From positions 1 through 64,000 of the IMG/VR virus record IMGVR_UViG_3300048014_000057: a DNA stretch of 64,000 nucleotides; one strand, given 5' to 3'. Position numbers and translations under genes: made by a program. Below are positions 1 through 64,000 of the stretch, piece after piece (positions within the stretch are counted from its first letter, which is position 1; each line of letters starts with the position of its first letter). The notes under the pieces are model-generated. The model did not search any database. It was not told where the DNA came from and was given only the letters and a program-made list of their open reading frames with translations. The DNA comes from a virus.

Positions 1-40
1 TGGGGCAAAAGAACCTATTGAAATTTTATTTTCCTTTCGT

Positions 41-130
41 TTATTGTAAAACTTTAGTTTATTGTAAAACTTTAGTTTATTGTAAAACTTTAGTTTATTG
101 TAAAACTTTAGTTTATTGTAAAACTTTCGT
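41..130. repeat. 18-bp tandem repeat x5 (TTATTGTAAAACTTTAGT)
   Basis: Units start at 41, 59, 77, 95 and 113 (last copy ends ...TTCGT). On the minus strand the unit is the last five codons plus stop of the gp53-like gene. Confidence 0.95.
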
Positions 131-1012
131 TAGTTGAGCCGAAGTATTCGCTACATATTGAGATTGTAGAATAGAAATTATTTTATTTGATTCATTTTTA
201 TTAGTTTCGTATTGAAAATATGTTACAGGATCATAAAAAACAAGCTCATCATTGGCAACTGATTGATATAAATTAATAATAATATCAGAGGAATTTGCAA
301 TCGTTATAGTTGAATTGGATTGTGTTCCGTATATACTAAAATAAGAAGAATTAATAACAGAATTTACTTGATTATTAGGAAGAAAATATCCGTTGCAATG
401 TTGTATTGATATATTATTAGAAGAAAATTGTACGACTTGGCCTGATCCATACATATTATTACTATAATTAATATTTACTATTTCATCTATAATAAAATTT
501 GGTATATTTGTAGAAAAATTAAAAGAAACCAAATAATTAGTTATTAATGTCCAATCTTCTTGAACTCTTACATATCCAAATATTTGCCCATATGCATCGA
601 ATTGTGGTTCATAATATTTTAATAAATCTGTATCTAATGCATTATATGCGGATACCGATATATTAGAATTAGCTCGATACCAATTGTTAGTAAAATACAT
701 TGTAGAAATTTGAGGTAATGTTAAAGACCCATATTTTTGTATAATAAAATCTGAAAATTCCGAAGGATTCATATACCATTGTCCATAAGGGTCTTGTATA
801 TTATTTGTTAAAAATAACAACCATTCTTGATAAGGATCACCATAATACTGGCGAGCCATTTGATCCGATCTTTGGTTATTATCGATAGATACAGGATAAA
901 ATAAGTATGGATTACTTAGAGTGGAATTGGCAATTGCCGCTCTTTCTGTTATATTAACAACTTGTTGACCATTATAATTAATTAATGGAAATTTACTAAA
1001 AAAAGTATCGAT
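113..1012 (-). CDS. gp53: Baseplate wedge protein gp53-like; probable ATC start at 1012
   Basis: Frame is open 51 codons upstream of the tracked ATG (IDTFFSKFPLINY...RSDQMARQYYGDP..EWL..LTNNIQDPY..W), the typical gp53 N-terminus/LysM-like motif. AGGAG lies 8 nt before the ATC. Confidence 0.8.
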   Translation of the reverse strand: MDTFFSKFPLINYNGQQVVNITERAAIANSTLSNPYLFYPVSIDNNQRSDQMARQYYGDPYQEWLLFLTNNIQDPYGQWYMNPSEFSDFIIQKYGSLTLPQISTMYFTNNWYRANSNISVSAYNALDTDLLKYYEPQFDAYGQIFGYVRVQEDWTLITNYLVSFNFSTNIPNFIIDEIVNINYSNNMYGSGQVVQFSSNNISIQHCNGYFLPNNQVNSVINSSYFSIYGTQSNSTITIANSSDIIINLYQSVANDELVFYDPVTYFQYETNKNESNKIISILQSQYVANTSAQLTKVLQ

Positions 1013-1023
1013 TCTAAAATCTC

Positions 1024-1995
1024 CTATTTATTATATATATTAATTGTATTTACTCCTGGAATTGTATAATTAGGATCAAGAGTATTTCCAGCCAAATCAG
1101 ACTTAAGCCAATATTCAATTTCTAATAATCTAAGAGTAAGTCCAATAGAAATAGGTGCATTGGTAGTTGCATAAAATCCAGGAGTCTGTCCGGGAGCATA
1201 ATTTACTTCGGCACTTTCTATAACACAATATTTAAAAGAATACATATATCCGGCTGGGGTAATAACGGGTAAGACTAAATCAGGATATTGTAATAAAGTA
1301 CCGGCTGCTGCTTGATTTGTATCAGGAAGTTGATGATATCTAAATTTATTAATAATATATTTTAGAGTATTTGATTCTGTCTGATTGGTAGCCGTAAATA
1401 TCCATGAAAATGTATGTCTTTTAAAAGTAGGAGAAGTAAATAAGATTGTATCATAAGGATTTATCGCTACGCCTTCGGTTTGTAAAGCAAGAGCGGTTGC
1501 ATTTTGTACTCCAAAAATTTGACCTAGAGCATTTATAAGATTAGAAGCACCACCTGTTGCCAATCCTTCTAAAAATGCCGTAGAATCATTTTGTAATTGT
1601 GAAATTGTACTCTGCCCAGAGTTTTTTACTTGTATCTGAGCATCAAGAGCCGCGCCAATGGCAGGATTTAAATGAAAATCTGCTTCCTTATAATTAATTG
1701 ACTGTGCATCTATTAATTGAGAAGGGAGAGGTAATATTATTGTACCCTGTGGATTTGCAAAGGGAGTCTGAAAAATAGATGGTCTTTGATATTGATAAAA
1801 TGTAAAAGACATAAAATATGCACGAGAAGAAGTTGCATCTATTAAATCACCAGGAAAAACTGTTGTCTGTACTGTATTATATTGTGAATTAGTTCTTTGT
1901 GTTACAGTAGATAAAAAATTAGAAACACCAGAAACACCTGATTTTACTAAACTATTTAAATTATTTTCTAAAGTTCCTACTATTGAATCTGCCAT
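1024..1995 (-). CDS. gp48: Baseplate tail-tube cap gp48-like
   Basis: I.LPLP motif, INPY.TILF.SP.FKRH.F.W.F, and C-terminal CVI....VNY.P...P..I.L.L.L.E.E; adjacent to gp53. Confidence 0.8.
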   Translation of the reverse strand: MADSIVGTLENNLNSLVKSGVSGVSNFLSTVTQRTNSQYNTVQTTVFPGDLIDATSSRAYFMSFTFYQYQRPSIFQTPFANPQGTIILPLPSQLIDAQSINYKEADFHLNPAIGAALDAQIQVKNSGQSTISQLQNDSTAFLEGLATGGASNLINALGQIFGVQNATALALQTEGVAINPYDTILFTSPTFKRHTFSWIFTATNQTESNTLKYIINKFRYHQLPDTNQAAAGTLLQYPDLVLPVITPAGYMYSFKYCVIESAEVNYAPGQTPGFYATTNAPISIGLTLRLLEIEYWLKSDLAGNTLDPNYTIPGVNTINIYNK

Positions 1996-2067
1996 TTAAT
2001 TCTTTCTTTTTTATTATATTTATTATGAAAAAGATAAATATAATAAAGGTAGAAAGGTAAGAATTAA

Positions 2068-2439
2068 ATGATAGAATTATATGCGGGAGATACTTTTTCT
2101 TACACGTCCAATGTTTCTCTTTCTAATTCATATTCATGGAATGCTAATGCTGTAGTCACTTCTCTAGACCTGAATGATTTATATTTTAATAATACAGAAA
2201 TTGGAATTTTAAATTGTAATTTATCTCCCATCGTAACTTCGACTCCAAATTCTATTAATTATACTTTAACATTATCCTCTCCTTCAAATAATACTATTAA
2301 TTGGATTTCTAATTCTGTAAATATTTCTGAAAGAGTTTTATATCTTTTTACACAATTTACGGCTAATACATCTAATACACAAATAATACAAAATGGAAAT
2401 ACACAAATAGTAAGAGTTAAAGCAGCCATATATTCCTAA
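2068..2439 (+). CDS. Hypothetical N/S/T-rich virion protein
   Basis: ORF with RBS and upstream GATAAATA late-promoter motif; coupled to gp4. Confidence 0.6.
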   Translation: MIELYAGDTFSYTSNVSLSNSYSWNANAVVTSLDLNDLYFNNTEIGILNCNLSPIVTSTPNSINYTLTLSSPSNNTINWISNSVNISERVLYLFTQFTANTSNTQIIQNGNTQIVRVKAAIYS

Positions 2440-2885
2440 TGCCTAAGTATAAACAAGGTCAATTTAAACCTTCTAAACCAGAAAAATATAAAGGTGATGT
2501 AAATAATATATTTTACAGATCATCTTGGGAATTAAAAACATTTTCTATATTAGACAGAAATCCAAACGTTATTGAATGGTCATCAGAAGAAATAATTATT
2601 CCCTATATTTCTCCAAAAGATAATAAAATACATAGATATTTTGTTGATATTTTTTGTAAATTAAAAAATAAAAATGGCATTATAGAAACATTATTAATAG
2701 AAATAAAGCCCTTGGTTCAAACTTCTCCACCTATAAAGGGAAAAAGAATAACCAAGGGCTTTATTAATGAAGTTCTAACATATGCAGTAAACGATGCTAA
2801 ATGGAAAGCCGCACAAGATTACTGTGATAAAAGAGGATGGAAATTTAAAATATTTACAGAAAAAGAATTAGGTATTAAAATTTAA
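2439..2885 (+). CDS. gp4: Head completion nuclease gp4 (TnsA-like PD-(D/E)xK)
   Basis: KYKGD...I.YRSSWE, WSSEE..IPY.SP.D...HRYFVD, IEIKP, N.AKW.AA..YC..RGW.F...TEKEL. Confidence 0.92.
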   Translation: MPKYKQGQFKPSKPEKYKGDVNNIFYRSSWELKTFSILDRNPNVIEWSSEEIIIPYISPKDNKIHRYFVDIFCKLKNKNGIIETLLIEIKPLVQTSPPIKGKRITKGFINEVLTYAVNDAKWKAAQDYCDKRGWKFKIFTEKELGIKI

Positions 2886-3170
2886 TTCCATATCTAATTC
2901 TTTTATTTGATTTTTAAGTTCTTCGAGTTTTTTCTTTTTCTTCTCTATTTCTTCCATATCATTTACTATTGATAGTTTTTCTTTATGATGGTTATCTCCT
3001 ACTAAAAGATAACCTTCTCTTTTTACAATATTTAGAATATAAGAAAGAGTAGCCATTGCATAAATTTCTCCTGTATGATATTCTTTCAATTTTGCATAGA
3101 TAGTATCTCCATGTTCTCCTTTTCCATGTCTTATATCAGTAATTTTAAATTTTTTTAATTCGTGTTGCAT
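2868..3170 (-). CDS. Hypothetical protein
   Basis: 100-aa ORF with GGAG RBS. Confidence 0.6.
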   Translation of the reverse strand: MQHELKKFKITDIRHGKGEHGDTIYAKLKEYHTGEIYAMATLSYILNIVKREGYLLVGDNHHKEKLSIVNDMEEIEKKKKKLEELKNQIKELDMELNFNT

Positions 3171-3234
3171 TATAATTTAATCTCCATAAAAAAAATATTA
3201 AAAAAGGGAGATTTTACTCTCCCTTTTATTTGCA

Positions 3235-3579
3235 TTAAAGTTGTGTGCGAGGACCAGCTTTTATAAAACCCATATTAAGATATTTTCCGACTTCAGAAGG
3301 ATCAACACGAATTTTTTCCTTTGTTTCTTTATTGCCCATCCAAACCTTACCCACAAGGGAAGCTCCACGCCCCCCAACCCTAATTTCCTTACTTTGTTCC
3401 CCATCTTCTTCTAAAACGGCTTCTGGGGCCTTCCCTCTGGGTCTATTAAGCCATTCTTGAAGTTGGGCTCTGGCATCTTCCTCAGTTGAACCTATAAAAT
3501 GATAGGGAAGAACAGAACTATTGGCTTGATAGGTAAGACAAACCTGATTTTTAATGGTAATTCTCTCTTCCATTTTCAT
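3235..3579 (-). CDS. Hypothetical early protein with C-terminal homing-endonuclease-type DNA-binding repeat
   Basis: AAGGAG RBS before MKMEER; C-terminal VWMGN...KIRV..SEV.KYL..GFIKA motif. Confidence 0.6.
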   Translation of the reverse strand: MKMEERITIKNQVCLTYQANSSVLPYHFIGSTEEDARAQLQEWLNRPRGKAPEAVLEEDGEQSKEIRVGGRGASLVGKVWMGNKETKEKIRVDPSEVGKYLNMGFIKAGPRTQL

Positions 3580-3601
3580 TCTCCTTTTAGAGGGTAAGTA
3601 T

Positions 3602-3630
3602 TCTATACCACCTTTTAGAAAAAATGTCAA
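3602..3630 (-). promoter_or_regulatory. Sigma70-type early promoter
   Basis: TTGACA-N17-TATAGA on the minus strand. Similar TTGACA boxes lie upstream of minus-strand genes near 6385, 21140, 40203, 51600 and 60482. Confidence 0.6.
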
Positions 3631-3639
3631 GAGAAAAAT

Positions 3640-4695
3640 TTATAAATCAATAATTATTTTTAGTTCTTTTTCTATTTCTTTTCCATTACGTAGAATTTTA
3701 ATTTTTATAATATCTTCTGGTGTATGTAAATATAACGTCTTAATGACATCAGAAGTATCTAACATATTAATATTGTCAATAGATAAAATAATATCATTTT
3801 TTTCTAAAATTCCATATGCGGGATAATTTTTGAGAACATCAACAACTAAAACTCCTGATTTATCCATATTATAAATTATTGAATTATCTTCATTTAAATT
3901 GGTTATTTTTATTCCAATTCTTCTATTAAGAAAATGATGAAATAATCCTAATTCATAGGAAACAAAATTTAAATATTTAGAAGGAATAGCAAAACCTAAA
4001 CCAATAGAATTTCCTGTAGTTGAGATAATCATAGAATTCATTCCTATGACTTCCATATGAGAATTAAATAATGGACCACCAGAATTACCATGATTCATAG
4101 GTGCATCTATTTGAATATAATCATTAAAAACAGAATCAGCCCCTTGAAGTTTTCTGTGAAGGTGAGATATAATACCACGGGTAAGTGTTTGTTCCAAACC
4201 AAGAGGGGAACCAGAAGTCCAAATTTCGTCACCAACTTTTATATTATCAGAATCTCCAATTTTTACATATCTTGAAGAGAGGGGAATTTTTTCAACTTTA
4301 AGAAGCGCAATATCTTCTCTTTGATCATTTCCAACTACATCGGCATTTTCTTTTGTACCATCAGAAAATGTAACTAAAATATCAAATGCATTATTAATAA
4401 TATGGGAATTAGTTAAAATAAGACCATTTTTAAAAAGAATAAATCCAGAACCTACAGAATGTTGAATTTTATGAGGAAAAGATAAATTTGTTTTTTTATA
4501 TTTTTTCATTGATTCTTGAAATTGCATATCAAAAGGTGTATAATCTTCTGGTTTTCTTTCCTCAATACTTGCTACTTGAATATTAACTGTTCCATCGGAA
4601 ATATTAGAAATATTATCCACAACATCGGAACTTTTTATTTCATCTGCAAAAGAAATATTAGAAAATAATAAAAGAAAAAATAAAAAAAATTTCAT
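3640..4695 (-). CDS. degP: HtrA/DegP-family serine protease with PDZ domain and signal peptide
   Basis: GSGFI, LTNSH, DIALLK, IQIDA.MN.GNSGGPL catalytic motifs; C-terminal PDZ; hydrophobic N-terminus. Confidence 0.92.
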   Translation of the reverse strand: MKFFLFFLLLFSNISFADEIKSSDVVDNISNISDGTVNIQVASIEERKPEDYTPFDMQFQESMKKYKKTNLSFPHKIQHSVGSGFILFKNGLILTNSHIINNAFDILVTFSDGTKENADVVGNDQREDIALLKVEKIPLSSRYVKIGDSDNIKVGDEIWTSGSPLGLEQTLTRGIISHLHRKLQGADSVFNDYIQIDAPMNHGNSGGPLFNSHMEVIGMNSMIISTTGNSIGLGFAIPSKYLNFVSYELGLFHHFLNRRIGIKITNLNEDNSIIYNMDKSGVLVVDVLKNYPAYGILEKNDIILSIDNINMLDTSDVIKTLYLHTPEDIIKIKILRNGKEIEKELKIIIDL

Positions 4696-5030
4696 TTGGC
4701 ATCCTTTACTAAATTATCGAGAAAATCTCTTAATGGAGGTAAATTAAATTCTGTAGTTTCATTATAACTAAGAAATACAATACAAATTTTAGATTTATCA
4801 TTTTTAATAGAAATGAGAATATCCTGAGAAGTTTTAAAATTATTAAATAATATATAACTTACATTATTGATATTATCTTCAAATTTTAATATAGATAAAA
4901 ATCCTTTTTTTGAGATATCAGAAATAAATGTTTCTGATTTAGAACAATCTGGATTTTCTTGTGTATAAGGTGCTGCCGATACAGAATTAATTGATAATAA
5001 TAAACCTAGTGTAATTAATAATTTTTTCAT
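4692..5030 (-). CDS. Hypothetical exported protein
   Basis: Signal peptide MKKLLITLGLLLSINSVSA; coupled to degP. Confidence 0.65.
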   Translation of the reverse strand: MKKLLITLGLLLSINSVSAAPYTQENPDCSKSETFISDISKKGFLSILKFEDNINNVSYILFNNFKTSQDILISIKNDKSKICIVFLSYNETTEFNLPPLRDFLDNLVKDAK

Positions 5031-5512
5031 TTAAAATCCTAATCCTTTTTCTAATTCTAATTTACTTCCTTGTAATCTTAATTTTATATCTTTTCCTTCT
5101 ATTTCTTGGGAAAGAATATCATAATTAAGAATTAATTCTTGTTTACTTTCAAGAGTATTAAAATTAATAATAACTGCTTTAACCATAGCAATACAATATT
5201 CATTATAAAATTTAATTTTTATATTACTTTCACTAGAAGCCTTGTAATAATAACCAATAAATTTTTGAATATCAAGTATTTTATCATAATACCATAATGA
5301 AATAAATCCTACATATTCATTATTTGACCACTATTTACGTAACCAATAACCATGAATATATTTATTAAATTCAATAGGATTAACAACAAAAATAAAAGTT
5401 TCGAGAAAAAGTTGTGTAAAATGCTTTGGATTAAGGTCTTCTTTATTTTCTTTTGATTTATCTACATTAAGAAGCACATCAATAAGTTTCATTTGTTTTC
5501 CTTTTTTTTAAT

Positions 5513-5589
5513 TGGAGTCAGGAATGGGACTCGAACCCATATAAAAAGGTTTTGCAGACCTTACCATAACCATTCTGGAACATCCTGAC
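5513..5589 (-). tRNA. tRNA-Cys(GCA)
   Basis: GTCAGGA/TCCTGAC acceptor stem, AAGGT-CTGCAAA-ACCTT anticodon arm, GTTCGAG T-loop, encoded CCA. Confidence 0.93.
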
Positions 5590-5610
5590 ATAATTTTTTC
5601 ATTTTAAATT

Positions 5611-5684
5611 TGGTCCCTCGTAACGGTACTGCCCCGTTTTCATGTGGGTGAAGGCCACGTATCCTACTTTTAAACGAACGAGGG
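5611..5684 (-). tRNA. tRNA-Glu(TTC), atypical (C33, T-loop GGCAGTA)
   Basis: CCCTCGT/ACGAGGG acceptor + A + CCA; GTGG-CCTTCAC-CCAC anticodon arm; AACGG/CCGTT T-stem. Confidence 0.75.
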
Positions 5685-5804
5685 TTATTTACCTATTTAT
5701 AATAATTTCTTTACATTTTTTGGTTTCATGATATTCTCTTTGTTTGATTATACAATATAAATCATTATATTTCCAATAGGATGAAAAAAATTTTTTAATA
5801 TATT

Positions 5805-6095
5805 TCATAGAAAATAATTCTTATCTTTTACAAGATCATATTCTGCTATAAACATCTTGAAATTGCAACCAGAACTTCTAAAAATTTCCATCCATTTATC
5901 TATAATATTTCTTTCAAATGGACCTAAAACAAATTCAGCCTGATTAGGAGGCTTTAAATTTTCCTTAAAATTAATATGAATATTTCTAAACATAAATTTT
6001 GCATATAATTGTGGATATTTTTCATTATCCACGTCTACTAAAAATCTGGCAATATAATTCATTTTTTTCTTTCTAAAATTAAAAATATTAAACAT
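5805..6095 (-). CDS. Hypothetical protein
   Basis: 96-aa ORF in a minus-strand early cluster. Confidence 0.55.
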   Translation of the reverse strand: MFNIFNFRKKKMNYIARFLVDVDNEKYPQLYAKFMFRNIHINFKENLKPPNQAEFVLGPFERNIIDKWMEIFRSSGCNFKMFIAEYDLVKDKNYFL

Positions 6096-6098
6096 TTT

Positions 6099-6326
6099 TT
6101 ATTTATCTTTATTTTCCTTATTATGTATATTTTCTTTTATCCACTTATCATCTATATTAATTGGACATAAGAATTCTTCTTCAATATAAACATAATGACA
6201 CCAATCCCAATTATGGGGCTTACTTTTCAAATATTCTATCATTTCGTTTTTATTATAAAATTTTCCTTTAAAATCCTCAAATCCACCACTAGGATAATAA
6301 TTGTCTCCATAAAATAATAAAATCAT
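6099..6326 (-). CDS. Hypothetical phage protein (YYPxGG motif)
   Basis: LLFYGDNYYPSGGFEDF...DWCH motif; GGAG RBS; upstream TTGACA. Confidence 0.65.
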   Translation of the reverse strand: MILLFYGDNYYPSGGFEDFKGKFYNKNEMIEYLKSKPHNWDWCHYVYIEEEFLCPINIDDKWIKENIHNKENKDK

Positions 6327-6433
6327 CTTTTTTCTCCAATTGATATTATGTACACTACTACCCTACTAAAAAAATTTCAAATGTCAACTCATATTTTCTA
6401 AATAAATATTTAAAATAATAAAAAGGGATAAAA

Positions 6434-7789
6434 ATGACTGAAAGAAGTTTTGCTGGTCTTGAAAATAGAATGTGGTGGGGAGTAGTTGATTCTGTAATGG
6501 ACCCCGATCAGGAGGGTAGAGTCCGAGTAAGAATTCATAAATTACATGATAATGAAAGTGATGTTCCTAGTTCTGCTTTGCCTTGGTCTAAACCTCTACA
6601 AGATATTACTTCTGCTGGTCATAATAAAATTGGAAAAGCTCCGGTAGGTTTAATAGTTGGTTCTACTGTTATGGGATTTTTTTTAGATAATGATCAACAA
6701 TATCCTGTACATATAGGATCAATTGCCAAAGCCGGGGATGCTTCTAATACTGAAACTGTTGGTGGAAAAGAACAATTAAAAGATGGTACTAATTCTACTC
6801 CCCCAGGAATAAGAATTGCAAATAATGCAAATATTACCAGAGCAAGTAGAAATATACAAACTGATGATCAAACTCAAATTTCCTATAATAATAACTATAC
6901 TCCCCCAGAACAAAATGATACGGATGGAGTAAATATTACAAAAAATGCGATTGATAAAACAAAATTTTCCTCTATACCTACAGTGTCTTCCGTTCTAAAT
7001 CCTGTTGGAAATATTCTTTCTCAACTACAAAAAATTGATCCTCAAAATCTTAATGCTGTTTTACCTAATGCAATTCCTAATTTTCAAAAAATTCTAGATT
7101 TAAATACATTTTCTTCAACTTCTGGTGCTGTTGGAGTTCTAGGACAAGCATTGGGAAGTGCCTTTAATTCTATTGCATCACAATTAGGTAGTTTTTCATC
7201 TATTATATCTTCTATAACACCTTTATTGAATTCATTTTCTTCACTATCTACGAATGCCTCACAAGCTCTTACTACTGCTTTATCCTTATTAAATCAAGAA
7301 ATAAATGTTTCTGCCACTGTTCAAGGAGTTATTAACTCTTCTCTACAACCTTTAATTAATACTCTAACACCTTTAATTCAAAATGGTTCAATAACAGTAA
7401 CACAATTTGAAAATATTATTTCTTTATTTTTATCCCAAATACAAGATAATGGTACACAAGCTACTCTGGGACAAGGTGCTACTCAATCTAACATTTTTAA
7501 TATGTTATCTACTTTACTTCCTACAATTACCTCCCAAATAGAAAATACTCTTAATAATCATCTTCCTCCTTCTGTATTAAATCAACCTTTAATAACAGAG
7601 GCTTTAAAAAAATTTTCTATGAATCAATCCTTGCTGAAAGCACCTACAAATGGTAAAAAGGCGTTGGCGACTCAAGCTGTTTCTCAATCTACCAATCAAA
7701 TTTTTACACAATTGACAAATAATTTAAGTCAAATAGAAAATATTGGTAGTGCAGCACTTCAACCCTTTAAAGATTTGGCGGGACTATGA
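6434..7789 (+). CDS. gp5: Baseplate hub gp5-like (N-terminal OB fold; no lysozyme or beta-helix visible)
   Basis: WWGVV....DP...GRVRVRI...H......LPW...Q..TSA...G...VG...GS.V.GFFLD...QYP...G. Confidence 0.85.
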   Translation: MTERSFAGLENRMWWGVVDSVMDPDQEGRVRVRIHKLHDNESDVPSSALPWSKPLQDITSAGHNKIGKAPVGLIVGSTVMGFFLDNDQQYPVHIGSIAKAGDASNTETVGGKEQLKDGTNSTPPGIRIANNANITRASRNIQTDDQTQISYNNNYTPPEQNDTDGVNITKNAIDKTKFSSIPTVSSVLNPVGNILSQLQKIDPQNLNAVLPNAIPNFQKILDLNTFSSTSGAVGVLGQALGSAFNSIASQLGSFSSIISSITPLLNSFSSLSTNASQALTTALSLLNQEINVSATVQGVINSSLQPLINTLTPLIQNGSITVTQFENIISLFLSQIQDNGTQATLGQGATQSNIFNMLSTLLPTITSQIENTLNNHLPPSVLNQPLITEALKKFSMNQSLLKAPTNGKKALATQAVSQSTNQIFTQLTNNLSQIENIGSAALQPFKDLAGL

Positions 7790-8334
7790 ATTTAGATATT
7801 CTAAAAGAAAATTATATTATACCAAAAAAATATGAAAGAATTATAAAAACATTTACAGAAAATTCTTTTCCTATTAATAATTATCTATGGAAAAAATATA
7901 ATAAAGAAATAGAAGTTTCTTTTGAATTTGAAGCCATAGTAAATAATATAGATCAAATTCTTTTTTCATATTCGATGCCTAAAGATATGAAAGTTTATCA
8001 TAAATCTATCTATGATCCAAGAAAATTATATAAAATAGATAATAATATATTTTTTCCTTGTTACATTTCAACTTCTATTTCTAAAAATTATGTTGAATTT
8101 TATTATAAGAATAGGAATGTCTATAAAATAGATAATATTTATCATAATAATATTTTTATAATAAATATAAGAAAAGGAAATCCTGGAATTTTTATACCTG
8201 ATGAATATAATATTGATAATAAAGTAAAAGAATTTATTATACCGCATTCATCTTATTTAAAATACATTCAAACAAATTCCCAAGAAACACATAAAAACAA
8301 TTTTACACATTTTCATGAAATGGAATTACAATGA
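7786..8334 (+). CDS. ADP-ribosyltransferase (VIP2/Alt-like), divergent
   Basis: INNYLW helix, KVYH, YISTS and KEFIIP motifs; aligns by eye with 9426..10055. Confidence 0.7.
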   Translation: MNLDILKENYIIPKKYERIIKTFTENSFPINNYLWKKYNKEIEVSFEFEAIVNNIDQILFSYSMPKDMKVYHKSIYDPRKLYKIDNNIFFPCYISTSISKNYVEFYYKNRNVYKIDNIYHNNIFIINIRKGNPGIFIPDEYNIDNKVKEFIIPHSSYLKYIQTNSQETHKNNFTHFHEMELQ

Positions 8335-8732
8335 CTTCTAATACTCTAGAATTAAATCTTAATATAGATTCTCTCGATAATAATTTTAAGGTAGAAAAAA
8401 TACCCGAAGAAGAAATTATAGCCAAAAGTGATTTTGAAAAAGCTAGAGGTAATATTGTTGATATCATACAAATTGGTTCTTCGGCAGTTAAAGAATTAGC
8501 CTATCTTGCCAATGTTTCTCAGTCCCCAGAACATTATGAAATTTTATCTAAATTGATTAAAGATTTATCGGATACTTCCAATAAGTTAATGGAAACTCAT
8601 ATACAAATGGAAAAAATAAATAATAAAAAAATGAAAAAAGAAGGCGATAATAATTTTAATTTATTTTTAACTACATCACAAATTTCAGCAGCTTTAAAAA
8701 ATATAGAAGGATCAATTAATGAAAAGTCTTAG
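8331..8732 (+). CDS. gp16: Terminase small subunit gp16-like
   Basis: DFEKAR.NI..II..G..A...L..LA..SQSP.HYE.L..LIK...D...KL...H, then NNFNLF.TT; upstream of gp17. Confidence 0.75.
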   Translation: MTSNTLELNLNIDSLDNNFKVEKIPEEEIIAKSDFEKARGNIVDIIQIGSSAVKELAYLANVSQSPEHYEILSKLIKDLSDTSNKLMETHIQMEKINNKKMKKEGDNNFNLFLTTSQISAALKNIEGSINEKS

Positions 8733-9429
8733 ATTAATTTTAGAAAACGAAGATAACAATATTCAGGGAGTTTCTCCTACGCAATTTAAAAAAGATTTAA
8801 AATCTAAATCATTACCAAATTACGATTGGGTACACGAAAATGCCCAAAGAAATTTAACCGGAAATATTTCACATATTAAAGGAGAAGAAAAACATGCAAT
8901 TGGACGATGGACTCAACCTTCTCCGGTAGGTTATAAAGAAATAAATGGACATATGAGAAATGGAAATGGTGATGAAGAAACTGATGAAATATCAAATCAT
9001 TTACATAATGCTGTAAATGGTCATGAATTGCCCAACGCAACTTATGCTTATCGTGGAATACATGCAAATCATTCCAGATCCTTGAATAGTTTAAGACCAG
9101 GAGATACTTTTCATTCTAGAGGATTTTCTTCGACTACTCTTGATCCTGCTAGAGCTACACATTTTGCCAAAGGTGAAGATATTATGGCTTTTCATATTCC
9201 ACAAGGAAGTAAAGCATTATATGTAAGTCATCCTAAATTAAATTCTTGGACTCCCGAAAGAGAAATGCTTTTACCTAATAATACACATTTTAAATATCAT
9301 GGTCACGAAACGATAGAAGCTCCTGAACATGATTATACTGGAAGAAAAACAGGAAAAACAAGAAAATATAAACTTCATCATGTAGAAGTAATCCCTCATT
9401 CTAGAACTTCGATTCAAATAGACAAATGA
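8719..9429 (+). CDS. ADP-ribosyltransferase (R-STS-ExE, Alt/ModB-like)
   Basis: YKEINGHMR, YAYRG, GFSSTT, EREMLLP catalytic motifs. Confidence 0.88.
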   Translation: MKSLRLILENEDNNIQGVSPTQFKKDLKSKSLPNYDWVHENAQRNLTGNISHIKGEEKHAIGRWTQPSPVGYKEINGHMRNGNGDEETDEISNHLHNAVNGHELPNATYAYRGIHANHSRSLNSLRPGDTFHSRGFSSTTLDPARATHFAKGEDIMAFHIPQGSKALYVSHPKLNSWTPEREMLLPNNTHFKYHGHETIEAPEHDYTGRKTGKTRKYKLHHVEVIPHSRTSIQIDK

Positions 9430-10055
9430 TAAAATTTAAAGAATTATTTCAAAAAAAATTAAATGAAAAAAATGGAGATGAAGAAACCGATCCTCTTCAT
9501 TCTTCTTTATCTAGACATTATAAATTTAATGATAAAAATCATAAAGATAATATTTATAAATATACCACTGATTCTTATGCGGTTAATAACCATTTATGGA
9601 AAAAAAATAAGAATTTAGAAGAAACGGATGACGAAAAAGAAAATTTTAACCATCCTCTTACACCAAAAATTAATCATTTAGATTCTGCATTAAATAAGCA
9701 CAAAACTCCTCATTCATTAACTGTTTATTCTGGTACTCGGCATGATCCAAATAAATTAAAAGATGAAAATGGAATTGTCGATCATCCTTCTTATCTTTCT
9801 ACCTCATTAAGTTTAGGAATGGGCAAATCATTTGCAGAAGTACAAAAAGGTAATATTAGGCATGTTATGTGTATTAATGTTCCTAAAGATCATCCTGGGG
9901 CTTATGTTGCAAACATTTCCGATAAACCAGAGGAAAGAGAATTTATTTTACCTAGAGGAACTAGGTTAAAACATGAAGGAACTGATGTACATTCTGAAAA
10001 ACATAAAATATATGGAAATTTAAAGGTTCATTATCATAGGATGTCTATAGTTTGA
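9426..10055 (+). CDS. ADP-ribosyltransferase (VIP2/Alt-like)
   Basis: YT.DSY.VNNHL, TVYSG, YLSTSLS, EEREFILPRG motifs. Confidence 0.85.
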   Translation: MIKFKELFQKKLNEKNGDEETDPLHSSLSRHYKFNDKNHKDNIYKYTTDSYAVNNHLWKKNKNLEETDDEKENFNHPLTPKINHLDSALNKHKTPHSLTVYSGTRHDPNKLKDENGIVDHPSYLSTSLSLGMGKSFAEVQKGNIRHVMCINVPKDHPGAYVANISDKPEEREFILPRGTRLKHEGTDVHSEKHKIYGNLKVHYHRMSIV

Positions 10056-13000
10056 CGAATACATTATTTAGTTATAGAGGTAAAGAAGGTCTAAAGAAAA
10101 GTGGTGCCAAATTAAATTGGACCAAAGAACTTATTGCGGAATATGTAAAATGTCGTGATGATGTTGTATATTTTGCAGAACATTATTTTAAAATTGTGGT
10201 AGAAAAAGGTTTTGAATTAATAAAATTACGTGATTATCAAATAGAAATGCTTAAATCCATGCAGGAAAATAGATTTAGTTTGTTTTGTTGTGCAAGACAA
10301 TCAGGTAAAACCGAGGTATTTCGTATTTTTATTACACATTATATTCTTTTTAATGAATATAAAACTGTTGCTATTTTGGCTAACAAAGCGGAAACTGCCA
10401 GAGAAATTCTTTCTAAATTACAATTATCCTATCAAAATCTTCCTATTTGGCTTCAATTGGCAGTCAAAGACTTTAATAAAGGTACATTTACATTAGAAAA
10501 TAATTCTAGAATTATAGCAACTTCTACTTCGAAAAACTCTGCGCGAGGATTTACGGCACATTGTGTTATACTTGACGAAGCAGCTTTCATTGAAAATTTT
10601 GATGAATTTTATTCGGCAGTTTATCCTGTAATTTCTGCTGGCGTAGAAACAAAAATTATCATGGTTTCTTGTGTTGCAGATGATACTTATATTTTTACCG
10701 ATAAAGGTATAAAACAGGTAAGAGATTTTATTGATAAATCTAAACCAGAAAATCCGAATATTGGTTATGAAATTGAAAATTATTCGGTAGAAGGAAAATC
10801 AGGAATTAATCATGGAAATATTATGGTTAATTCTGGAAAAGCACCAACAAAAATCATAATAAGTAAATCATCCGAAATTGAATGTTCTTATAATCATAAA
10901 TTATGGGCTTGTAAAAATGGAATATTTGATTGGTTTAAATCTGAAGAATTAGAAGAAGGAGACTATATTTCTGTAAAATATGGAATGAATTTATGGGGAA
11001 ATAATGATTTAATAGAATTTAAAAATAAAAATAAAAAAATATGGAGAGATATAAATTATTTTCAATATCCAGAAAAAATTGATAAAAATCTATCTTATTT
11101 TCTAGGTTTATATTTAGCAAAAGGATATACAGATTCTAAAAGAGGTAGAACTATTATAACTTGTGGTGATGATATTTCAGAATCAATTACTAATATCGGA
11201 TTAACTTTTACAAAACATGATAAAGTTCATTATAATATTTCTTCTAAATATTTTACTGAATTTTTAGAAACATTAGGATTTGATACTTCCAAAAAGGCCA
11301 AGGAAAAAACTTTACCTTCTAAAATAATGGAATTATCCGAATATAATATTTGTAATTTTCTATCTGGATATTTTGATGGAGATGGATGTATTACCCAAAA
11401 AGGAAGAATTACCTTAACATCTACTTCAGTAAAAATGATAAAACAAATAAGAATGTTACTTTTAAATTTAGGTATAAGAACACAATTATATAATCGTTTT
11501 ACGGTTCCTTCTAAAAAAGTTAGAGTTTCTTCTCACGTCTGGATATTAGAAATATGTTCGTATGAAGATATTAAATTATTCTCGGAAAAAATAGGATTTA
11601 GATTAAAAAGAAAATCAGATAGATTTATATTCAATAAACCTCCTTCCAAAAATATTACCAAGGATATTATTCCTTGGGGAAGAGAATATTTTAAAAATAA
11701 AGGTTTTGAAATAAAAGAAACATCTGATCTAAAAAGAATTCCTCATATTTCTAGAAAAAAATGTTTAGAAATAGAAAATCTAAGACAATTTGATTCTATA
11801 TTAGATGAAAAAATCTGTTGGGAAAAAATAAAAAAAATAGAAAATTCAGAAAATTATGTCTATGATTTTTCTTTAAATGATATAGAAAATGATTCTTGGT
11901 GCCATTCTGTTCTTTACAACGGAATTGTAGGACATCAGACACCAAATTCCTTAAACCATTTTTACGATTTTTGGCAAGGAGCACAGGCGGGAACTAATGG
12001 GTTTAATCCTATATTTGTTCCTTGGTATAGAGTTCCTGGTAGAGATGAAAAATGGAAAAAACAAACACTTGAAGGTATTAATAATGATCTAGAAAAATTT
12101 GCAGTTGAATTCGAATGTTCTTTCATTGGTTCATCTTCTACTTTAATATCTGGTCATAAATTAAAACAATTAATAACTATGTATAAACAACCATTAGTAA
12201 AAGATGATAATTTAAAATTAAATATGTATGAAAGACCTATTGGTGAATTGGTAAGAATGAATGATAATGTAAAAGAAGTTTTACCACCACATAAATATTT
12301 TCTTATTGCAGATGTATCCAGAGGAAAAGGATCAGATTATTCTGCATTTTCTGTTATTGATTGTACAGAACTTCCTTATAAACAAGTTTGTACATTTAGA
12401 GACAATGAGATATCTCCTGCTGATTATGCAGAAATAATTTATAAAACAGCTACTATTTATAATGCAGCCAATGTATTAGTAGAAATTAATGATATTGGAG
12501 AACAAATTGGTTATATGTTAATGATGGAATTTGGTTATGAAAATGTTCTTTGTACAGAAACATCTTCAACAAAAGGTAAAAGAATAACTTTTGGAGGCAA
12601 AAAAGCAGACAAAGGAATTAGAACTACTAAATTTGTTAAAGCTCTTGGGTGTTCTTTTCTTAAACTTCTCATAGAACAAGATAAAATTTTAATATATGAT
12701 CAAGAAACAGTCAATGAATTAACAACATTTTCCAAGAAAAAATTATCCTATGAAGCTGAACATGGAAAACATGATGATTTAGTCATGGGTTTGGTTTTAT
12801 TTGCATGGCTTACGGATCAAAATTATTTTAAAGAATTTACTGAAATTAATACTATTATGTCTTTTCGAGAAAATAACGAAGAAGACATTAATAATAAATT
12901 AACACCATTTGGATTTATTCATGGAATTTTAGGACCACCAAAAAAATATAAAGAATATTATGAAATTCATAATATGAATATTCCATTCAGAGAATTTGTG

Positions 13001-13078
13001 GAAGAAGTTGAAATTGGTAGAAGAGAAATATTTGATAATGTAGTTTGGGAATATGCGGAATATAATCCCAGATATTAA
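10052..13078 (+). CDS. gp17: Terminase large subunit gp17 with intein
   Basis: LRDYQ, ARQSGKT Walker A, ILDEAAF Walker B, ADVSRGKGSDYS nuclease motif, HDDLVM. Confidence 0.97.
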   Translation: MTNTLFSYRGKEGLKKSGAKLNWTKELIAEYVKCRDDVVYFAEHYFKIVVEKGFELIKLRDYQIEMLKSMQENRFSLFCCARQSGKTEVFRIFITHYILFNEYKTVAILANKAETAREILSKLQLSYQNLPIWLQLAVKDFNKGTFTLENNSRIIATSTSKNSARGFTAHCVILDEAAFIENFDEFYSAVYPVISAGVETKIIMVSCVADDTYIFTDKGIKQVRDFIDKSKPENPNIGYEIENYSVEGKSGINHGNIMVNSGKAPTKIIISKSSEIECSYNHKLWACKNGIFDWFKSEELEEGDYISVKYGMNLWGNNDLIEFKNKNKKIWRDINYFQYPEKIDKNLSYFLGLYLAKGYTDSKRGRTIITCGDDISESITNIGLTFTKHDKVHYNISSKYFTEFLETLGFDTSKKAKEKTLPSKIMELSEYNICNFLSGYFDGDGCITQKGRITLTSTSVKMIKQIRMLLLNLGIRTQLYNRFTVPSKKVRVSSHVWILEICSYEDIKLFSEKIGFRLKRKSDRFIFNKPPSKNITKDIIPWGREYFKNKGFEIKETSDLKRIPHISRKKCLEIENLRQFDSILDEKICWEKIKKIENSENYVYDFSLNDIENDSWCHSVLYNGIVGHQTPNSLNHFYDFWQGAQAGTNGFNPIFVPWYRVPGRDEKWKKQTLEGINNDLEKFAVEFECSFIGSSSTLISGHKLKQLITMYKQPLVKDDNLKLNMYERPIGELVRMNDNVKEVLPPHKYFLIADVSRGKGSDYSAFSVIDCTELPYKQVCTFRDNEISPADYAEIIYKTATIYNAANVLVEINDIGEQIGYMLMMEFGYENVLCTETSSTKGKRITFGGKKADKGIRTTKFVKALGCSFLKLLIEQDKILIYDQETVNELTTFSKKKLSYEAEHGKHDDLVMGLVLFAWLTDQNYFKEFTEINTIMSFRENNEEDINNKLTPFGFIHGILGPPKKYKEYYEIHNMNIPFREFVEEVEIGRREIFDNVVWEYAEYNPRY
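10670..11938 (+). mobile_element. Intein (423 aa) with LAGLIDADG endonuclease, C-terminal His-Gln
   Basis: KIIMVS|CVADDT ... NGIVGHQ|TPN restores the conserved S-T-P-N coupling motif. Internal FLGLYLAKG and FLSGYFDGDG. Confidence 0.92.
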
Positions 13079-13084
13079 AAATAA

Positions 13085-13145
13085 AAAATAAAAAAAAATA
13101 TAAAAACTTTCACCTACTTAAGGAAATTTTTGAAAGTTTTTATAT
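13085..13145 (-). terminator. Intrinsic terminator
   Basis: 15-bp inverted repeat 13098-13112/13131-13145 followed on the minus strand by long T-runs. Confidence 0.75.
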
Positions 13146-13633
13146 AAGAGATGGTTCCTATTATCTGACATTTTAAGGAACATTCTACTTGTCAATGAGC
13201 TAGTCAGTCTTTCGCCATTGACCAAAGAATTCTTCACAGAACCTTGGCATCTCTTAAGGAAGCATTCTGTCACGTTAGCCTCTATTTTAGGCTTCTTAAA
13301 TTCCCTGACAGATGGGCGATAGCTAGACACTATCCTTTTTCCACATGCTTCATTAAGAGAGAACAGTTATATAAAGGATGTTCAGCCTTTAGTAAATCTT
13401 TTTTAACGAGGGGTTACAATTCATCCTCACATGATAGGGTCTACATTTTAGTCTCCTGGGTTAATATCCTGATTTTTATCCTTTCAAAAACCAGTAAAAA
13501 ACTTGTTTATTATTCCAATATATAATTTTATATTTTTGCCATTTATGAGTATCTAGGAAAAATTAAACCATGATAACCTCATATTTATTTAGGTTAATCT
13601 GCTAGATTTTAGTTTGTTCTCTCTTGAACGTCC
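13090..13633 (-). ncRNA. Putative large structured ncRNA (~540 nt), family unassigned
   Basis: Bounded by late-promoter motif GATAAATA (13641-13634) and a 15-bp hairpin plus T-run. More than ten complementary segments; no credible ORF. Confidence 0.7.
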
Positions 13634-13641
13634 TATTTATC
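13634..13641 (-). promoter_or_regulatory. T4-type late promoter (G/A)ATAAATA
   Basis: Same motif precedes tmRNA (43851-43858), tRNA-Asn (51793-51800), gp18 (14932-14939) and gp23 (32535-32542); resembles the T4 gp55 TATAAATA box. Confidence 0.7.
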
Positions 13642-13647
13642 TCACAT

Positions 13648-14022
13648 TCAAGTTTCTAAGTCAACACCTTTTTCCTTAAAAACTTCAAAATAAATGTCTA
13701 TATCATCATTAGAAATATAATCTTTTAGATATAAATCTTCCATTTTTCTTCTTTTTTGTTCAAGATAATTAATATCTCTAATAATATTTCTCATAGAAAA
13801 ATTTAAAACTAATATATTTTTTAGATGATAAAAAGTTTTGGAAAAATTTTCTCCAAATAAATCTTCTAAAGAATGTAGATATTCTTCTTTAGTTTTTTTG
13901 GAATTATAAGCATATCTTGCATCATTTTCCCAACGAAAAAATTCTTCTATTTTTGTAAACTCACAAGTATTAAGAAAATATTGTGCTTCTTGACCTTGTA
14001 CTATTAAATTTCCATTTTTCAT
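13648..14022 (-). CDS. Hypothetical protein
   Basis: 124-aa ORF coupled to the upstream endonuclease gene. Confidence 0.6.
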   Translation of the reverse strand: MKNGNLIVQGQEAQYFLNTCEFTKIEEFFRWENDARYAYNSKKTKEEYLHSLEDLFGENFSKTFYHLKNILVLNFSMRNIIRDINYLEQKRRKMEDLYLKDYISNDDIDIYFEVFKEKGVDLET

Positions 14023-14831
14023 TTTAGTCTTCCTTTTATAAAACCATTATTAATATAATTTTCAAATTCTTCTTTTTTGATAATTTTTGTTACTATCTCA
14101 TTATTAATCTGAATTCTCCCTTTTATAGAATTTTCAGGATTAAATTTCTTTTCTTTCATTGTTATTCCTTTTCTATAACCCAATGAAATATAAAAATCAA
14201 GCATTTCTTCATCTACTTGGGTATTATGTACCCCATTGGTTATTCTAATTTTTCCAAATAAAGGATTTTTAGAACCAGATAATTTTCCTTTATTAGCCTG
14301 AGAAATTTTATTTTTAGTTTCTTGGGAATGTGGAATATCTTTATTATAAGCTGGTTTACCAAAAAAAGGATGATTTTTCCCTACCATAAGTCCCATATGT
14401 GCTTCTGATTTCTTTTTTCTGGTTTCTTTGGATTCTTTTTTTCCATATTTAGGATGATTTTCACCAAATTGTCCTTTTAGTCCACCGATTTTTCCAAAAT
14501 TAGGATTCGTATTACCAAACATTTCTCTTCCAAAAAATCCATTAGGTGCAGCCAAAGACATATTAATATAGTTTTCAGATTTTACTACATCACAACCGAT
14601 TTGTAATTCATATTCTGATTGTAATGCTTCCTCACGAGTTTCGAATTCCTTGATTATTTCACTTTTGAATAATTCAGGATGCTCTTTTAATTCAGATTTC
14701 CAAATATCTTTATATTTCATAGATTTTACACTTCCATGATACCCATTTTTTATTTTTTCCATGGAAGTAGAACCAAGATACCACTTAGGTAATTTATCTC
14801 CTGAATAAGTTGTTAAATACGTACAATACAT
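14019..14831 (-). CDS. GIY-YIG-type homing endonuclease with NUMOD3 repeats
   Basis: YCTY.TTY...WYLGS, Y.GS, E.A...E, YIN; NUMOD3 repeats (HP.YGKK.SKETRKKKSE, HSQETKNKISQA). Confidence 0.85.
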   Translation of the reverse strand: MYCTYLTTYSGDKLPKWYLGSTSMEKIKNGYHGSVKSMKYKDIWKSELKEHPELFKSEIIKEFETREEALQSEYELQIGCDVVKSENYINMSLAAPNGFFGREMFGNTNPNFGKIGGLKGQFGENHPKYGKKESKETRKKKSEAHMGLMVGKNHPFFGKPAYNKDIPHSQETKNKISQANKGKLSGSKNPLFGKIRITNGVHNTQVDEEMLDFYISLGYRKGITMKEKKFNPENSIKGRIQINNEIVTKIIKKEEFENYINNGFIKGRLK

Positions 14832-14983
14832 TTAATTATTATTTTTCCTTTCTTTTTTTAATATTGGTAATCTAACTTCGTAAATGAAAATGAGTCAAGA
14901 AAAATTCCCATAATTCTAAAAATCCTATAATAATAAATAATTTAGAAAACAATTAGAATTATTAGAAGGAGTTATATCAAACC

Positions 14984-17095
14984 ATGACGTTTAATTTATC
15001 CCCCGGCATTTATTTTACGGAAGTGGATCTCTCGCAGTTCGTTTCTGGTGTATCATCTTCACAGGGCGCAATTAGTGGAATTTTTAAATGGGGTCCACTT
15101 TTTGAACCATATCTTATTTCTTCGGAATCACAATTATTAAATGTATTTGGTCCTCCTTCAAATCTTAATGCAGAAACTTGGTTTTCTGGTGCAAATTTCT
15201 TGGGTTATACTAATGCTCTTTGGGTGACAAGAACTGCTAATACGACTGCTAATACTTCTAATGCGGCTTATAATGCTGTTGCAAATACTGGTAACGTAGC
15301 TAATATTCTTAATAACGTGGTTCTTAATCAACTTACGTTTGCCAATCAACAATTTACAGATACAAATGTTCTTTATATTGCAAGATATGCTGGTTCTATG
15401 GGAAATTCTCTAAGAATTGCACAATGTGATTCTCCTAACGCATATTCTTCCAATGTTTCTCTTTCAGGAACAGTTATTGCAGGAAATGGTGTAGGTAATT
15501 CTTATACCGGAATGTTATCAGTTAATATTGGAGCAAATACGGGTACTATTGTTATTACCCCCACAACTGGTTCTAATGTTGCTGTAGGAAATACTTTTGC
15601 TTCTACTCTTATTCAAGATTTTACTGTAGGAGATAATATTCTCATTGGAAATACTTCTCTTGGAACTTCTTATACAACTCCATTAAAAATTACTGCTATT
15701 TCCAATGCTATTACAAATTCTACTGCTACACTTATTAATTTATCTTTTAATAATCCTTCAAGATTAGCCTATAATTATTCTGCAAATACTGTAAAACGAT
15801 ATTGGGAATTTTATAATCAGGTTAATACGGGTCCGGGTGAAACTGCATCTGTTCTTGCAATTACTTCTAATTCTTCTCTTGTGGATCAATTAAGTATAGT
15901 TGTGGTTGATCAGCAAGGATCATTTTCGGGTGTACCAGGAACTATTCTTGAAATCTGGAATAATCTTTCATATGCAATAGATGCTATAAATGCGGATGGT
16001 TCTACTAATTATTATAAAACTGTTCTTAATACACAGTCACAATATCTTTGGTGTGTTAATGATAGAAATGGAATTACTTCGGCAAATTCTATTAATTTAG
16101 TAAATTCTACCAATCAAAATCCTCTTTCTCTTCAATTTAATCTTGGACAGGATGGAGATGCAGAAGGAATTGCGCCATTACAGACTCTTGCAAATGGATG
16201 GCAATTATTTACTAATAAAGCCTATCCTATTTCTTATATTATTCAAGGTAAAGCCATAAGCGGTACTGGTGTTTATAACGGAGCTTCATATAATAACTTT
16301 CAATTAACAAATTGGCTTGTTCAAAACGTAGTTGCACCAAGAAAATATGATTCTATTGTTTTTGCTTCACCAGATATTGCAACAGTTGTTAATAATTCTG
16401 GATTTGAACAACAATCAATAGCAGGATGGACTTCTTTCTTAAATGCTTCTACTTATCTATTCATTGATTCTGGTTATTTTAGTATGTATGATAGATATAA
16501 TAACATTTATCGTTGGATACCTCTTAATGGAAGTATTGCAGGAACAAGAGCCTATACAGATGGTATTTCCTATCCTTGGTTTTCCAATGCTGGTATTAAT
16601 AATGGTTTAATTAATAATGTGACTAAACTTGCCTATAATCCAAATGAAACTGATAGAGATTACTTATATCCTCTTGGTATTAATCCTGTTATTTCCGAGG
16701 CTGGTTATGGAACTTATCTTGATGGTGATAGAATGTTTACCCAAGTTAATACAGCTTTCAATAGAATAAATGTTAGAAATCTATTCATTTATTGTGAACA
16801 GGCTATTGTTAAAGCTACTAAAGTAATTCTATTTGATATAAATGACGTATTTACTCAGAATCAATTTAAAAATATGGTTAATCCATTTCTTAAGGGTATT
16901 GTTGGTGCAAGAGGTATTACCGATTTCGTGGTTATTTGTGATGCTACTAATAATACTCCACAAGTTGTTGATAATAACCAATTTATTGCTGGAATATACA
17001 TAAAACCTAGTCGGGTCATCGATTTTATTCGCTTAGACTTCGTGGCTGTTAGCGATACGGTTTCATTTGCCGAGATTGAGTCATCAGCTTACTAG
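14984..17095 (+). CDS. gp18: Tail sheath protein gp18
   Basis: LSPGIY..EVDL, F.WGP, AFNRINVR.LF, FVVICD.TNNTP.VVD.N.F...IYIKP.R.IDFI.L.FVA. Confidence 0.97.
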   Translation: MTFNLSPGIYFTEVDLSQFVSGVSSSQGAISGIFKWGPLFEPYLISSESQLLNVFGPPSNLNAETWFSGANFLGYTNALWVTRTANTTANTSNAAYNAVANTGNVANILNNVVLNQLTFANQQFTDTNVLYIARYAGSMGNSLRIAQCDSPNAYSSNVSLSGTVIAGNGVGNSYTGMLSVNIGANTGTIVITPTTGSNVAVGNTFASTLIQDFTVGDNILIGNTSLGTSYTTPLKITAISNAITNSTATLINLSFNNPSRLAYNYSANTVKRYWEFYNQVNTGPGETASVLAITSNSSLVDQLSIVVVDQQGSFSGVPGTILEIWNNLSYAIDAINADGSTNYYKTVLNTQSQYLWCVNDRNGITSANSINLVNSTNQNPLSLQFNLGQDGDAEGIAPLQTLANGWQLFTNKAYPISYIIQGKAISGTGVYNGASYNNFQLTNWLVQNVVAPRKYDSIVFASPDIATVVNNSGFEQQSIAGWTSFLNASTYLFIDSGYFSMYDRYNNIYRWIPLNGSIAGTRAYTDGISYPWFSNAGINNGLINNVTKLAYNPNETDRDYLYPLGINPVISEAGYGTYLDGDRMFTQVNTAFNRINVRNLFIYCEQAIVKATKVILFDINDVFTQNQFKNMVNPFLKGIVGARGITDFVVICDATNNTPQVVDNNQFIAGIYIKPSRVIDFIRLDFVAVSDTVSFAEIESSAY

Positions 17096-17174
17096 TTGCA
17101 TTTTTGCAACACTTTTAAAATAAATATTTTGTAAGAATAAAAAAAGTAGAAAATACAACTTATTTCTTGCATGA

Positions 17175-17222
17175 AAAAATTAACTCCTAGTATATGTCAT
17201 AATAAACTAGGAGTTAATTTTT
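17175..17222 (+). promoter_or_regulatory. RBS-sequestering hairpin upstream of a homing endonuclease gene
   Basis: AAAAATTAACTCCTAG...CTAGGAGTTAATTTTT inverted repeat containing AGGAG just before ATG 17225. Confidence 0.7.
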
Positions 17223-17224
17223 AA

Positions 17225-17536
17225 ATGAAAAACGATTATGGTTTTGTATATATTTGGTTTGATAAAAAGAAAAAAAGATATTATATTGGAAGTCATTGGG
17301 GAACAGAAGATGATGGTTATATTTGTTCTTCTGATTGGATGTTAAATTCTAAAAAAAGAAGACCAGAAGATTTTAAAAGAAGAGTTATTTCAAAAATTTA
17401 CACTAATAGACAAGATTTATTTTTAAAAGAACAAGAATGGATTAATTTAATTAAACCAGAAGAAATTAGTAAACGTTATTATAATTTACAATTAAGAGTA
17501 CATCATTGGGCTCAATATCCTGATAAAATCAAATAA
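17225..17536 (+). CDS. Seg-like GIY-YIG endonuclease (catalytic domain only; possibly truncated)
   Basis: GFVYIW...YYIGSH.G...DGYICSS, EQ.W, YYNL. Confidence 0.8.
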   Translation: MKNDYGFVYIWFDKKKKRYYIGSHWGTEDDGYICSSDWMLNSKKRRPEDFKRRVISKIYTNRQDLFLKEQEWINLIKPEEISKRYYNLQLRVHHWAQYPDKIK

Positions 17537-17551
17537 GGTTTGATATAAGAC

Positions 17552-17598
17552 TTGACATTCTAATCCTTTCTGTTATAATAAAAAAATTAACAGAAAGG
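17552..17598 (+). promoter_or_regulatory. Sigma70 promoter overlapping an RBS-sequestering hairpin
   Basis: TTGACA-N16-TATAAT; CCTTTCTGTTA/TAACAGAAAGG 11-bp stem covers the AAAGG RBS of 17607. Confidence 0.75.
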
Positions 17599-17606
17599 TT
17601 TTTTAT

Positions 17607-19271
17607 ATGAACACTAAAATACGAGATAGAAAAATACCAGATGATTTTGTGGAGCAATACCATCTTCATAATTCTATTAATGGATTAGTTAAACATTATA
17701 ATTTTAACCCAATTAAAAGGTGGTTAAAAGAAGCTGGTCTTCCTGAATATCCCAAACAAAATCTTCATAGAGAAGATAAAATTGGCGTGGAAAATCTTAA
17801 AAAAATTATTTCTTCTTCCAAAACATTTTTAGAAGTTCGAGAAAAGATTAATGATGAATATGGTTTTCTTTATTCGAAAGGAAAAATTAAAGAATTCTGT
17901 GATAGGTCTAATATTTCTTATTCACATCTTTTTGATGAAATTTGGATGCCTACCAAAGAAGAATTGTTAGAAATCATTGAAAAAATTGGTGGAATTAATA
18001 AAAATAAAATTGCCGAATATTTTAATGTACCTTGGCAACATATTGATATATATTTAAAAAATTATAATATTAAAACCGAAAGATATTCAGGAACAATTAA
18101 AAAACCTGATGATCTAAATCAATTTATAGAAGATGCTAAAACATTAACAAGATTTCAATTAAGCAAAAAATATAACGTCTCTATTTCTGTTATTAAAAGA
18201 TGGGGAAAAGAAAATAATATTTCTATTAAAAAAGAATCAGATAATTGGAAACATCTTCGAAAAGAATATGATTTATTGAAAGAAAAAGTTATTGAATTAA
18301 ATAAAATTTATGATTGTGTAAAAATAGCAGAAATATTAAATCTTCCTTATACAAGAATAAGAAAAATTTTTAGAAGAAACAAAATTCCTGTAATTTCTCA
18401 TTCTTATAACAAATCCAAAGGAGAGTTAGAAGTTAAAGATTTTATTAATTCTTTGGGTGTTGAGTGTATTTCTCGAAAATTTACATATAAGGATAAATGT
18501 TTCGAAATTGATTGTTTTTGTCCTGAATTTAATTTTGGAATAGAATATTGTGGGGAATATTGGCATTCTTCTGAACAAAAAGAAAAAAATTATCATCAAT
18601 ATAAAACTATTTGGTTTCAGGAACAAGAAATAAAATTAATTACTATTTTTGAAAATGAATGGTATAATAAGAATGATATTATTAAATCAATAATTAAAAA
18701 TAATCTTGGTAAAACAGAAAATAAAATTATGGCAAGGAAATGTGAAATAAAAGAAATTTTAAATTCAGAAGCAAGAAAATTTATGGAGGAAAATCATATT
18801 CAGGGATATTATAATTCTACTGTAAATATAGGATTAATATATCAAGAAAATTTAGTACAGGTAATTTGTTTTTCTGCTTCTCGTTTTAATAAGAATTTTG
18901 AATGGGAAATTACCCGTATTGCTTCTAAAATTAATAATAATATTATAGGCGGAACTTCCCGTCTTTATTCTTACTTTGAAAAAATATATAAACCTTCTTC
19001 TATTATTTCCTATGCTGATCTTAGATTTTCAGAAGGTAAAATTTATAAAACTTTAGGATTTGATTTTCTTCATATGTCGGCTCCTAATTATTTTTATATT
19101 AAAAAAGGAGATCATAAACTTTATTCTCGTCAAAAATTTCAAAAACATAAATTAGAGAAAATATTACCTATTTTTGATGTAAATATTTCTGAAAAAGAAA
19201 ATATGAAAAATAATGATTATCTTCTTATTTACGATGCAGGAAATCTAGCATTTCAGAAAACCTATAAATAA
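17607..19271 (+). CDS. Hef-like homing endonuclease (HTH repeats + Vsr-like PD-(D/E)xK + conserved C-terminal domain)
   Basis: SKGE, EID.F.P..NFGIEY.G.YWHS, ARKC, NHIQG, RFNKN.EWE.TR, ISYAD.R, YDAG; paralogous to 34029 and 35437. Confidence 0.8.
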   Translation: MNTKIRDRKIPDDFVEQYHLHNSINGLVKHYNFNPIKRWLKEAGLPEYPKQNLHREDKIGVENLKKIISSSKTFLEVREKINDEYGFLYSKGKIKEFCDRSNISYSHLFDEIWMPTKEELLEIIEKIGGINKNKIAEYFNVPWQHIDIYLKNYNIKTERYSGTIKKPDDLNQFIEDAKTLTRFQLSKKYNVSISVIKRWGKENNISIKKESDNWKHLRKEYDLLKEKVIELNKIYDCVKIAEILNLPYTRIRKIFRRNKIPVISHSYNKSKGELEVKDFINSLGVECISRKFTYKDKCFEIDCFCPEFNFGIEYCGEYWHSSEQKEKNYHQYKTIWFQEQEIKLITIFENEWYNKNDIIKSIIKNNLGKTENKIMARKCEIKEILNSEARKFMEENHIQGYYNSTVNIGLIYQENLVQVICFSASRFNKNFEWEITRIASKINNNIIGGTSRLYSYFEKIYKPSSIISYADLRFSEGKIYKTLGFDFLHMSAPNYFYIKKGDHKLYSRQKFQKHKLEKILPIFDVNISEKENMKNNDYLLIYDAGNLAFQKTYK

Positions 19272-19308
19272 TAAATAAAAAGAAGAATTTTATAGGGAGA
19301 AATTATAA

Positions 19309-19959
19309 ATGACATTTGATATTAATCAATTTTTACAATTAGGATTAACCTATGGTGGGGCTAGACCATCTAAATTTGATGTCCAATTAACATTACCTAC
19401 AGCAATAAATTTTGATAATACTTTTTCCAGAAAATTAAATTTTACTTGTAAAGCAGCTTCTATTCCTGCTTTTCAAGTAGGTGAAATTATGATTCCTTAT
19501 TTCGGAAGAAAAGTTAAAACTGCTGGTGATAGAGTGTGGAATGATTGGAGAATCACTGTCATGCTTGATGAAGATTACATTACAAGAATTGGTTTTGAAA
19601 CTTGGAATAATGCTATTAATAATATTCAGACAAACGTAATGCAACAAAATTTAGATGGTTCTGTTGGTACTACCGGAGAAGGATATAAATGTGCTTGGAC
19701 TGTCACACAATATTCCAAAGATGGAACAAGTATTGCACAATATACTATTGAAAATGGATGGCCTAAAACTATTGGTCAAATGGTATTGGATTGGAATGGT
19801 ACAGATAGAATCTCGGAATTTGAAGTAGAAGTTGCTTTTGATAATTTTTATCCTTCAACTATTACCGGAGCAAAATTTTCCGGTCTTACGGGTACAAATT
19901 ATATTTCAACTCTTACAGATTCTACCACAACTTCAACAGGTGGAACTATAACTGTTTAA
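19309..19959 (+). CDS. gp19: Tail tube protein gp19
   Basis: GGARP..F.V, F.CKAASIP, PYFGR.VK.AGDR...DW..TV..DED...R..FE.W. Confidence 0.95.
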   Translation: MTFDINQFLQLGLTYGGARPSKFDVQLTLPTAINFDNTFSRKLNFTCKAASIPAFQVGEIMIPYFGRKVKTAGDRVWNDWRITVMLDEDYITRIGFETWNNAINNIQTNVMQQNLDGSVGTTGEGYKCAWTVTQYSKDGTSIAQYTIENGWPKTIGQMVLDWNGTDRISEFEVEVAFDNFYPSTITGAKFSGLTGTNYISTLTDSTTTSTGGTITV

Positions 19960-20085
19960 ATTATATAAAAAACTATAATCCAAAAATTAAGTAGGAGTAA
20001 TAAGAATACTCCTATCCAAAACCAATCATATAATGTATTTAAAAATTTAATTATATTAAATCTCCGAATTAAGCTAAATTAAAAT

Positions 20086-20277
20086 TTATTCTACTAGACT
20101 TTCTAAAACACTTTTTTCTAATTTTAAAAGAGATAATTTAAGAATATCCAGATCATATAATAATTTTTCTTTATCTTGCTTATCTTCTAAATTATAATAA
20201 GGTGTTACATTTAAAAAATCTTGAATATCTGAAAAAAAATCAGAATAATTTTCTACATTCTCATAAGAATTTTTCAT
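20086..20277 (-). CDS. Hypothetical protein (similar to 20298..20492)
   Basis: AAGGA RBS; shared LLY.LD.LK...L.LE motif. Confidence 0.55.
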   Translation of the reverse strand: MKNSYENVENYSDFFSDIQDFLNVTPYYNLEDKQDKEKLLYDLDILKLSLLKLEKSVLESLVE

Positions 20278-20297
20278 TTTTTTATTCCTTTTTTATA

Positions 20298-20492
20298 TTA
20301 ACAATAATTTTCTACAATAAGAGATTCTAAAAGTATAATTTCTTTTTTTAGTTTATCAAGTTTATATAATAATTCATTTCTTTTTACTATATTATCCATA
20401 TTTTTAATAACAGAATAATTTGTACCAGAAACCACAAAAGCCAAATCTAATACATTATAGAATTTTTCTATGATAAAATCTTCTTTTTCCAT
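20298..20492 (-). CDS. Hypothetical protein
   Basis: AGGAG RBS; 64 aa. Confidence 0.55.
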   Translation of the reverse strand: MEKEDFIIEKFYNVLDLAFVVSGTNYSVIKNMDNIVKRNELLYKLDKLKKEIILLESLIVENYC

Positions 20493-20505
20493 TTTATACT
20501 CCTAT

Positions 20506-20898
20506 TTATTTAATTTTTTTTAAAAATAATTCCTTAGCAAGATAAGGATATTCTTTATTATTTATAATATCCTGAATTATTTTTTTATTTAAATTCCACA
20601 AATGTCTTTTAATATATATTTCACATTTATAATGTTTATATTCTTCTAAATAATAAGTACGATATTTACCATATCTGGCACCTAAACACGTATCACAAGT
20701 ATATCTTTTGGCATCTTTATATCCATCAATAGGATCACAAAATTCTTCTGGGCAAATTAAAGTTCCTCTGCCACGACATTGATAACATTCCCATAAACCC
20801 TGTGAATTTTTTCTTACTCCTTTATCAAAAAGGAATTTTTCAAAGGGTTTAATTTTAGGATATTCAGGAAGATAGTCTTTTACTTTTAGTTTTTGCAT
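20506..20898 (-). CDS. DnaJ-type zinc-finger protein
   Basis: CYQCRGRG and CDTCLG motifs. Confidence 0.6.
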   Translation of the reverse strand: MQKLKVKDYLPEYPKIKPFEKFLFDKGVRKNSQGLWECYQCRGRGTLICPEEFCDPIDGYKDAKRYTCDTCLGARYGKYRTYYLEEYKHYKCEIYIKRHLWNLNKKIIQDIINNKEYPYLAKELFLKKIK

Positions 20899-20899
20899 T

Positions 20900-21091
20900 T
20901 TAACACCAAATAATATTATAGTGTGAGATTCTTTTTAGAATTATATTTTTTTGATATTTACTATAATCATCATAGTTTTTTTCAATATTTTCAAAAAAAT
21001 CTAATATATTATAATGAATTTGTTTATTATTTTGCAATTCTATTACTCCTTTTCCTTGTTGTTCTAAGAAACATTCATAATCATATATCAT
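20900..21091 (-). CDS. Hypothetical protein
   Basis: First ORF after a TTGACA promoter at ~21140. Confidence 0.5.
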   Translation of the reverse strand: MIYDYECFLEQQGKGVIELQNNKQIHYNILDFFENIEKNYDDYSKYQKNIILKRISHYNIIWC

Positions 21092-21185
21092 AATATCTTA
21101 TCATTTCTTATGTTGAGTTTATCAAAATTCGTAAAAATGTCAAGAGAAACAATAAATAAAATAAAAATAATAAAAGGAATTATCT

Positions 21186-24100
21186 TTGAAACTTTTTGGA
21201 TTCAATTTTGAACGTATTAAACCAACTTATGAAAATCCTATATCAAATTCCGCTTTATCCTTCGTGGAAAGGAATACAGAAGAAACAGCGGCAGTTATAT
21301 CGGCTTCGGCTTCTTTTGGAACATATGTAGATTTATCAGGAGTTATTAAAACAGAAGCAGAATTAATAACAAAATATAGAGATATGTTAGTTCAACCTGA
21401 AGTTGAAAATGCAGTTGATGAAATTATTAATGAAACTATTTGTACAGATGAAGATTATATTGTTAAAATTGATTTAGATGATTTACCTCTTGAGGATAAT
21501 TCAAAAGAAATTATTTCACAAGAATTTGAAGAAATTTTAAAATTATTAGATTTTAAATTTCATTCTTATGATATTTTCAAAAGATGGTATGTTGACGGAA
21601 GATTATATTATGATGTTGTAATCGATAATAATAATCCCATGGAAGGTATTAAAGAATTAAGATATATCGATCCAAGAAAAATTAGAGAAATTAAAGAAGT
21701 TGAAAAAAAGAAATTAGAAACTTCTGTAAAAAATACAAATAATATTGCAGAAATATCTACTGTAAAAAATGAATATTATTTATATAATGAAAAAGGATTT
21801 GGAGGAACCAATAAAACATCTCCTTCTTTACAAGGTTCGCAGGCTGCTGGAATAAGAATAGCCAAGGATTCTATCGTTCATGTACCATCTGGTTTAACCG
21901 ATGTCAATGGAACTATGGGTTTGGGATATCTTCATAAATGTCTTCCCGGAGATACCAGAATTAAAACACCTACTCCATTAGGTTGGAAATTACTAAGAGA
22001 TTTAAAAGTTGGAGATAAAGTTTATTCTTATAATTATGAGAATGATAGTCTAGAAGAAACAAAAATTACTAATAAATGGAATAATGGAGAAAAATCATTA
22101 TATAAAATAAGAACTAAATTTTCTGAATTATTTTGTACAGAAGATCACCCTATTCTTGTAAAAAATAAAGAAACAGGAGAAATATCTTATATTGAAATAA
22201 AGGATATTATAAAAGAAAACTATCAAATTTGTTTTATTAATAATTTAAATGTTGGTGAATTTAAAGACATTTCCTTTATACAAAATCTAAAAACTAAAAA
22301 ATTTGTATATGATATTGAAGTTGAAAATTCTCTACATAACTTTGTAGCCAATGATATGGTTGTTCATAATTGTATTAAAATTCTTAATCAATTAAGAACT
22401 ATTGAAGATTCTTTGATAATTTATCGTCTTGCAAGGGCTCCTGAAAGAAGAGTTTGGTATGTAGATGTTGGTGAATTACCCAAAGCTAAAGCAGAACAAT
22501 ATGTTCATGATATTATGATTTCCCAAAAAAATAGATTAATTTATGATGCTGATTCTGGTTGTTTTGCCATGGATACTAAGATTCCTCTACTTGATGGTAG
22601 AACTTTGACTATTGAAGAAATTTCCCATGAATATAAAGATAAGGAATTATGGGCCTATTCTTGTAATCCTGAAACTGGCAAAATGGAACCAGGATTAATT
22701 ACATGGGCCGGAGTGACACAAGAATCAGCTAAAGTCATGAAAATTACTCTGGATAATAATGAATCATTTGTTTGTACACCTGATCATAGATTTCCTACTT
22801 GGAATGGTCTTAAAAGAGCCTACCAATTAGAAGTAGGAGAATCGATGATACCTTTATATAGAAGAAATAAACAAATTGGTATAAATTCCAATGAATATGA
22901 AGAATTTTATAAGAATGATACTAAAGAATGGGAATTTACACATAGAGAAGTTTCTAACTGGAAAGATGAAAAAAATATAGAAAACGTATGGACTTATTAC
23001 GAGGATTATGAAAATAAATTAAAAAATACTATTCATCATAAAGATTTAAATAGATTTAATAATTCTCCTTCTAATTTAATCAAAATGAATAATCGAGATC
23101 ATATTCTTTATCATGCAAATTTAGTTAATGAATTAAATGATAAAAAATGGAATGGACCAGATGGAGAAAAAAATAAAAAAGAATTATCTAATTCTCAGAC
23201 TATTGAATATACAGATGAAATTTATTCATTTCTAGAAGAATCTGCAAAACAAGATTTATCCATGGAAGCGGTATGTGAATTTGTCAATGAAAATATTAAT
23301 AAAAAAGAATGGTGTTCTTTAAATAAAGGTAAATTAACAAGACTTAGAAATGTTTCTAATCTTGAATTTACATATAAAGATATATTAAGATTAGTTGAAG
23401 AAGAAGGATTTGATAATTGGAAATCCTATAGATTTTCTTTTAATAAAATATTGGGAAAATATAATACATATGAAGAAGCGGCGACTGATTTAGAAACATC
23501 AATTTCTGCTGTTCGTGGAAGACATTCTCGATATAGAAGAGATAAAAATATTTCTGAAAGAGGAAGCAAAGAATGGAAGGAAAAATTATCTAAATCTAGT
23601 TTAGGAAAAGTTAATTTTCATAAAAACTGGAAAATAACCACACCAGAAGGAAACGAAGAATATTCTGAAAATCTTACTGAATATTGTCGAGAAAAAAATA
23701 TCAATAGAAGTAATATTAAAGGTGTTTTTGGTTCACATGGTTATCATGCCGAAGAACTAAGGAACCACAAAATTACATCAATTGAATACCTAGATAAAGA
23801 AATTCAGGTAGGAACATTGACTATTGATGGAAAAGAAGAATACCACAAATATCATACCTTCGCGTTAAATAGTATTTATACATTTAACTCAATAAAAGAT
23901 GATAGGAAGTTCATGACCATGCTTGAGGACTACTGGCTTCCACGTAGAGCGGATGGAAGTGGAACACAAGTAACAAATCTTCCTGGTGGAAAAACTCTAG
24001 GTGAAATAGAAGATATTCTTTATTTTCAAAAACAACTTTATAATTCTTTAAATGTTCCTGTTGCAAGAATTAATCCTGATGCTCCTTTTATGTTGGGAAG

Positions 24101-24707
24101 AACACAAGAAATATCTCGTGATGAAATCAAATTTGATAAGTTTATTAATAGATTACGTCATCAATTTTCTTTACTTTTTACAAGATGTTTAGAAAAACAA
24201 GTTGTACTTAAAGGTTATATGACGATTGAAGAATGGGATGAAATTAAAAAAGAAATAAAATATGAATATTCTAGAGATAATCATTTTTCCGAATTAAAAG
24301 ATGCAGAAATTCTTGCCAATAGATTACAAACACTTGCACTTATTCAACCCTATGTTGGTGGTTATTATTCACATAAATGGATAAGAAGAAATATTCTTAT
24401 GCAAACCGATGAAGATATTGAAAGAATGACTGCTGAAATTTCACAAGAAATGGCTGATCCATTATATCAAATGATGCAACAGCAACAAATGGCAATAATG
24501 AATGGCGGAGTTGATCCACAACAAGAATTAGATCAAGAACAAGAATCTTCTTCCAATCCTCCAAATAGAAAAGAATATGATACTTCTGTTAAAGTTGATA
24601 ACGCCAAACATATCATTAGAGCCCTTCACGATATCAAGGATAAAACTCCTGAAGAAGAAAATAAATTACGTTCTGCTGCTGTTATTATATCCAAAAATAA
24701 AAAATAA
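21186..24707 (+). CDS. gp20: Portal protein gp20 with two inteins (spliced product ~586 aa)
   Basis: LFGF, WYVDGR, ELRYIDPRK, NQLR.IED..IIYRLARAPERRV.YVDVG.LP, MLEDYWLPRR, LPGG, RDEIKF.KFI.RL. Confidence 0.97.
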   Translation: MKLFGFNFERIKPTYENPISNSALSFVERNTEETAAVISASASFGTYVDLSGVIKTEAELITKYRDMLVQPEVENAVDEIINETICTDEDYIVKIDLDDLPLEDNSKEIISQEFEEILKLLDFKFHSYDIFKRWYVDGRLYYDVVIDNNNPMEGIKELRYIDPRKIREIKEVEKKKLETSVKNTNNIAEISTVKNEYYLYNEKGFGGTNKTSPSLQGSQAAGIRIAKDSIVHVPSGLTDVNGTMGLGYLHKCLPGDTRIKTPTPLGWKLLRDLKVGDKVYSYNYENDSLEETKITNKWNNGEKSLYKIRTKFSELFCTEDHPILVKNKETGEISYIEIKDIIKENYQICFINNLNVGEFKDISFIQNLKTKKFVYDIEVENSLHNFVANDMVVHNCIKILNQLRTIEDSLIIYRLARAPERRVWYVDVGELPKAKAEQYVHDIMISQKNRLIYDADSGCFAMDTKIPLLDGRTLTIEEISHEYKDKELWAYSCNPETGKMEPGLITWAGVTQESAKVMKITLDNNESFVCTPDHRFPTWNGLKRAYQLEVGESMIPLYRRNKQIGINSNEYEEFYKNDTKEWEFTHREVSNWKDEKNIENVWTYYEDYENKLKNTIHHKDLNRFNNSPSNLIKMNNRDHILYHANLVNELNDKKWNGPDGEKNKKELSNSQTIEYTDEIYSFLEESAKQDLSMEAVCEFVNENINKKEWCSLNKGKLTRLRNVSNLEFTYKDILRLVEEEGFDNWKSYRFSFNKILGKYNTYEEAATDLETSISAVRGRHSRYRRDKNISERGSKEWKEKLSKSSLGKVNFHKNWKITTPEGNEEYSENLTEYCREKNINRSNIKGVFGSHGYHAEELRNHKITSIEYLDKEIQVGTLTIDGKEEYHKYHTFALNSIYTFNSIKDDRKFMTMLEDYWLPRRADGSGTQVTNLPGGKTLGEIEDILYFQKQLYNSLNVPVARINPDAPFMLGRTQEISRDEIKFDKFINRLRHQFSLLFTRCLEKQVVLKGYMTIEEWDEIKKEIKYEYSRDNHFSELKDAEILANRLQTLALIQPYVGGYYSHKWIRRNILMQTDEDIERMTAEISQEMADPLYQMMQQQQMAIMNGGVDPQQELDQEQESSSNPPNRKEYDTSVKVDNAKHIIRALHDIKDKTPEEENKLRSAAVIISKNKK
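21939..22370 (+). mobile_element. Mini-intein (144 aa) in portal
   Basis: YLHK|CLPGDTRI ... TEDHP ... VYDIEV..HNFVAN..VVHN|CIK. Confidence 0.93.
22560..23888 (+). mobile_element. Intein (443 aa) with HNH endonuclease in portal
   Basis: DADSG|CFAMDTKIPLLDG ... TPDHRF ... IHHKD.N..NN.P.NL......H...H ... YHTFAL..IYTFN|SIKDDRK. Confidence 0.9.
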
Positions 24708-24739
24708 TAAATATATAGAATTTATATAGGAGAATTTAT

Positions 24740-25453
24740 ATGTTAAAGGAAGCTAATAAAGCTAATAAATCAAGAAAAAATTTGCTTATGAAAAAAATTG
24801 GAAAAGAATTTTTTAAAAATAATGATTCTAATGAACATTCTGAATATGATAATAAAACAATGGGAAGAAAAATTTCTAAAGATTCTCCTAAAGATTTTAA
24901 AGAAATAGCGTCAAAAAATAAGGATAAAAAAAATTATATGCCTAAATTATCAAAAGAATCTTATATTCCTAATTCCGAAAATTTAGAGGAAGCTATGAAG
25001 TGGAAATTTCTTCAATATGATTCAAGAGAAGAAGCAAAAAATGCAAGAGAAGAACATTTTAAAACTAACTCTGGTAATCCATGTAGGCATTTAGTCGGTA
25101 ATAAATTAGCTTATGTCGGTACTTTTCATGGAACTTTGCCTACTAATAAAAAAGATAAAAAAATGCCTCCTTATTTTGAATCTTATATTCCTCTTCTTGA
25201 TTCTATCATAACCAAACAACCTGTCAAATTTAAATCTTTATTTGAATCTTTATTAAAAGAAAAGGCTAATCTTTATATTGAAGATATTAAAAATAATCTT
25301 CATAAGAACGTTTTCAATATAAAAGAAGATTCGGATTCTTTAAATTTAAATGATCCAAATGTTATTAAAAATAAAAAAAATATGAATCCTCCTAAAATTA
25401 AAAAAGTCGGTGATGTAGGAAATACAGCTATTGATACTTCTAATGATTTATAA
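24740..25453 (+). CDS. Putative prohead core/internal head protein
   Basis: Position directly after portal (gp67/gp68 slot); late promoter; highly charged; shares a module with 25463. Confidence 0.6.
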   Translation: MLKEANKANKSRKNLLMKKIGKEFFKNNDSNEHSEYDNKTMGRKISKDSPKDFKEIASKNKDKKNYMPKLSKESYIPNSENLEEAMKWKFLQYDSREEAKNAREEHFKTNSGNPCRHLVGNKLAYVGTFHGTLPTNKKDKKMPPYFESYIPLLDSIITKQPVKFKSLFESLLKEKANLYIEDIKNNLHKNVFNIKEDSDSLNLNDPNVIKNKKNMNPPKIKKVGDVGNTAIDTSNDL

Positions 25454-25462
25454 GAGGATAAC

Positions 25463-26098
25463 ATGAAAACATTTAGAGAATTATTAGAAGCTAAAATAAC
25501 CCAAGATTTAATAAAAACTGTTCCCCATGCTCCTGGTGAAAAAAAATTTTATGATAAACACATACAATTTGATATTCTTAAAAATTTTCGTCAACAAGGT
25601 AATGATGAATTATTCAATGGAACTATAGTAAAAACTTTCCCAAGAAAAGAAAATCATTTTGGTAATGATGAAGATCAATCTATTACCGCATATGAATCAG
25701 AAGAATTAAAGGAAAATTGGAAATATCTTCAATATGATACAGACACAGAAGCAAAAAATGCCAGAGAAGAACATTTTTCAAAAAAAGGTGGTGCATGTAG
25801 AATGTTACCTGGAAACAAATTGAAATATGCCGGAGATTTTCTTGGAACTAAACCAAAACGTAAAAAAATGACAGCGGATGGAAGTCATATTGTAGATAAA
25901 GATCGTAGTTATACAGATTTTGTAAATAAACATAATATGAGAGAATCAAATATTAATGAATCCGAGAAAAAGAGACATATTTTTATAGATGGAAAATGGG
26001 CCGCTACTTCCACTTGGGATAAAAATAATAAGGAAGCCTACAAAAATTTTAAGAAAACACATCCTAGTTTAAATAAAGTTAAAATAGAAAAAGGATAG
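25463..26098 (+). CDS. Putative internal head protein with capsid-targeting-like N-terminus
   Basis: MKTFRELLE resembles T4 internal-protein leaders; several (L/I)xE sites. Confidence 0.6.
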   Translation: MKTFRELLEAKITQDLIKTVPHAPGEKKFYDKHIQFDILKNFRQQGNDELFNGTIVKTFPRKENHFGNDEDQSITAYESEELKENWKYLQYDTDTEAKNAREEHFSKKGGACRMLPGNKLKYAGDFLGTKPKRKKMTADGSHIVDKDRSYTDFVNKHNMRESNINESEKKRHIFIDGKWAATSTWDKNNKEAYKNFKKTHPSLNKVKIEKG

Positions 26099-26107
26099 TG
26101 GAATTTA

Positions 26108-26539
26108 ATGTTTTATAGTGTAAAAAATATAATATTTGGTTTACCTGCGGGTTCTAATAATATTGGATCAGTAACTTCATTTCAAAATGGAACAACTGGT
26201 CTAGATTATTCGAGCAATAAACCAACATTACCAAATACATATCAAAACTTTTCAAATTCAGGACCATATTCTAATTATGTTTTTATAACTTCTGTTTCTG
26301 CTAATACTTCAAGAAATAATATTGATATTGAAAATAATTCTGGTTCACAAATAGTAATTATAAGGGATGACGGAACTTCAGCTAATAATACTACTCTAAA
26401 TAATTCTTCTGTATTTACATTAGCAGGAGGAAGTGGAATAGGTTCACAAGGTGGTTCTTGGTTTTCGAGTACCTTTAAAGGAAGAATACAAATTTACGCA
26501 TCATCTAATACCGCACAAGTTGCAGTTATGACAGAATAA
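26108..26539 (+). CDS. Hypothetical virion protein (N/S/G-rich)
   Basis: In late head operon; beta-rich composition. Confidence 0.6.
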   Translation: MFYSVKNIIFGLPAGSNNIGSVTSFQNGTTGLDYSSNKPTLPNTYQNFSNSGPYSNYVFITSVSANTSRNNIDIENNSGSQIVIIRDDGTSANNTTLNNSSVFTLAGGSGIGSQGGSWFSSTFKGRIQIYASSNTAQVAVMTE

Positions 26540-26549
26540 AGGAAGAAAA

Positions 26550-26825
26550 ATGGCATCATTAATTAAAATAATAGGTCAGGAACAATCATTTATTACGGCA
26601 AATACATTTTCCAATGAAACATCTAATACAATAGCAGGATGGAATTCTATAAGAATTATTAATACTGGTACTACTGCTGCTGTTGTTACTGTTAATTCAA
26701 ATCCTACGGCAAATCTTACACTTATGCCTTCTTCTGAAATAATTGTTAAAAAATCTTCCAATACAACTATACAGGCTTCTAATTCTACATTACTTGGTGT
26801 TTTAGTGGGGTTTGAAAACAATTAG
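26550..26825 (+). CDS. Hypothetical small virion protein
   Basis: AAGGA RBS; in late operon. Confidence 0.6.
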   Translation: MASLIKIIGQEQSFITANTFSNETSNTIAGWNSIRIINTGTTAAVVTVNSNPTANLTLMPSSEIIVKKSSNTTIQASNSTLLGVLVGFENN

Positions 26826-26883
26826 ATGTACCCATTTTTTATGTACAATAATAAATACTCTTTTATAAAATAAGGAAATATAA

Positions 26884-29001
26884 ATGACTAATATAACGCA
26901 AGTATCTTTGGTAAATGGAGTTCCCTCTGTAGGTACAGGTAATGTTTCTACTATTGATAATCTTATTGCTGTAGGTTTACCTATTTCTTCTGGATTACCC
27001 ACAGGATCAAATACAATTGGTGCTGTAACTCTAAGTTCTGGTGTAGTTAATTCTGCACTTTTATTTTCCAATGGTTCTTATGTTACAAATACAAATCCTG
27101 TTCCAGTTTCTTTATCTGTAGAACCAACAATTAATATTGGTTCGGTAAGTATCTTATCAGGAAATAATAATATCGGTGGATTTATGATACAGGATGGTTC
27201 TGGTGGTTCAAATAATAGAGTTTTAGTAGCAGCTTTTCATAATGCAGATAATCAAACTTTAGGAACAGCCTATGGTCTTAATACTGGTGGAGTTGCACAA
27301 TTATTAAATCCTATTGGCAATATTGATCGTCAAAGAGGAACTGGTCTGGATAATATTCCTGCTACTGGTATTTCTACTGGTATTGCTACTTCTGCAATGC
27401 AATTTAAAACATTTTCTAATAATTCTACTGGTATTTCTACTGGTTCTAATTCTGTTTATGCTGTTGCTCTTTCTGGAAATGTTGGTAATGTTCCATGGAA
27501 AATTCAAAGTGGTTCTGTTTTAATTATAGGCTATAATACAGCTAATCAAGAAACTGTAATTGTTAGTTCTGCTAATACAACACAATTTACTGCCACATTT
27601 ACCTATGTACATCCTGCAAATACTTTAATTACAGGATTTACCTATAATCAAGGTAGAGATGCGGCTGGTGAAAATGATGGTGCTTCTGGTGCTGGCACTT
27701 CTGTTGCTGCTGGTTATGAATATAATGGTGGTGATCCTTCTGGTGGCAACTATGATAGAGAAAGATCAATTAATGCCAAAGGATTTACACAAGTAGCAAT
27801 TTCTTCTGGTGGTACTGTAGGTTCTAATTCTATTGTTATAGCCTCTGCAAATACTCTTCAACCTGGAATGAAAGTTCTTTTATCTAATAATGCTCTTATT
27901 GGAACACAAACTTATGAAGCTGTTAACATAGATTTATCATATATTCCTGGTTCCACAACTGTTCCATTATCATCAAATATAGTTCAAACTGTTTCTGGTG
28001 GTTATACATTTCTTTCCTATGATTCATTTAACGCTCTTGGAGCACAATTAAATGGATTTTTACCATTTGGAGTAGGAATTGAAGAAGAAGCTATTTTTGA
28101 TCCTGTTTCTGGTAAATATTTTATTGGTAGAGTCGCAACTTCTGATGGAATGGGAGCAAATAATATTCCTGCCGAAGGAGTTGCCTTATGGAATGGTTCT
28201 ACATTTGATAGACTAAAGGGAAATACTACTGTTGGTGCATATACTTATTCAACTCTTGCACCAGGAACTAATTTTGTGGGTAATGTTTCTGTAACAGCAC
28301 TTCCTTCTTTAGTTATTACTTCTGGTGTAGTTAATTCTGCACTTTTATTTTCCAATGGTTCTTATGTTACAAATACAAATCCTATTCCTATTTCTGGTTC
28401 ACTTTCTCTTGGTGGACTTTCAACAGGAACTAATTCTATAGGTAACGTTTCTATTACTTCTGGTACTATTACCATTGGTACTGGTCTTCCTACGGGAGCC
28501 AATACAATTGGATCATTCAATTTTGGAACATCTGGTGTAGAAAAATGGATAGCTGGTTCTGGTCAAGGTTTAACTTGGGGATCAGCATTTTCAACTGAAA
28601 TAAATTCTATTGCTAATAATTATGCAATTCAGTCAAGTGTTGTTATTACCAATGGTAGTGCTTTGGATACTTATATGGATATTTCAATTTCCATGGGATC
28701 AATAACAACTATTGCTGGTGCTCCTTATCTTGGATTATATCTTTATCCATTAAACCAAGATGGTACAACATATGGAGATGGTAGATTTGCCTCGGCTGCT
28801 GCTGGTCCACCTTTACCAATTTATTATGTAGGACAAATATCTCTTATTCCGTCTGTTACACAAGCTCAAACAGGATCATTTACAAATATTCTACTTCCAC
28901 CAGGATCATTTATACTTGTTCTTTATAACGTAGCTGGTGCAACTTTAGCTTCCTCTTCAAATGTTATAAAATATAGAACTTATAATAGATCAATAAGATA
29001 A
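26884..29001 (+). CDS. Putative head/tail fibre-like protein with internal repeats
   Basis: 705 aa G/S/T/N-rich; LPTG.NTIG repeats; duplicated SGVVNSALLFSNGSYVTNTNP segment. Confidence 0.65.
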   Translation: MTNITQVSLVNGVPSVGTGNVSTIDNLIAVGLPISSGLPTGSNTIGAVTLSSGVVNSALLFSNGSYVTNTNPVPVSLSVEPTINIGSVSILSGNNNIGGFMIQDGSGGSNNRVLVAAFHNADNQTLGTAYGLNTGGVAQLLNPIGNIDRQRGTGLDNIPATGISTGIATSAMQFKTFSNNSTGISTGSNSVYAVALSGNVGNVPWKIQSGSVLIIGYNTANQETVIVSSANTTQFTATFTYVHPANTLITGFTYNQGRDAAGENDGASGAGTSVAAGYEYNGGDPSGGNYDRERSINAKGFTQVAISSGGTVGSNSIVIASANTLQPGMKVLLSNNALIGTQTYEAVNIDLSYIPGSTTVPLSSNIVQTVSGGYTFLSYDSFNALGAQLNGFLPFGVGIEEEAIFDPVSGKYFIGRVATSDGMGANNIPAEGVALWNGSTFDRLKGNTTVGAYTYSTLAPGTNFVGNVSVTALPSLVITSGVVNSALLFSNGSYVTNTNPIPISGSLSLGGLSTGTNSIGNVSITSGTITIGTGLPTGANTIGSFNFGTSGVEKWIAGSGQGLTWGSAFSTEINSIANNYAIQSSVVITNGSALDTYMDISISMGSITTIAGAPYLGLYLYPLNQDGTTYGDGRFASAAAGPPLPIYYVGQISLIPSVTQAQTGSFTNILLPPGSFILVLYNVAGATLASSSNVIKYRTYNRSIR
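27036..28383 (+). repeat. Exact 64-bp direct repeat pair (27036-27099; 28320-28383)
   Basis: Identical TTCTGGTGTAGTTAATTCTGCAC...ACAAATCCT; offset 1284 bp = 428 codons. Confidence 0.92.
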
Positions 29002-29751
29002 ATGTTTCAATCTTCGTTAAATCAAAAATATACATTAAATCCAAATAAATTAATTGTTCCTAATGGATTAGTTGGATATTGGCCTTTAACTATTGATACA
29101 ATAAATTTAACTAATTCTATAGTTTATGATATTTCTGGTAATAAACTTACAGGAACTATTAATGGAACTGTTAGTATTTCATCCGGACAAAATATGTCCT
29201 GTTTAAATTTTAACGGTTCTTCAAATTATATAAGTTTTGTCAATAATCCTGTTTTTCCTAATGTTTCAAGAAGTCAAACAGTCTGGTTCAAATCTAATGG
29301 TGGTGATGGATGTATTATTGGAAATGATGATACGTCTCCACCTACTTCTAGTAGTTCATTTGATATTGATATTTATATAGGTACAGATAATAATATACAT
29401 ATGGGGGCTTATACCGCATTAGGAGCTATAACTACATCAAAAAATGTAAATGATAACAAATGGCATTTTGCCTGTCTTACTTATAATACAGTTTCTCAGT
29501 ATCAATATGGATATTTAGATGGGCAATTAATAGGAAGTTATTCAGGAAATGCTGATATTGAAACTTATTGGTTTATTGGTGCAGGATATTCAACATCAGG
29601 TTGGTCAAATGCTTCAAATGCATATCCTTGGTATTTTAGTGGTCAAATAGAAGAAGTAAGATTTTATAATCGCGATCTTTCTCCCCACGAAATTTTTTTA
29701 TTATATAAAGCCGGTCTTTTAAATTATAGAACAAAAATAAATAATTTCTAA
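29002..29751 (+). CDS. LamG/concanavalin A-like lectin domain protein
   Basis: GLVGYW, DISGN...G, FNG, D.KWHF..LTY, YLDG, F.GQI.EVRFYNR.LS..EI..LY. Confidence 0.85.
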   Translation: MFQSSLNQKYTLNPNKLIVPNGLVGYWPLTIDTINLTNSIVYDISGNKLTGTINGTVSISSGQNMSCLNFNGSSNYISFVNNPVFPNVSRSQTVWFKSNGGDGCIIGNDDTSPPTSSSSFDIDIYIGTDNNIHMGAYTALGAITTSKNVNDNKWHFACLTYNTVSQYQYGYLDGQLIGSYSGNADIETYWFIGAGYSTSGWSNASNAYPWYFSGQIEEVRFYNRDLSPHEIFLLYKAGLLNYRTKINNF

Positions 29752-29764
29752 AAAAGGAAATAAA

Positions 29765-30433
29765 ATGAAACTTTTATCGGAACTTCAAGAAAAAGTAGAA
29801 TTTCTAACAGAGGGAGAAGGAAATTCTAAAAAACATTATATTTCGGGTTTATTTTTAGAATTTGATACTCCCAATAAAAATAATCGTAAATATTCTTCTG
29901 AATATCATGATCCTACAGTTAAAAAATATATTTCTGAAAAAGTTAATAATAATAATGCCTTTGGGGAGTGTGATCATCCGGAGACAAGACCAACAATAAG
30001 TTTAACTCATGTTTCTCATAGAATTACGGAAATGCACAAGGATGGTTCTAATTGGTACGGAAAGGCCATAATTACCAATACTCCTAATGGAAATATTCTT
30101 AAAGGGTTATTAGAAAGTGGAGGAAATCTTGGTGTTTCTTCTCGTGGGCTTGGTTCTTTAAAACAATGTGAAGGTTTCATGGAAGTTCAACCAGATTATA
30201 AATTAATTACTGCCGCCGATGTTGTCTCTGATCCTTCCGCACATGGAGCATTTGTTCAAGGCATCATGGAAAATGTAGAATATTTTTTTGATGAATCTTC
30301 GGGATCATGGTTAGCAGAAAAAACAGAAGAAATCAAGAAAAAAATGAAAAAAATGTCATTAAAAGAAATTTCTGAAAAGAAAACAATAATGTTTGAACAC
30401 TTTCTTCGGTCTCTTATAAAAAACAAAAAATAA
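29765..30433 (+). CDS. gp21: Prohead core protease gp21
   Basis: N.N.R.Y, GE.DHP, VSH.I, TP.G.I, LGVSSRGLGSL, D.V.DPSA..AFV.G..E. Confidence 0.95.
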   Translation: MKLLSELQEKVEFLTEGEGNSKKHYISGLFLEFDTPNKNNRKYSSEYHDPTVKKYISEKVNNNNAFGECDHPETRPTISLTHVSHRITEMHKDGSNWYGKAIITNTPNGNILKGLLESGGNLGVSSRGLGSLKQCEGFMEVQPDYKLITAADVVSDPSAHGAFVQGIMENVEYFFDESSGSWLAEKTEEIKKKMKKMSLKEISEKKTIMFEHFLRSLIKNKK

Positions 30434-30466
30434 TAAATATATAGAATTTAAAAAAAGGGGAAATAA

Positions 30467-30838
30467 ATGCCAAATATAGATAACGCCGCAAATTTTTTAA
30501 TTTTACAAGGTAATACATCAGGAACTAATGGTGTTATCCAAGTTGTAGGATCAAATACTATATTATCATTGGGTGTTGCCAATACATCTAATTCACTTAA
30601 TTTATATATTACTTTACCTCAAGGTATAGTACAGAATATGGGTTCATGCAACGCCAATTCAACAGGAACCACAATTACTCTAGCTCACCCATACACAACA
30701 GCATTATATTCAGTTGGAGCCGATTCAAATACTGTAGCTTCAAGCGTTGGAATTACAACATCTAATACAACTACACTTGTAATTACATCCAACACTACAG
30801 CAAATGTTCTATGTTTTTGGCAATCCTGGGGGTACTAA
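30467..30838 (+). CDS. Small virion protein, paralogue of 30897
   Basis: Near-collinear similarity (MPNID.AA.FLIL.GNT.GTNG.IQV); LP.G...Q.G and C-terminal W...GY motif of fibre-tip domains. Confidence 0.65.
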   Translation: MPNIDNAANFLILQGNTSGTNGVIQVVGSNTILSLGVANTSNSLNLYITLPQGIVQNMGSCNANSTGTTITLAHPYTTALYSVGADSNTVASSVGITTSNTTTLVITSNTTANVLCFWQSWGY

Positions 30839-30896
30839 AAAATTAATTCTAAATTTTGATTATATATCAAATACTTAAACAAAAAGGAGATTTAAA

Positions 30897-31268
30897 ATGC
30901 CTAATATAGATTTAGCAGCAAGTTTTTTAATACTTGAAGGAAATACTGCCGGTACTAATGGAATTATTCAGGTTATTGGTTCAAATACTGTTCTTGCTGT
31001 TGGTTCTGCCAATACTAGCAATTCTCTTTCTGGATTTGCTACTTTGACTAACGGAATTACACTCAATTATGGTTCTGCCAACGCCAATTCAACCGGAACC
31101 ATGGTTACTCTCGGTTATCCTTATGTATCCAATGTTTTTTCAGTAACAACTACATCTAATGCTGCGGGAGAAACTGTTGCTGTTACTGCTGCTAACACAA
31201 CCAAGATTACACTAACAACTAACTCAACTGCCAACGTAACTGTTTATTACAATGTTATTGGCATTTAA
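30897..31268 (+). CDS. Small virion protein, paralogue of 30467
   Basis: Same length (123 aa) and motifs as 30467. Confidence 0.65.
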   Translation: MPNIDLAASFLILEGNTAGTNGIIQVIGSNTVLAVGSANTSNSLSGFATLTNGITLNYGSANANSTGTMVTLGYPYVSNVFSVTTTSNAAGETVAVTAANTTKITLTTNSTANVTVYYNVIGI

Positions 31269-31303
31269 TACTTAAATAATAAATATAAAAAACGGAGAAT
31301 TTA

Positions 31304-32515
31304 ATGAAAAATACTGTTTATATAATTACTAATAAAGAAAAGAATATTAATGGAATTATTTCCAATATTGATGAAAATAATATTTCTATTCTTTGGGAAG
31401 ATAAAAAGGAAGAAAAATTAAGTAATGATGAATTAAATTCTCTTTTAGATTCGGATGATTATGATGTAGAAGAAACAGAAATTGAAGAAGATGAAACACC
31501 TGCACAAAAATCAATTCAAACACATAAAACAGCAGATGCTACAGATGAGGTCGATGGAAATCCAAAGACTAAATTAGATTGGATTCGTGCTATTGTTGGT
31601 AATTTAGCCGATATGGACGTAACTACACTAGCAGGATTACAAGACAAAGTTTTAAAACAAATTGGGGGAGAAGCCGAAAGAGCCGGTACTGCAAATGATA
31701 CCGATAAAAATCGTTCTTCTATACAAATGAAACCATCGGGAGCACAAGAAAAATCACCTTTATATACAGAGTCAGTTAAACTTCAAAAAGAAGAAATGGA
31801 TAATATTTTTGGAGAAACTGAATTAACAGAAGATGCAAAATTAAAAATTTCTACTCTTTTTGAGACTTCGATTGCACTTCGTCTTACAGAAGAAGTTCTT
31901 AAAATTCAAGAAATTTATGATAAAAAATTACTAGAAAATATTGAATCACTTACTTCAGAATTAATTGAAAATATAGATTCTTATTTTAATCATGTAACAG
32001 AAGAATGGATTAAAGAAAATCAAGTTGCTATTGAATCTACTTTAAAAACTGAATTAACAGAAGAATTTATTTCTGGTCTTAAGAATTTATTTAATGAACA
32101 TTATATTGAAATTCCAGAGGAAAGAGTTGATGTCTATGAAAATCTTGTTTCTAATTTTACAGAAGTAGAAAATAATTTAAATGTATCAGAAAATAAATTA
32201 ATTGAATCTAAAAAAGAAATTAATAATTTAAGAAAAGAAATTATTATTTTAGAAAATTCTTCTTCATTAACTCTTCCACAGAAAGAAAAATTTAAAACTT
32301 TAATCGAAGGTGTAGATTTTGATAATGAAGAAGAATACAAGAAAAAAATTCTTATAATTAAAGAAGGATTTTTAAATAAGAATAAAGATTCTAATATTAT
32401 TTCAGAATCTTTTTCAGAAGAAAGTAATAATTCATTAACTTCTTCTGATCCTGCTATGTCATCCTATGTAAATGCTATCAGAAAAAATAAGAAATTTTCT
32501 GATAATCCATTTTAA
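31304..32515 (+). CDS. gp22: Prohead core scaffold gp22
   Basis: Acidic coiled coil; IDSYF..V.EEW..EN..AIE..LK.EL.E.F..GLK.LF.EHYI.IPEE; between gp21 and gp23. Confidence 0.9.
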   Translation: MKNTVYIITNKEKNINGIISNIDENNISILWEDKKEEKLSNDELNSLLDSDDYDVEETEIEEDETPAQKSIQTHKTADATDEVDGNPKTKLDWIRAIVGNLADMDVTTLAGLQDKVLKQIGGEAERAGTANDTDKNRSSIQMKPSGAQEKSPLYTESVKLQKEEMDNIFGETELTEDAKLKISTLFETSIALRLTEEVLKIQEIYDKKLLENIESLTSELIENIDSYFNHVTEEWIKENQVAIESTLKTELTEEFISGLKNLFNEHYIEIPEERVDVYENLVSNFTEVENNLNVSENKLIESKKEINNLRKEIIILENSSSLTLPQKEKFKTLIEGVDFDNEEEYKKKILIIKEGFLNKNKDSNIISESFSEESNNSLTSSDPAMSSYVNAIRKNKKFSDNPF

Positions 32516-32579
32516 TTCGTAAAAAATTCAAAATAATAAATAAAAATAGAATATAAAAATTAGGGAGAAAAAACAATAT

Positions 32580-33971
32580 ATGAGTAATTTTAAAAATTCA
32601 CCTTCTGAAATGCTTACAGAAAAATGGAAAGAAGTTCTAGAAGTTGATTCTTTACCTTCTATTAAATCTAATTATAGAAAAACTGTTACTGCACGTCTTT
32701 TAGAAAATACTCGAAATGCACAGAGGGAAGCTCGTGCAATGGGTATGGGATTTGGTCTCTTAGCCGAAGAATTTCCAACAAACGTAATGGGTACTTCTTC
32801 TTCTGTATCAGGAACGGGTAATATTGATACATTTGATCCTATTCTTATTTCCCTAATTAGACGAACAATGCCTAATCTTATTGCATATGATATTTGTGGG
32901 GTACAGCCTATGACTGGTCCTACTGGATTAATCTTTGCACTTCGTTCACGTTATGGTTCACAGACTGGTACTGAAAACTTCTATAACGAAGTCAACACAG
33001 GATGGTCTTCATTCCCAGGTGCAAACATTTCTGCCAATGCTGCTGGTTATGCCAATACTACTGTTCCTGGTGGTGCCAATGGTAATCTTTCTGGTCTTCC
33101 TGGTATTTCCAATAACGCTGGTAACTCAACATATAACTACGCTGGTGGTATGTCAACTGCCGTAGCGGAAGGTCTTGGATTTGGTAACTCTGTATTCCCT
33201 GAAATTGCTATCTCCATTGAAAAAACCAATGTTAATGCCAAGGAAAGAGGATTAAAAGCAGAATATTCTATCGAACTTGCACAGGATTTACGTGCTGTTC
33301 ATGGTCTTGATGCTGAATCACTTCTTTCGGATTTCCTTTCTGCTGAATTACTTGCTGAAATTAATCGTGAAGTTGTTCGTACTATTAACGTTACTGCTTC
33401 TGTTGGTGCTCAGTTTGGTACTACTTCTGTTGGTGTATTTGATCTTGATCTTGATTCGGATGGTAGATGGATGATTGAGAAATTTAAAGGTCTCATGTTC
33501 CGTCTTGATCTTGAAGCTAATGCAATTGCCAAGAATACCCGACGTGGTAAAGGTAACTTCTTAATTTGTTCTTCTAACGTTGCTTCTGCACTACAGGCTG
33601 CTGGTGTTCTACAGTTTACTCCTAAGTTAGATGGAAATCAGTTAGAAGTTGATGATACTGGTAATACTTTTGCTGGTGTTCTTAATGGAAGATATAAAGT
33701 ATATATTGATCCATATTCAACTGGTGATTATATGACTATTGGATATAAAGGTCAAAATGCCTTCGATGCTGGTTTATTTTACTGTCCATATGTTCCTCTA
33801 CAATTATTAAAAGCTATTGATCCAAATACACTCCAACCTAAGATCGCCTTTAAGACTCGTTATGGCATGGTTGCTAATCCTTTTGCTCAGGGACTTACTG
33901 TTGGACAAGGTGCTCTTATCCAGGATTCCAATCTATTTTTTAATCGGCTGCAAATTAAAAATTTAATGTAA
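32580..33971 (+). CDS. gp23: Major capsid protein gp23
   Basis: DP.LISLIRR.MPNLIAYD.CGVQPM.GPTGLIFA, ELAQDLRAVHGLDAE, EINREV, DAGLFYCPYVPL, KTRYG...NPF. Confidence 0.98.
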   Translation: MSNFKNSPSEMLTEKWKEVLEVDSLPSIKSNYRKTVTARLLENTRNAQREARAMGMGFGLLAEEFPTNVMGTSSSVSGTGNIDTFDPILISLIRRTMPNLIAYDICGVQPMTGPTGLIFALRSRYGSQTGTENFYNEVNTGWSSFPGANISANAAGYANTTVPGGANGNLSGLPGISNNAGNSTYNYAGGMSTAVAEGLGFGNSVFPEIAISIEKTNVNAKERGLKAEYSIELAQDLRAVHGLDAESLLSDFLSAELLAEINREVVRTINVTASVGAQFGTTSVGVFDLDLDSDGRWMIEKFKGLMFRLDLEANAIAKNTRRGKGNFLICSSNVASALQAAGVLQFTPKLDGNQLEVDDTGNTFAGVLNGRYKVYIDPYSTGDYMTIGYKGQNAFDAGLFYCPYVPLQLLKAIDPNTLQPKIAFKTRYGMVANPFAQGLTVGQGALIQDSNLFFNRLQIKNLM

Positions 33972-34000
33972 ATGCTATTTTCTTATGTAAAATAAGAATA

Positions 34001-34030
34001 AAAAAAAGAGCCTTAATTGGCTCTTTTTTT
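34001..34030. terminator. Bidirectional intrinsic terminator
   Basis: AAAAAAAGAGCC-TTAATT-GGCTCTTTTTTT between convergent genes. Confidence 0.85.
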
Positions 34031-35450
34031 ATATCAATACCCATGTTATTTTTCCGGCATCCCATACTCTTTTATATCCTAATAATTTCATTGCTTCACT
34101 TTCTGTCATATTAGTCATATCTAAACCAAATTGTGATTGGATTATATCTTTTCTGAATCCTCTTTTGGACATTCTTTTTAAATTTTTATCTAAATACATA
34201 TAATCAGGTGAAGGTTCTCCAACTGATATAAATCCATGTAAAGAATATACCTTACCAGAAGCATATGATCTATCAGAATAAGATATTATAGAGCCTTTAT
34301 TATTTTTTTTAAAATGTTTAAGAAGTTTAGAAAATCCTCCTAAAACTATAGTATTTAGTTTATTTGCATATCTAATTAATTCCCAATCATAATTTTTATT
34401 AAATCTTGATATTGAAAATGACATACAAGCAACTAATTCGTTTTCAGAATATAATCCATATGAAATAGAAGCATTATCTTCTCCTTGTATATGATTATCT
34501 TCAAAAAATTTTTTTCTTAAATATTTAGGAACTTCTTGTATTATAGTTTTTCTTGCAAATATTTTTCTATCAATGAATCCTAATTTATTTTTTATCATAC
34601 TTTTAATAATTTCTGGTTTTTCTGCCCATATATCACTCCATACATGAAAAAGAAAAATTCCATCATTTTCACAAGCATTAGTTTTATTAAAATGATACCA
34701 TTTATCTTTTCCTTTTGCTTCTTCGTGATGAAAAATAAGACCATTATATTCAATGGCTATTTTTTTATCTGGCATATAAATATCTAGCTCTTTGTTTTTT
34801 TCATTAATTATTGTTGTTCTATCATTAATTTTAATTTCATTATTATAAAATGATTTAATAAAATCATATATTTCTTTTTGGGATTTAGAAACTTTTACAT
34901 GAGGTTTATCATAATCATTAGGATTTTTGGCGATAATATCATATTCTGAAAATAAAGTAGAAATAACACCTAAAGAAACATCAAATTTATCTGCTAATTG
35001 ACGCATAGTTAAACCAGAATTGTAGGCATTTTCTATTACTTCTTTTGTTAGAATTTCTCTAGAATACATACCAACACGAAAATTTTCTATTTGGTGTTTA
35101 ATTAAATATTGTTTTACTAAAACTTCAGAACAACCTAAAATCTCTCCTATATCCCACTGAGATTTTTTTTGATTAACTCTTATATCATATAACCATTCAT
35201 AGTCATTCAATTTTTCATGAGCTTCTAATTTATTATTTCTTTTCTTTCCAATTTGATTTTCTCCGACAATTTTAGATGCTTCCTCATGATCTCTTAGAGG
35301 AATATTAAAATTCCTCATCCACCTAAGAAAGGTAGGTCGAGAAACAGAGAATTGTGTAGAAATCTGAGTAGGCGATTTCTTTTCGACATTATAAAGATTT
35401 TCTAATTCTTCTTTAGTAATTGGACATTCGATTTTTCTAGACATTTTCAT
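34029..35450 (-). CDS. Hef-like homing endonuclease
   Basis: HTH repeats; ELDIY.P..KIAIEYNG..H; ARK, NHIQG, RFNKNYDWELIR, ISYSDR, WDAG. Start likely 35450 or 35444 (GGAG). Confidence 0.8.
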   Translation of the reverse strand: MKMSRKIECPITKEELENLYNVEKKSPTQISTQFSVSRPTFLRWMRNFNIPLRDHEEASKIVGENQIGKKRNNKLEAHEKLNDYEWLYDIRVNQKKSQWDIGEILGCSEVLVKQYLIKHQIENFRVGMYSREILTKEVIENAYNSGLTMRQLADKFDVSLGVISTLFSEYDIIAKNPNDYDKPHVKVSKSQKEIYDFIKSFYNNEIKINDRTTIINEKNKELDIYMPDKKIAIEYNGLIFHHEEAKGKDKWYHFNKTNACENDGIFLFHVWSDIWAEKPEIIKSMIKNKLGFIDRKIFARKTIIQEVPKYLRKKFFEDNHIQGEDNASISYGLYSENELVACMSFSISRFNKNYDWELIRYANKLNTIVLGGFSKLLKHFKKNNKGSIISYSDRSYASGKVYSLHGFISVGEPSPDYMYLDKNLKRMSKRGFRKDIIQSQFGLDMTNMTESEAMKLLGYKRVWDAGKITWVLI

Positions 35451-36876
35451 AACTCCATATGTTATTTCCACAGTCAAAAAATAACCTATAACCATTATTC
35501 AACATATTTTCTCTTTCAGATAGGGTTTCATCATATAATTTTAGATTTTGTAATTTATGTTTCTGAAATTCCATTCTATTGTAGGAAATATTACCATCTG
35601 TATATCTATAACCTATTTTTGTAGAACCCTTAAATTTTAACCCCATCCTTTCAAAAACCTCACCTTCTCCGTATTGTCTGTCGGAATAACATATCACTTT
35701 TTCTTCTATTTTTAAAGTCTTTTTAAATTGAGAAAATAATTTGGAAGCACCACCAACAATATTTTTAAATTTTAAAGTACATAATCTTACCAATTCCCAA
35801 TCATAATTCTTATTAAATCTTGGACGAGAAAATGACATTACTTGTACTAAAATATCTTCATAGAATAATCCATATCTGACAGAAGAAGATGCTGTTCCGT
35901 TAATATGATTTTCCTGACAAAATTCATCATGATCTTTCTTGGATATTTCTCTTACTTCACATTTTCTTCCCATTATCTTTTCTGATTTTCCAAGCGAATT
36001 TGATATAATGGATTCAACAATTTCCTTTTTATCTCTCCATTTTTCATCAGATATATGGAGAATCTTTATATTTTTATTCAAACATGCAAGAGTTTTATTA
36101 AACAATTTTTCCTGATTTTCTTTTTTAAAATCTACATAAGAATGCCAATAGAGCCCATTTATTTCTATGGCTAAGTTATGGGAAGGAATGTAAATATCCA
36201 ATTCCTTACCATCTAAAATTGATCTATTGGTGATTTCAGGAATAATACCCAAAGATTTTATATATTCTCCAATTTCTCTTTCATCCTTTGATTGATTACA
36301 ATAATATTTTATTTCTATATTATATTTCCTAAGATAATCAAGAACAGTTCCATAATAAACTCCTAGAAATTCTGCTATTTCTTCCGAGGTTTTTTCTTGA
36401 TATTCATTTTCTAACCATTCTTTATTTTGTAAATATTCTAAGGCTTGAGGATTATTTTTTTCTAGTTTACTCCTTCTCAAGATTTTTTTTATATCTTCTC
36501 TCTGGGAGTTATATTCAACACCATATTTTTTCAATAAAGTGTTACGTGCTTTTTCTTTTTTAACTTCTTGATCTATTCCCGACACTCTTTTTTTCATTAC
36601 CTCTTTATCTAAAAAATAACATTTTTTGGAACAATATAAAGAAATTTCTTTTTTATCTGTAAAGTGTTGATGTTCTTTATTACAAATTTTACATCTAGGT
36701 AATTCTGTAAATTCTAATTCTAAAAATTTAAGCCTTTCTGAGAGATTTGTATTTTCTCTCAGAAAGGCTGTATTTTCTATAACTTGATTATACAAATTTA
36801 TATTTTTATTTTTTAAAATTATTAACTTTCTTTGTTTTTCGGGAAGTAGATTTTTTATTTCTTCTAAAAGAGTCAT
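35437..36876 (-). CDS. Hef-like homing endonuclease with zinc-ribbon N-terminus
   Basis: CKIC...YCSKKC, KKYGVE, ELDIYIP..NLAIEING.YWHS, RFNKNYDWELVR, FDCG. Confidence 0.8.
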   Translation of the reverse strand: MTLLEEIKNLLPEKQRKLIILKNKNINLYNQVIENTAFLRENTNLSERLKFLELEFTELPRCKICNKEHQHFTDKKEISLYCSKKCYFLDKEVMKKRVSGIDQEVKKEKARNTLLKKYGVEYNSQREDIKKILRRSKLEKNNPQALEYLQNKEWLENEYQEKTSEEIAEFLGVYYGTVLDYLRKYNIEIKYYCNQSKDEREIGEYIKSLGIIPEITNRSILDGKELDIYIPSHNLAIEINGLYWHSYVDFKKENQEKLFNKTLACLNKNIKILHISDEKWRDKKEIVESIISNSLGKSEKIMGRKCEVREISKKDHDEFCQENHINGTASSSVRYGLFYEDILVQVMSFSRPRFNKNYDWELVRLCTLKFKNIVGGASKLFSQFKKTLKIEEKVICYSDRQYGEGEVFERMGLKFKGSTKIGYRYTDGNISYNRMEFQKHKLQNLKLYDETLSERENMLNNGYRLFFDCGNNIWSYENV

Positions 36877-36882
36877 AATTTT

Positions 36883-38263
36883 TTATCTTTTAGGTTTAGA
36901 ACACCACAATTCAAAATATTCTTCGGGAGTTCTTGTCTTACCATTATCTGCTTCATTAAACCAATCACATTCTTGTTGTGCAAGTTCTTCATTAGGACAT
37001 TCAATTACAACATCACCATAATCATTAATAACAGCCCAATATTCTTTATCATCTTTACATTGTTCTATATGATATGTTCTCATTTAAAATTTTCCTATAA
37101 AAAATTAATATATTCTATTTCATCTGTCATATTATGATGATTATTTTCTAATAATCCTATTAGGTAGGAAATAATATCTTTTTTTATTTCTTTATTTGTT
37201 TCATAAATTTCCACTATCTCTACAGCTTCTCTTATAATTTGATAATGTGATAATTCTTTTTTTCTATATTTCCAAGGTATTTTATCATTATCCCAAGGAA
37301 ATGTAAACCTAAAAGCAATATCATTTTTATCGGCTAATTCTTGTGCTTCCAGTAAAATTTCATGAGCTTTATGGGAAAGTTCATTTAGTTTTTCTTTATC
37401 ATTCATTTTTATTCTCCTAAGATTTTCATAATATCTTCTTTATTATTTACTATAAAATCGGATATTTTTTTACGCCAATCACTACTAACGCTATTGATAT
37501 TATATTTTTGTATAAATAAATGTTCTATTTCATTTTTCTTAATTAAATTTTGTTCATATTCATTTGCATCTATTTTTTTTTCAAAAAAATTTCTATCTGA
37601 TGTTTTAAATCCTGCAACAATACCCATTTAATATTCTTTATTAATCTAACACCATCACATTTTTCGTCAACAACTTTCATATAACCATTAATATCATACT
37701 GACTTCCATATAATTTAATAAATGTACGTAATTTTTGATTAAATTGTCTAAGACATTTTTCTAAATCATCCAAATCTTTTTTCATATATTCATTTATATC
37801 ATTCATTCCCATACTTCCTCTAATGCAAAAACTTCATTTGTATCTATATAATAAGGACATTCTGAATATATTAATTCAGGTTTTTTTACTAAATCTTTTT
37901 CTGTTGATCCGAAATAATACTCTTTTTTTGTTTTAAAATTCCATTGATCTTTAATTATTATTTTATATTCCCATATTAAATTTCCATTAAAACATCTATA
38001 TTTTGATCTTTTTTTATTCATGGATCAAATCCCATATCAAAAATATCAAATGCAGTCATTTTTTTAATTTTATCTTCTGGAATTGATACAATTATTTTTG
38101 CATTCTTCCAATGATTCCCCCATGTAATAGGAACATCTAACTGAAGATAACAATATACCCACCAATGAGGATAATTATCTCTATAATAATTATCTAAATC
38201 ATCAGGAATTTTCATATCAGCTTCGATTGCTGCTTGTTTTAACATAGAAGAAATATACATCAT
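36883..38263 (-). CDS. Cluster of six small hypothetical genes (36883-37083, 37095-37406, 37409-37627, ~37570-37812, 37803-38021, 38018-38263)
   Basis: Tightly packed, co-oriented ORFs of 66-103 aa; no recognisable motifs. Confidence 0.55.
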
Positions 38264-38292
38264 TTAATAATATCCTTTTTTAATTATTTTAA

Positions 38293-39099
38293 TTAAAATT
38301 TATCTGCTTCATCTCTTGTCAAGAAAAAATGTATCCCCGAAGAACATTCGTCAAACCTATCTTCACAGAATGGCTTGGTAGGTCTAACGGTTTTTCCAAC
38401 TTCATATTTAAAATTAGGATCATGTCGAGAAAACCCTTCACCTTCTATAACAATGACATATTCGGCCCGGCATTTCCTAGTTGTGGCGTTACTTCTTTTA
38501 GAATCGGCCGGAATTTTAAGTGTACAAATTACACCACCTTTAAGTTGTTTATAACCGATAATTTCTCCTTCCGGACAAATATTGGTCATTTCTACTACAT
38601 GATCCGGTATATTCTTGGCTTTACCAAGATCAGCATCATAAAGATTGGTTTCACGAAGATTGGCCCCCCGAAGATCGGCTCCTGAAAAATTAGCAAAATA
38701 AAGATTGGCCCCTTGAAGATTGGCCCCTTGAAGATCAGCCCACCGAAGATTGACATCTTGAAGATCGGCCCCTTGAAGATTGGCCCCTTGAAGATCAGCC
38801 CATTGAAGATCAGCCCATTGAAGATCGACCCTCAGAAGATCAGCACCATAAAGATTGGCCCCCCGAAGATTGGCTCCTGAAAAATTAGCAAAATAAAGAT
38901 TGGCCCCTTGAAGATTGGCCCCCCGAAGATCGGTCCACCGAAGATTGGCTTCCCGAAGATCGGCTCCTTGAAGATTAGCCCCTTGAAGATTGGCTTCCCG
39001 AAGATCGGCTCCTTGAAGATCGGCTCCTTGAAGATTGGCTCCTTGAAGATCGGCCTTTGGTGCGATGTTATATTCTTTATCATTGATCAACATTTTCAT
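38293..39099 (-). CDS. Pentapeptide-repeat protein with DUF5758-like C-terminus
   Basis: Long run of A(D/N)LxG repeats; C-terminal IGYK...L.IP...KRSNATTRKCRA...Y.VG..V.P...F..D...ECS.GIHFFLTR.EA. Confidence 0.9.
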   Translation of the reverse strand: MKMLINDKEYNIAPKADLQGANLQGADLQGADLREANLQGANLQGADLREANLRWTDLRGANLQGANLYFANFSGANLRGANLYGADLLRVDLQWADLQWADLQGANLQGADLQDVNLRWADLQGANLQGANLYFANFSGADLRGANLRETNLYDADLGKAKNIPDHVVEMTNICPEGEIIGYKQLKGGVICTLKIPADSKRSNATTRKCRAEYVIVIEGEGFSRHDPNFKYEVGKTVRPTKPFCEDRFDECSSGIHFFLTRDEADKF

Positions 39100-39106
39100 T
39101 TCTCCT

Positions 39107-40144
39107 TTATTTTACAGTTTTTAATATTAAAGTTACTTCATTACACATTACAATTGGACGATATTCTGTTTTATTTTTTATTTTTTCTCTAATAATTTCT
39201 GGATCAATTTCATCACATATCATTTTATATATTTCGTCAAAGTCTTTTTTTACAATTCTAGCCCAAGAAATTGATAAATCTTCTCCTTCTATACGAGAAC
39301 GAATTATTGAAAGATTATTTCCACGAATACAATGAAGATAATTATATTTTGTATTAAATGTCCATACAATTTTACTACCCATAATTTTTTGGGGTAGTTC
39401 TGAACTAATAGAATTCCATGATTTTAGAAATTTAAAATCATTAAAATTTGGAATTATTGTTTTTTCTTCTGTACGAGGTTTATTTTGTAAACTTAAAAAA
39501 TTTCTATATGTTTCTACATCTTTTAGAAACTTAGTATAAAAATTAATTCTATCCTGAATATCTTCTCTTGATAAATAAGAATATGCTTTGGCAGCAGCTT
39601 CATCTTCTTTAATACAAATTAATTCTTCTAAAAGACAAGAAAAATAATCCCAAATATACTTAGAAATAATATCGGAAATACTTTTCTCATATAAGAAATT
39701 ATAAATATTTATATCAATAAATTTATTATTTTCAATAATTTTTTCAATAATATCGATAGTTCCAAAAGCCTTTTCTTTGGCCTGTAAAGTTTTATTTTTT
39801 ATCATATTGTAATTCATTTTTACTTTCTTTTCATTATTATAACGATCTACTATTTCTTTAATTTTATTTTGTAAAAATTTATGGGAACTTTCAGGTAAAA
39901 TAATCCCACGAGAAAGCATACGTGCAATCCAACATGCAGTCAATGACAAAAATATATGATTTGATTTTTTAATAATTTCTGCAATATTTTCTTGATTTGT
40001 TTCTTTTAAATATTGCAACATAAATTTAAGACCATCTTTATCTGTAAAGTCATAATGATAGTCGTTAAATGCCTGTGTTATTTCGGAATCTGTAGGAGGA
40101 TGATCAAAAGTAGGTTCTTTAACCCTTAAATTTTGAGATTTCAT
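39107..40144 (-). CDS. Conserved hypothetical T4-like phage protein
   Basis: 345-aa ORF after a TTGACA promoter; T..WIARM..RG and VW.FNTK motifs. Confidence 0.65.
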   Translation of the reverse strand: MKSQNLRVKEPTFDHPPTDSEITQAFNDYHYDFTDKDGLKFMLQYLKETNQENIAEIIKKSNHIFLSLTACWIARMLSRGIILPESSHKFLQNKIKEIVDRYNNEKKVKMNYNMIKNKTLQAKEKAFGTIDIIEKIIENNKFIDINIYNFLYEKSISDIISKYIWDYFSCLLEELICIKEDEAAAKAYSYLSREDIQDRINFYTKFLKDVETYRNFLSLQNKPRTEEKTIIPNFNDFKFLKSWNSISSELPQKIMGSKIVWTFNTKYNYLHCIRGNNLSIIRSRIEGEDLSISWARIVKKDFDEIYKMICDEIDPEIIREKIKNKTEYRPIVMCNEVTLILKTVK

Positions 40145-40212
40145 AATATATATTCCTTGGAGATTAGAAGATTTCTATCTCTATCCTACATTTTATAGGA
40201 TGTCAATATCGT

Positions 40213-40446
40213 TTAGGACTTAAGTCCTAAAACATAATCTTCCGCAATATCCGATAATTCATTAATCGATAAATTATTAAAATAAGAACTTTTTATCCAT
40301 TTATTATTATAATAATAATCTATCCAATAAAGATTAATTTTATGCATTACATTAACAATCGCTTTTAAATTAAAATCATCTGAAAAATATTCTTTATACA
40401 TATTATCTCCTATTTTATAATACACCATAACGTCTTGCTGATACAT
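40213..40446 (-). CDS. Hypothetical protein (probable start at MYKEY after AGGAG)
   Basis: ORF track plus internal RBS. Confidence 0.5.
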   Translation of the reverse strand: MYQQDVMVYYKIGDNMYKEYFSDDFNLKAIVNVMHKINLYWIDYYYNNKWIKSSYFNNLSINELSDIAEDYVLGLKS

Positions 40447-42433
40447 AATTAACTTTTAATGTTACACCGGCTGAATTTGCGACTCCATTAGCATTAAATC
40501 CCATAACTAACGTAGTCTGAAAATCAACAATATTGGGAGGTAAAGTAACAGGACCGACTCTTAGATAAATTTTACCATTATTAGGCCAAGTTAAAGGATC
40601 ACCCGAAGTAGGAACAAGTTCTTCTCCTGCCCCACCAAGCGTTGAACCACAAACACAAGATATATTATTATCACCACCAGCACCCGAAAGATAAAGTTGA
40701 GTCATATTTACCATATTTGATACTTCTAATTCAGATTCAAACTCAAATTGAACATTATTCAATTCAGAAGATTGAATATTCATGGAAGTAACAGTATCAG
40801 AAAATGAAGTATATAATGCCCATTGTTCTGTAGTTGTTCCTCCACCTAATGAAAATACTAAATTTTGTCTTTGTCCTTTTTGTCCATTACTCCAAGGATT
40901 TTCTATAGAACAAACTATACTTCCATTGGAAGTTCCTCCATATCTAGTTAATGCCCATCCTGTCGCTATATTTCCGGATATAGCAACATTTCCCACATTA
41001 GAAGATAATGTAGAATTTGCAGAACCAAAAACTGATAATTTAGCAGTTTTCATATAGGACCAAGTTACAGTATTATCTGTTATACTTGCATTACTTCCCA
41101 AAGGACCACCAGAAGTATTAGATGTTCCATTTGCTGTACATCTATAAATAGAAGTACCATTAAAACATTGTTGACCAATAACATAAGGTGTTGCTGATTT
41201 CCAGGCAACTCCTTCAAAAATATTACCCGATGGATTTAAAGAAGAATCAAATCCATCGTCGGCAGAATAAGGTCTTGAAGAATATGGTATTAGAGAAGGA
41301 AAAAATTTTTGTAGTGCTAAAACAATAGAATAACCCCAATACATTGCGCCTCTATGAGATGGATGAAGCCCATCCTGAGTAACTGCATTGGCAACTCCAC
41401 CTGTTCCGCCAATAGGCCAATAAGTTCCGTTAGTTCCATCTGTCATATATCCTGATGGATCAGCAATCATTATTTGATTAAATCCTTTAGGATTAGCCCA
41501 AGTTTCTCCCCGACAATAAGCACGAATCCATCTATTTACTCTATGAATATAAGCTGATACTGTTCCTGTTAACAATGTAGCTCTTGGAGTAATAGGAGAA
41601 GCTATTACTCTTTTTCCTGCTAACATTAAAGTTTCATAACAAGTTTGAAGATTTGCTATTGTCGTGGCAACCGTAACAGAACCATTAGTTGCATCATTAG
41701 TTCCGCCATTAATTAAAAATATATCAATAGAAGATGCAAGACAATCTGGTAATCTGGCAACCATATCAGAAGTAAGACAACCCGGAACTCCAAATGTTCC
41801 TGTTCCACCATTTACAAGAGATAAAACTGCACCAGAACCACCAGAAGTATTAATTGTATAAGTAAAAGTATTTGTAGAAGAATATCCTATATTTGTAATA
41901 TTTACACCAGTTATTACACCCGAAGAAACAACTAATGTTCCTGTTGCACCATTACTTAGTGTAATTGTATCAGAATTAGAATAACCTGTTCCACCAGAAA
42001 TTACAATAATTTTTAATAAAGAAAGTCCATAACCACCGTACCCCTGTGACATATCCCAATTTAAGGAACCTAATGAAAAAATTTCAGCCCAAGTTAACAT
42101 GGAAGTTCCCTGTTTTATAACTTTAAGGGAAGGCTGATAGGCCCATGTAACGGTATTATCTGTTATACTACTTGTTACTCCCGAAGGACCACCAGAAGAA
42201 GCAGAAGTGCCGCCTGTAACGCATCTATAGGCATATCCACCATTTTTAACTACGGTATTTTGGGTATATGCCGTAGATGCAATCCATGCAGGAATATTAT
42301 TTGATAATTGTGATTGAGTTGCCGTGGCATTATAAATGGTATAAAGTGATTGTCCACCTATAATAGAATCTCCTAGGCCATTAATTTTTAAGACTGACCT
42401 ATTAAAATCTGAAAATGGCGGACTATTACTCAT
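40415..42433 (-). CDS. Virion-associated SGNH/GDSL hydrolase with two carbohydrate-binding-like repeats
   Basis: GDSI, GGTND and DGLHPS blocks; two W..xT.Y....NG...YRC...GTS..GGP.....ITDNTVTW repeats; ATAAATA late motif upstream. Confidence 0.8.
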   Translation of the reverse strand: MSNSPPFSDFNRSVLKINGLGDSIIGGQSLYTIYNATATQSQLSNNIPAWIASTAYTQNTVVKNGGYAYRCVTGGTSASSGGPSGVTSSITDNTVTWAYQPSLKVIKQGTSMLTWAEIFSLGSLNWDMSQGYGGYGLSLLKIIVISGGTGYSNSDTITLSNGATGTLVVSSGVITGVNITNIGYSSTNTFTYTINTSGGSGAVLSLVNGGTGTFGVPGCLTSDMVARLPDCLASSIDIFLINGGTNDATNGSVTVATTIANLQTCYETLMLAGKRVIASPITPRATLLTGTVSAYIHRVNRWIRAYCRGETWANPKGFNQIMIADPSGYMTDGTNGTYWPIGGTGGVANAVTQDGLHPSHRGAMYWGYSIVLALQKFFPSLIPYSSRPYSADDGFDSSLNPSGNIFEGVAWKSATPYVIGQQCFNGTSIYRCTANGTSNTSGGPLGSNASITDNTVTWSYMKTAKLSVFGSANSTLSSNVGNVAISGNIATGWALTRYGGTSNGSIVCSIENPWSNGQKGQRQNLVFSLGGGTTTEQWALYTSFSDTVTSMNIQSSELNNVQFEFESELEVSNMVNMTQLYLSGAGGDNNISCVCGSTLGGAGEELVPTSGDPLTWPNNGKIYLRVGPVTLPPNIVDFQTTLVMGFNANGVANSAGVTLKVNYVSARRYGVL

Positions 42434-42467
42434 ATATAATTCCTTTTAAATAGTATTTTTTTACTAT

Positions 42468-42697
42468 TTATTCAGAATAAATTTTCCAATCTTCCGCCAA
42501 GATATCTTTATTAGTAAGTTCTGCGGAAGCCTCTATATTACCATAAAAAATAGATTTTATTTCATTTTCTTCTTGGGAATAAAATATATATACATTATAA
42601 TATACACAAGATTCTGTATCTCTTGTAATTTTTTTACCTTGTTTTAATAACATTAAAGCATCGGTTTTAATAACATTAAAGCATCGGAAAAATTCAT
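42468..42697 (-). pseudogene. DUF2829/Tad2-like gene frameshifted by a 23-bp tandem duplication
   Basis: Removing one copy of GTTTTAATAACATTAAAGCATCG (42641-42663/42664-42686) gives MNFSDALMLLKQGKKITR...DILAEDW (68 aa). Confidence 0.72.
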
Positions 42698-42701
42698 TTC
42701 A

Positions 42702-42860
42702 TTATCCTAAGTTTTTAACTGATTCTGCCGCAATAAATTGAATATCTTCTCTTCTAACTCCAATATCAGAAAGTTCTTTATCGGTTAAATAATTTAATTC
42801 TTTATAAATTCTTTGATACTCTTTATATTTCTTAATTTTAGAAATAATAAAATTCAACAT
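42702..42860 (-). CDS. DUF1127 (YjiS/CcaF1-like) small protein, 52 aa, not in ORF track
   Basis: MLNFIISKIKKYKEYQRIYKELNYLTDKELSDIGVRREDI...; EL..L.D.EL.DIG..R.DI signature; GAGG RBS. Confidence 0.85.
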   Translation of the reverse strand: MLNFIISKIKKYKEYQRIYKELNYLTDKELSDIGVRREDIQFIAAESVKNLG

Positions 42861-42872
42861 TTTTTAACCTCT

Positions 42873-43160
42873 TTAAAATCCTCTTAATTCTTTTGTTACA
42901 TCTGATATTTCTTCAAGACGAAGAATTTTTATATTTTTTATATAAAAACTATACGCTTTTATGTATATATTATTTGTTAATTTAATAACAGGTGATAATT
43001 TATTTTTTAGATTATCTTCCGTGTAAAATACATTTTCTCCTAAATTTCTAGAAAAACCAGATAATATAATTTCTCTTTTAATTAACAATACAATATTTTC
43101 ATATTCTTTTTTATTTTTTTCTTTAAATTCTTCATTAAATTCTATATGAATACCATACAT
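42873..43160 (-). CDS. VapD-like (Cas2-fold) protein
   Basis: MYGI.I.F, Y..I...I....GF....G..VF, I..I...R.E..SD.T pattern. Confidence 0.55.
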   Translation of the reverse strand: MYGIHIEFNEEFKEKNKKEYENIVLLIKREIILSGFSRNLGENVFYTEDNLKNKLSPVIKLTNNIYIKAYSFYIKNIKILRLEEISDVTKELRGF

Positions 43161-43186
43161 TTAATAATTCCTTTTTTAAAAAGAGT

Positions 43187-43246
43187 TGGACCAAGGGAAG
43201 GATTCGAACCTCCGACATAAAGCTCTACCAACTGAGCTACCTTGGT
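43187..43246 (-). ncRNA. tRNA-like RNA lacking the anticodon arm (60 nt)
   Basis: ACCAAGG-TA-GCTC-AGTTGGTA-GAGC-TTTATGTC-GGAGG-TTCGAAT-CCTTC-CCTTGGT-CCA. Confidence 0.8.
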
Positions 43247-43253
43247 ATAAAAA

Positions 43254-43327
43254 TGGAGCGGAAAAAAGGACTTGAACCTTTTTCAACAGTTTGGAAGACT
43301 GTGGCACAACCTATATACCATTCCCGC
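43254..43327 (-). tRNA. tRNA-Gly(TCC)
   Basis: GCGGGAA/TTTCCGC acceptor + T + CCA; ACAGT-CTTCCAA-ACTGT anticodon arm; TTCAAG T-loop. Confidence 0.93.
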
Positions 43328-43357
43328 AAATTTAATAATTTTATTCTGTTGTCAACT

Positions 43358-43501
43358 ATTTATTCAGGTTATATTTATATTTGGTATGATATTAAATCTA
43401 AATTTTTTTATATTGGTGGCCATAAAGGAAAAGTTTCTGATTATTATATATGTTCAAATAAACCAATGTTAAGAGCTTATAAATTAAGACCAGAAACTTA
43501 G
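43358..43501 (+). pseudogene. Decayed GIY-YIG endonuclease remnant
   Basis: GYIYIWYD...FYIGGHKG...D.YICS...M...YK.RPE aligns with 17225 but lacks a proper start and stops early. Confidence 0.7.
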
Positions 43502-43572
43502 AAATTCTATAATAGGAAGAAAATTACAAACTAGAGAAGATGGAAGTAAATATTGGAAATATCCTGATAAAA

Positions 43573-43846
43573 GTGGGGAGATTCTGTTACTAGGCTCTCC
43601 CCCTATGCCCTAGTTAGAGATTATGCACAGAGTGCAAAACCTTCAACAAATGCAACTTCATTATCATTTGCATTTACAGTTTTATTCCGTTAACGGAGGT
43701 TTCCCCCGATAGACTACTCATTTCCTTCATCTAGCAATCGATCCTGTTCGAGCCCATCAACAAAACACCTTAATGTACTCTTGGTGGACTCGCGGACATA
43801 CGCTAGTCCGGTCTTGCCAAGATTATCTAAATGTATCAACATCTAT
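43573..43846 (-). ncRNA. ssrA: Permuted two-piece tmRNA (alphaproteobacterial type), tag ANDNEVAFVEGFALCA
   Basis: Acceptor piece ends CGAGTCCACCA (43782); 26-nt intervening segment; coding piece starts GGGCTCG (43755) giving G3:U70; resume codon GCA after TAAAT; tag at 43671-43621. Outer ends approximate. Confidence 0.9.
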
Positions 43847-43898
43847 CCTTTATTTATCTCATAAAATCTTTTACAAGTCAAGAAAAAAATAAAAAAAA

Positions 43899-44261
43899 TT
43901 AAATATAAATTCCCCTATCAATTACATTATAATGGGAATAAACACCAATATCTCCAAAATATTTTTCTACACATTCAACAACAATTCTATGATCATAATC
44001 TTTACATGAAAAAATATCAAAATAAGCTGTATTGGTATCAGAAGAAAAATGTGCAGTTATATTACTTGTAACTATTTTTTGTAATAAAGTATATCCGGCT
44101 TTATTACCATGACCAAAATAAACAATTTCGGGTTCACCAAAGGCAACCATATCTATAGATTCAACCAATTCTTCTACAAATTTTTTTATATTTGTAGAAG
44201 AATTGATTTTTTTATTATTACAATTATAAACATCTATAGATAATGATTTTCCCCAAGCCAT
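43899..44261 (-). CDS. speD: S-adenosylmethionine decarboxylase
   Basis: WG..L.ID...C, LV..IDM...G.P.I..FG....GYT..Q.I.TSNITAHF......YFDIFSCK. Confidence 0.85.
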   Translation of the reverse strand: MAWGKSLSIDVYNCNNKKINSSTNIKKFVEELVESIDMVAFGEPEIVYFGHGNKAGYTLLQKIVTSNITAHFSSDTNTAYFDIFSCKDYDHRIVVECVEKYFGDIGVYSHYNVIDRGIYI

Positions 44262-44274
44262 TTTAATTTCCTTA

Positions 44275-44463
44275 CTAATTAAAAATGTATTTATTATATT
44301 TTATTATAAAATAAGAATACAATTTTAAAGTCTTTATAGTTATTTTATGTGCCATTTCAGGAGGTAAAAAAGATAAAATAAATCTGATAATACGATAACA
44401 TTTAATTATCATAAAATCAAAAATGTATAATATCATAAGAATTAAAAATTGTAATAAATTCAT
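44275..44463 (-). CDS. Small hydrophobic hypothetical protein
   Basis: 62-aa ORF abutting its neighbours. Confidence 0.45.
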   Translation of the reverse strand: MNLLQFLILMILYIFDFMIIKCYRIIRFILSFLPPEMAHKITIKTLKLYSYFIIKYNKYIFN

Positions 44464-45390
44464 TTATTCTATCAATTCATGAAATTCATCTGCATCATTG
44501 CCATCAAATACACGATTAATAGTCTCAAAAAGATATGTTCTGTTAATATTTTTATTACTAGATTTTTTAAGAATATTAATTAATTCATGAAAAAATGAGG
44601 CATCTACGCCTATTAATTGTTCATATAACACTTCCATAACATTTAAATCTAATTTAGAAATATCCCAGGCAATTTTTAACATTTCTCCTGCCGTAATAGT
44701 CCATCCACGATTAATAAATTTCTTAATCCTAAACATGGAACAAATAGGATACAAAGACCCTACATATTTTAATTCCTTGGCTAGAATACTTTCTAGAGCA
44801 TCCTCATTTAATACAAGTCCATCTTTTTCAGTGTACCAATTAGTAACATGAACAAAATCATAATTTTCATGAATTACATCTGGTCTACCAATAAATCTTG
44901 TAATAATTTGTACATCACCATGAAGAGAAATAGCATTGGAAGAAATCATAGAAACAGAAAATGGAGTTTTTGTTTTAAATGATTCTTTATCTAGATATGA
45001 TTCAATATTATCACCATTGGTCATTTCAAAATATTCATAATCTTTAAAATCTTCATCTTCTGATCGAATTATACCGGCAGATTTAATAAAAACAACTACT
45101 CTACTATTTTTAATTTCTGCAAAGATTCTACTTACTTTATCAGTTTTGGTTACTTTAGAAATATAATAATTGACCAAATTTAGTACAACTTCAGGTGTTT
45201 GAAAATAAACATCATAATCATTAGGATTTTCCCCTAATAACATTGATGCTATTGCTCCACCAGTTACAATATAATCATTTTTTACTTCTTTTCTCAAGAC
45301 TTCATCATCAATAGATTTAATCCATTTATCCATTTTATTTTGGATAGTCTGAACAATAGTTTTTCTCTTAAAACCTCTTTTATTATCCAC
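44464..45390 (-). CDS. Nucleotidyltransferase-fold phage protein
   Basis: VTGGAIAS......NDYDVYF (GG..DxD) and YDFVH motifs. Confidence 0.7.
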   Translation of the reverse strand: MDNKRGFKRKTIVQTIQNKMDKWIKSIDDEVLRKEVKNDYIVTGGAIASMLLGENPNDYDVYFQTPEVVLNLVNYYISKVTKTDKVSRIFAEIKNSRVVVFIKSAGIIRSEDEDFKDYEYFEMTNGDNIESYLDKESFKTKTPFSVSMISSNAISLHGDVQIITRFIGRPDVIHENYDFVHVTNWYTEKDGLVLNEDALESILAKELKYVGSLYPICSMFRIKKFINRGWTITAGEMLKIAWDISKLDLNVMEVLYEQLIGVDASFFHELINILKKSSNKNINRTYLFETINRVFDGNDADEFHELIE

Positions 45391-45959
45391 CTAAAATTTC
45401 CTTTACATTGATTGACATTTCTGTAATTTCAACACCCATATTTCTAAGAATATATTCTCTAATTTTATTAGCTTCTTCAAATTTTTTATTTACATTTTCT
45501 GCATTAATTTTATTTTTATCAAGAGAATCTTCCATAACAGCAAATTGTGATAATTTAGCACATTCATAAATTAACATTTTTGCAAATTTTTTATAATTAA
45601 AATCTTCTAAATCCCAACATTGAAAAGCAAAGTAATCTATTTTATCTTTATTCATTTTTTAAATCTTTTATTTCTAGATTTTGTTTTTTTAATTCTTCTA
45701 ATAAATTTTCTGCTCTTTTCCCCCAATCTCTCCATCCATAAGAATGTGGTTCATCGTTAATAATTTCATCACAAAATGCTTCCATTTCCTTTTCTTGAGA
45801 TAATTTTTCTACATCAATATTATATGGATTTGAATATACACCAATAAATTTTCTATCCTTGGAATCTTCCGAATTATAAAGAAGATATAAAGAAATAGCA
45901 ATTTTATCCACAAGAGTTAAATTATTAGGTTTAATAGAAACTTTCATTTTAACATTCAT
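45383..45959 (-). CDS. Two hypothetical proteins (45383-45655, 45648-45959)
   Basis: Overlapping, coupled ORFs. Confidence 0.55.
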
Positions 45960-46015
45960 TTATTATTCCTTAATTATAGTAATTTTCATGAATAAATATA
46001 CCATGTTGAGAAAAA

Positions 46016-46444
46016 ATGTTCAAGGAAAAAATGACATATTATAATCCATGGTTATATAATAATAAAATTTTAGAAGATGAAGACCTAGAAAATTATGTTG
46101 GTTTTGTATATAAAATTACCAATAAATTAAATGGAAAGTTTTATATAGGAAAAAAAAGTTCTATTTCAACTAAAACTAAAATTATTAAAGGTAAAAAGAA
46201 AAAAACAAAATCAATATCGGCATGGAAATCTTATTGGGGAAGTTCTTCTTACCTTAAAGAGGATATTGAAAAATTAGGAAAAGAAAATTTTAGCAGAGAA
46301 GTATTACATCTCTCTAAAACCAAAACTGACCTTTCCTATTTAGAATTAAAAGAACAAATCCTACAAGGTGTCATGGAAACAGATTTATCATACAATATAT
46401 GGATAATGGTAAGAATTAGAAAAAATAATGTAAAATTAATATGA
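46016..46444 (+). CDS. GIY-YIG nuclease (DenA/EndoII-like)
   Basis: NPWLYN, GFVYKITN..NGK.YIGKK, W.SYWGSS, F.RE.L, E.KEQ, YN.WI. Confidence 0.8.
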   Translation: MFKEKMTYYNPWLYNNKILEDEDLENYVGFVYKITNKLNGKFYIGKKSSISTKTKIIKGKKKKTKSISAWKSYWGSSSYLKEDIEKLGKENFSREVLHLSKTKTDLSYLELKEQILQGVMETDLSYNIWIMVRIRKNNVKLI

Positions 46445-47110
46445 AGAAGCAATGAGCCATTCTTTAACTATATCATTTCTACAAATATCTTGAATTTCCA
46501 TTTCTACTTTAACAAAACTTTTCATTCTATCGATTATTTTATGAAGATTATTAATACAAGATATTTCTCTTGTATTTTTTAAATCTCCTTGTTTTTCATC
46601 TCCAAGAATTATTAATCTACAATCTTTACCTGTTCTGGTAATTACAGTATCTATTTCTTCCATTGTCATATTTTGAACTTCATCAATAATAATTACTGCA
46701 TTATCTATGGTTATTCCTCTAAGATAGGATGTAGAAATAAATTTAATTTTTTCTTTAAATTTTAATTCTTTATAGGAATTTGATTTACTGAATAATTCAT
46801 TACAAATTCCTATAAATGGAAGTTCAAATATTTCATTTTTTTCTTCTTCAGTACCAGGAAGATAACCTTGGGTTCTGCTCGGTACTGCTGATCTTACTAA
46901 TATTATTTTATCGTAAAATTCATCTTCCAGAACAGCTTCTAATGCAAGATAAAGAGAAATCATTGTTTTTCCTGTTCCTGCAAATCCATGTATAAATAAA
47001 TGTTTTCCTTTATCAAAATAATCAAATATTTTTTGTTGGTTTATCGTTTTCGGTTTTATAGGTAAAAGTGTTAAAGTATTGGATTCTTTGACTTTTACTT
47101 TAGATACCAT
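46436..47110 (-). CDS. phoH: PhoH-family ATPase
   Basis: P.T.NQ, G.AGTGKT, RSAV, GYLPG, LRG.T, IIDE.QN, TR.G, GD..Q.D. Confidence 0.93.
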   Translation of the reverse strand: MVSKVKVKESNTLTLLPIKPKTINQQKIFDYFDKGKHLFIHGFAGTGKTMISLYLALEAVLEDEFYDKIILVRSAVPSRTQGYLPGTEEEKNEIFELPFIGICNELFSKSNSYKELKFKEKIKFISTSYLRGITIDNAVIIIDEVQNMTMEEIDTVITRTGKDCRLIILGDEKQGDLKNTREISCINNLHKIIDRMKSFVKVEMEIQDICRNDIVKEWLIASSY

Positions 47111-47166
47111 TAAATGATCCTTTTCTTTTTTTTTTGATCATTTCTATTTATCTTTTTTCTAAAAAT

Positions 47167-47391
47167 TTATGGAATTTGTATCGTGTTTCCCGGATTTGCC
47201 TTTTGCATGGCTTTCAATTTACTTCTCCATGCATCCGAAACAGGTAATTTTCCAATTCTATAGGCATAATTCATACACTTAAAAATCTGTTGAATATTAG
47301 GATTATTTTTTAGATAATCCTTAAATTCTTCGTAGGACATTTGAACATCATTTTCTTTTTCTGTATTTTTATCTAGAACTGTATAAATCAT
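47167..47391 (-). CDS. Conserved small T4-like protein
   Basis: Y...D..T......MSY.E...YL..NP...Q ... D.WR..L....K..PG pattern upstream of phoH. Confidence 0.6.
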   Translation of the reverse strand: MIYTVLDKNTEKENDVQMSYEEFKDYLKNNPNIQQIFKCMNYAYRIGKLPVSDAWRSKLKAMQKANPGNTIQIP

Positions 47392-47393
47392 TA

Positions 47394-47819
47394 TTATTTT
47401 ATTTCTTCTACTTTTTTATATAATTTAGCTTCTTCTAAATTTTCTAGAAGAGAAAGAATAGAATGCGCCAATTTAATATCTAATTTAGCATCTCTATAAT
47501 CATATGTCATTTTTTCCTTTATATAAGCATTATACCTTTCAAAAATTTTATATGTATAATCTTCAATATCCTTACAAAGAGTTGTAAAATCTAAATTAAG
47601 AGTATTTTTTTCTTTTTGATTTTTTAATTCTATAAGTTCTTCTAATATTGTAGAAATATTAAATTCATCAAGATAATCATCTTTAAAATAAAAAGTAACA
47701 TTTCCTTCATAATCTATGTCAAATATATAATATTTTGTATTTTTTTCAAAAGCAAAGTTTTTTAAAATTCTCCATTCCATAATTTTATTCCAAAAATCAC
47801 TATTATAAGTTATAATCAT
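47394..47819 (-). CDS. Hypothetical protein
   Basis: 141-aa ORF in operon. Confidence 0.55.
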   Translation of the reverse strand: MIITYNSDFWNKIMEWRILKNFAFEKNTKYYIFDIDYEGNVTFYFKDDYLDEFNISTILEELIELKNQKEKNTLNLDFTTLCKDIEDYTYKIFERYNAYIKEKMTYDYRDAKLDIKLAHSILSLLENLEEAKLYKKVEEIK

Positions 47820-48492
47820 TTTTATTTTCCTTTGCTTTTTCTTTGGCTCTTTCTTTACCTTCTTTAAAAGGATTTAAAAGTCTACCTAAAACATATCCAT
47901 TTTTTTCAGCTTCTTCTAAAGAAACTAAAAAATCTTTGACTCCATTATTATACCATCTTTTTCCTTTATTTGGTTCAATAGGAACGAGAATTGGCCTTTC
48001 TTGATTAAATTTTTTAAGAAGTTCCTCTGTTTCATCTGGAATTACATCTTCTTTTTCTTCTCTTTTTTCAGGTAACATACCAGGATATGCATCACATATC
48101 AAGTCATATGTTATTCCAGGATAAGGTAAAGATTTATCTTTCATATAAATTAATAATTCTGCATCTTCCGAATGAAGAGATTCTAATAATTGAATAAAAA
48201 GATTTTCTCTTTTTTGTTGATTTAATTTATCATTTCCTCCTTTACAAAAAATATATAATTTTCTATATTCTCTATAAAGTTTTGAATCTAAATCCGCATT
48301 TTCATTAAAAGAAGTATAAATCATTGGACCTTTAGGAAGTAACCATTCTACTCCTGGGTGTAAAGCTCCCTGAATAATATATCTTAGAGGTTCGTTATAA
48401 ATTGTCCTAAGATATTCAATTTGAATAGGTTTTCCTCTAATTTGTAAATCTGAAGCAGTTTTTAATAATAATGAAATTCTGGTAGGTTGCAT
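47803..48492 (-). CDS. Conserved T4-like protein (rnh-adjacent) with C-terminal WYNNG repeat
   Basis: W.LP.G, L..E.RKLY.F.KGG......KRE.LFIQLLE.LH..DAELL...KDK. Confidence 0.7.
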   Translation of the reverse strand: MQPTRISLLLKTASDLQIRGKPIQIEYLRTIYNEPLRYIIQGALHPGVEWLLPKGPMIYTSFNENADLDSKLYREYRKLYIFCKGGNDKLNQQKRENLFIQLLESLHSEDAELLIYMKDKSLPYPGITYDLICDAYPGMLPEKREEKEDVIPDETEELLKKFNQERPILVPIEPNKGKRWYNNGVKDFLVSLEEAEKNGYVLGRLLNPFKEGKERAKEKAKENKNDYNL

Positions 48493-48504
48493 TTTTTTCC
48501 TTTT

Positions 48505-49338
48505 TTAAAAATCTTGTATATTCGATAATTGCTCTTTTAAATTATGTTGTATAAAATAATTTATTAAATTTTTTTTCTTTTTATTTATTTGATTTTGGTA
48601 AGATTCTAATATATTTTCTTGGATATCTTTAGGAGTCATGGATAAATCAATTAATTTTCTATTAAAATTAAATCTTTCTTGATATTCTTCTGGAATATTT
48701 TTTTCTTTCCACCATAAATCAATTTTATTTTGAAAAACTGGTTTTTGTCTTTTACCCAAAGCAATTGAATCCAAAGAAGAAAATATATTAGGAATAGAGT
48801 CAGAAGTACAACCTTTTATAATATTTTCAAAAAGATACTTATTAGGATCATTTGTTTCATAATATTTTTTATCTACTGTAGAATATTGTTTTACATTAGG
48901 ATATTTTTGTAATGAAATAAAATCTTTATCTCGACTTATTATTAATATAGGTTCTTTATAAGATTTATTTACCAGAAATCCTATAATATCATCACTTTCA
49001 GCTTTATCAACTTCAATTACAGGATATTTAAAATTATCTGATATTTCCTTTTTAATTTTATCCATGTAAATATATAGATCAGACCAATTTACAGAAGATT
49101 TATCTCTGTCTTTTTTTCTTTTAATTTTATAATAGGGAAATAAATCTTTTCTCCAATAATCTCTAGAATCACAAGAAATAATTAATTGTCCATATTCTGA
49201 AAACTTTTGTTTTACTGATTTAATTGAATTTAAAACCATATGTCGAATTAGGTCTTCATTTAATTCGACAGTTTCATTCATAAACAAATATTGCATAATA
49301 TTTGCAATGAGTGTCCCGTTAAAATCCATAATTAACAA
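48505..49338 (-). CDS. rnh: T4-type RNase H (5'-3' exonuclease)
   Basis: D.....RH..LN, YWR...FPYYK..R, ESDDII, IIS.DKDF..L, KG..SD.IPN. Confidence 0.93.
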   Translation of the reverse strand: MLIMDFNGTLIANIMQYLFMNETVELNEDLIRHMVLNSIKSVKQKFSEYGQLIISCDSRDYWRKDLFPYYKIKRKKDRDKSSVNWSDLYIYMDKIKKEISDNFKYPVIEVDKAESDDIIGFLVNKSYKEPILIISRDKDFISLQKYPNVKQYSTVDKKYYETNDPNKYLFENIIKGCTSDSIPNIFSSLDSIALGKRQKPVFQNKIDLWWKEKNIPEEYQERFNFNRKLIDLSMTPKDIQENILESYQNQINKKKKNLINYFIQHNLKEQLSNIQDF

Positions 49339-49519
49339 ATTAATTATACTCCATTAAAATCATATAAAATTTATTTTCCAAATCCAAATAATAAGCAAAA
49401 ATAAGCTAATACAATAAACATACAAAATAATTTATATTTTATTTTGTATGAATATAAACAATATAAAGAAACTGACATACAAAACATAAATAAAATAGAA
49501 CCACATAATTCTTTCATTT

Positions 49520-50479
49520 TTATCTCTTATAATCGAAAACTACTTCATTTTTTTCAAAGGCACGAGGTAAGTCCTTAAGTTGATTTAAAAGACCTTCCCA
49601 CTGAACTTTTCGAAAATTCCAATTATGAATTTGATCAACATAACCTTTTTGACCTTTTAAACGTAATTCTAAGTTTTTCTCATTTAGAAGAGAATCAATT
49701 GCTAATTTTGTAGCATTAAAAAAAGAAATTGCGTGTTTTTGTAAATCTTCCTGATATTGATATTGAAATGTCCAATTTGCAGAAGTTTCATAAAGAGCCC
49801 CATAATTAGAATGAACACAAAGTAAACCTGCCGACATTGCTTCTATTAGACATAAACAGCTACATTCTTGCCAAATAGAAGGATACACAAAAATATGGGA
49901 ATTTCGTAGGGCTTCTCTTACAACAGAATTTTCCTGACTTCCATGATAATTAATCGAAGGATGTTGTCTACAAAAATCAAATAATTGTTCATATTCTTTA
50001 TCTCTTTGATCCCAACCATAAAGTTTGAATGAAGAATAAACATCTAATTCAACATTAGGATAAAACTTTAATAATTCTGGAAATACAGAAACAAGAATAT
50101 TTAAACCTCTATGGGGAGTAGGGGTATAGATTAACCTAATCTTATCTGTTGGTTTATAATAAGAGACATTTTCAATAGGGATAATAGAATTTTCAATTAC
50201 CAAACATTTTGACCATGGAATTTTAAATTTATTAATAAAAGATTGCATTTGCCAATTTGATACGAATACAATAAGATGAAATTTCTTCCATCCTCCGTTA
50301 TCAAGATAATTTAGCTGAGGGTCTTCTGCTAAATCGTGAATATAAGCAATTCTTATTTTACTTTCATCTAAAGGTTCTGTAAGCCGAGTAGGAATAATTT
50401 GAAAATTTGATAATAATTCTTCTGATAATGATTCTTTTAATCTATTCATTAAAAGTTCTGTTCCACCTTTAGCCGTCAA
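49520..50479 (-). CDS. GT-B (GT4-like) glycosyltransferase
   Basis: GGTE, FVS.WQ, Y..TPHRGL, YPS.W.E..C...IEAM.AG. Confidence 0.88.
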   Translation of the reverse strand: MTAKGGTELLMNRLKESLSEELLSNFQIIPTRLTEPLDESKIRIAYIHDLAEDPQLNYLDNGGWKKFHLIVFVSNWQMQSFINKFKIPWSKCLVIENSIIPIENVSYYKPTDKIRLIYTPTPHRGLNILVSVFPELLKFYPNVELDVYSSFKLYGWDQRDKEYEQLFDFCRQHPSINYHGSQENSVVREALRNSHIFVYPSIWQECSCLCLIEAMSAGLLCVHSNYGALYETSANWTFQYQYQEDLQKHAISFFNATKLAIDSLLNEKNLELRLKGQKGYVDQIHNWNFRKVQWEGLLNQLKDLPRAFEKNEVVFDYKR

Positions 50480-50642
50480 TTTATTTCTCCCAACGATCTG
50501 CTGCTTGTTTAATTGTTAAATCCGGTACAATTTGATCAGAATATTTTCCTACGGTAGCATAAGTAACTACCCTAACAAAACACCAATAAACTAACCTTTT
50601 TGGAAGTTTATAAGCTATATTCATTATTAATTTATCTAACAT

Positions 50643-51146
50643 TTATTCTCCTAAGTTTTTGATTGAATTAATAGTTAAGATTGTATGAAATCCTTCCGAA
50701 TGAGTAGGAAATTCAAAAGATTTCTTCATACTTTCTACAACAGAAGAAGGAATTGTTTTTCCAGAACGAGAATTAAGTCTTTTATTATATATTTCTTCAT
50801 CTGGGCATTCAATAACAATAGCTATTTTTTTATAATTTTTTGGAATTAGATCAAGAATTTTTTTTCTGGATTTTACGGTTAAATTTGTCCTATCAACAAG
50901 AATATTTTTATTTTCTAAAACTGACTTTTTAATTATATCAAAAAATATATTTGTTGCTTCTTTAATATTACTTTCAAAAATTTCATTATAAGTTTTACCT
51001 TCTAAAACAGCAATTCTTTCTAAAATTCCATCAGAAGAACAAATAACACCATTATTATGAAAATAATTTTGACTTATCCAAGTAGATTTTCCAGAGGCGG
51101 GAAAACCTACCATCATATAAAAATATGGTCCTAAAATTAAAGACAT
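50643..51146 (-). CDS. AAA_33/polynucleotide-kinase-like P-loop kinase
   Basis: G.PASGKSTW, SSD, D.TNL...SR, R...R.GK.IP, P...EGF. Confidence 0.85.
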   Translation of the reverse strand: MSLILGPYFYMMVGFPASGKSTWISQNYFHNNGVICSSDGILERIAVLEGKTYNEIFESNIKEATNIFFDIIKKSVLENKNILVDRTNLTVKSRKKILDLIPKNYKKIAIVIECPDEEIYNKRLNSRSGKTIPSSVVESMKKSFEFPTHSEGFHTILTINSIKNLGE

Positions 51147-51544
51147 CGAAATCCTTCTTTATTTTCTTCTGTATAATAACAATTTTTAAATTCAAATGTA
51201 GAAATTGCCCTATAACAACCTAAGCATGGACGACATAAACCAGAAATATAAGAGCCACGAGGTTTAGTTTTTTTTACTCTACAAACAAAAATAGAACATT
51301 TCTTAAAATCTTCAATATCGATCTTTTTATAAATATTTTTAATAGCACAAACTTCTGCATGTAAAAAAATAGAATTAGAATTTCTAGAATATTTCTTTTG
51401 AAAAGGATGGGTTTTCAAAAAATTCTGTCCAAATGAAATAATATCGTTTTTGTAGGTAATGCAAGAAACTATTTTTGCATTACCTACACTTTCAATATCT
51501 GAAGCCATATTGAACAATAAATTAAAAATCTTAGATTGATCCAT
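51137..51544 (-). CDS. Zinc-dependent cytidine/dCMP-type deaminase
   Basis: HAE and PC..C motifs. Confidence 0.85.
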   Translation of the reverse strand: MDQSKIFNLLFNMASDIESVGNAKIVSCITYKNDIISFGQNFLKTHPFQKKYSRNSNSIFLHAEVCAIKNIYKKIDIEDFKKCSIFVCRVKKTKPRGSYISGLCRPCLGCYRAISTFEFKNCYYTEENKEGFRCL

Positions 51545-51613
51545 AATAATTAGTCCATTTCAGTTGCTACTTAAGAGCATAGATCAATTTTTTAGAAATG
51601 TCAAGAAAATATT

Positions 51614-51783
51614 TGGCTCCTAGTGTGGGTAACGATCCCACCTAAACATTGCTTAATTTTACAATACATTATTTTAGTATTGTTTAATCTTCCAATACAT
51701 TATTTCAGTATGGACCACTAACTTATAATATATTATAAGTCGTTAATCAGGCAAGTCCTTGCACCATGCTTGGATTCCTAGGA
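51614..51783 (-). tRNA. tRNA-Asn with a 91-nt anticodon-loop insertion (~51657-51747)
   Basis: 5' TCCTAGG...GGACTTGCCTG | insertion | TTAAGCAATG...GTGGG-ATCGTTA-CCCAC-ACTAGGA-G-CCA; joined loop TTGC-CTGTTAA-GCAA; G discriminator. Confidence 0.75.
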
Positions 51784-51857
51784 AAACTCTATTATTTATC
51801 TAATGTAGATAACCAAAAAGTATTAAAATTAAAATAATTATTATAACTAAAGTTATA

Positions 51858-52178
51858 TTATTCATTTAAATCTTCTCCCAAAGCTGTAAGATAAAGATCA
51901 AGTAATTCTTGTTCTTCTTCTCTTTCTTCCCGATCTTTTTTACGAAGTTTTAAAATAATTTTGACAATTTTTGCATCAAAACCAACACCTTTAACTTCTG
52001 TAAATACTTCTTTAATTTGTTCTGAAATATCTTTCTTTTGTTCTTCTAAGTTTTCAATTCTTTTGATAAAATCTAGAAGTGCCTCACTATTAAGTGTTGA
52101 TGCAGATTTAATTGTCTCTTCCTCCTTAATATCTTCCCTAAGAGCATTTTCTAAATCTGAGGATGTTGTATATGACAT
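51858..52178 (-). CDS. gapR: GapR (DUF2312) nucleoid-associated protein
   Basis: L..FIKRIE.LEEQKK.I...IKEVF.E.KG.GFD.K....I.KLRK....ER.EE..LL.LY..ALG. Confidence 0.9.
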
Positions 52179-52398
52179 TTTTTTTCTCCTTTATAATAAA
52201 TTTTAAAGTTTCTGGATAGATTTCAGAATATTCCCAATAATTTATAAAAGTGTCATTTATGTTATAGATATATTTTTTAAATATCCATTCTAACCAAATA
52301 TATTTTCCATTTTTTAATCTAACAGGATACCATGCAAACCAAATATATCCATTGGTATTTCTTGTATATTCTTCATAATAAGTTTTTCCAAATTTCAT
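52138..52398 (-). CDS. Hypothetical protein (WFAWYPV motif)
   Basis: [14 protein letters not shown] motif common in small phage proteins. Confidence 0.6.
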
Positions 52399-52525
52399 TT
52401 TATGTCTCTAACGTTGAGGTTTAACAAATACCAGAGAATTATCCTCAAGTCTATAAATATCCCATCCAGGATATTTTTTCTTAAATTCTGCAAAAAATTT
52501 AATATCTATTTGTGCTAAGACTTTT

Positions 52526-53527
52526 TTAATCATTTAATTGATATTCTTTCTTAATCCATTCATTAATATTTGTTTCTTTAAATAAAGTTGTCCAAAATAC
52601 ATCATCATTTTCTATTTCTTTTCTTTTAAAGTCAACTCCTAATTTATCAGAACGAGAAAATTTTTGTGCGGTAACTTTTGTTAGATATCCAGCTTCTAAG
52701 GCTAAATCAAACATACCCGACCATTTTTGAATTCCACCATCAAAATCTACTGTAATAGGTACTTTAGAACCTTCTCTAACAAATCTAGATTTTTCTATTC
52801 GAATGGTAAAATTATATCCTAATAATTCTTTATCGGCATCTTTATTTTGAGATTTTGAAATAATCCAAATTATATTTGCTCCATAAATTCCACCAGAACC
52901 TCCTGATACTATCTCTTTAGAATATAAATCTAAAGTATCATAGGTATGATTAATAGCAATTACATAAATATCTTTTAATGCTACTCTTGGTCCAATCATT
53001 CTAAATAATGATTTCATTTTTTTAGAACGTGTTAAATCGACTGTTCCTTTACCTTCTTTGGCATCTGTAATTTCTTTAATAGAGGCAAGATTACCCAAAG
53101 AATCAATAAGAATTAATAATTTATCACCCTTTTCAACAGAATCAATTTGATTAACAATGTCAGAATTTAATTGATCTAAATCAACTACAGGAGTATGAAC
53201 AATATTTTCCACATTTAATTTATTAAAATAACTTTCTGGTGTACCAAATTCAGAATCATAGAAAAGAACAGCCCCTTGTGGAAATTTAGAAATAAACGTA
53301 TTTGTTAATTCAATGGCAAATTTTGATTTAAAATGTTTAGATTTTGCAGCAATTTGTAATATACCAGGAGGCATTCCACCTTCCAAAGCATCACCAGTCA
53401 AAGCAATATTAAGGCAAGGATAAGGAGTTGTAAGTAATTTTTTTTGTTCAAACACTTTAGAATTTTTTAAAGTGGAAGTTTCTTTAATAGTTGAATTTTT
53501 TAATAAACGTTCTGATAGAGATACCAA
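52526..53527 (-). CDS. uvsX: UvsX RecA-like recombinase
   Basis: LNIAL.G, SKHFKS, LFYDSEFG, IDSLGNLAS.KE..DA..GK..VD.TR.K..KSLFR, SGG.G..Y.A. Confidence 0.95.
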   Translation of the reverse strand: MVSLSERLLKNSTIKETSTLKNSKVFEQKKLLTTPYPCLNIALTGDALEGGMPPGILQIAAKSKHFKSKFAIELTNTFISKFPQGAVLFYDSEFGTPESYFNKLNVENIVHTPVVDLDQLNSDIVNQIDSVEKGDKLLILIDSLGNLASIKEITDAKEGKGTVDLTRSKKMKSLFRMIGPRVALKDIYVIAINHTYDTLDLYSKEIVSGGSGGIYGANIIWIISKSQNKDADKELLGYNFTIRIEKSRFVREGSKVPITVDFDGGIQKWSGMFDLALEAGYLTKVTAQKFSRSDKLGVDFKRKEIENDDVFWTTLFKETNINEWIKKEYQLND

Positions 53528-53545
53528 TTAATTTTCCTTTTCTTA

Positions 53546-54349
53546 TTATTCTAAAATTTTATCATCAAAAGTGAATGTATCATCTTTTCTAGGAATAAAC
53601 AAGTTTTTTTTCTTAATCTGAGAAAATGAAAATTGTGATGCTATCAATAATACAAGAGCAAGAGGATCAAAAACAAAAATAATAATAGAAATTATATATC
53701 TTACTGTTTCTTCTAATTGTTCTTTGTTAGAATTACCAAAAAACATTTTAGAGATATAAAGCAATGGTCCAAAACGAGAATCTATTACAGCATTAGAATT
53801 ATCTGTATTAATTTTATTAATTTTAAGATTTTCTATAATTTCCATATGTTTATTTTTTTCATCAAGTAAAGAATCTCTTGTTTTTTTTTGAATACTTCCT
53901 TGTTGGATAGAAGTTAAAACTTTACCTTGTTGTATTAATTTAGCAAGAGAATTATCTATTTGTAAAATTTGAGAATCAATATCTTTTATTATTGAATTTT
54001 CATTTTCTATTTTAGATTGTATAATTTCTATTTGTGATGTTTGAGAATTATTAATAATTTCTTGCTGAATATGAGCATTAGAAAGAAATCCGAAAATTCC
54101 AATAGAATTAACGAACATCAAAATAAGAATAGAAATTACAAGATATGTTTTAACAAGAAATGGAGAATGCCAATTTTTATGTAGAAAAATAACAGATGCA
54201 ACTTTTCCTAACTCTAAAATCACGCCCATGATAATAACAGGAATCACAGCACCAGGAAATATCGTGGTAAGACCAGTTATTGAAAAAAAGGCCGAAACAC
54301 AAGAAATAGAAAGAGCTATAATAAGTGTTAAAATTCCTATTAAAATTAT
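53546..54349 (-). CDS. Conserved multi-TM/coiled-coil phage membrane protein; probable ATA start
   Basis: Frame open upstream of the tracked GTG (IILIGILTLIIALSISCVSAFFSITGL...); LELGK, S.GIFGFLS.AH, GPL.YI, IIFVFDPLA motifs. Confidence 0.7.
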   Translation of the reverse strand: MILIGILTLIIALSISCVSAFFSITGLTTIFPGAVIPVIIMGVILELGKVASVIFLHKNWHSPFLVKTYLVISILILMFVNSIGIFGFLSNAHIQQEIINNSQTSQIEIIQSKIENENSIIKDIDSQILQIDNSLAKLIQQGKVLTSIQQGSIQKKTRDSLLDEKNKHMEIIENLKINKINTDNSNAVIDSRFGPLLYISKMFFGNSNKEQLEETVRYIISIIIFVFDPLALVLLIASQFSFSQIKKKNLFIPRKDDTFTFDDKILE

Positions 54350-55417
54350 TCTATACTCATATTTTTAATGGTTTCATACATATCTAATTTTAAATTTTCA
54401 TATTTTTCTTTTGCTTTTTTAATATCTTCAGCAGTAGGAAGTTTTTTCTTTACAATTTTTTCATTTTCTTTCAATTTTTGTTGTTCAATACAAGAAACAA
54501 TATTATTAATTTCTTCTTCTGGTATCTCTTCTTCTTCAGTAGGACTTCCAAAGGAAAATTCTAAATCTTTCATAGTTACTTTGGTAATTTCTTTAGTATC
54601 TTGATTATAAAAAGGAATTTCTGTTTCTGGTGTAAATCCAGAAGTCATAAACATAAACATATTTTGACGTAAAAATTCTTGTTTTACATTTATCAATAAT
54701 TCAATTAAATATAAATAATTATTTTTATTTTTTTCTTTTCTAAATTCATTTTCTTCTGTATCACCAATATTTTTAACTCTGGCAACAATAGCCTCAATTA
54801 AATTTTTTTGATCAGAACTTAAATCAATATTAAATTTAAGTTTAGGCGTTGTATTTTCTTCATAATTTTTTTCTTTTTGATATTCTTCTTGATAATCCTG
54901 AAGATCATTCATTATTCTATCAATATTCATTATTCCTCCATATATTTTTGTAATTTATTCATAAGATCAGTGACTTTTTCCGCTCTTGTTGGCCAATAAA
55001 GATAAGGTTTAAGAGGGTCTTGTCTTAAATGCTCAAATAAAGGCCAAAGCATTTTTTTAATACCAATAAGTTTTCTTTGAACATCAGTTAATTGATCTGT
55101 TTTTTTGTTAAGAGCTTCTTTTTCTGCTTTCTTAACATCATCTTCACTCATGGCGTTAAAACCAAAATCCCAAATTAATGTTTCTTCTGTATCGTCCATT
55201 ATTTTTTTCCCTTAAGTTGTAATTTTATATAATCCAAATATCCATCTTTATAATATCTTTTACAATACATTTCATCTGGTAAAGATTTTAAAAATAATCC
55301 CATAAAATGTTCTTCTTCTTCATCCATTAATTCTTTAATATCCCGAAGAACATTTTTTTCTGTTGGTTCTATATAATAATCTTCTGATAATGCTTGGTCT
55401 GAAAAATGATCATTCAT
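54346..55417 (-). CDS. Three hypothetical proteins (54346-54930, 54930-55199, 55199-55417)
   Basis: Coupled ORFs; 54930 carries a DFGF...P....L..DP.K.Y.YWP.R motif. Confidence 0.6.
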
Positions 55418-55772
55418 TTAATTTATCTATAATCTCCTGAAATTCTTTTGAAAACTTACAATTTTTGGGAGCATCTTTAAACATAGGTGCAATTTGTTCT
55501 TTTGTAAAGCCCGCAAGTCCACATCCAATATCAACAACATTAAAAGTAAGTTCTGGATTATTTATTGCAAAACTAATAAAATTATCCACATAATATTTAA
55601 TTTGTTTTAATGACAAAGAATTTATATTAAAATCTTTGGTAGGAATGGCATAGGAATTTCCTTGTAATCCTACTCCTTGACCATAAATTGCACCATGATA
55701 TTTCCTTGCATGTAAAGCAGAGCCAGCTCCATGAATTCCGGCTTCGTTGCTACCAAATGTGAAGATGTCCAT
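55410..55772 (-). CDS. FGSN-family (macrodomain-like) phage protein
   Basis: IF.FGSN.AGIHGAG.A..A, G.G.QG.SYAIPTK, F.V..IGCGLAG. Confidence 0.75.
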   Translation of the reverse strand: MDIFTFGSNEAGIHGAGSALHARKYHGAIYGQGVGLQGNSYAIPTKDFNINSLSLKQIKYYVDNFISFAINNPELTFNVVDIGCGLAGFTKEQIAPMFKDAPKNCKFSKEFQEIIDKLNE

Positions 55773-55812
55773 TTCTATTTCTCCAATTATTACAGATAGT
55801 TACATTGTATTT

Positions 55813-56139
55813 TCATGCAAAATTATTATTAGTTGCAGATGAATTTTCTCTTTTTAATCTAAGATTTTTTAAATCTATAGAAGAATATTTTACAATAGAA
55901 GGGTAATCTTTAATATAAAATCCACTCTTTGTAAAGTCTTTTTTTATTAAATATTTATGAGGATGAATTATTTTTTCATAATTTTCCCCTAAAATAATCC
56001 CTATTTTATCATAGATGTAATCAGAAATTATAGCATCATCCATAATATAATAAAGATATGAATGAATAAGAAAATGCGGAACAGACATATTATGATTTTT
56101 TTCAACTAATTCTAGTACATGATTATCATGATACATCAT
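55813..56139 (-). CDS. NAD-dependent DNA ligase domain Ia-like small protein
   Basis: HSYLYY..D...ISD..YD motif. Confidence 0.6.
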   Translation of the reverse strand: MMYHDNHVLELVEKNHNMSVPHFLIHSYLYYIMDDAIISDYIYDKIGIILGENYEKIIHPHKYLIKKDFTKSGFYIKDYPSIVKYSSIDLKNLRLKRENSSATNNNFA

Positions 56140-56151
56140 TTAGACTAATCC

Positions 56152-58806
56152 TTAAAAAATATCGTCTAAAGTATATTGTTCTTCTGTTGTCCATCCTATA
56201 ATTTTACATAAATCCTTAAGAGGTTTATAAAAAACAGCCTCAAATTGCTTATCATAATCTATGTATTTTTCTATTTCGAATTCTTCTGGTAAATCATCCT
56301 TAGCAGAAATTATAGTATCATGAAAAGGATTTTCTGGAATAAGATAACAATATTTAACTTTATCCGAGTCATATATAGGCTCAATCTTACCTTCCAATCC
56401 ATATTTTACCAAGAGGTTGTTAAATATTAAAGAACCCCTAACTTGGGCAGGAGTACCCTTTTTATATATTAATTTAGGATCGGAATATTCTTTTAGATCA
56501 TTTACAGAAGAAGGTTTACCTATTTCATTAAATTTTAATTTTTTAAATTCTTTACTAAAATTTTCCACAAGTTTATATAATTTTTCATTATCCTTATTCA
56601 TGATAATATTAAAACATTCTTCAAGTTTTTTTCTTGGTATTAGAGGAGTATTGGAACGAACTGTTTCCATACCAGTTACTTTTAATTTTGGTTCCTTATA
56701 AAATACACCTTCATTATAGAGAACATTAAGAATATATCTTTTTTTTCTTTTAAATAAGGCTTTAGGACATATTTTTTCAAGTTTTACGACTGTATTTAAT
56801 TCATATACATTAAGTCTATCACCAAGTTCTTTACAAGTATTATTAATAAAAGGTATAATATCTTTTTCCATTTCCTTTATTAAGAAATTAAGAATATCTT
56901 TTTCATTACTTAAACCTGATTTAATTACACATTCTTTCATATTTAACATTACAGAATCAGTATCACCATAACAAGCATAATCAATGTTTTTAGTATCATA
57001 TTTTTTATTAAGATAATAATTAATTTTTTCTACAATAAACATAGTCGTCATTTGACCAGATGAAGTAATACTTTCCCCAAGATAAGAAGCAAACCACCTA
57101 TTAAAAGGATTTAATAAAGCCCCATAACCTCCATTAGCACAAACTTTCAATGCATTTTGCATATTATTATACTTATTATATAAATTTCTTTTTTCTTTAT
57201 TTTCAGGGTCTTTTTCATATTCTTTTTCAGCTTCAATCATTTTTTTCTTATATATTTTTCTATCATCAAAAAATTTCTTAGTCAAATATGGGAAAAATCC
57301 TCTTTTGTCTTTTCTATAAAGACAACCATTAGGTGTCATAGTAAAATTTTTCTTTTTTAATTGTTCTGTATATTTTGAAATATCTCCAAACATAATATCC
57401 TGAAAAGAAGGTACATTAGAAAATTTTTTCACAAATGTATCAGGAGAAATATTATATTGCATTGCAAGAGAAGGATATAGAGAAGTAAAATCGACAGTAA
57501 CAATCCATTCATAAATACCCGGAACAGGTTCTTTTACATAACCACCAACAACAGTTTTTTCAATATCAGAAACTTTAAGAGGAGGAATAACAATATTTTG
57601 ATCTATAAGATAATTATGGATCATTACATCCCAAGGTTTTACTGTTGTAAGAGCATCCTGAATATTAACTCTTTGAACATAGGCAATAGAAACCATTTGT
57701 TCAATATAATGTAATTTCTCTTCTAATTGTCCAAGTAAAAGAGAATCAAGTATATTATAGTCCGTATATTTCTCAAAATTATTTCTATATAGTTGATCTA
57801 AAGATTTATATTCGGAATAATCTAATTTTTTTCTACCCAATTCAATTTCGGCAATAGTGTTTAATTTGTAATTTTCCTTTTCCCCCATGGAAAATTTCTT
57901 ATAAACTACCATATAATCAAGATGAACTATACCACCAATATCATATGTCTTAAAATTTTTACCATTTTTCCATGTAACTTCTTTTTCGGTAATAAACCCA
58001 AATGGAGAAAGTTTAAGCGCCCATTCTTCTCCCAATAATAAATTTATTCTATTAATAATATAAGGAAGATCATAAAATTCTGAATTATAACCAGTAAGAA
58101 TATCAGGAGACCATTCCTCTGAATTCAAAATTTTAATAAATTTTCTTAGTAATTCCTTTTCATCCTTACATTTAAAATAAATTCTATCCTGATTTACATT
58201 TTTATAATCAAAATATCCTAAAGTAATACTCTTACCTTTTTGAGTAAGAGTAATTTCCGTTATTTCTTTGTTGGCTTTTTGTGGATCACCATATGATTCT
58301 TCTGGATTTCTAAAATAATCAGAATTTTTTACATTTATCCATTCATCTTTTTCTTCATCATATACTTCATAATCTTTATATTTTCTCATTTCATTAATAG
58401 TTACATAAAACTCTTGTTCTTTTTTAATTTTTACTATTTTATGTTCTGAGAATCTAGTCCTTGAAGTCTCAATATCAAATTCAACAACTTTTATTAAAGA
58501 ATAATCAAAATCAAAACCTTCCTTAAAATTATCATAAAGATATACATATTCATAATTTTGCATACCATAAATTTTATGACCAACTATATTTTCATGTTTT
58601 TTTACATAATTATAAGCATTATTAATAGAAGAAAAATCAATTCTTCTTACATTTTCTCCATGAATAGTTTTATATTCAGAATCTTCATTACAAGAAACAA
58701 AAAGATATGGTTCATATTTAATTTCCTTTTCATAGCGTTCTCCATCCTTATAACCTCTTAGGTATAAGATATCTCCACGCTTTTTAATGTAGGTATAAAA
58801 ATTCAT
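56152..58806 (-). CDS. gp43: DNA polymerase family B gp43
   Basis: FDIET, GYN...YD.PY, YNILD, DFTSLYPS, K...NG.YG, YGDTDS, K.TG.E..RS. Confidence 0.97.
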   Translation of the reverse strand: MNFYTYIKKRGDILYLRGYKDGERYEKEIKYEPYLFVSCNEDSEYKTIHGENVRRIDFSSINNAYNYVKKHENIVGHKIYGMQNYEYVYLYDNFKEGFDFDYSLIKVVEFDIETSRTRFSEHKIVKIKKEQEFYVTINEMRKYKDYEVYDEEKDEWINVKNSDYFRNPEESYGDPQKANKEITEITLTQKGKSITLGYFDYKNVNQDRIYFKCKDEKELLRKFIKILNSEEWSPDILTGYNSEFYDLPYIINRINLLLGEEWALKLSPFGFITEKEVTWKNGKNFKTYDIGGIVHLDYMVVYKKFSMGEKENYKLNTIAEIELGRKKLDYSEYKSLDQLYRNNFEKYTDYNILDSLLLGQLEEKLHYIEQMVSIAYVQRVNIQDALTTVKPWDVMIHNYLIDQNIVIPPLKVSDIEKTVVGGYVKEPVPGIYEWIVTVDFTSLYPSLAMQYNISPDTFVKKFSNVPSFQDIMFGDISKYTEQLKKKNFTMTPNGCLYRKDKRGFFPYLTKKFFDDRKIYKKKMIEAEKEYEKDPENKEKRNLYNKYNNMQNALKVCANGGYGALLNPFNRWFASYLGESITSSGQMTTMFIVEKINYYLNKKYDTKNIDYACYGDTDSVMLNMKECVIKSGLSNEKDILNFLIKEMEKDIIPFINNTCKELGDRLNVYELNTVVKLEKICPKALFKRKKRYILNVLYNEGVFYKEPKLKVTGMETVRSNTPLIPRKKLEECFNIIMNKDNEKLYKLVENFSKEFKKLKFNEIGKPSSVNDLKEYSDPKLIYKKGTPAQVRGSLIFNNLLVKYGLEGKIEPIYDSDKVKYCYLIPENPFHDTIISAKDDLPEEFEIEKYIDYDKQFEAVFYKPLKDLCKIIGWTTEEQYTLDDIF

Positions 58807-59331
58807 CTACAAACCTTTATATGGTAAATCTCTATAATCGTAACCCTTTTTATAGGCTTTTTTTATAGCCATATCAAATTTTAAACGTGATACAGAGGAC
58901 CAAAAAGGAATTCCATTTAAATGGTCCATTTCATGAAAAAATGTTCTGGCAGTAAGATTAGCAAATGTTTTGGTATAAATTTCTCCATCAGGGGCAGTAA
59001 ACCTTACTCTTACATGCCTTGGTCGTTTAATAGAAAAAATTAAATTGGAAAAAGAAAGACAACTTTCTTCTAATTCTATTATTTCTTCGGAAGGTTGTAC
59101 AATTTTTGGATTAATACAACAAAATGATTCCGGATCACCTTGCATACAAAAAACAGAATAATTTCCTTCTAAATCTAATTGATTGTAGGCTAATCCAATT
59201 CCCTTTTCTTTATACATAAAAGAAACCATGGATTCTGCTAAATCAACAATATCCATTGGAGGATTAGAAAAATCCCATTTCTCTGATTTTTGAAATAATT
59301 TTGTTTTATTTTTTGAATACTCTATTTTCAT
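58807..59331 (-). CDS. def: Peptide deformylase
   Basis: GIGLA.NQ, E.CLS, AR...HEMDHL.G. Confidence 0.92.
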   Translation of the reverse strand: MKIEYSKNKTKLFQKSEKWDFSNPPMDIVDLAESMVSFMYKEKGIGLAYNQLDLEGNYSVFCMQGDPESFCCINPKIVQPSEEIIELEESCLSFSNLIFSIKRPRHVRVRFTAPDGEIYTKTFANLTARTFFHEMDHLNGIPFWSSVSRLKFDMAIKKAYKKGYDYRDLPYKGL

Positions 59332-59462
59332 TTAATTCTCCTGTAATAAAAAAGGTAAGGAAAAGATTTCTCTCTATCCTTACCTTTTAGGAGCTATTAA
59401 CTAGCCTCCACCACTCTTTTTTTCTAACTCATAATATTTAAAGAAAAGAGAAACTTTAAATA

Positions 59463-59624
59463 TTAATTCCAATCATCATCACCATATTTACGAATATAGT
59501 CTTTATTTTTCTTTTTTTCTTTACGTTTACCTTTGACATCATCTTTTTTTAAATCTTCAATTTCTTCATAAGGATTTTTTGTTTTTTGTTTCTTTTCATA
59601 ATCTTCACGAGTCTTAAATGTCAT
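59463..59624 (-). CDS. Small basic protein (53 aa), not in ORF track
   Basis: MTFKTREDYEKK...DDDWN with AAGG RBS. Confidence 0.5.
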   Translation of the reverse strand: MTFKTREDYEKKQKTKNPYEEIEDLKKDDVKGKRKEKKKNKDYIRKYGDDDWN

Positions 59625-59633
59625 AACTTAACC

Positions 59634-59810
59634 TTAATTTTTTCCATATTGGGAATAAACCCCTCTTCTAAGAGAAATATCATAAGCCGTAGACTTAGGA
59701 ATTCCATATTGTCTTTGAATGTCACCAAAAGACAATGGATTTTTCTTTCTTGTCAATACTCTTACTACCAAATCATCACGCTTCTTTTTTGGATCAACTT
59801 TCTTACTCAT
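59634..59810 (-). CDS. Small HTH DNA-binding protein (58 aa), not in ORF track
   Basis: LSFGDIQRQYGIPKSTAYDI helix-turn-helix pattern. Confidence 0.65.
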   Translation of the reverse strand: MSKKVDPKKKRDDLVVRVLTRKKNPLSFGDIQRQYGIPKSTAYDISLRRGVYSQYGKN

Positions 59811-59813
59811 TTT

Positions 59814-60267
59814 TTAATTATATTCCTTTCTATTATAGAATGTATCTACTAAATTTTTAATATCTTTATCTGCATAATTATATTTTACTATACTAACACA
59901 ACTTTCAAGAAAATCAAGATAATCTTCCTTGGATAAATTATTTTCTAACATTTTTAAAAATGCTGTATATTCATCATTTATTATTTTTTCATTAACTTTT
60001 TTTATATCTTTTATATTAATTATTTGTGCTGACATTATCATTTTTCTTAAAAGTATCTATAGAAGAATTTATCGCATTTTTAAATTCTTCAAATGTTCTA
60101 GAATTTACCATAAAAAAATAAAATATAAAACCCATAAAAATATCTGTACTTTTTTCCAGAATACGAAAAAATTCAACATCACTATTGGCATCTGAAAAAT
60201 CAGAAATAGCTTCGCCAATATCATCAGAAAATTTTAAAGATGATTCTAAATTTATTTTATTTTCCAT
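59814..60267 (-). CDS. Two hypothetical proteins (59814-60041, 60016-60267)
   Basis: Co-oriented ORFs of 75 and 83 aa. Confidence 0.5.
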
Positions 60268-60776
60268 TTGTTTGATTTCCTACAGTTTCAATTATTGGTT
60301 TAGTTACGGATAAACTTTTAATCGAATTAAAAAAATTACATGCAGCAGATACATTTTCAAATATTCTAATTTTTTCCACTAAATATTGTCCATCCTTAAT
60401 AGTATATATTACTTTATTTTTTTGCATTTTAATACCCTTTCTATATTAAAAAAGGTATATTATCATATTTTTATTAGAATGTCAAATGAAATTCTAGAAT
60501 TTTCCTAAAATATAGAAACAAGAAAAAATTGCAATGAGTATAATATGAGAAAAAAACTTTTTTAAATTATTTCCTTCTAAGAAGGCAACAACAAAATGAT
60601 GACTAATTATAATACCAATAATACATAAAAAAATAAAAATAATAGTTTCTAGCATTTTTTATATCCTTTTTTTTATTATTTTTTTCTCTTTTAATAAATA
60701 ATGGAACAAAAAATAAAATGGTATTACCAGATAATATAGAAAAAATATATTAACAATGGATACAAATTTGGAAAAG

Positions 60777-61340
60777 TTAAATTTTAGAAATAATTTTGTC
60801 ACATAATTTTAATTTTATACATTCATGTGGGGAAAGCCATTTATCTTCTGGTGGTAATAATTTTTCTTCAATTTCTTTTTTAGATAAACCAGTTGCATTT
60901 TCATATATATTATAAATTCTTTTGGTAATTAATTTATGTTCTTTAGATGCTGCTTTTATCTCATAATCTTTACCCTCTGAACCACTAGACCATTGATGCG
61001 AAAGAATAGAAGCATTTTTAAATATATATCTATTACCTTTATTACCCGAAAGAAATAATATCAAACCACAAGAAGCTACCAAACCTGCACCATAGGTATA
61101 AATTGGAATAGGATAGGCATTCATTATATCTATCATGGCAAAACAATCAGAAATTATTCCACCAGGAGAATTTATTATAACTTTTAAATGATTTGGTTTT
61201 GGTTTTCCATTATCATAACAATTTTTTTCTATTATAAATCTTATAAAATATTCCGCCATATTTGAATCTACAATACCATTAAGAAAGCAAATTGAAGAAT
61301 CTTCAATAATATATTGATTTATATCCGCTAAAGTTACCAA
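60777..61340 (-). CDS. clpP: ClpP-family protease
   Basis: INSPGG, VASCG (catalytic Ser), HQ, D.WL...E.......D.I. Confidence 0.88.
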   Translation of the reverse strand: MVTLADINQYIIEDSSICFLNGIVDSNMAEYFIRFIIEKNCYDNGKPKPNHLKVIINSPGGIISDCFAMIDIMNAYPIPIYTYGAGLVASCGLILFLSGNKGNRYIFKNASILSHQWSSGSEGKDYEIKAASKEHKLITKRIYNIYENATGLSKKEIEEKLLPPEDKWLSPHECIKLKLCDKIISKI

Positions 61341-61351
61341 ACATTATCCTT

Positions 61352-61948
61352 TCATTGTTGTAATGGTCCTATTCTTATTTTTTCTGCCCCTATATAATGT
61401 TGGGTTATTGTTTCATCTCCTACTTTTATAACAATAGGTTCTATAGAAGTTTCAATAGGAGTAGGAGTAGGAATAGGAGTTGAATTTACCGATTCTGTAA
61501 CATTATTTACAGATGGTGTTATAGTAACGGGAACTATAGGAACTGTAGTAATTTCGACATTTGAAATAGATACATTATTCGTATTTAAATTAGAAACCAC
61601 CACATTAGAAGTCACGGTAGAAGTTACATTTGTAGTATTTGAAATACTATTTAAAAATTCTTCAAAATCAGAAAAAGTATTGGTAAATCCAGAAGATATT
61701 GTAGAAACAGTAGAAACTACATTTGCAGAATTAATAACCTGATTAGTTACATTTGCAATTGTAGATTCATGTTCTTTAATTTTTAAAAGAAGAGAATTTA
61801 TAAATGTTTTTGACCTAGAAACTAGGGCAGTAGCTCTATTTAATTCTTGTTCTAACACAGAAGGGTCAAACATTTTTTCTCCTTTTATTTTTTCTATTAT
61901 AAAATCTAATTTAGAATTTATGGATTCTATTTCTTTTATTATATTCAA
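61352..61948 (-). CDS. Hypothetical S/T/N/P-rich protein (probable start at MFDP, 61873)
   Basis: Low-complexity mucin-like stretch; GGAG RBS before the internal ATG. Confidence 0.55.
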   Translation of the reverse strand: MNIIKEIESINSKLDFIIEKIKGEKMFDPSVLEQELNRATALVSRSKTFINSLLLKIKEHESTIANVTNQVINSANVVSTVSTISSGFTNTFSDFEEFLNSISNTTNVTSTVTSNVVVSNLNTNNVSISNVEITTVPIVPVTITPSVNNVTESVNSTPIPTPTPIETSIEPIVIKVGDETITQHYIGAEKIRIGPLQQ

Positions 61949-61977
61949 AATCCATATACCTTCTATTATTTATTATT

Positions 61978-62277
61978 TTACAATTCTGTTTCTACTGTTT
62001 CTTGATTAACATTTCTAATTTTAAATTCAAGAATTGTACTATCAATTCTAAATGACAAAATAAAAAAATTTAAATCAATATAATATTGATTATTATTAGT
62101 TTGGTCACAAAAAATAAAAATAGTACCATTATAGTCTAATTTACTAACAAATTTTTTAAAATGGTCTCTTACTTTTTTTCTTGTTTCTTCGTTATTATTT
62201 TCAAGAAAAACATCATCTGGAAAATACGATTTTACCTCACTTTTGATAAGATTAATTACATTATTTTTATTTAACAA
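61978..62277 (-). CDS. Small protein resembling the tail-sheath C-terminal domain
   Basis: ENNNEETR..V......L......I.CDQTNN....ID.N mirrors gp18 DINDVFTQ...VICDATNNT..VDNN. Confidence 0.55.
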   Translation of the reverse strand: MLNKNNVINLIKSEVKSYFPDDVFLENNNEETRKKVRDHFKKFVSKLDYNGTIFIFCDQTNNNQYYIDLNFFILSFRIDSTILEFKIRNVNQETVETEL

Positions 62278-64000
62278 TTTTACTAAATCCTTTCTCTTTT
62301 TTAAATTCGATTATATTTTCTATTCTATCCTTATTTTTTTCATTATGAGAAATAATAAACACATTTTCATCCTTTGTCAATCTTTTTAAAATATTAAGGT
62401 AAGAATCTATTCCATCTGCATCCATACTACCATCAAGAGTTTCATCAAAAATAAGTAAATTTGTATCGAGTGAATTTCTTCTTTTTGCCACTTCTCTGAA
62501 AGTAAAGAGAAGTGCCAAATTAATTCTCATTTTTTCTCCTTGACTAAAAGACTGAAAAATATGTTCATCACGATATCTAGATTTTATAACTTCATTAAAA
62601 TTTTCATCTACTGTAAATTGACAAATAAAATCCATTTCAAGAAGAAATTTATTTATTAATTCATTAATCACTTCAATATATTGTTTAATAATAGAAGCCT
62701 TGACTCCATCATCTCGAAGAAGTTTAAGTAATATATTCATATTTTCTTTTTGAATTACTAAATTATCATAATTTTTAATATAATTTTCAAGAGAATTTTG
62801 TAATTGTAAAATTTCTTCTGTTTTATCTTCCACATTTTCATTTTTAAAAGAATTAATTTTTATTTTTAATTCATTAGCAAGAGAAGTAATATTTTTTAAT
62901 TCATATAAAATTAAATCAATTTTAGAATTAACTTCTTTCATGGATTTAATAGAATCATTAAATTTATCAATTTCTAATTCTAATTTATCATATGTTCTTT
63001 GGTATATTTTTACCTGATCTAAATTATGAGTATGTTGTATCCTTTTTTCTTGTATAATAATATCCTTAAAAGTTTCATCAATATTTTGATTACATACATT
63101 ACAAACACACGTATTTTCATAATAATACATTTCTTTTTCTAGTTTTTTATTTTCAAGTTTTAAATTATTAATATCACTTCCAAGTTTATAATAAAGTGAT
63201 TCTTTAGTTTTTAATTCATCTTCTATTTTAGAAGTATCAAATTTTTCTGGTATATTCTTCTTTTTTAACAAATATGATTTTCTGTATTCCTCTAATTTTT
63301 CTTCCATTTCTAAAATTTGTTTTTGATTATCTTCTTTTCTTTTTTTATTATATTCTTCCAATAATTTGATTCTATTTTTTAAAGTATTTTGTTCGGTTCT
63401 TAATTCATAGATATTTTTTTCATTATCTTGAATTCTTTTTTTAAGTATTAAATTCATAGAAGAAAATATTTCAAGATCAAGTAAATTTTCTACTATTTTT
63501 CTTCTATCTGGTAAAGGAAGTTCTAAAAAAGGAACATACGAAGCCGAACCCAAAACACAAACTTGACAAAATGCCTTATGATTAATATGAAGAATATTTT
63601 CTTCTAAATATTTTTGATAATCATCTTGGTTTGTATTATTCAATAATACATTATTTTTATATATTTCAAATTTATTAGGTTTTATACCTCTAATAATCTT
63701 ATAAAAATCTTGTCCTATGGTAAATTCTATTTCCACCAGACAATTTTTCTTTGTCATTGAATTAACCAAAAGAGATAAAGTTACTTTTCTAAATGGTTTT
63801 TTAAACAAACAAAAACAAAGAGCATCAAGACAAGTCGAATTATGAGTTACAACATAATTATCAGTTACATATAACTGAGAAGGATGATCAATAGAAATAC
63901 ATTTAACAATTTCTTTTTCAATTTTTTCAATTTTTTCAATTCTTAAACGTAAAGAATCTTTATATTGATAATTTTTACATCTTTCTTTTTTTCTAGATAA
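62267..64000 (-). CDS. gp46: gp46 (SbcC/Rad50-like) recombination ATPase, 5' part outside window
   Basis: ST.LDAL.F.LF.KPFR, CxxC hook, FSQGEK signature, FDE..D.S.D Walker B, ISH. Confidence 0.93.
   Translation of the reverse strand, partial: LSRKKERCKNYQYKDSLRLRIEKIEKIEKEIVKCISIDHPSQLYVTDNYVVTHNSTCLDALCFCLFKKPFRKVTLSLLVNSMTKKNCLVEIEFTIGQDFYKIIRGIKPNKFEIYKNNVLLNNTNQDDYQKYLEENILHINHKAFCQVCVLGSASYVPFLELPLPDRRKIVENLLDLEIFSSMNLILKKRIQDNEKNIYELRTEQNTLKNRIKLLEEYNKKRKEDNQKQILEMEEKLEEYRKSYLLKKKNIPEKFDTSKIEDELKTKESLYYKLGSDINNLKLENKKLEKEMYYYENTCVCNVCNQNIDETFKDIIIQEKRIQHTHNLDQVKIYQRTYDKLELEIDKFNDSIKSMKEVNSKIDLILYELKNITSLANELKIKINSFKNENVEDKTEEILQLQNSLENYIKNYDNLVIQKENMNILLKLLRDDGVKASIIKQYIEVINELINKFLLEMDFICQFTVDENFNEVIKSRYRDEHIFQSFSQGEKMRINLALLFTFREVAKRRNSLDTNLLIFDETLDGSMDADGIDSYLNILKRLTKDENVFIISHNEKNKDRIENIIEFKKEKGFSKIVK
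63839..64000 (-). mobile_element. C-terminal part of an intein in the gp46 Walker A motif
   Basis: ...VKCISIDHPSQLYVTDNYVVTHN|STCLDAL in frame with gp46. Confidence 0.88.

Follow-up and report, generated by a model that had tools for sequence, protein, structure and literature searches.

What occupies the gap between gp17 and the minus-strand reading frame that follows it in this T4-like phage genome, and is it the site of an RNA gene? The gap is the longest non-coding one in a virus record of 144,859 bp (144.9 kb; 27% GC), the first 64 kb of which constitute the window analysed here. The genome is that of a T4-like phage, and ARAGORN and Rfam searches place in it a permuted tmRNA of the alphaproteobacterial type and several tRNAs; its source is an uncultured marine T4-like phage lineage. 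A close isolate was not found; the C-terminus of TerL reached at most 49% identity in the phage collection, and at most 58% among viral and metagenome contigs.

The insertion between gp17 and gp18

The gap forms part of the following gene arrangement:

10052-13078, plus strand: gp17, with a LAGLIDADG intein inside; its stop is at 13078
13079-14983, minus strand: lineage-specific insertion of 1.9 kb, consisting of the non-coding unit, ORF124 and the homing endonuclease gene (HEG)
13079-13647, 569 bp: non-coding gap, between the gp17 stop and the stop of the minus-strand 124-aa ORF
13648-14022, minus strand: ORF124, an orphan 124-aa protein whose start overlaps the HEG stop (ATGA)
14019-14831, minus strand: HEG, a free-standing, T4 Seg-like homing endonuclease with a GIY-YIG-type N-terminus and NUMOD3 repeats
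14984 (start), plus strand: gp18, the first plus-strand gene after the insertion

gp17 and gp18 are directly adjacent in every one of the 124 related loci that contain the two genes, and HEG, ORF124 and the gap sequence occur in none of them (0/124). Since the two genes abut and these 124 loci lack the inserted genes, the segment 13079-14983 represents a lineage-specific minus-strand insertion outside the conserved assembly module; its absence from the related loci also implies that the region is dispensable for the T4-like core. A role of the gap in packaging or scaffolding, as advanced in the preliminary description of this DNA, or in virion assembly at large, is not supported in view of this distribution (the region is missing from 124 of 124 related gp17-gp18 loci) and of its location within a homing endonuclease insertion. 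When closer relatives were sought among viral and metagenome contigs by way of gp17, no insertion was recovered, and the best gp17 identity was 58%. Independent Logan assemblies, run ERR9963779 among them, show an identical layout; in these contigs, the gene caller leaves the gap 13079-13647 empty.

The HEG product matches the Pfam family NUMOD3 (E 1.2e-11) and PHROG families of homing or HNH endonucleases (E 4e-35); the GIY-YIG motif is a by-eye reading of the translation. Its NUMOD3 repeats, its insertion site at conserved genes and its absence in relatives characterize the element as a free-standing Seg-like GIY-YIG cassette. Homologues of HEG (n = 207) share 34-69% identity over part of their length, and many of those with a named source come from T4-like phages; they occupy diverse T4-like contexts and are not accompanied by a tail resembling the gap sequence. 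The 152 nt upstream of HEG are plain AT-rich promoter sequence. For ORF124, a word search among 5.8 billion proteins retrieved only the protein itself, and no Pfam or PHROG family scored above threshold; its codon score (+0.52) and GC3 (0.08) correspond to native codon use.

Coding potential, base composition and similarity searches

The preliminary description had noted ~550 bp between gp17 and position 13648 without a credible reading frame, and the 569-bp gap indeed contains no frame that resembles coding sequence. On a codon log-odds scale trained on 71 long ORFs of the genome, on which pieces of real genes score +0.57 (5th percentile +0.29), the gap frames score between -0.30 and -0.46; their GC3 is 0.35-0.44, compared to 0.08-0.15 for gp17, gp18, ORF124 and HEG. 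The core of the gap shows no 3-base GC periodicity and is thus not a decayed native gene. Two open frames come into question, the first of them being the longest:

13199-13525, plus strand: 108 codons, with no ATG and only a TTG start
13118-13366, minus strand: 82 codons

Either frame could be taken for a hidden coding sequence, belonging to a small protein or to a foreign gene that was disrupted recently; the stop-free run of 108 codons is mildly unexpected in 570 nt of such composition (p ~0.06, our own estimate). Yet the 108-codon frame has no ATG and, by eye, no Shine-Dalgarno sequence before its TTG; the codon scores are as low as stated, and the GC3 of the candidate frames is ~0.36-0.39. 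Protein homologues of the gap frames were absent from Pfam, from PHROGs, from a tblastn search of the phage record collection and from the word search of 5.8 billion proteins. A phmmer search against 1.84 billion representatives returned a single marginal match (P0122), an artefact that consists of five identical tandem repeats of 107 residues with 12/31 identities per repeat. A coding function is therefore highly improbable and close to refuted; the gap 13079-13647 is non-coding.

The base composition of the gap is exceptional for this genome. Of the genome's 23 non-coding gaps with a length of 150 nt or more, only four have a best 150-nt window above 0.40 GC; three of these hold tRNA-Cys, tmRNA and tRNA-Met/Tyr, and the fourth is the gap 13079-13647, with a best window of 0.43 GC and a core of 0.36-0.43. 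In the remaining 19 of 23 gaps the best window does not exceed 0.33 GC, and whole gaps mostly fall between 0.15 and 0.24. Since the codon use of ORF124 and HEG is fully native and AT-rich, the GC content of the gap is not explained by the cassette as a whole having arrived recently; the retained GC would rather argue for selection on the gap sequence.

Searches for known RNA families were negative. The preliminary description had proposed a comparison with Rfam and considered an RNA of a new class possible, and the gap indeed matches no described family: cmscan, at the gathering threshold and at E values up to 10, assigned no family to the gap when run on the 64-kb window or on segments of 1.2 and 0.56 kb. 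The two segments, 12900-14100 and 13085-13645, were compared to all 4227 families of Rfam 15, and the output consisted only of snoRNA, miRNA and sRNA noise of 12-21 bits, far below threshold. ROOL (model RF03087) was matched neither in the library-wide scan nor in a targeted genome search at E values up to 10, in which ROOL control genomes likewise remained unmatched. GOLLD, OLE, HEARO and raiA, presumably all included in the Rfam 15 library, and the other large-RNA families of this release gave no cmscan match in the gap; a targeted search with one group II domain model found nothing in the region. Neither ARAGORN nor Rfam placed a tRNA or tmRNA in 13079-13647, although both types were found elsewhere in the window.

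Some candidates were considered individually and rejected. The model of bacterial RNase P RNA (RF00010) had no match in the genome at E values up to 10, while the positive controls were matched; a resemblance read by eye (ACAGAA plus a helix) encloses only 78 nt. The P4 helix of RNase P RNA encloses ~280 nt. A short string, AGACUAAAAUGU, resembles the P7/J7-3 region of group I introns. The group I intron model (RF00028) gave no match in the region, and its sole weak match in the genome lies elsewhere (8.5 bits); there is no split ORF or RNA gene, the minus-strand flanks being antisense of gp17 and gp18; a 5' half is missing, and the would-be P7 partner of AGACUAAAAUGU does not pair. A CsrB-like GGA sponge is not indicated either; GGA is not enriched, and four occurrences of AGGAU are only nominally significant.

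Nucleotide homologues were not detected by blastn in the phage database, by blastn, nhmmer and tblastx in the remaining genome sequence and 135 related loci, or in two related large viral records; no exact 20-21-mers of the region were found in viral and prokaryotic contig collections. A single-sequence covariance model, R1 (216 nt, 65 pairs), found nothing but itself when run on the window together with the remaining genome and related loci (72 sources), on 36 related viral records and on three contigs with HEG homologues. In the gap, TTAAGGAA is present three times on the plus strand, and its repetition is borderline after multiple testing. UUCCUUAA occurs three times in the unit and contains the complement of AAGGAA, a hexamer that ranks among the most frequent where ribosomes bind in the phage genes; its enrichment is likewise borderline after multiple testing. 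A scan for the three-copy pattern of UUCCUUAA yielded 78 AT-rich or tandem-repeat chance loci, none of them homologous.

Predicted promoter, terminator and folding

The predicted transcription signals and their positions are as follows:

13664-13634, minus strand: composite promoter of 31 nt, TTGACTT-N13-TGAGATAAATA
13664-13659, minus strand: -35 element TTGACT, followed by a 17-nt spacer that ends in TGA (13644-13642)
13641-13634, minus strand: GATAAATA, the -10 region
13090-13627, minus strand: predicted primary transcript of ~535 nt, with its start placed ~7 nt past the -10 and its end in the T-run
13481-13627, minus strand: AT-rich 5' third, GC ~0.25, without stable structure
13582-13589, minus strand: second late-box-like motif, AATAAATA, inside the 5' leader
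13089-13145, minus strand: intrinsic terminator, an A-U-rich hairpin of 15 bp (13131-13145/13098-13112) with T9 (13097-13089) after it

The -10 region reads GATAAA(TA), with TG at -14/-15, so that a TG-extended -10 overlaps a late-box-like ATAAATA; the -35 falls within the last codons of ORF124. The composite TTGACTT-N13-TGAGATAAATA occurs exactly twice in the 144.9-kb genome, at 13664-13634 and, ahead of the tmRNA, at 43881-43851; by our own estimate from base composition, ~8e-5 occurrences would be expected per genome. In the viral-contig collection (IMG/VR) there were only two matches, both in GC-richer, coding-like sequence and neither with an Rfam match. The 13-nt spacers of the two copies in the phage differ at most positions, which indicates that the promoter boxes are conserved and were not copied by a recent duplication.

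The observation that the unit starts at a late motif also used by tmRNA and tRNA-Asn proved accurate, in that GATAAATA (13641-13634, minus strand) precedes both the tmRNA and a split tRNA-Asn. With 8 copies in the window against 13.7 expected, this 8-mer alone is weak evidence; its composite context, unlike the lone 8-mer, is decisive for the promoter prediction. In type, the predicted promoter resembles host sigma-70 promoters, its -10 being late-box-like, and it possibly serves in both early and late transcription. The proposal of exclusively late expression is not sustained by this architecture; early or dual expression appears equally likely. The second motif, AATAAATA, is the main late-promoter-like motif of the genome, with 26 of its 67 copies intergenic; the intergenic copies that were listed lie mostly 17-45 nt upstream of gene starts, those of gp18 and gp20 included.

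At the other end of the unit, the 15-bp hairpin and T-run that had been described as its minus-strand terminus are both present; the hairpin has a pair probability of 0.98, and the T-run follows it on the minus strand only, the plus-strand hairpin being followed by AAGAG. Skews of G over C and of A over T on the minus strand are consistent with minus-strand transcription. These are the signals of a bacterial-type transcription unit, in which -35 and -10 elements 17 nt apart precede the transcribed stretch and an intrinsic terminator closes it on the same strand. In silico support for a discrete minus-strand unit of ~535 nt is good, and the view of the gap as a self-contained minus-strand non-coding unit gains its own predicted promoter and terminator and the lack of a coding signal.

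The folding results are less favorable to an elaborate structure. Compared to dinucleotide shuffles, the whole region has folding z-scores of -2.64 (minus strand) and -2.80 (plus strand); the core 13150-13480 (331 nt, without the terminator) has -1.18 on the minus and -0.77 on the plus strand, and the 5' 161 nt (13481-13641) have +0.49. The phage's own tmRNA, the positive control, has -3.26. The z-score of -2.64 for the whole region is carried mostly by the terminator. Shuffled controls had been named in the preliminary description as a check on the proposed fold, and most of the element folds no better than they do. Nor do G-U pairs favor the minus strand, as had been maintained; both strands fold about equally well, and neither G-U pairs nor folding decide the strand. 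Four local structures are predicted with high pair probabilities:

13250-13360, minus strand: three-way junction with arms 13318-13334 and 13266-13312, the second arm bearing a hairpin at 13277-13293
13469-13494, minus strand: hairpin of 10 bp with two G-U pairs and an AAAGGA loop; mean pair probability 0.89, present in both the MFE and the centroid structure
13191-13222, minus strand: hairpin of 9 bp, GUCAAUGGC/GCUCAUUGAC; pair probability 0.98, covering the previously listed pairing 13191-97/13216-22
13154-13181, minus strand: hairpin of 6 bp, GUUCCU/AGGAAC, with a 16-nt loop; pair probability 0.97

The closing helix of the junction (13345-13360/13250-13265) consists of 15 pairs, with two 7-bp runs flanking a U-C mismatch, and the pair probabilities of the junction are 0.89-0.99. 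A 121-nt window containing the junction has a z-score of -3.80, a value attained by 0.8% of 120-nt windows drawn at random from the genome; given this background the score is not significant once the choice of window is allowed for, and about one in ten regions of this size would contain such a window.

The complementary segments listed in the preliminary description all exist, 13324-34/13433-43 with one mismatch, and they occur at the frequency expected by chance. In 13150-13641 (terminator excluded), perfect complementary segments with minimum lengths of 6, 7, 8 and 9 bp are as numerous as in dinucleotide shuffles, 17% of which also contain a segment of 10 bp or more. Of the seven listed pairings, only 13191-97/13216-22 and 13266-72/13306-12 belong to the high-probability ensemble. 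The proposed pseudoknot, formed by the crossing of 13616-25/13355-64 with 13324-34/13433-43, is undermined by the competition of both pairs with the far more probable three-way junction. The picture of a large ornate structure is not supported, since beyond the ~110-nt junction and the terminator neither the folding energy nor the complementary segments depart from chance. The earlier structural argument, based on the listed pairings, the pseudoknot and the z-score, is insufficient by itself.

Interpretation and comparison with known systems

In the best explanation, to which we assign a probability of roughly 0.5, the gap is an orphan, independently transcribed non-coding RNA unit of ~535 nt that would be co-regulated with tmRNA and is probably carried as endonuclease cargo, with the GC-rich 3' two-thirds as its putative functional part. 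Judged by its sequence signals, transcription would start near 13627 from the TTGACT -35, the 17-nt spacer and the TG-extended GATAAATA -10; early reading by the host sigma-70 polymerase is probable, and since the -10 resembles the phage late box, late reading is also possible. Transcription would stop at the hairpin and T9 (13145-13089), a terminator that would also keep minus-strand transcription out of gp17. The product would combine an unstructured AT-rich 5' third with a GC-rich 3' part (13150-13480), in which the three-way junction and the hairpins lie; this 3' part is probably the functional one, perhaps after processing. Its action would be in trans, as that of a stable RNA produced alongside tmRNA, and the neighborhood suggests that the unit may spread as endonuclease cargo through co-conversion.

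An RNA gene is made plausible by the lack of a coding signal, the promoter design shared with tmRNA, the minus-only terminator, the GC island, the skews and the helices predicted at 0.89-0.99. Against it stand the failure to detect a homologue in the collections searched, the z-score of the core (-1.18, vs. -3.26 for the tmRNA), the chance expectation of a junction score like this one in about one of ten regions, and the 124 related loci without the region; moreover, the HEG operon requires a terminator regardless, and a promoter and terminator can outlast the gene between them. As to function, a trans-acting stable RNA tied to translation can be suggested with low confidence, since the promoter is held in common with tmRNA and three UUCCUUAA motifs are present. 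That the unit represents a new class of non-coding RNA of ~0.3-0.5 kb, co-regulated with tmRNA through a dual sigma-70/late-box promoter, carried as endonuclease cargo and acting on the translation apparatus, is unlikely; within such a reading, the UUCCUUAA motifs, as carriers of the complement of the ribosome-binding hexamer AAGGAA, would offer a possible mechanism. Phage-encoded non-coding RNA is a kind already known, and the candidate falls in no known family.

A possible though doubtful alternative is a non-functional tail, a leftover spacer or 3' UTR of the HEG cassette and perhaps foreign or decayed DNA brought in through recombination, transcribed by read-through only and with relic or idle promoter boxes. 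The gap sequence sits in a mobile, lineage-specific insertion missing from 124 relatives, it is an orphan, and its core is at chance level in folding energy and complementary segments; homologues of the HEG occur at various other sites that lack a comparable tail. Neutral DNA of this phage, however, drifts to 0.15-0.24 GC, and the core stays at 0.36-0.43 beside fully adapted genes; no remnant of an earlier reading frame is seen, and the composite promoter shared with tmRNA appears too specific for chance and points into the gap. An element that acts at the DNA level is most improbable, whether as a site in the cassette for protein binding, recombination or homing, or as an insulator between the convergent transcription of gp17 and HEG. 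The position between convergent units, a terminator that works in one direction only and the threefold TTAAGGAA on the plus strand would suit it; yet no such role needs 330 nt of raised GC, the TTAAGGAA repeats have only borderline significance, and a dedicated promoter reading into the gap would be left unexplained.

The reading that had initially been proposed, in which the gap would encode a large and ornate ROOL- or GOLLD-like RNA of ~540 nt, folded through long-range pairings and a pseudoknot and with a late role in packaging, scaffolding or as a decoy, is very unlikely. Its size, the phage setting and the lack of coding potential would fit, the listed complementary segments do exist, and the whole region has a z-score of -2.64; this score vanishes once the terminator is left out, the segments occur at chance frequency with five of the seven outside the probable ensemble, the region lies outside the conserved assembly module, and Rfam gave no match, either library-wide or in the targeted ROOL search (where the ROOL control genomes were also unmatched). 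The candidate RNA of the gap is not of the ornate ROOL/GOLLD type.

If the candidate is indeed a functional, independently transcribed RNA, an abundant type of marine T4-like phage would have a second stable RNA beside tmRNA, expressed from the same unusual promoter and borne on a homing endonuclease cassette; it would show, in a concrete example, that selfish endonucleases can carry non-coding RNA along as cargo, and would open a new way to study how such phages manipulate host translation. Its present value is that of a well-delimited candidate with exact coordinates for promoter, start, terminator and domains, based on one orphan sequence from one uncultured lineage.

Among known systems, the tmRNA of the phage itself (43572-43885, minus strand) is the first point of comparison; it is of the two-piece (permuted) type, a known trait of Melnitz-like phages and pelagimyophages (PMC9004378). 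Both the tmRNA gene and the gap unit are minus-strand, non-coding, of the stable-RNA type, and GC islands in a 27% GC genome, and they have the rare promoter design TTGACTT-N13-TGAGATAAATA in common. In contrast to the tmRNA, with which it shares no sequence or covariance-model similarity, the gap has neither a tRNA-like domain nor a tag frame, and the z-score of its core falls short of that of the tmRNA (-1.18 vs. -3.26).

ROOL and GOLLD are large non-coding RNAs of phages and prophages. The gap unit resembles them in its size of ~0.5 kb, in being non-coding and in its location in a phage genome alongside genes for tRNAs and a tmRNA; unlike them, its candidate RNA lacks an Rfam match, an excess of structure, homologues and a conserved multi-domain architecture. 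Similar to group I introns of the T4 td/I-TevI type, an I-TevI-like endonuclease adjoins GC-rich non-coding sequence; in contrast to these introns, there is no Intron_gpI match and no interrupted host gene on the minus strand.

Two further comparisons concern non-coding RNA in the vicinity of homing endonucleases. In cyanophage S-PM2, the antisense RNA CfrI links psbA to a homing-endonuclease gene. The gap likewise has a predicted non-coding transcript beside a homing endonuclease gene in a marine T4-like phage, and late gp17 transcripts, which have no terminator, would run antisense into ORF124 and HEG; unlike CfrI, the gap unit is on the same strand as the endonuclease gene, downstream of it and without overlap, and it is about twice as long. 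In T4, the free-standing GIY-YIG (Seg-type) endonuclease gene segB lies inside the tRNA gene cluster. The candidate RNA beside HEG differs from this setting in being no tRNA and in belonging to no known family. The cassette as a whole is like the Seg-type cassettes of T4, a GIY-YIG/NUMOD3 endonuclease between conserved core genes that is missing in relatives; by analogy, an RNA gene that adjoins the endonuclease gene could be co-converted with it as cargo.

Promoter-like sequences of the RNA region and tmRNA

The candidate minus-strand RNA region (13079-13647) and the tmRNA gene have in common a 31-nt promoter design, TTGACTT-N13-TGAGATAAATA, which is found at these two sites only in the phage genome and has only two matches in IMG/VR:

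13634-13664, minus strand: copy at the RNA region
43851-43881, minus strand: copy at the tmRNA gene

The design joins a sigma-70-like -35 element and an extended -10 element with the late-box-like ATAAATA, a combination which suggests that the stable RNAs of this phage have a special class of dual promoter. Late-promoter-like boxes in the genome usually read AATAAATA and not TATAAATA, the T4 late-promoter consensus; 26 of 67 genome copies of AATAAATA are intergenic, and those listed lie mostly 17-45 nt upstream of gene starts, against a single intergenic copy among 40 for TATAAATA.

14932, 21151, 31278 and 32535, plus strand: examples of AATAAATA

Short repeats and a plus-strand frame

Within the RNA, UUCCUUAA and CUAAAAU each occur three times on the minus strand, and AGGAU occurs four times; each motif is nominally enriched, with borderline significance after multiple testing. 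AAGGAA, which is among the most frequent ribosome-binding hexamers of the phage, has its complement within UUCCUUAA.

13125, 13180, 13261; 13290, 13451, 13612, minus strand: short repeats in the RNA

P0122, the 575-aa library representative that alone matched the 108-aa plus-strand frame (13199-13525), consists of five identical 107-residue repeats, and is probably the product of reading one frame through tandem copies of a 321-nt DNA unit; it was rejected as a homolog, the marginal match being an artefact of repetition.

Unusual tRNA-like genes

Two unusually long tRNA-like genes and an additional tRNA hit were found elsewhere in the genome (pieces L140 and L141); they may be intron-bearing or otherwise unusual tRNAs, comparable to the split tRNA-Asn of the preliminary description.

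L140:8924-9016 (genome 71924-72016): 93 nt, called Tyr, anticodon ATA
L141:5399-5490 (genome 87399-87490): 92 nt, called Ile, anticodon TAT
L140:16213-16292 (genome 79213-79292): Rfam tRNA hit (33.7 bits), no ARAGORN call

Mobile elements at gp17 and predicted antisense read-through

10052-13078, plus strand: terminase large subunit (gp17), with a LAGLIDADG intein of ~400 aa (Pfam Intein_splicing and LAGLIDADG_3)
13648-14022, minus strand: ORF124, overlapping the endonuclease stop (ATGA)

With this intein and the adjacent homing-endonuclease insertion, mobile elements are present within the packaging gene as well as immediately next to it. No homologs of ORF124 were found. On another contig, L146, a 45% identical endonuclease is followed by an overlapping 133-aa ORF (L146:1000-1401) of no known family; the two ORFs may each encode a small protein that partners a Seg-like endonuclease, the two proteins being unrelated to each other. 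On the plus strand gp17 has no intrinsic terminator, since the sequence after hairpin 13098-13145 is AAGAG there. Late transcription of gp17 is therefore expected to continue across 13079-14983 and to yield RNA antisense to the RNA region, to ORF124 and to the homing-endonuclease gene; this predicted read-through resembles CfrI, an antisense RNA of cyanophage S-PM2.

What the first reader, a model, noticed from the sequence alone, without database searches (positions are those of the whole stretch)
51614..51783. tRNA-Asn split by a 91-nt hairpin-built intron that is not group I
Seen: intact tRNA halves flank 91 nt in the anticodon loop. The insert has three hairpins: a perfect palindrome ACTTATAATATATTATAAGT and two near-duplicate ATAC-T(A/G)AAATAAT-GTATTG stems. 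ATTAA occurs at both junctions. It is far too short for a group I core and has no terminal G. Excision gives GUU or, shifted by one base, AUU (both Asn). Inference: protein-catalysed splicing in a bacterial cell, a shield against anticodon nucleases, or a miniature mobile element. A P-loop kinase and a zinc deaminase follow on the same strand and could act in end healing or A34 editing; this link is speculative.
Basis: partly seen in the sequence, partly recalled or inferred. Interest (0 to 1): 0.75.

Follow-up and report, generated by a model that had tools for sequence, protein, structure and literature searches.

The report
Split asparagine tRNA in T4-like phage
A T4-like phage's own asparagine tRNA gene is interrupted in the middle of its anticodon by a 91-base hairpin-rich insert of no known intron type; whether and how the insert is removed is unknown, and it joins the few unexplained short introns reported in phage tRNAs.

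Summary
Window 51783-51614 (minus strand) belongs to a phage-specific, non-canonical tRNA-Asn(GUU) family. I found 17 distinct uninterrupted homologues in IMG/VR and one MAG contig, plus copies in cultured Acinetobacter T4-like phages. Only the window copy carries an extra 91 nt (51657-51747), placed exactly between G34 and U35. A syntenic relative (L011) has the empty site.

The insert is 21% GC. It holds a perfect 20-nt palindrome and a 31-nt tandem duplication that runs 9 nt into exon 2. It has no Rfam match, no group I, group II or BHB features, no terminal repeats and no second copy anywhere searched.

The exons are intact: 75/79 identical to L011, with no change at the 46 family-invariant columns, although the duplicated units have diverged at 4 sites. 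Asn is the phage's most used amino acid. The phage encodes Rnl1-type and DraRnl-type RNA ligases and a Pnk-like kinase, but no splicing endonuclease.

Best reading (0.45): a still-selected tRNA gene whose insert is removed at RNA level by cutting and ligation. Main rival (0.33): a tolerated inactivating insertion.

Short unexplained phage tRNA introns were published for Lak megaphages, and this scan has noted similar cases on other DNA. This is a new member of that kind.

The parts
51614..51783 (-). Interrupted tRNA-Asn(GUU) gene of the phage-specific non-canonical Asn family (170 nt including the encoded CCA)
   Evidence: Alignment to 16 uninterrupted homologues; cloverleaf covariation; some GenBank records of Acinetobacter T4-like phages annotate the homologue as tRNA-Asn
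51748..51783 (-). 5' exon (36 nt): acceptor 5' strand, A8A9, D arm, anticodon stem 5' strand, C32 U33 G34
   Evidence: 36/36 self match; 35/36 identical to L011
51657..51747 (-). 91-nt insert (candidate intron) between G34 and U35; 21% GC against 49% in the exons
   Evidence: no Rfam family; no other copy in the genome or IMG/VR
51721..51740 (-). Perfect 20-nt palindrome (hairpin 1) inside the insert
   Evidence: Self reverse-complement BLAST hit, 100% over 20 nt
51648..51711 (-). 31-nt tandem duplication (2.1 copies, 87% match) forming hairpins 2 and 3 and running 9 nt into exon 2 (TTAAACAAT against TTAAGCAAT)
   Evidence: TRF and manual alignment
51614..51656 (-). 3' exon (43 nt): U35 U36 A37 A38, anticodon stem 3' strand, 7-nt variable region, T arm with AUCGUUA loop, acceptor 3' strand, G73, CCA
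51793..51800 (-). GATAAATA box 10 nt upstream of the tRNA 5' end (late-promoter-like; inferred)
   Evidence: Sequence. The same box lies upstream of the tmRNA gene. The motif is under-represented in the window, 27 found against 40 expected
51576..51604 (-). Sigma-70-like promoter (TTGACA, 17 nt, TATGCT) just after the tRNA, in front of the deaminase gene
   Evidence: 10 of 12 matches. L011 has a TTGACA at the same place
51137..51544 (-). Zinc deaminase, cytidine/dCMP-deaminase type; context gene, not tied to the insert
   Evidence: PF00383 1.8e-8; PHROG dCMP deaminase; homologues named deoxycytidylate deaminase; syntenic in the intron-less L011
50643..51146 (-). Stand-alone polynucleotide-kinase-like P-loop kinase (167 aa); possible 5'-end healing enzyme; context gene
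   Evidence: AAA_33 8e-19; TIGR04075 bacterial Pnkp kinase part 4e-12; PDB CthPnkp kinase, PSTK and T4 Pnk at about 1e-4; syntenic in L011
51858..52178 (-). GapR-like DNA-binding protein gene upstream of the tRNA (context)
   Evidence: PF10073 9e-26; a GapR-like ORF sits at the same place in L011

Best explanation
This is the phage's own tRNA-Asn(GUU) gene, of a non-canonical family found only in phage tRNA clusters. In this lineage it acquired a 60-nt AT-rich insert exactly between anticodon bases 34 and 35. The insert later grew to 91 nt by a 31-nt tandem duplication across the 3' junction.

The gene is most likely still in use. It would be transcribed as a 170-nt precursor in which the acceptor, D, T and anticodon stems fold normally and the insert prolongs the anticodon arm. 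The insert would then be removed at the RNA level by endonucleolytic cuts at the two junctions, made by a host or unidentified phage nuclease. The halves would be rejoined by the phage's RNA ligase. The candidate is the Rnl1 type, whose known T4 role is resealing anticodon-loop breaks, helped if needed by the Pnk-like kinase.

Shown: the insert, its exact position, the empty orthologous site, intact exons, and the presence of ligases and a kinase. Inferred: transcription, cleavage, ligation, and any benefit to the phage.
For: 1. Removing bases 51657-51747 restores the invariant family loop CUGUUAA with no other register possible.
2. The syntenic relative L011 (UvsX 57%, deaminase 49%, kinase 49% identical) has the same gene uninterrupted at the same place.
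3. The exons are 75/79 identical to L011. They show no change at any of the 46 columns invariant in the family, and every helix is intact.
4. The tandem duplication includes 9 nt of exon 2, so it arose in place. Its copies differ at 4 sites. At that rate about 2.9 hits would be expected in the 46 invariant columns of a dead gene, and none is seen (P about 0.06; TRF).
5. Asn is the most used amino acid (9.0% of codons, AAT 8.45%), and no other tRNA-Asn gene is detectable in the 145-kb record.
6. The minimum-energy fold of the precursor keeps the acceptor, D, T and anticodon stems. It places both junctions in one 5-bp helix stacked on the anticodon stem. The insert folds better than shuffles (z = -3.1).
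7. The phage encodes an Rnl1-family ligase (C1:74785-75933), a DraRnl-type ligase (C1:89060-90118) and a Pnk-like kinase.
8. Other phage tRNAs with canonical bodies carry 50-86-nt non-group-I inserts at or next to 34/35 (L006/L008 Lys and Thr, L209 Lys). Lak megaphage tRNA introns are published as 'enigmatic'.
9. A GATAAATA box lies 10 nt upstream, as it does for the tmRNA gene.
Against: - Only this copy, against 17 distinct uninterrupted homologues plus the Acinetobacter phage copies, is interrupted. No second interrupted copy turned up in IMG/VR or the metagenome scan.
- The insert has no relative anywhere searched, so its structure cannot be tested by covariation.
- No nuclease that would cut these sites is known. 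The phage has no EndA, RtcB or PNK3P-type phosphatase, and there is no BHB motif and no ribozyme family (inspection).
- The kinase and deaminase neighbours are also present next to the intron-less orthologue.
- A complete phage genome with a comparable short insert (L209) has neither Rnl1 nor RtcB.
- The constraint argument rests on only 4 substitutions. It also assumes equal mutation rates in the AT-rich repeat and the exons.
- Slippage duplications are typical of unconstrained DNA.
Confidence: 0.45

Rival explanations
1. Tolerated inactivation. A stretch of AT-rich DNA was inserted into the anticodon, by illegitimate recombination, repair after a nuclease cut or a slippage-type event, and killed the phage tRNA-Asn. 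The host tRNA-Asn suffices. The gene is a young pseudogene that has not yet decayed.
For: - This is the only interrupted copy found, and the insert has no homologue.
- No known splicing mechanism fits.
- The tandem duplication shows the region is slippage-prone.
- tRNA sets vary widely between phages, as the tRNA lists of the fetched loci show; that phage tRNA genes are often dispensable is general knowledge, not tested here.
Against: - The exons show no decay although the duplicated insert units differ at 4 sites (P about 0.06 under neutrality).
- Asn codons make up 9% of the phage's codons, so loss should be costly.
- The insert sits at the same 34/35 site as short inserts in other, otherwise perfect phage tRNAs.
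Confidence: 0.33
2. The unspliced 170-nt RNA is itself the product. It would be a tRNA-shaped stable RNA with an enlarged anticodon arm that no longer decodes. It could act as a decoy or sponge for anticodon nucleases or tRNA-binding enzymes, in the manner of T4 species 1 RNA (rnaC) and other phage tRNA look-alikes.
For: - The precursor fold keeps the acceptor, D, T and anticodon stems.
- T4 rnaC is a 139-nt RNA with a T arm and a terminal stem but large internal expansions.
- Constraint on the exons would also be expected for a mimic.
Against: - Unlike the look-alike families, the insert-bearing form is not conserved; all relatives carry the plain tRNA.
- The split anticodon loop halves still match the decoding consensus exactly.
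- The phage would then lack its own tRNA-Asn despite very high AAT use.
Confidence: 0.1
3. The insert is a miniature mobile DNA element (MITE-like, or an IS200/IS605-type hairpin element) that targeted TTAA in the anticodon loop.
For: - TTAA or ATTAA stands at both ends.
- Hairpins lie near both ends of the insert.
Against: - There is no second copy in the 145-kb record or in IMG/VR, and no terminal inverted repeats.
- The junction is not a clean TTAA duplication: an extra A follows CCTG.
- Two of the three ATTAA copies are explained by the in-place tandem duplication.
Confidence: 0.06
4. The insert is a deletion remnant of a group I intron that once occupied the 34/35 site.
For: A group I intron does occupy the 34/35 site of a phage tRNA-Lys (L212; RF00028, 52 bits).
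Against: - No RF00028 signal even at E = 10.
- The 5' exon ends in G, not U, and there is no terminal G.
- The 21% GC hairpins show no P3-P8-like core.
Confidence: 0.03

Closest known systems
'Enigmatic' tRNA introns of Lak megaphages (Devoto et al. 2019, Nat Microbiol, PMC6784885; read)
   Same: Short inserts in otherwise intact phage tRNA genes. They are absent from some relatives, so filled and empty sites can be aligned. They have no Rfam class and no known removal mechanism.
   Different: The host phage is a T4-like virus of about 145 kb, not a 540-kb megaphage. The tRNA body is itself non-canonical. The insert is a unique AT-rich three-hairpin sequence found in one genome only, whereas Lak introns are identical across cohorts and one looks like a tRNA.
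Group I introns in bacterial and phage tRNA anticodon loops (for example tRNA-Leu(UAA) at 34/35, from established knowledge; L212 tRNA-Lys)
   Same: Same insertion site in the anticodon loop (34/35).
   Different: The insert is 91 nt, whereas known group I cores are about 200 nt or more. It gives no RF00028 hit, the 5' exon does not end in U, and there is no terminal G.
Protein-spliced tRNA introns of archaea and eukaryotes (EndA/Sen endonuclease plus RtcB or Trl1 ligase)
   Same: A short intron without conserved sequence that prolongs the anticodon arm while the mature domain folds. Removal would need a nuclease and a ligase.
   Different: The position is 34/35, not 37/38. No bulge-helix-bulge can be drawn. 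No EndA or RtcB is encoded. The domain is bacterial/viral, where this pathway is unknown.
T4 anticodon-loop repair (host PrrC cut, T4 Pnkp healing, Rnl1 sealing; established knowledge)
   Same: The phage encodes an Rnl1-family ligase and a Pnk-like kinase. Rejoining two tRNA halves in the anticodon loop is exactly the reaction needed here.
   Different: Repair reseals a single nick, whereas here 91 nt would have to be excised by two cuts. No phosphatase domain was found. The link to this gene is inferred only.
T4 species 1 RNA (rnaC) and other phage tRNA look-alikes
   Same: A stable-RNA-sized transcript with a T arm and terminal stem plus internal expansion, encoded among phage tRNA genes.
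   Different: rnaC-type RNAs are conserved in the expanded form. Here the expanded form is a one-off derivative of an ordinary decoding-type gene.

Membership tests
tRNA (Rfam RF00005 / ARAGORN model) | Scores above threshold with a general tRNA model | tested here: not met
   No hit for the window gene with or without the insert. The uninterrupted homologues are missed too. The failure is a property of the whole family: 4-bp anticodon stem, A8, 7-nt variable region.
tRNA (cloverleaf by comparative analysis) | Acceptor, D, anticodon and T helices supported by compensatory changes; 7-nt anticodon loop; 3' CCA | tested here: met
   94.4% of cells paired, 11 of 20 pairs with changes on both sides, 0/500 shuffles as good, slid controls 32-43%. 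CCA is encoded in most copies.
tRNA-Asn | Anticodon GUU, discriminator G73, U1-A72 (AsnRS identity elements; established knowledge) | tested here: met
   The loop CUGUUAA is invariant in the family and is restored in the window by removing 51657-51747. G73 and U1-A72 are present. Homologues are annotated tRNA-Asn in some GenBank phage records. Charging with Asn was not tested.
Group I intron | Catalytic core P3-P9 (RF00028), U at the end of the 5' exon, terminal G | tested here: not met
   No RF00028 hit at E up to 10. The insert is 91 nt, the 5' exon ends in G, and the insert ends in A.
Archaeal/eukaryal BHB tRNA intron | Two 3-nt bulges separated by a 4-bp helix at the splice sites; EndA-family endonuclease available | tested here: not met
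   By inspection, the 4 nt before each would-be bulge (UGCC and GUAA) do not pair. In the predicted fold both junctions lie inside one 5-bp helix. No PF01974 in the phage. The host genome is unknown.
Self-cleaving ribozyme pair (hammerhead, twister, pistol, hatchet, HDV-like) | Match to a ribozyme covariance model at a junction | tested here: not met
   No such family at E up to 10 in 51550-51850. CUGAUUA at the 5' junction lacks the G of the hammerhead CUGAUGA box (inspection).
MITE / IS200-IS605-type miniature element | Multiple copies, terminal inverted repeats or conserved end hairpins, defined target duplication | tested here: not met
   Single copy in the genome. Zero hits for the hairpin unit in IMG/VR. 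No terminal inverted repeat, and the junction is not a clean TTAA duplication.
Short unexplained phage tRNA introns (Lak-type) | Insert in the anticodon loop of an otherwise intact phage tRNA; intron-less alleles exist; no RNA-family assignment | tested here: met
   empty site in L011; no family; published description.
Short unexplained phage tRNA introns (Lak-type) | Removal from the transcript (splicing) | not testable with these tools
   No transcript data are available. It is also unproven for the published cases as read.

The most novel reading that the evidence does not exclude
A bacteriophage tRNA intron that is removed without any ribozyme. A nuclease would cut the precursor on both sides of a 5-bp helix formed by the insert ends and anticodon bases 33-37, and the phage's Rnl1-type ligase would rejoin the halves. 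That would be protein-catalysed tRNA splicing in the bacterial world, built from the phage's anticodon-loop repair kit. It could also keep a reserve of tRNA-Asn precursor that is immune to nucleases cutting at 34/35.
Probability: 0.3. Interest if true: 0.85.

Novelty: new member of a known kind. Interest (0 to 1): 0.55.

Why it matters
Outside self-splicing group I introns, bacteria and their viruses are not known to splice tRNAs. Short, unclassifiable inserts in phage tRNA genes have been reported once, in Lak megaphages, and left unexplained.

This case is unusually clean for that open question:
- The empty orthologous site is known.
- The excision register is fixed by an invariant family consensus.
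- An in-place duplication gives a rough internal clock suggesting the exons stayed under selection after the insert arrived.
- The phage is of the T4 type and carries Rnl1-type and DraRnl-type ligases and a Pnk-like kinase, the enzymes that rejoin broken anticodon loops.

If splicing were shown, it would reveal a new RNA-processing route in phage-infected bacteria and a new use of the RNA-repair kit. If not, the gene is a rare dated example of a phage tRNA gene just after inactivation.

The work also shows that a widespread phage tRNA-Asn family escapes ARAGORN and the Rfam tRNA model.

Tried and rejected
- **tRNA finders.** ARAGORN with the intron option and lowered thresholds gave only poor, mutually inconsistent models (Ile/Val/Lys) and was dropped as evidence.
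- **Rfam.** At E up to 10, only chance-level hits appeared over the region.
- **DNA search of the locus.** A search against 50,697 phage records found no match. The closest cultured phages share only about 45% UvsX identity.
- **Other interrupted copies.** The metagenome scan for a 5' half followed by a non-T base returned 112 stretches. All those inspected were chance matches in GC-rich coding DNA. Inserts beginning with T were not covered. A 3'-half scan of IMG/VR found one more uninterrupted copy and one non-homologue.
- **Relatives of the insert.** The hairpin unit has no match in IMG/VR and only chance 10-14-mers in the genome.
- **Closer relatives through neighbouring genes.** GapR gave one locus at 40%. 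The deaminase's best hit is 50% identical and its contig holds no syntenic tRNA gene. The kinase profile gave L011 again plus one 32% relative without a tRNA.
- **BHB and RNase III geometry.** The cuts would leave 1-nt 5' overhangs, not the 2-nt 3' overhangs of RNase III. No BHB can be drawn (inspection).
- **RNase P/Z-type excision.** This idea suits the tRNA-like inserts of L209 and L006. It is rejected for the window because its insert has no T-loop or acceptor-like stem.
- **RNase E-like sites.** R|AUUA occurs three times, but about one is expected by chance in this composition and two come from the duplication. Cutting there would give an 8-nt loop.
- **Ligase genes in other insert-bearing phages.** Results were mixed: RtcB in two, nothing in the complete L209 genome. 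No conclusion was drawn.

Full report
**What the window is.** The record is a single 144,859-bp virus contig with 27% GC. Around the finding it encodes a B-family DNA polymerase of the gp43 type, a UvsX-like recombinase, a T4-type RNase H, a glycosyltransferase, a GapR-like protein, a small deaminase and a P-loop kinase. It is therefore a T4-like myovirus. It is distant from cultured phages: the best UvsX identity is about 46%. It also carries a two-piece alpha-type tmRNA gene. ARAGORN sees only five tRNA genes, among them Tyr(AUA) and a UAU-anticodon tRNA.

**The observation.** The feature reads on the minus strand from 51783 to 51614. General tRNA tools do not recognise it, with or without intron options, and they do not recognise the joined halves either. 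The proof comes from relatives.
- An exact 20-mer from the T arm and a 23-mer pattern from the D arm and anticodon stem retrieved phage contigs from IMG/VR.
- One contig of a MAG also matched, and a later 3'-half scan added L254. In total 17 distinct homologues of about 79 nt, all uninterrupted, were found; 16 of them form alignment A1 with the window.
- All contain the anticodon loop CUGUUAA, U1-A72, G73 and usually CCA.
- Cultured T4-like Acinetobacter phages carry the same gene. Some GenBank records annotate it as tRNA-Asn and many leave it unannotated.
- Neither ARAGORN nor the Rfam tRNA model calls these homologues, so the whole family is non-canonical. It has A8-A9, an invariant D loop AGCAUGGUGCA, a 4-bp anticodon stem and a 7-nt variable region.
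- Its cloverleaf is nevertheless strongly supported by covariation: 94.4% of cells paired, 11 of 20 pairs with changes on both sides, none of 500 shuffles as good, and slid controls at 32-43%.

**Position of the insert.** In the alignment the window's two pieces abut exactly, and 91 extra bases lie between CCTG and TTAAGC, that is between G34 and U35. Given the invariant loop, the register cannot slide.

**Anatomy of the insert (51657-51747).**
- It is 21% GC against 49% for the exons.
- It holds a perfect 20-nt palindrome.
- It holds two near-identical hairpins that are a 31-nt tandem repeat (2.1 copies, 87% match).
- The repeat runs 9 nt into exon 2: TTAAACAAT in the upstream copy against TTAAGCAAT at the true junction.
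- The duplication therefore happened in place, across the 3' junction, on an ancestral insert of 60 nt. It also explains two of the three ATTAA motifs.
- The insert folds better than shuffles (z = -3.1).
- In the minimum-energy fold of the whole precursor, the acceptor, D, T and anticodon stems form. The insert ends pair with U33-A37 in a 5-bp helix that contains both junctions, offset by one base pair.

**What it is not.**
- There is no Rfam family, including group I introns and the small ribozymes, even at E = 10.
- It has neither a U before the insert nor a G at its end.
- I could draw no bulge-helix-bulge.
- It has no terminal inverted repeats and no clean target duplication.
- No other copy exists in the genome or in IMG/VR.
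- No other interrupted member of the Asn family was found in IMG/VR or the metagenome collection.

**The empty site.** Contig L011 is syntenic over at least 6 kb. Its gene order is UvsX (57% identical), a GapR-like gene, tRNA-Asn, a TTGACA promoter, deaminase (49%), kinase (49%), glycosyltransferase and RNase H. Its tRNA-Asn is uninterrupted and 75/79 identical to the window's joined exons. This has two consequences. First, the 91 nt are a lineage-specific gain at an orthologous gene. Second, the kinase and deaminase follow the tRNA whether or not the insert is present, so their position says nothing about the insert.

**Is the interrupted gene alive?**
- The window copy has no change at any of the 46 columns invariant across the family. 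All its helices pair, and one of its differences from L011 is a compensated acceptor pair.
- Since the in-place duplication, the two repeat units have diverged at 4 positions. At that rate a neutral gene would be expected to have about 2.9 hits in the invariant columns, and none is seen (P about 0.06). This is suggestive, not decisive, because it rests on four events.
- Asn is the phage's most used amino acid (9.0% of codons; AAT 8.45%, AAC 0.6%).
- No second tRNA-Asn gene is detectable in the record, which CheckV estimates as 84% complete.
- A GATAAATA box lies 10 nt upstream, as for the tmRNA gene, and this motif is under-represented in the window overall.

**Possible machinery.**
- The phage encodes an Rnl1-family ligase: PF09511 at 4e-34 and TIGR02308 at 138 bits, which is below that equivalog's cut-off.
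- It encodes a DraRnl-type ligase: TIGR02306 at 169 bits.
- The 167-aa kinase next to the tRNA resembles 5'-polynucleotide kinases. It matches the bacterial Pnkp kinase part at 4e-12, and the CthPnkp kinase, PSTK and T4 Pnk structures at about 1e-4.
- There is no EndA, RtcB or PNK3P-type phosphatase.
- The deaminase matches only the general cytidine/dCMP deaminase family, and its homologues are named dCMP deaminase. I see no support for a role in tRNA editing.

**Context in other phages.** While collecting homologues I found canonical phage tRNAs with short inserts at the same place:
- a tRNA-Lys(UUU) with 50 nt after U34 and a tRNA-Thr with 86 nt at 33/34 or 34/35, both in one phage (L006/L008);
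- a tRNA-Lys with a 62-nt insert that is itself a mini tRNA-like hairpin (L209);
- a true group I intron at the same site in another tRNA-Lys (L212).

Devoto et al. (PMC6784885) described 'enigmatic' introns in Lak megaphage tRNAs, with filled and empty alleles. I found no later paper explaining them. Notes of this scan list similar inserts in other phage genomes; I used them as leads only. Ligase content of other insert-bearing phages is mixed.

**Verdict.** The mobile-element idea and the link to the neighbouring genes are not supported, and protein-dependent splicing stays open.
- I put 0.45 on a still-functional gene whose insert is cut out and the halves ligated.
- I put 0.33 on a young, tolerated pseudogene.
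- I put 0.10 on an unspliced tRNA look-alike.
- The remainder goes to a mobile-element origin or a group I remnant.

It is a new member of the published but unexplained class of short phage tRNA introns. Its value lies in a well-defined empty site, a fixed excision register, an internal clock, and a T4-type RNA-repair gene set. Those features make the splicing question directly testable with a synthetic 170-nt gene.

Noticed in passing
L006:7555-7680 (same as L008:3299-3424, minus strand): Canonical tRNA-Lys(UUU) with a 50-nt insert after U34. The insert contains a T-arm-like hairpin (GGAGUUCAAACCUCC). Rfam tRNA scores 56.9 bits across the insert.
   Followed up: partly
L008:20-181 (minus strand): Canonical tRNA-Thr with an 86-nt insert at 33/34 (anticodon GGU) or 34/35 (AGU), in the same phage contig as the interrupted tRNA-Lys and an uninterrupted Asn homologue.
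   Followed up: partly
L209:2120-2257: tRNA-Lys(UUU) with a 62-nt insert after U34 that is itself a miniature tRNA-like fold: a 7-bp terminal stem, a T arm with a UUCGAUU loop, then A-CAA. The complete 151.6-kb phage genome has no Rnl1 or RtcB.
   Followed up: partly
L212:10396-10583: Group I intron (RF00028, 52 bits) at the same 34/35 site of a phage tRNA-Lys. L154 carries a similar long insert.
   Followed up: partly
L147:7647-7785, 7954-8087, 10135-10266; L148:1338-1473, 1734-1868; L184:9682-9952: Several 130-140-nt 'long tRNAs' in three phage contigs share a conserved insert motif (CCTTTCGC...TTTTCCC...GGTGACGT). Two of them pass the Rfam tRNA threshold. The L147 and L184 genomes encode RtcB.
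   Followed up: no
Alignment A1 (window 51614-51656 and homologues): The T loop of the Asn family switches as a block between GAUCGUUAC (A54/U58) and GUUCGAUUC (U54/A58), a swap of the 54-58 pair. The same AUCGUUA loop occurs in Phe, Cys and Met tRNAs of other phage contigs (L002, L005, L007).
   Followed up: no
L016:3200-3368: One phage has the non-canonical Asn gene directly followed by a canonical tRNA-Asn(GUU). The non-canonical family may therefore not be simply redundant with an ordinary tRNA-Asn.
   Followed up: no
Genome C1:71924-72016 and C1:87399-87490 (outside the window): ARAGORN calls a tRNA-Tyr with anticodon AUA and a 92-nt tRNA with anticodon UAU. The phage has several unusual tRNAs suited to A/U-ending codons.
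   Followed up: no
window 43189-43246 (minus strand): Rfam tRNA hit of only 58 nt (46.6 bits), next to tRNA-Gly and missed by ARAGORN. It may be a truncated or armless tRNA.
   Followed up: no
window 51793-51800, 43851-43858, 13634-13641 (all minus strand): GATAAATA boxes stand just upstream of three non-coding RNA genes (tRNA-Asn, tmRNA and an orphan RNA region). KATAAATA is under-represented in the window, 27 found against 40 expected.
   Followed up: partly
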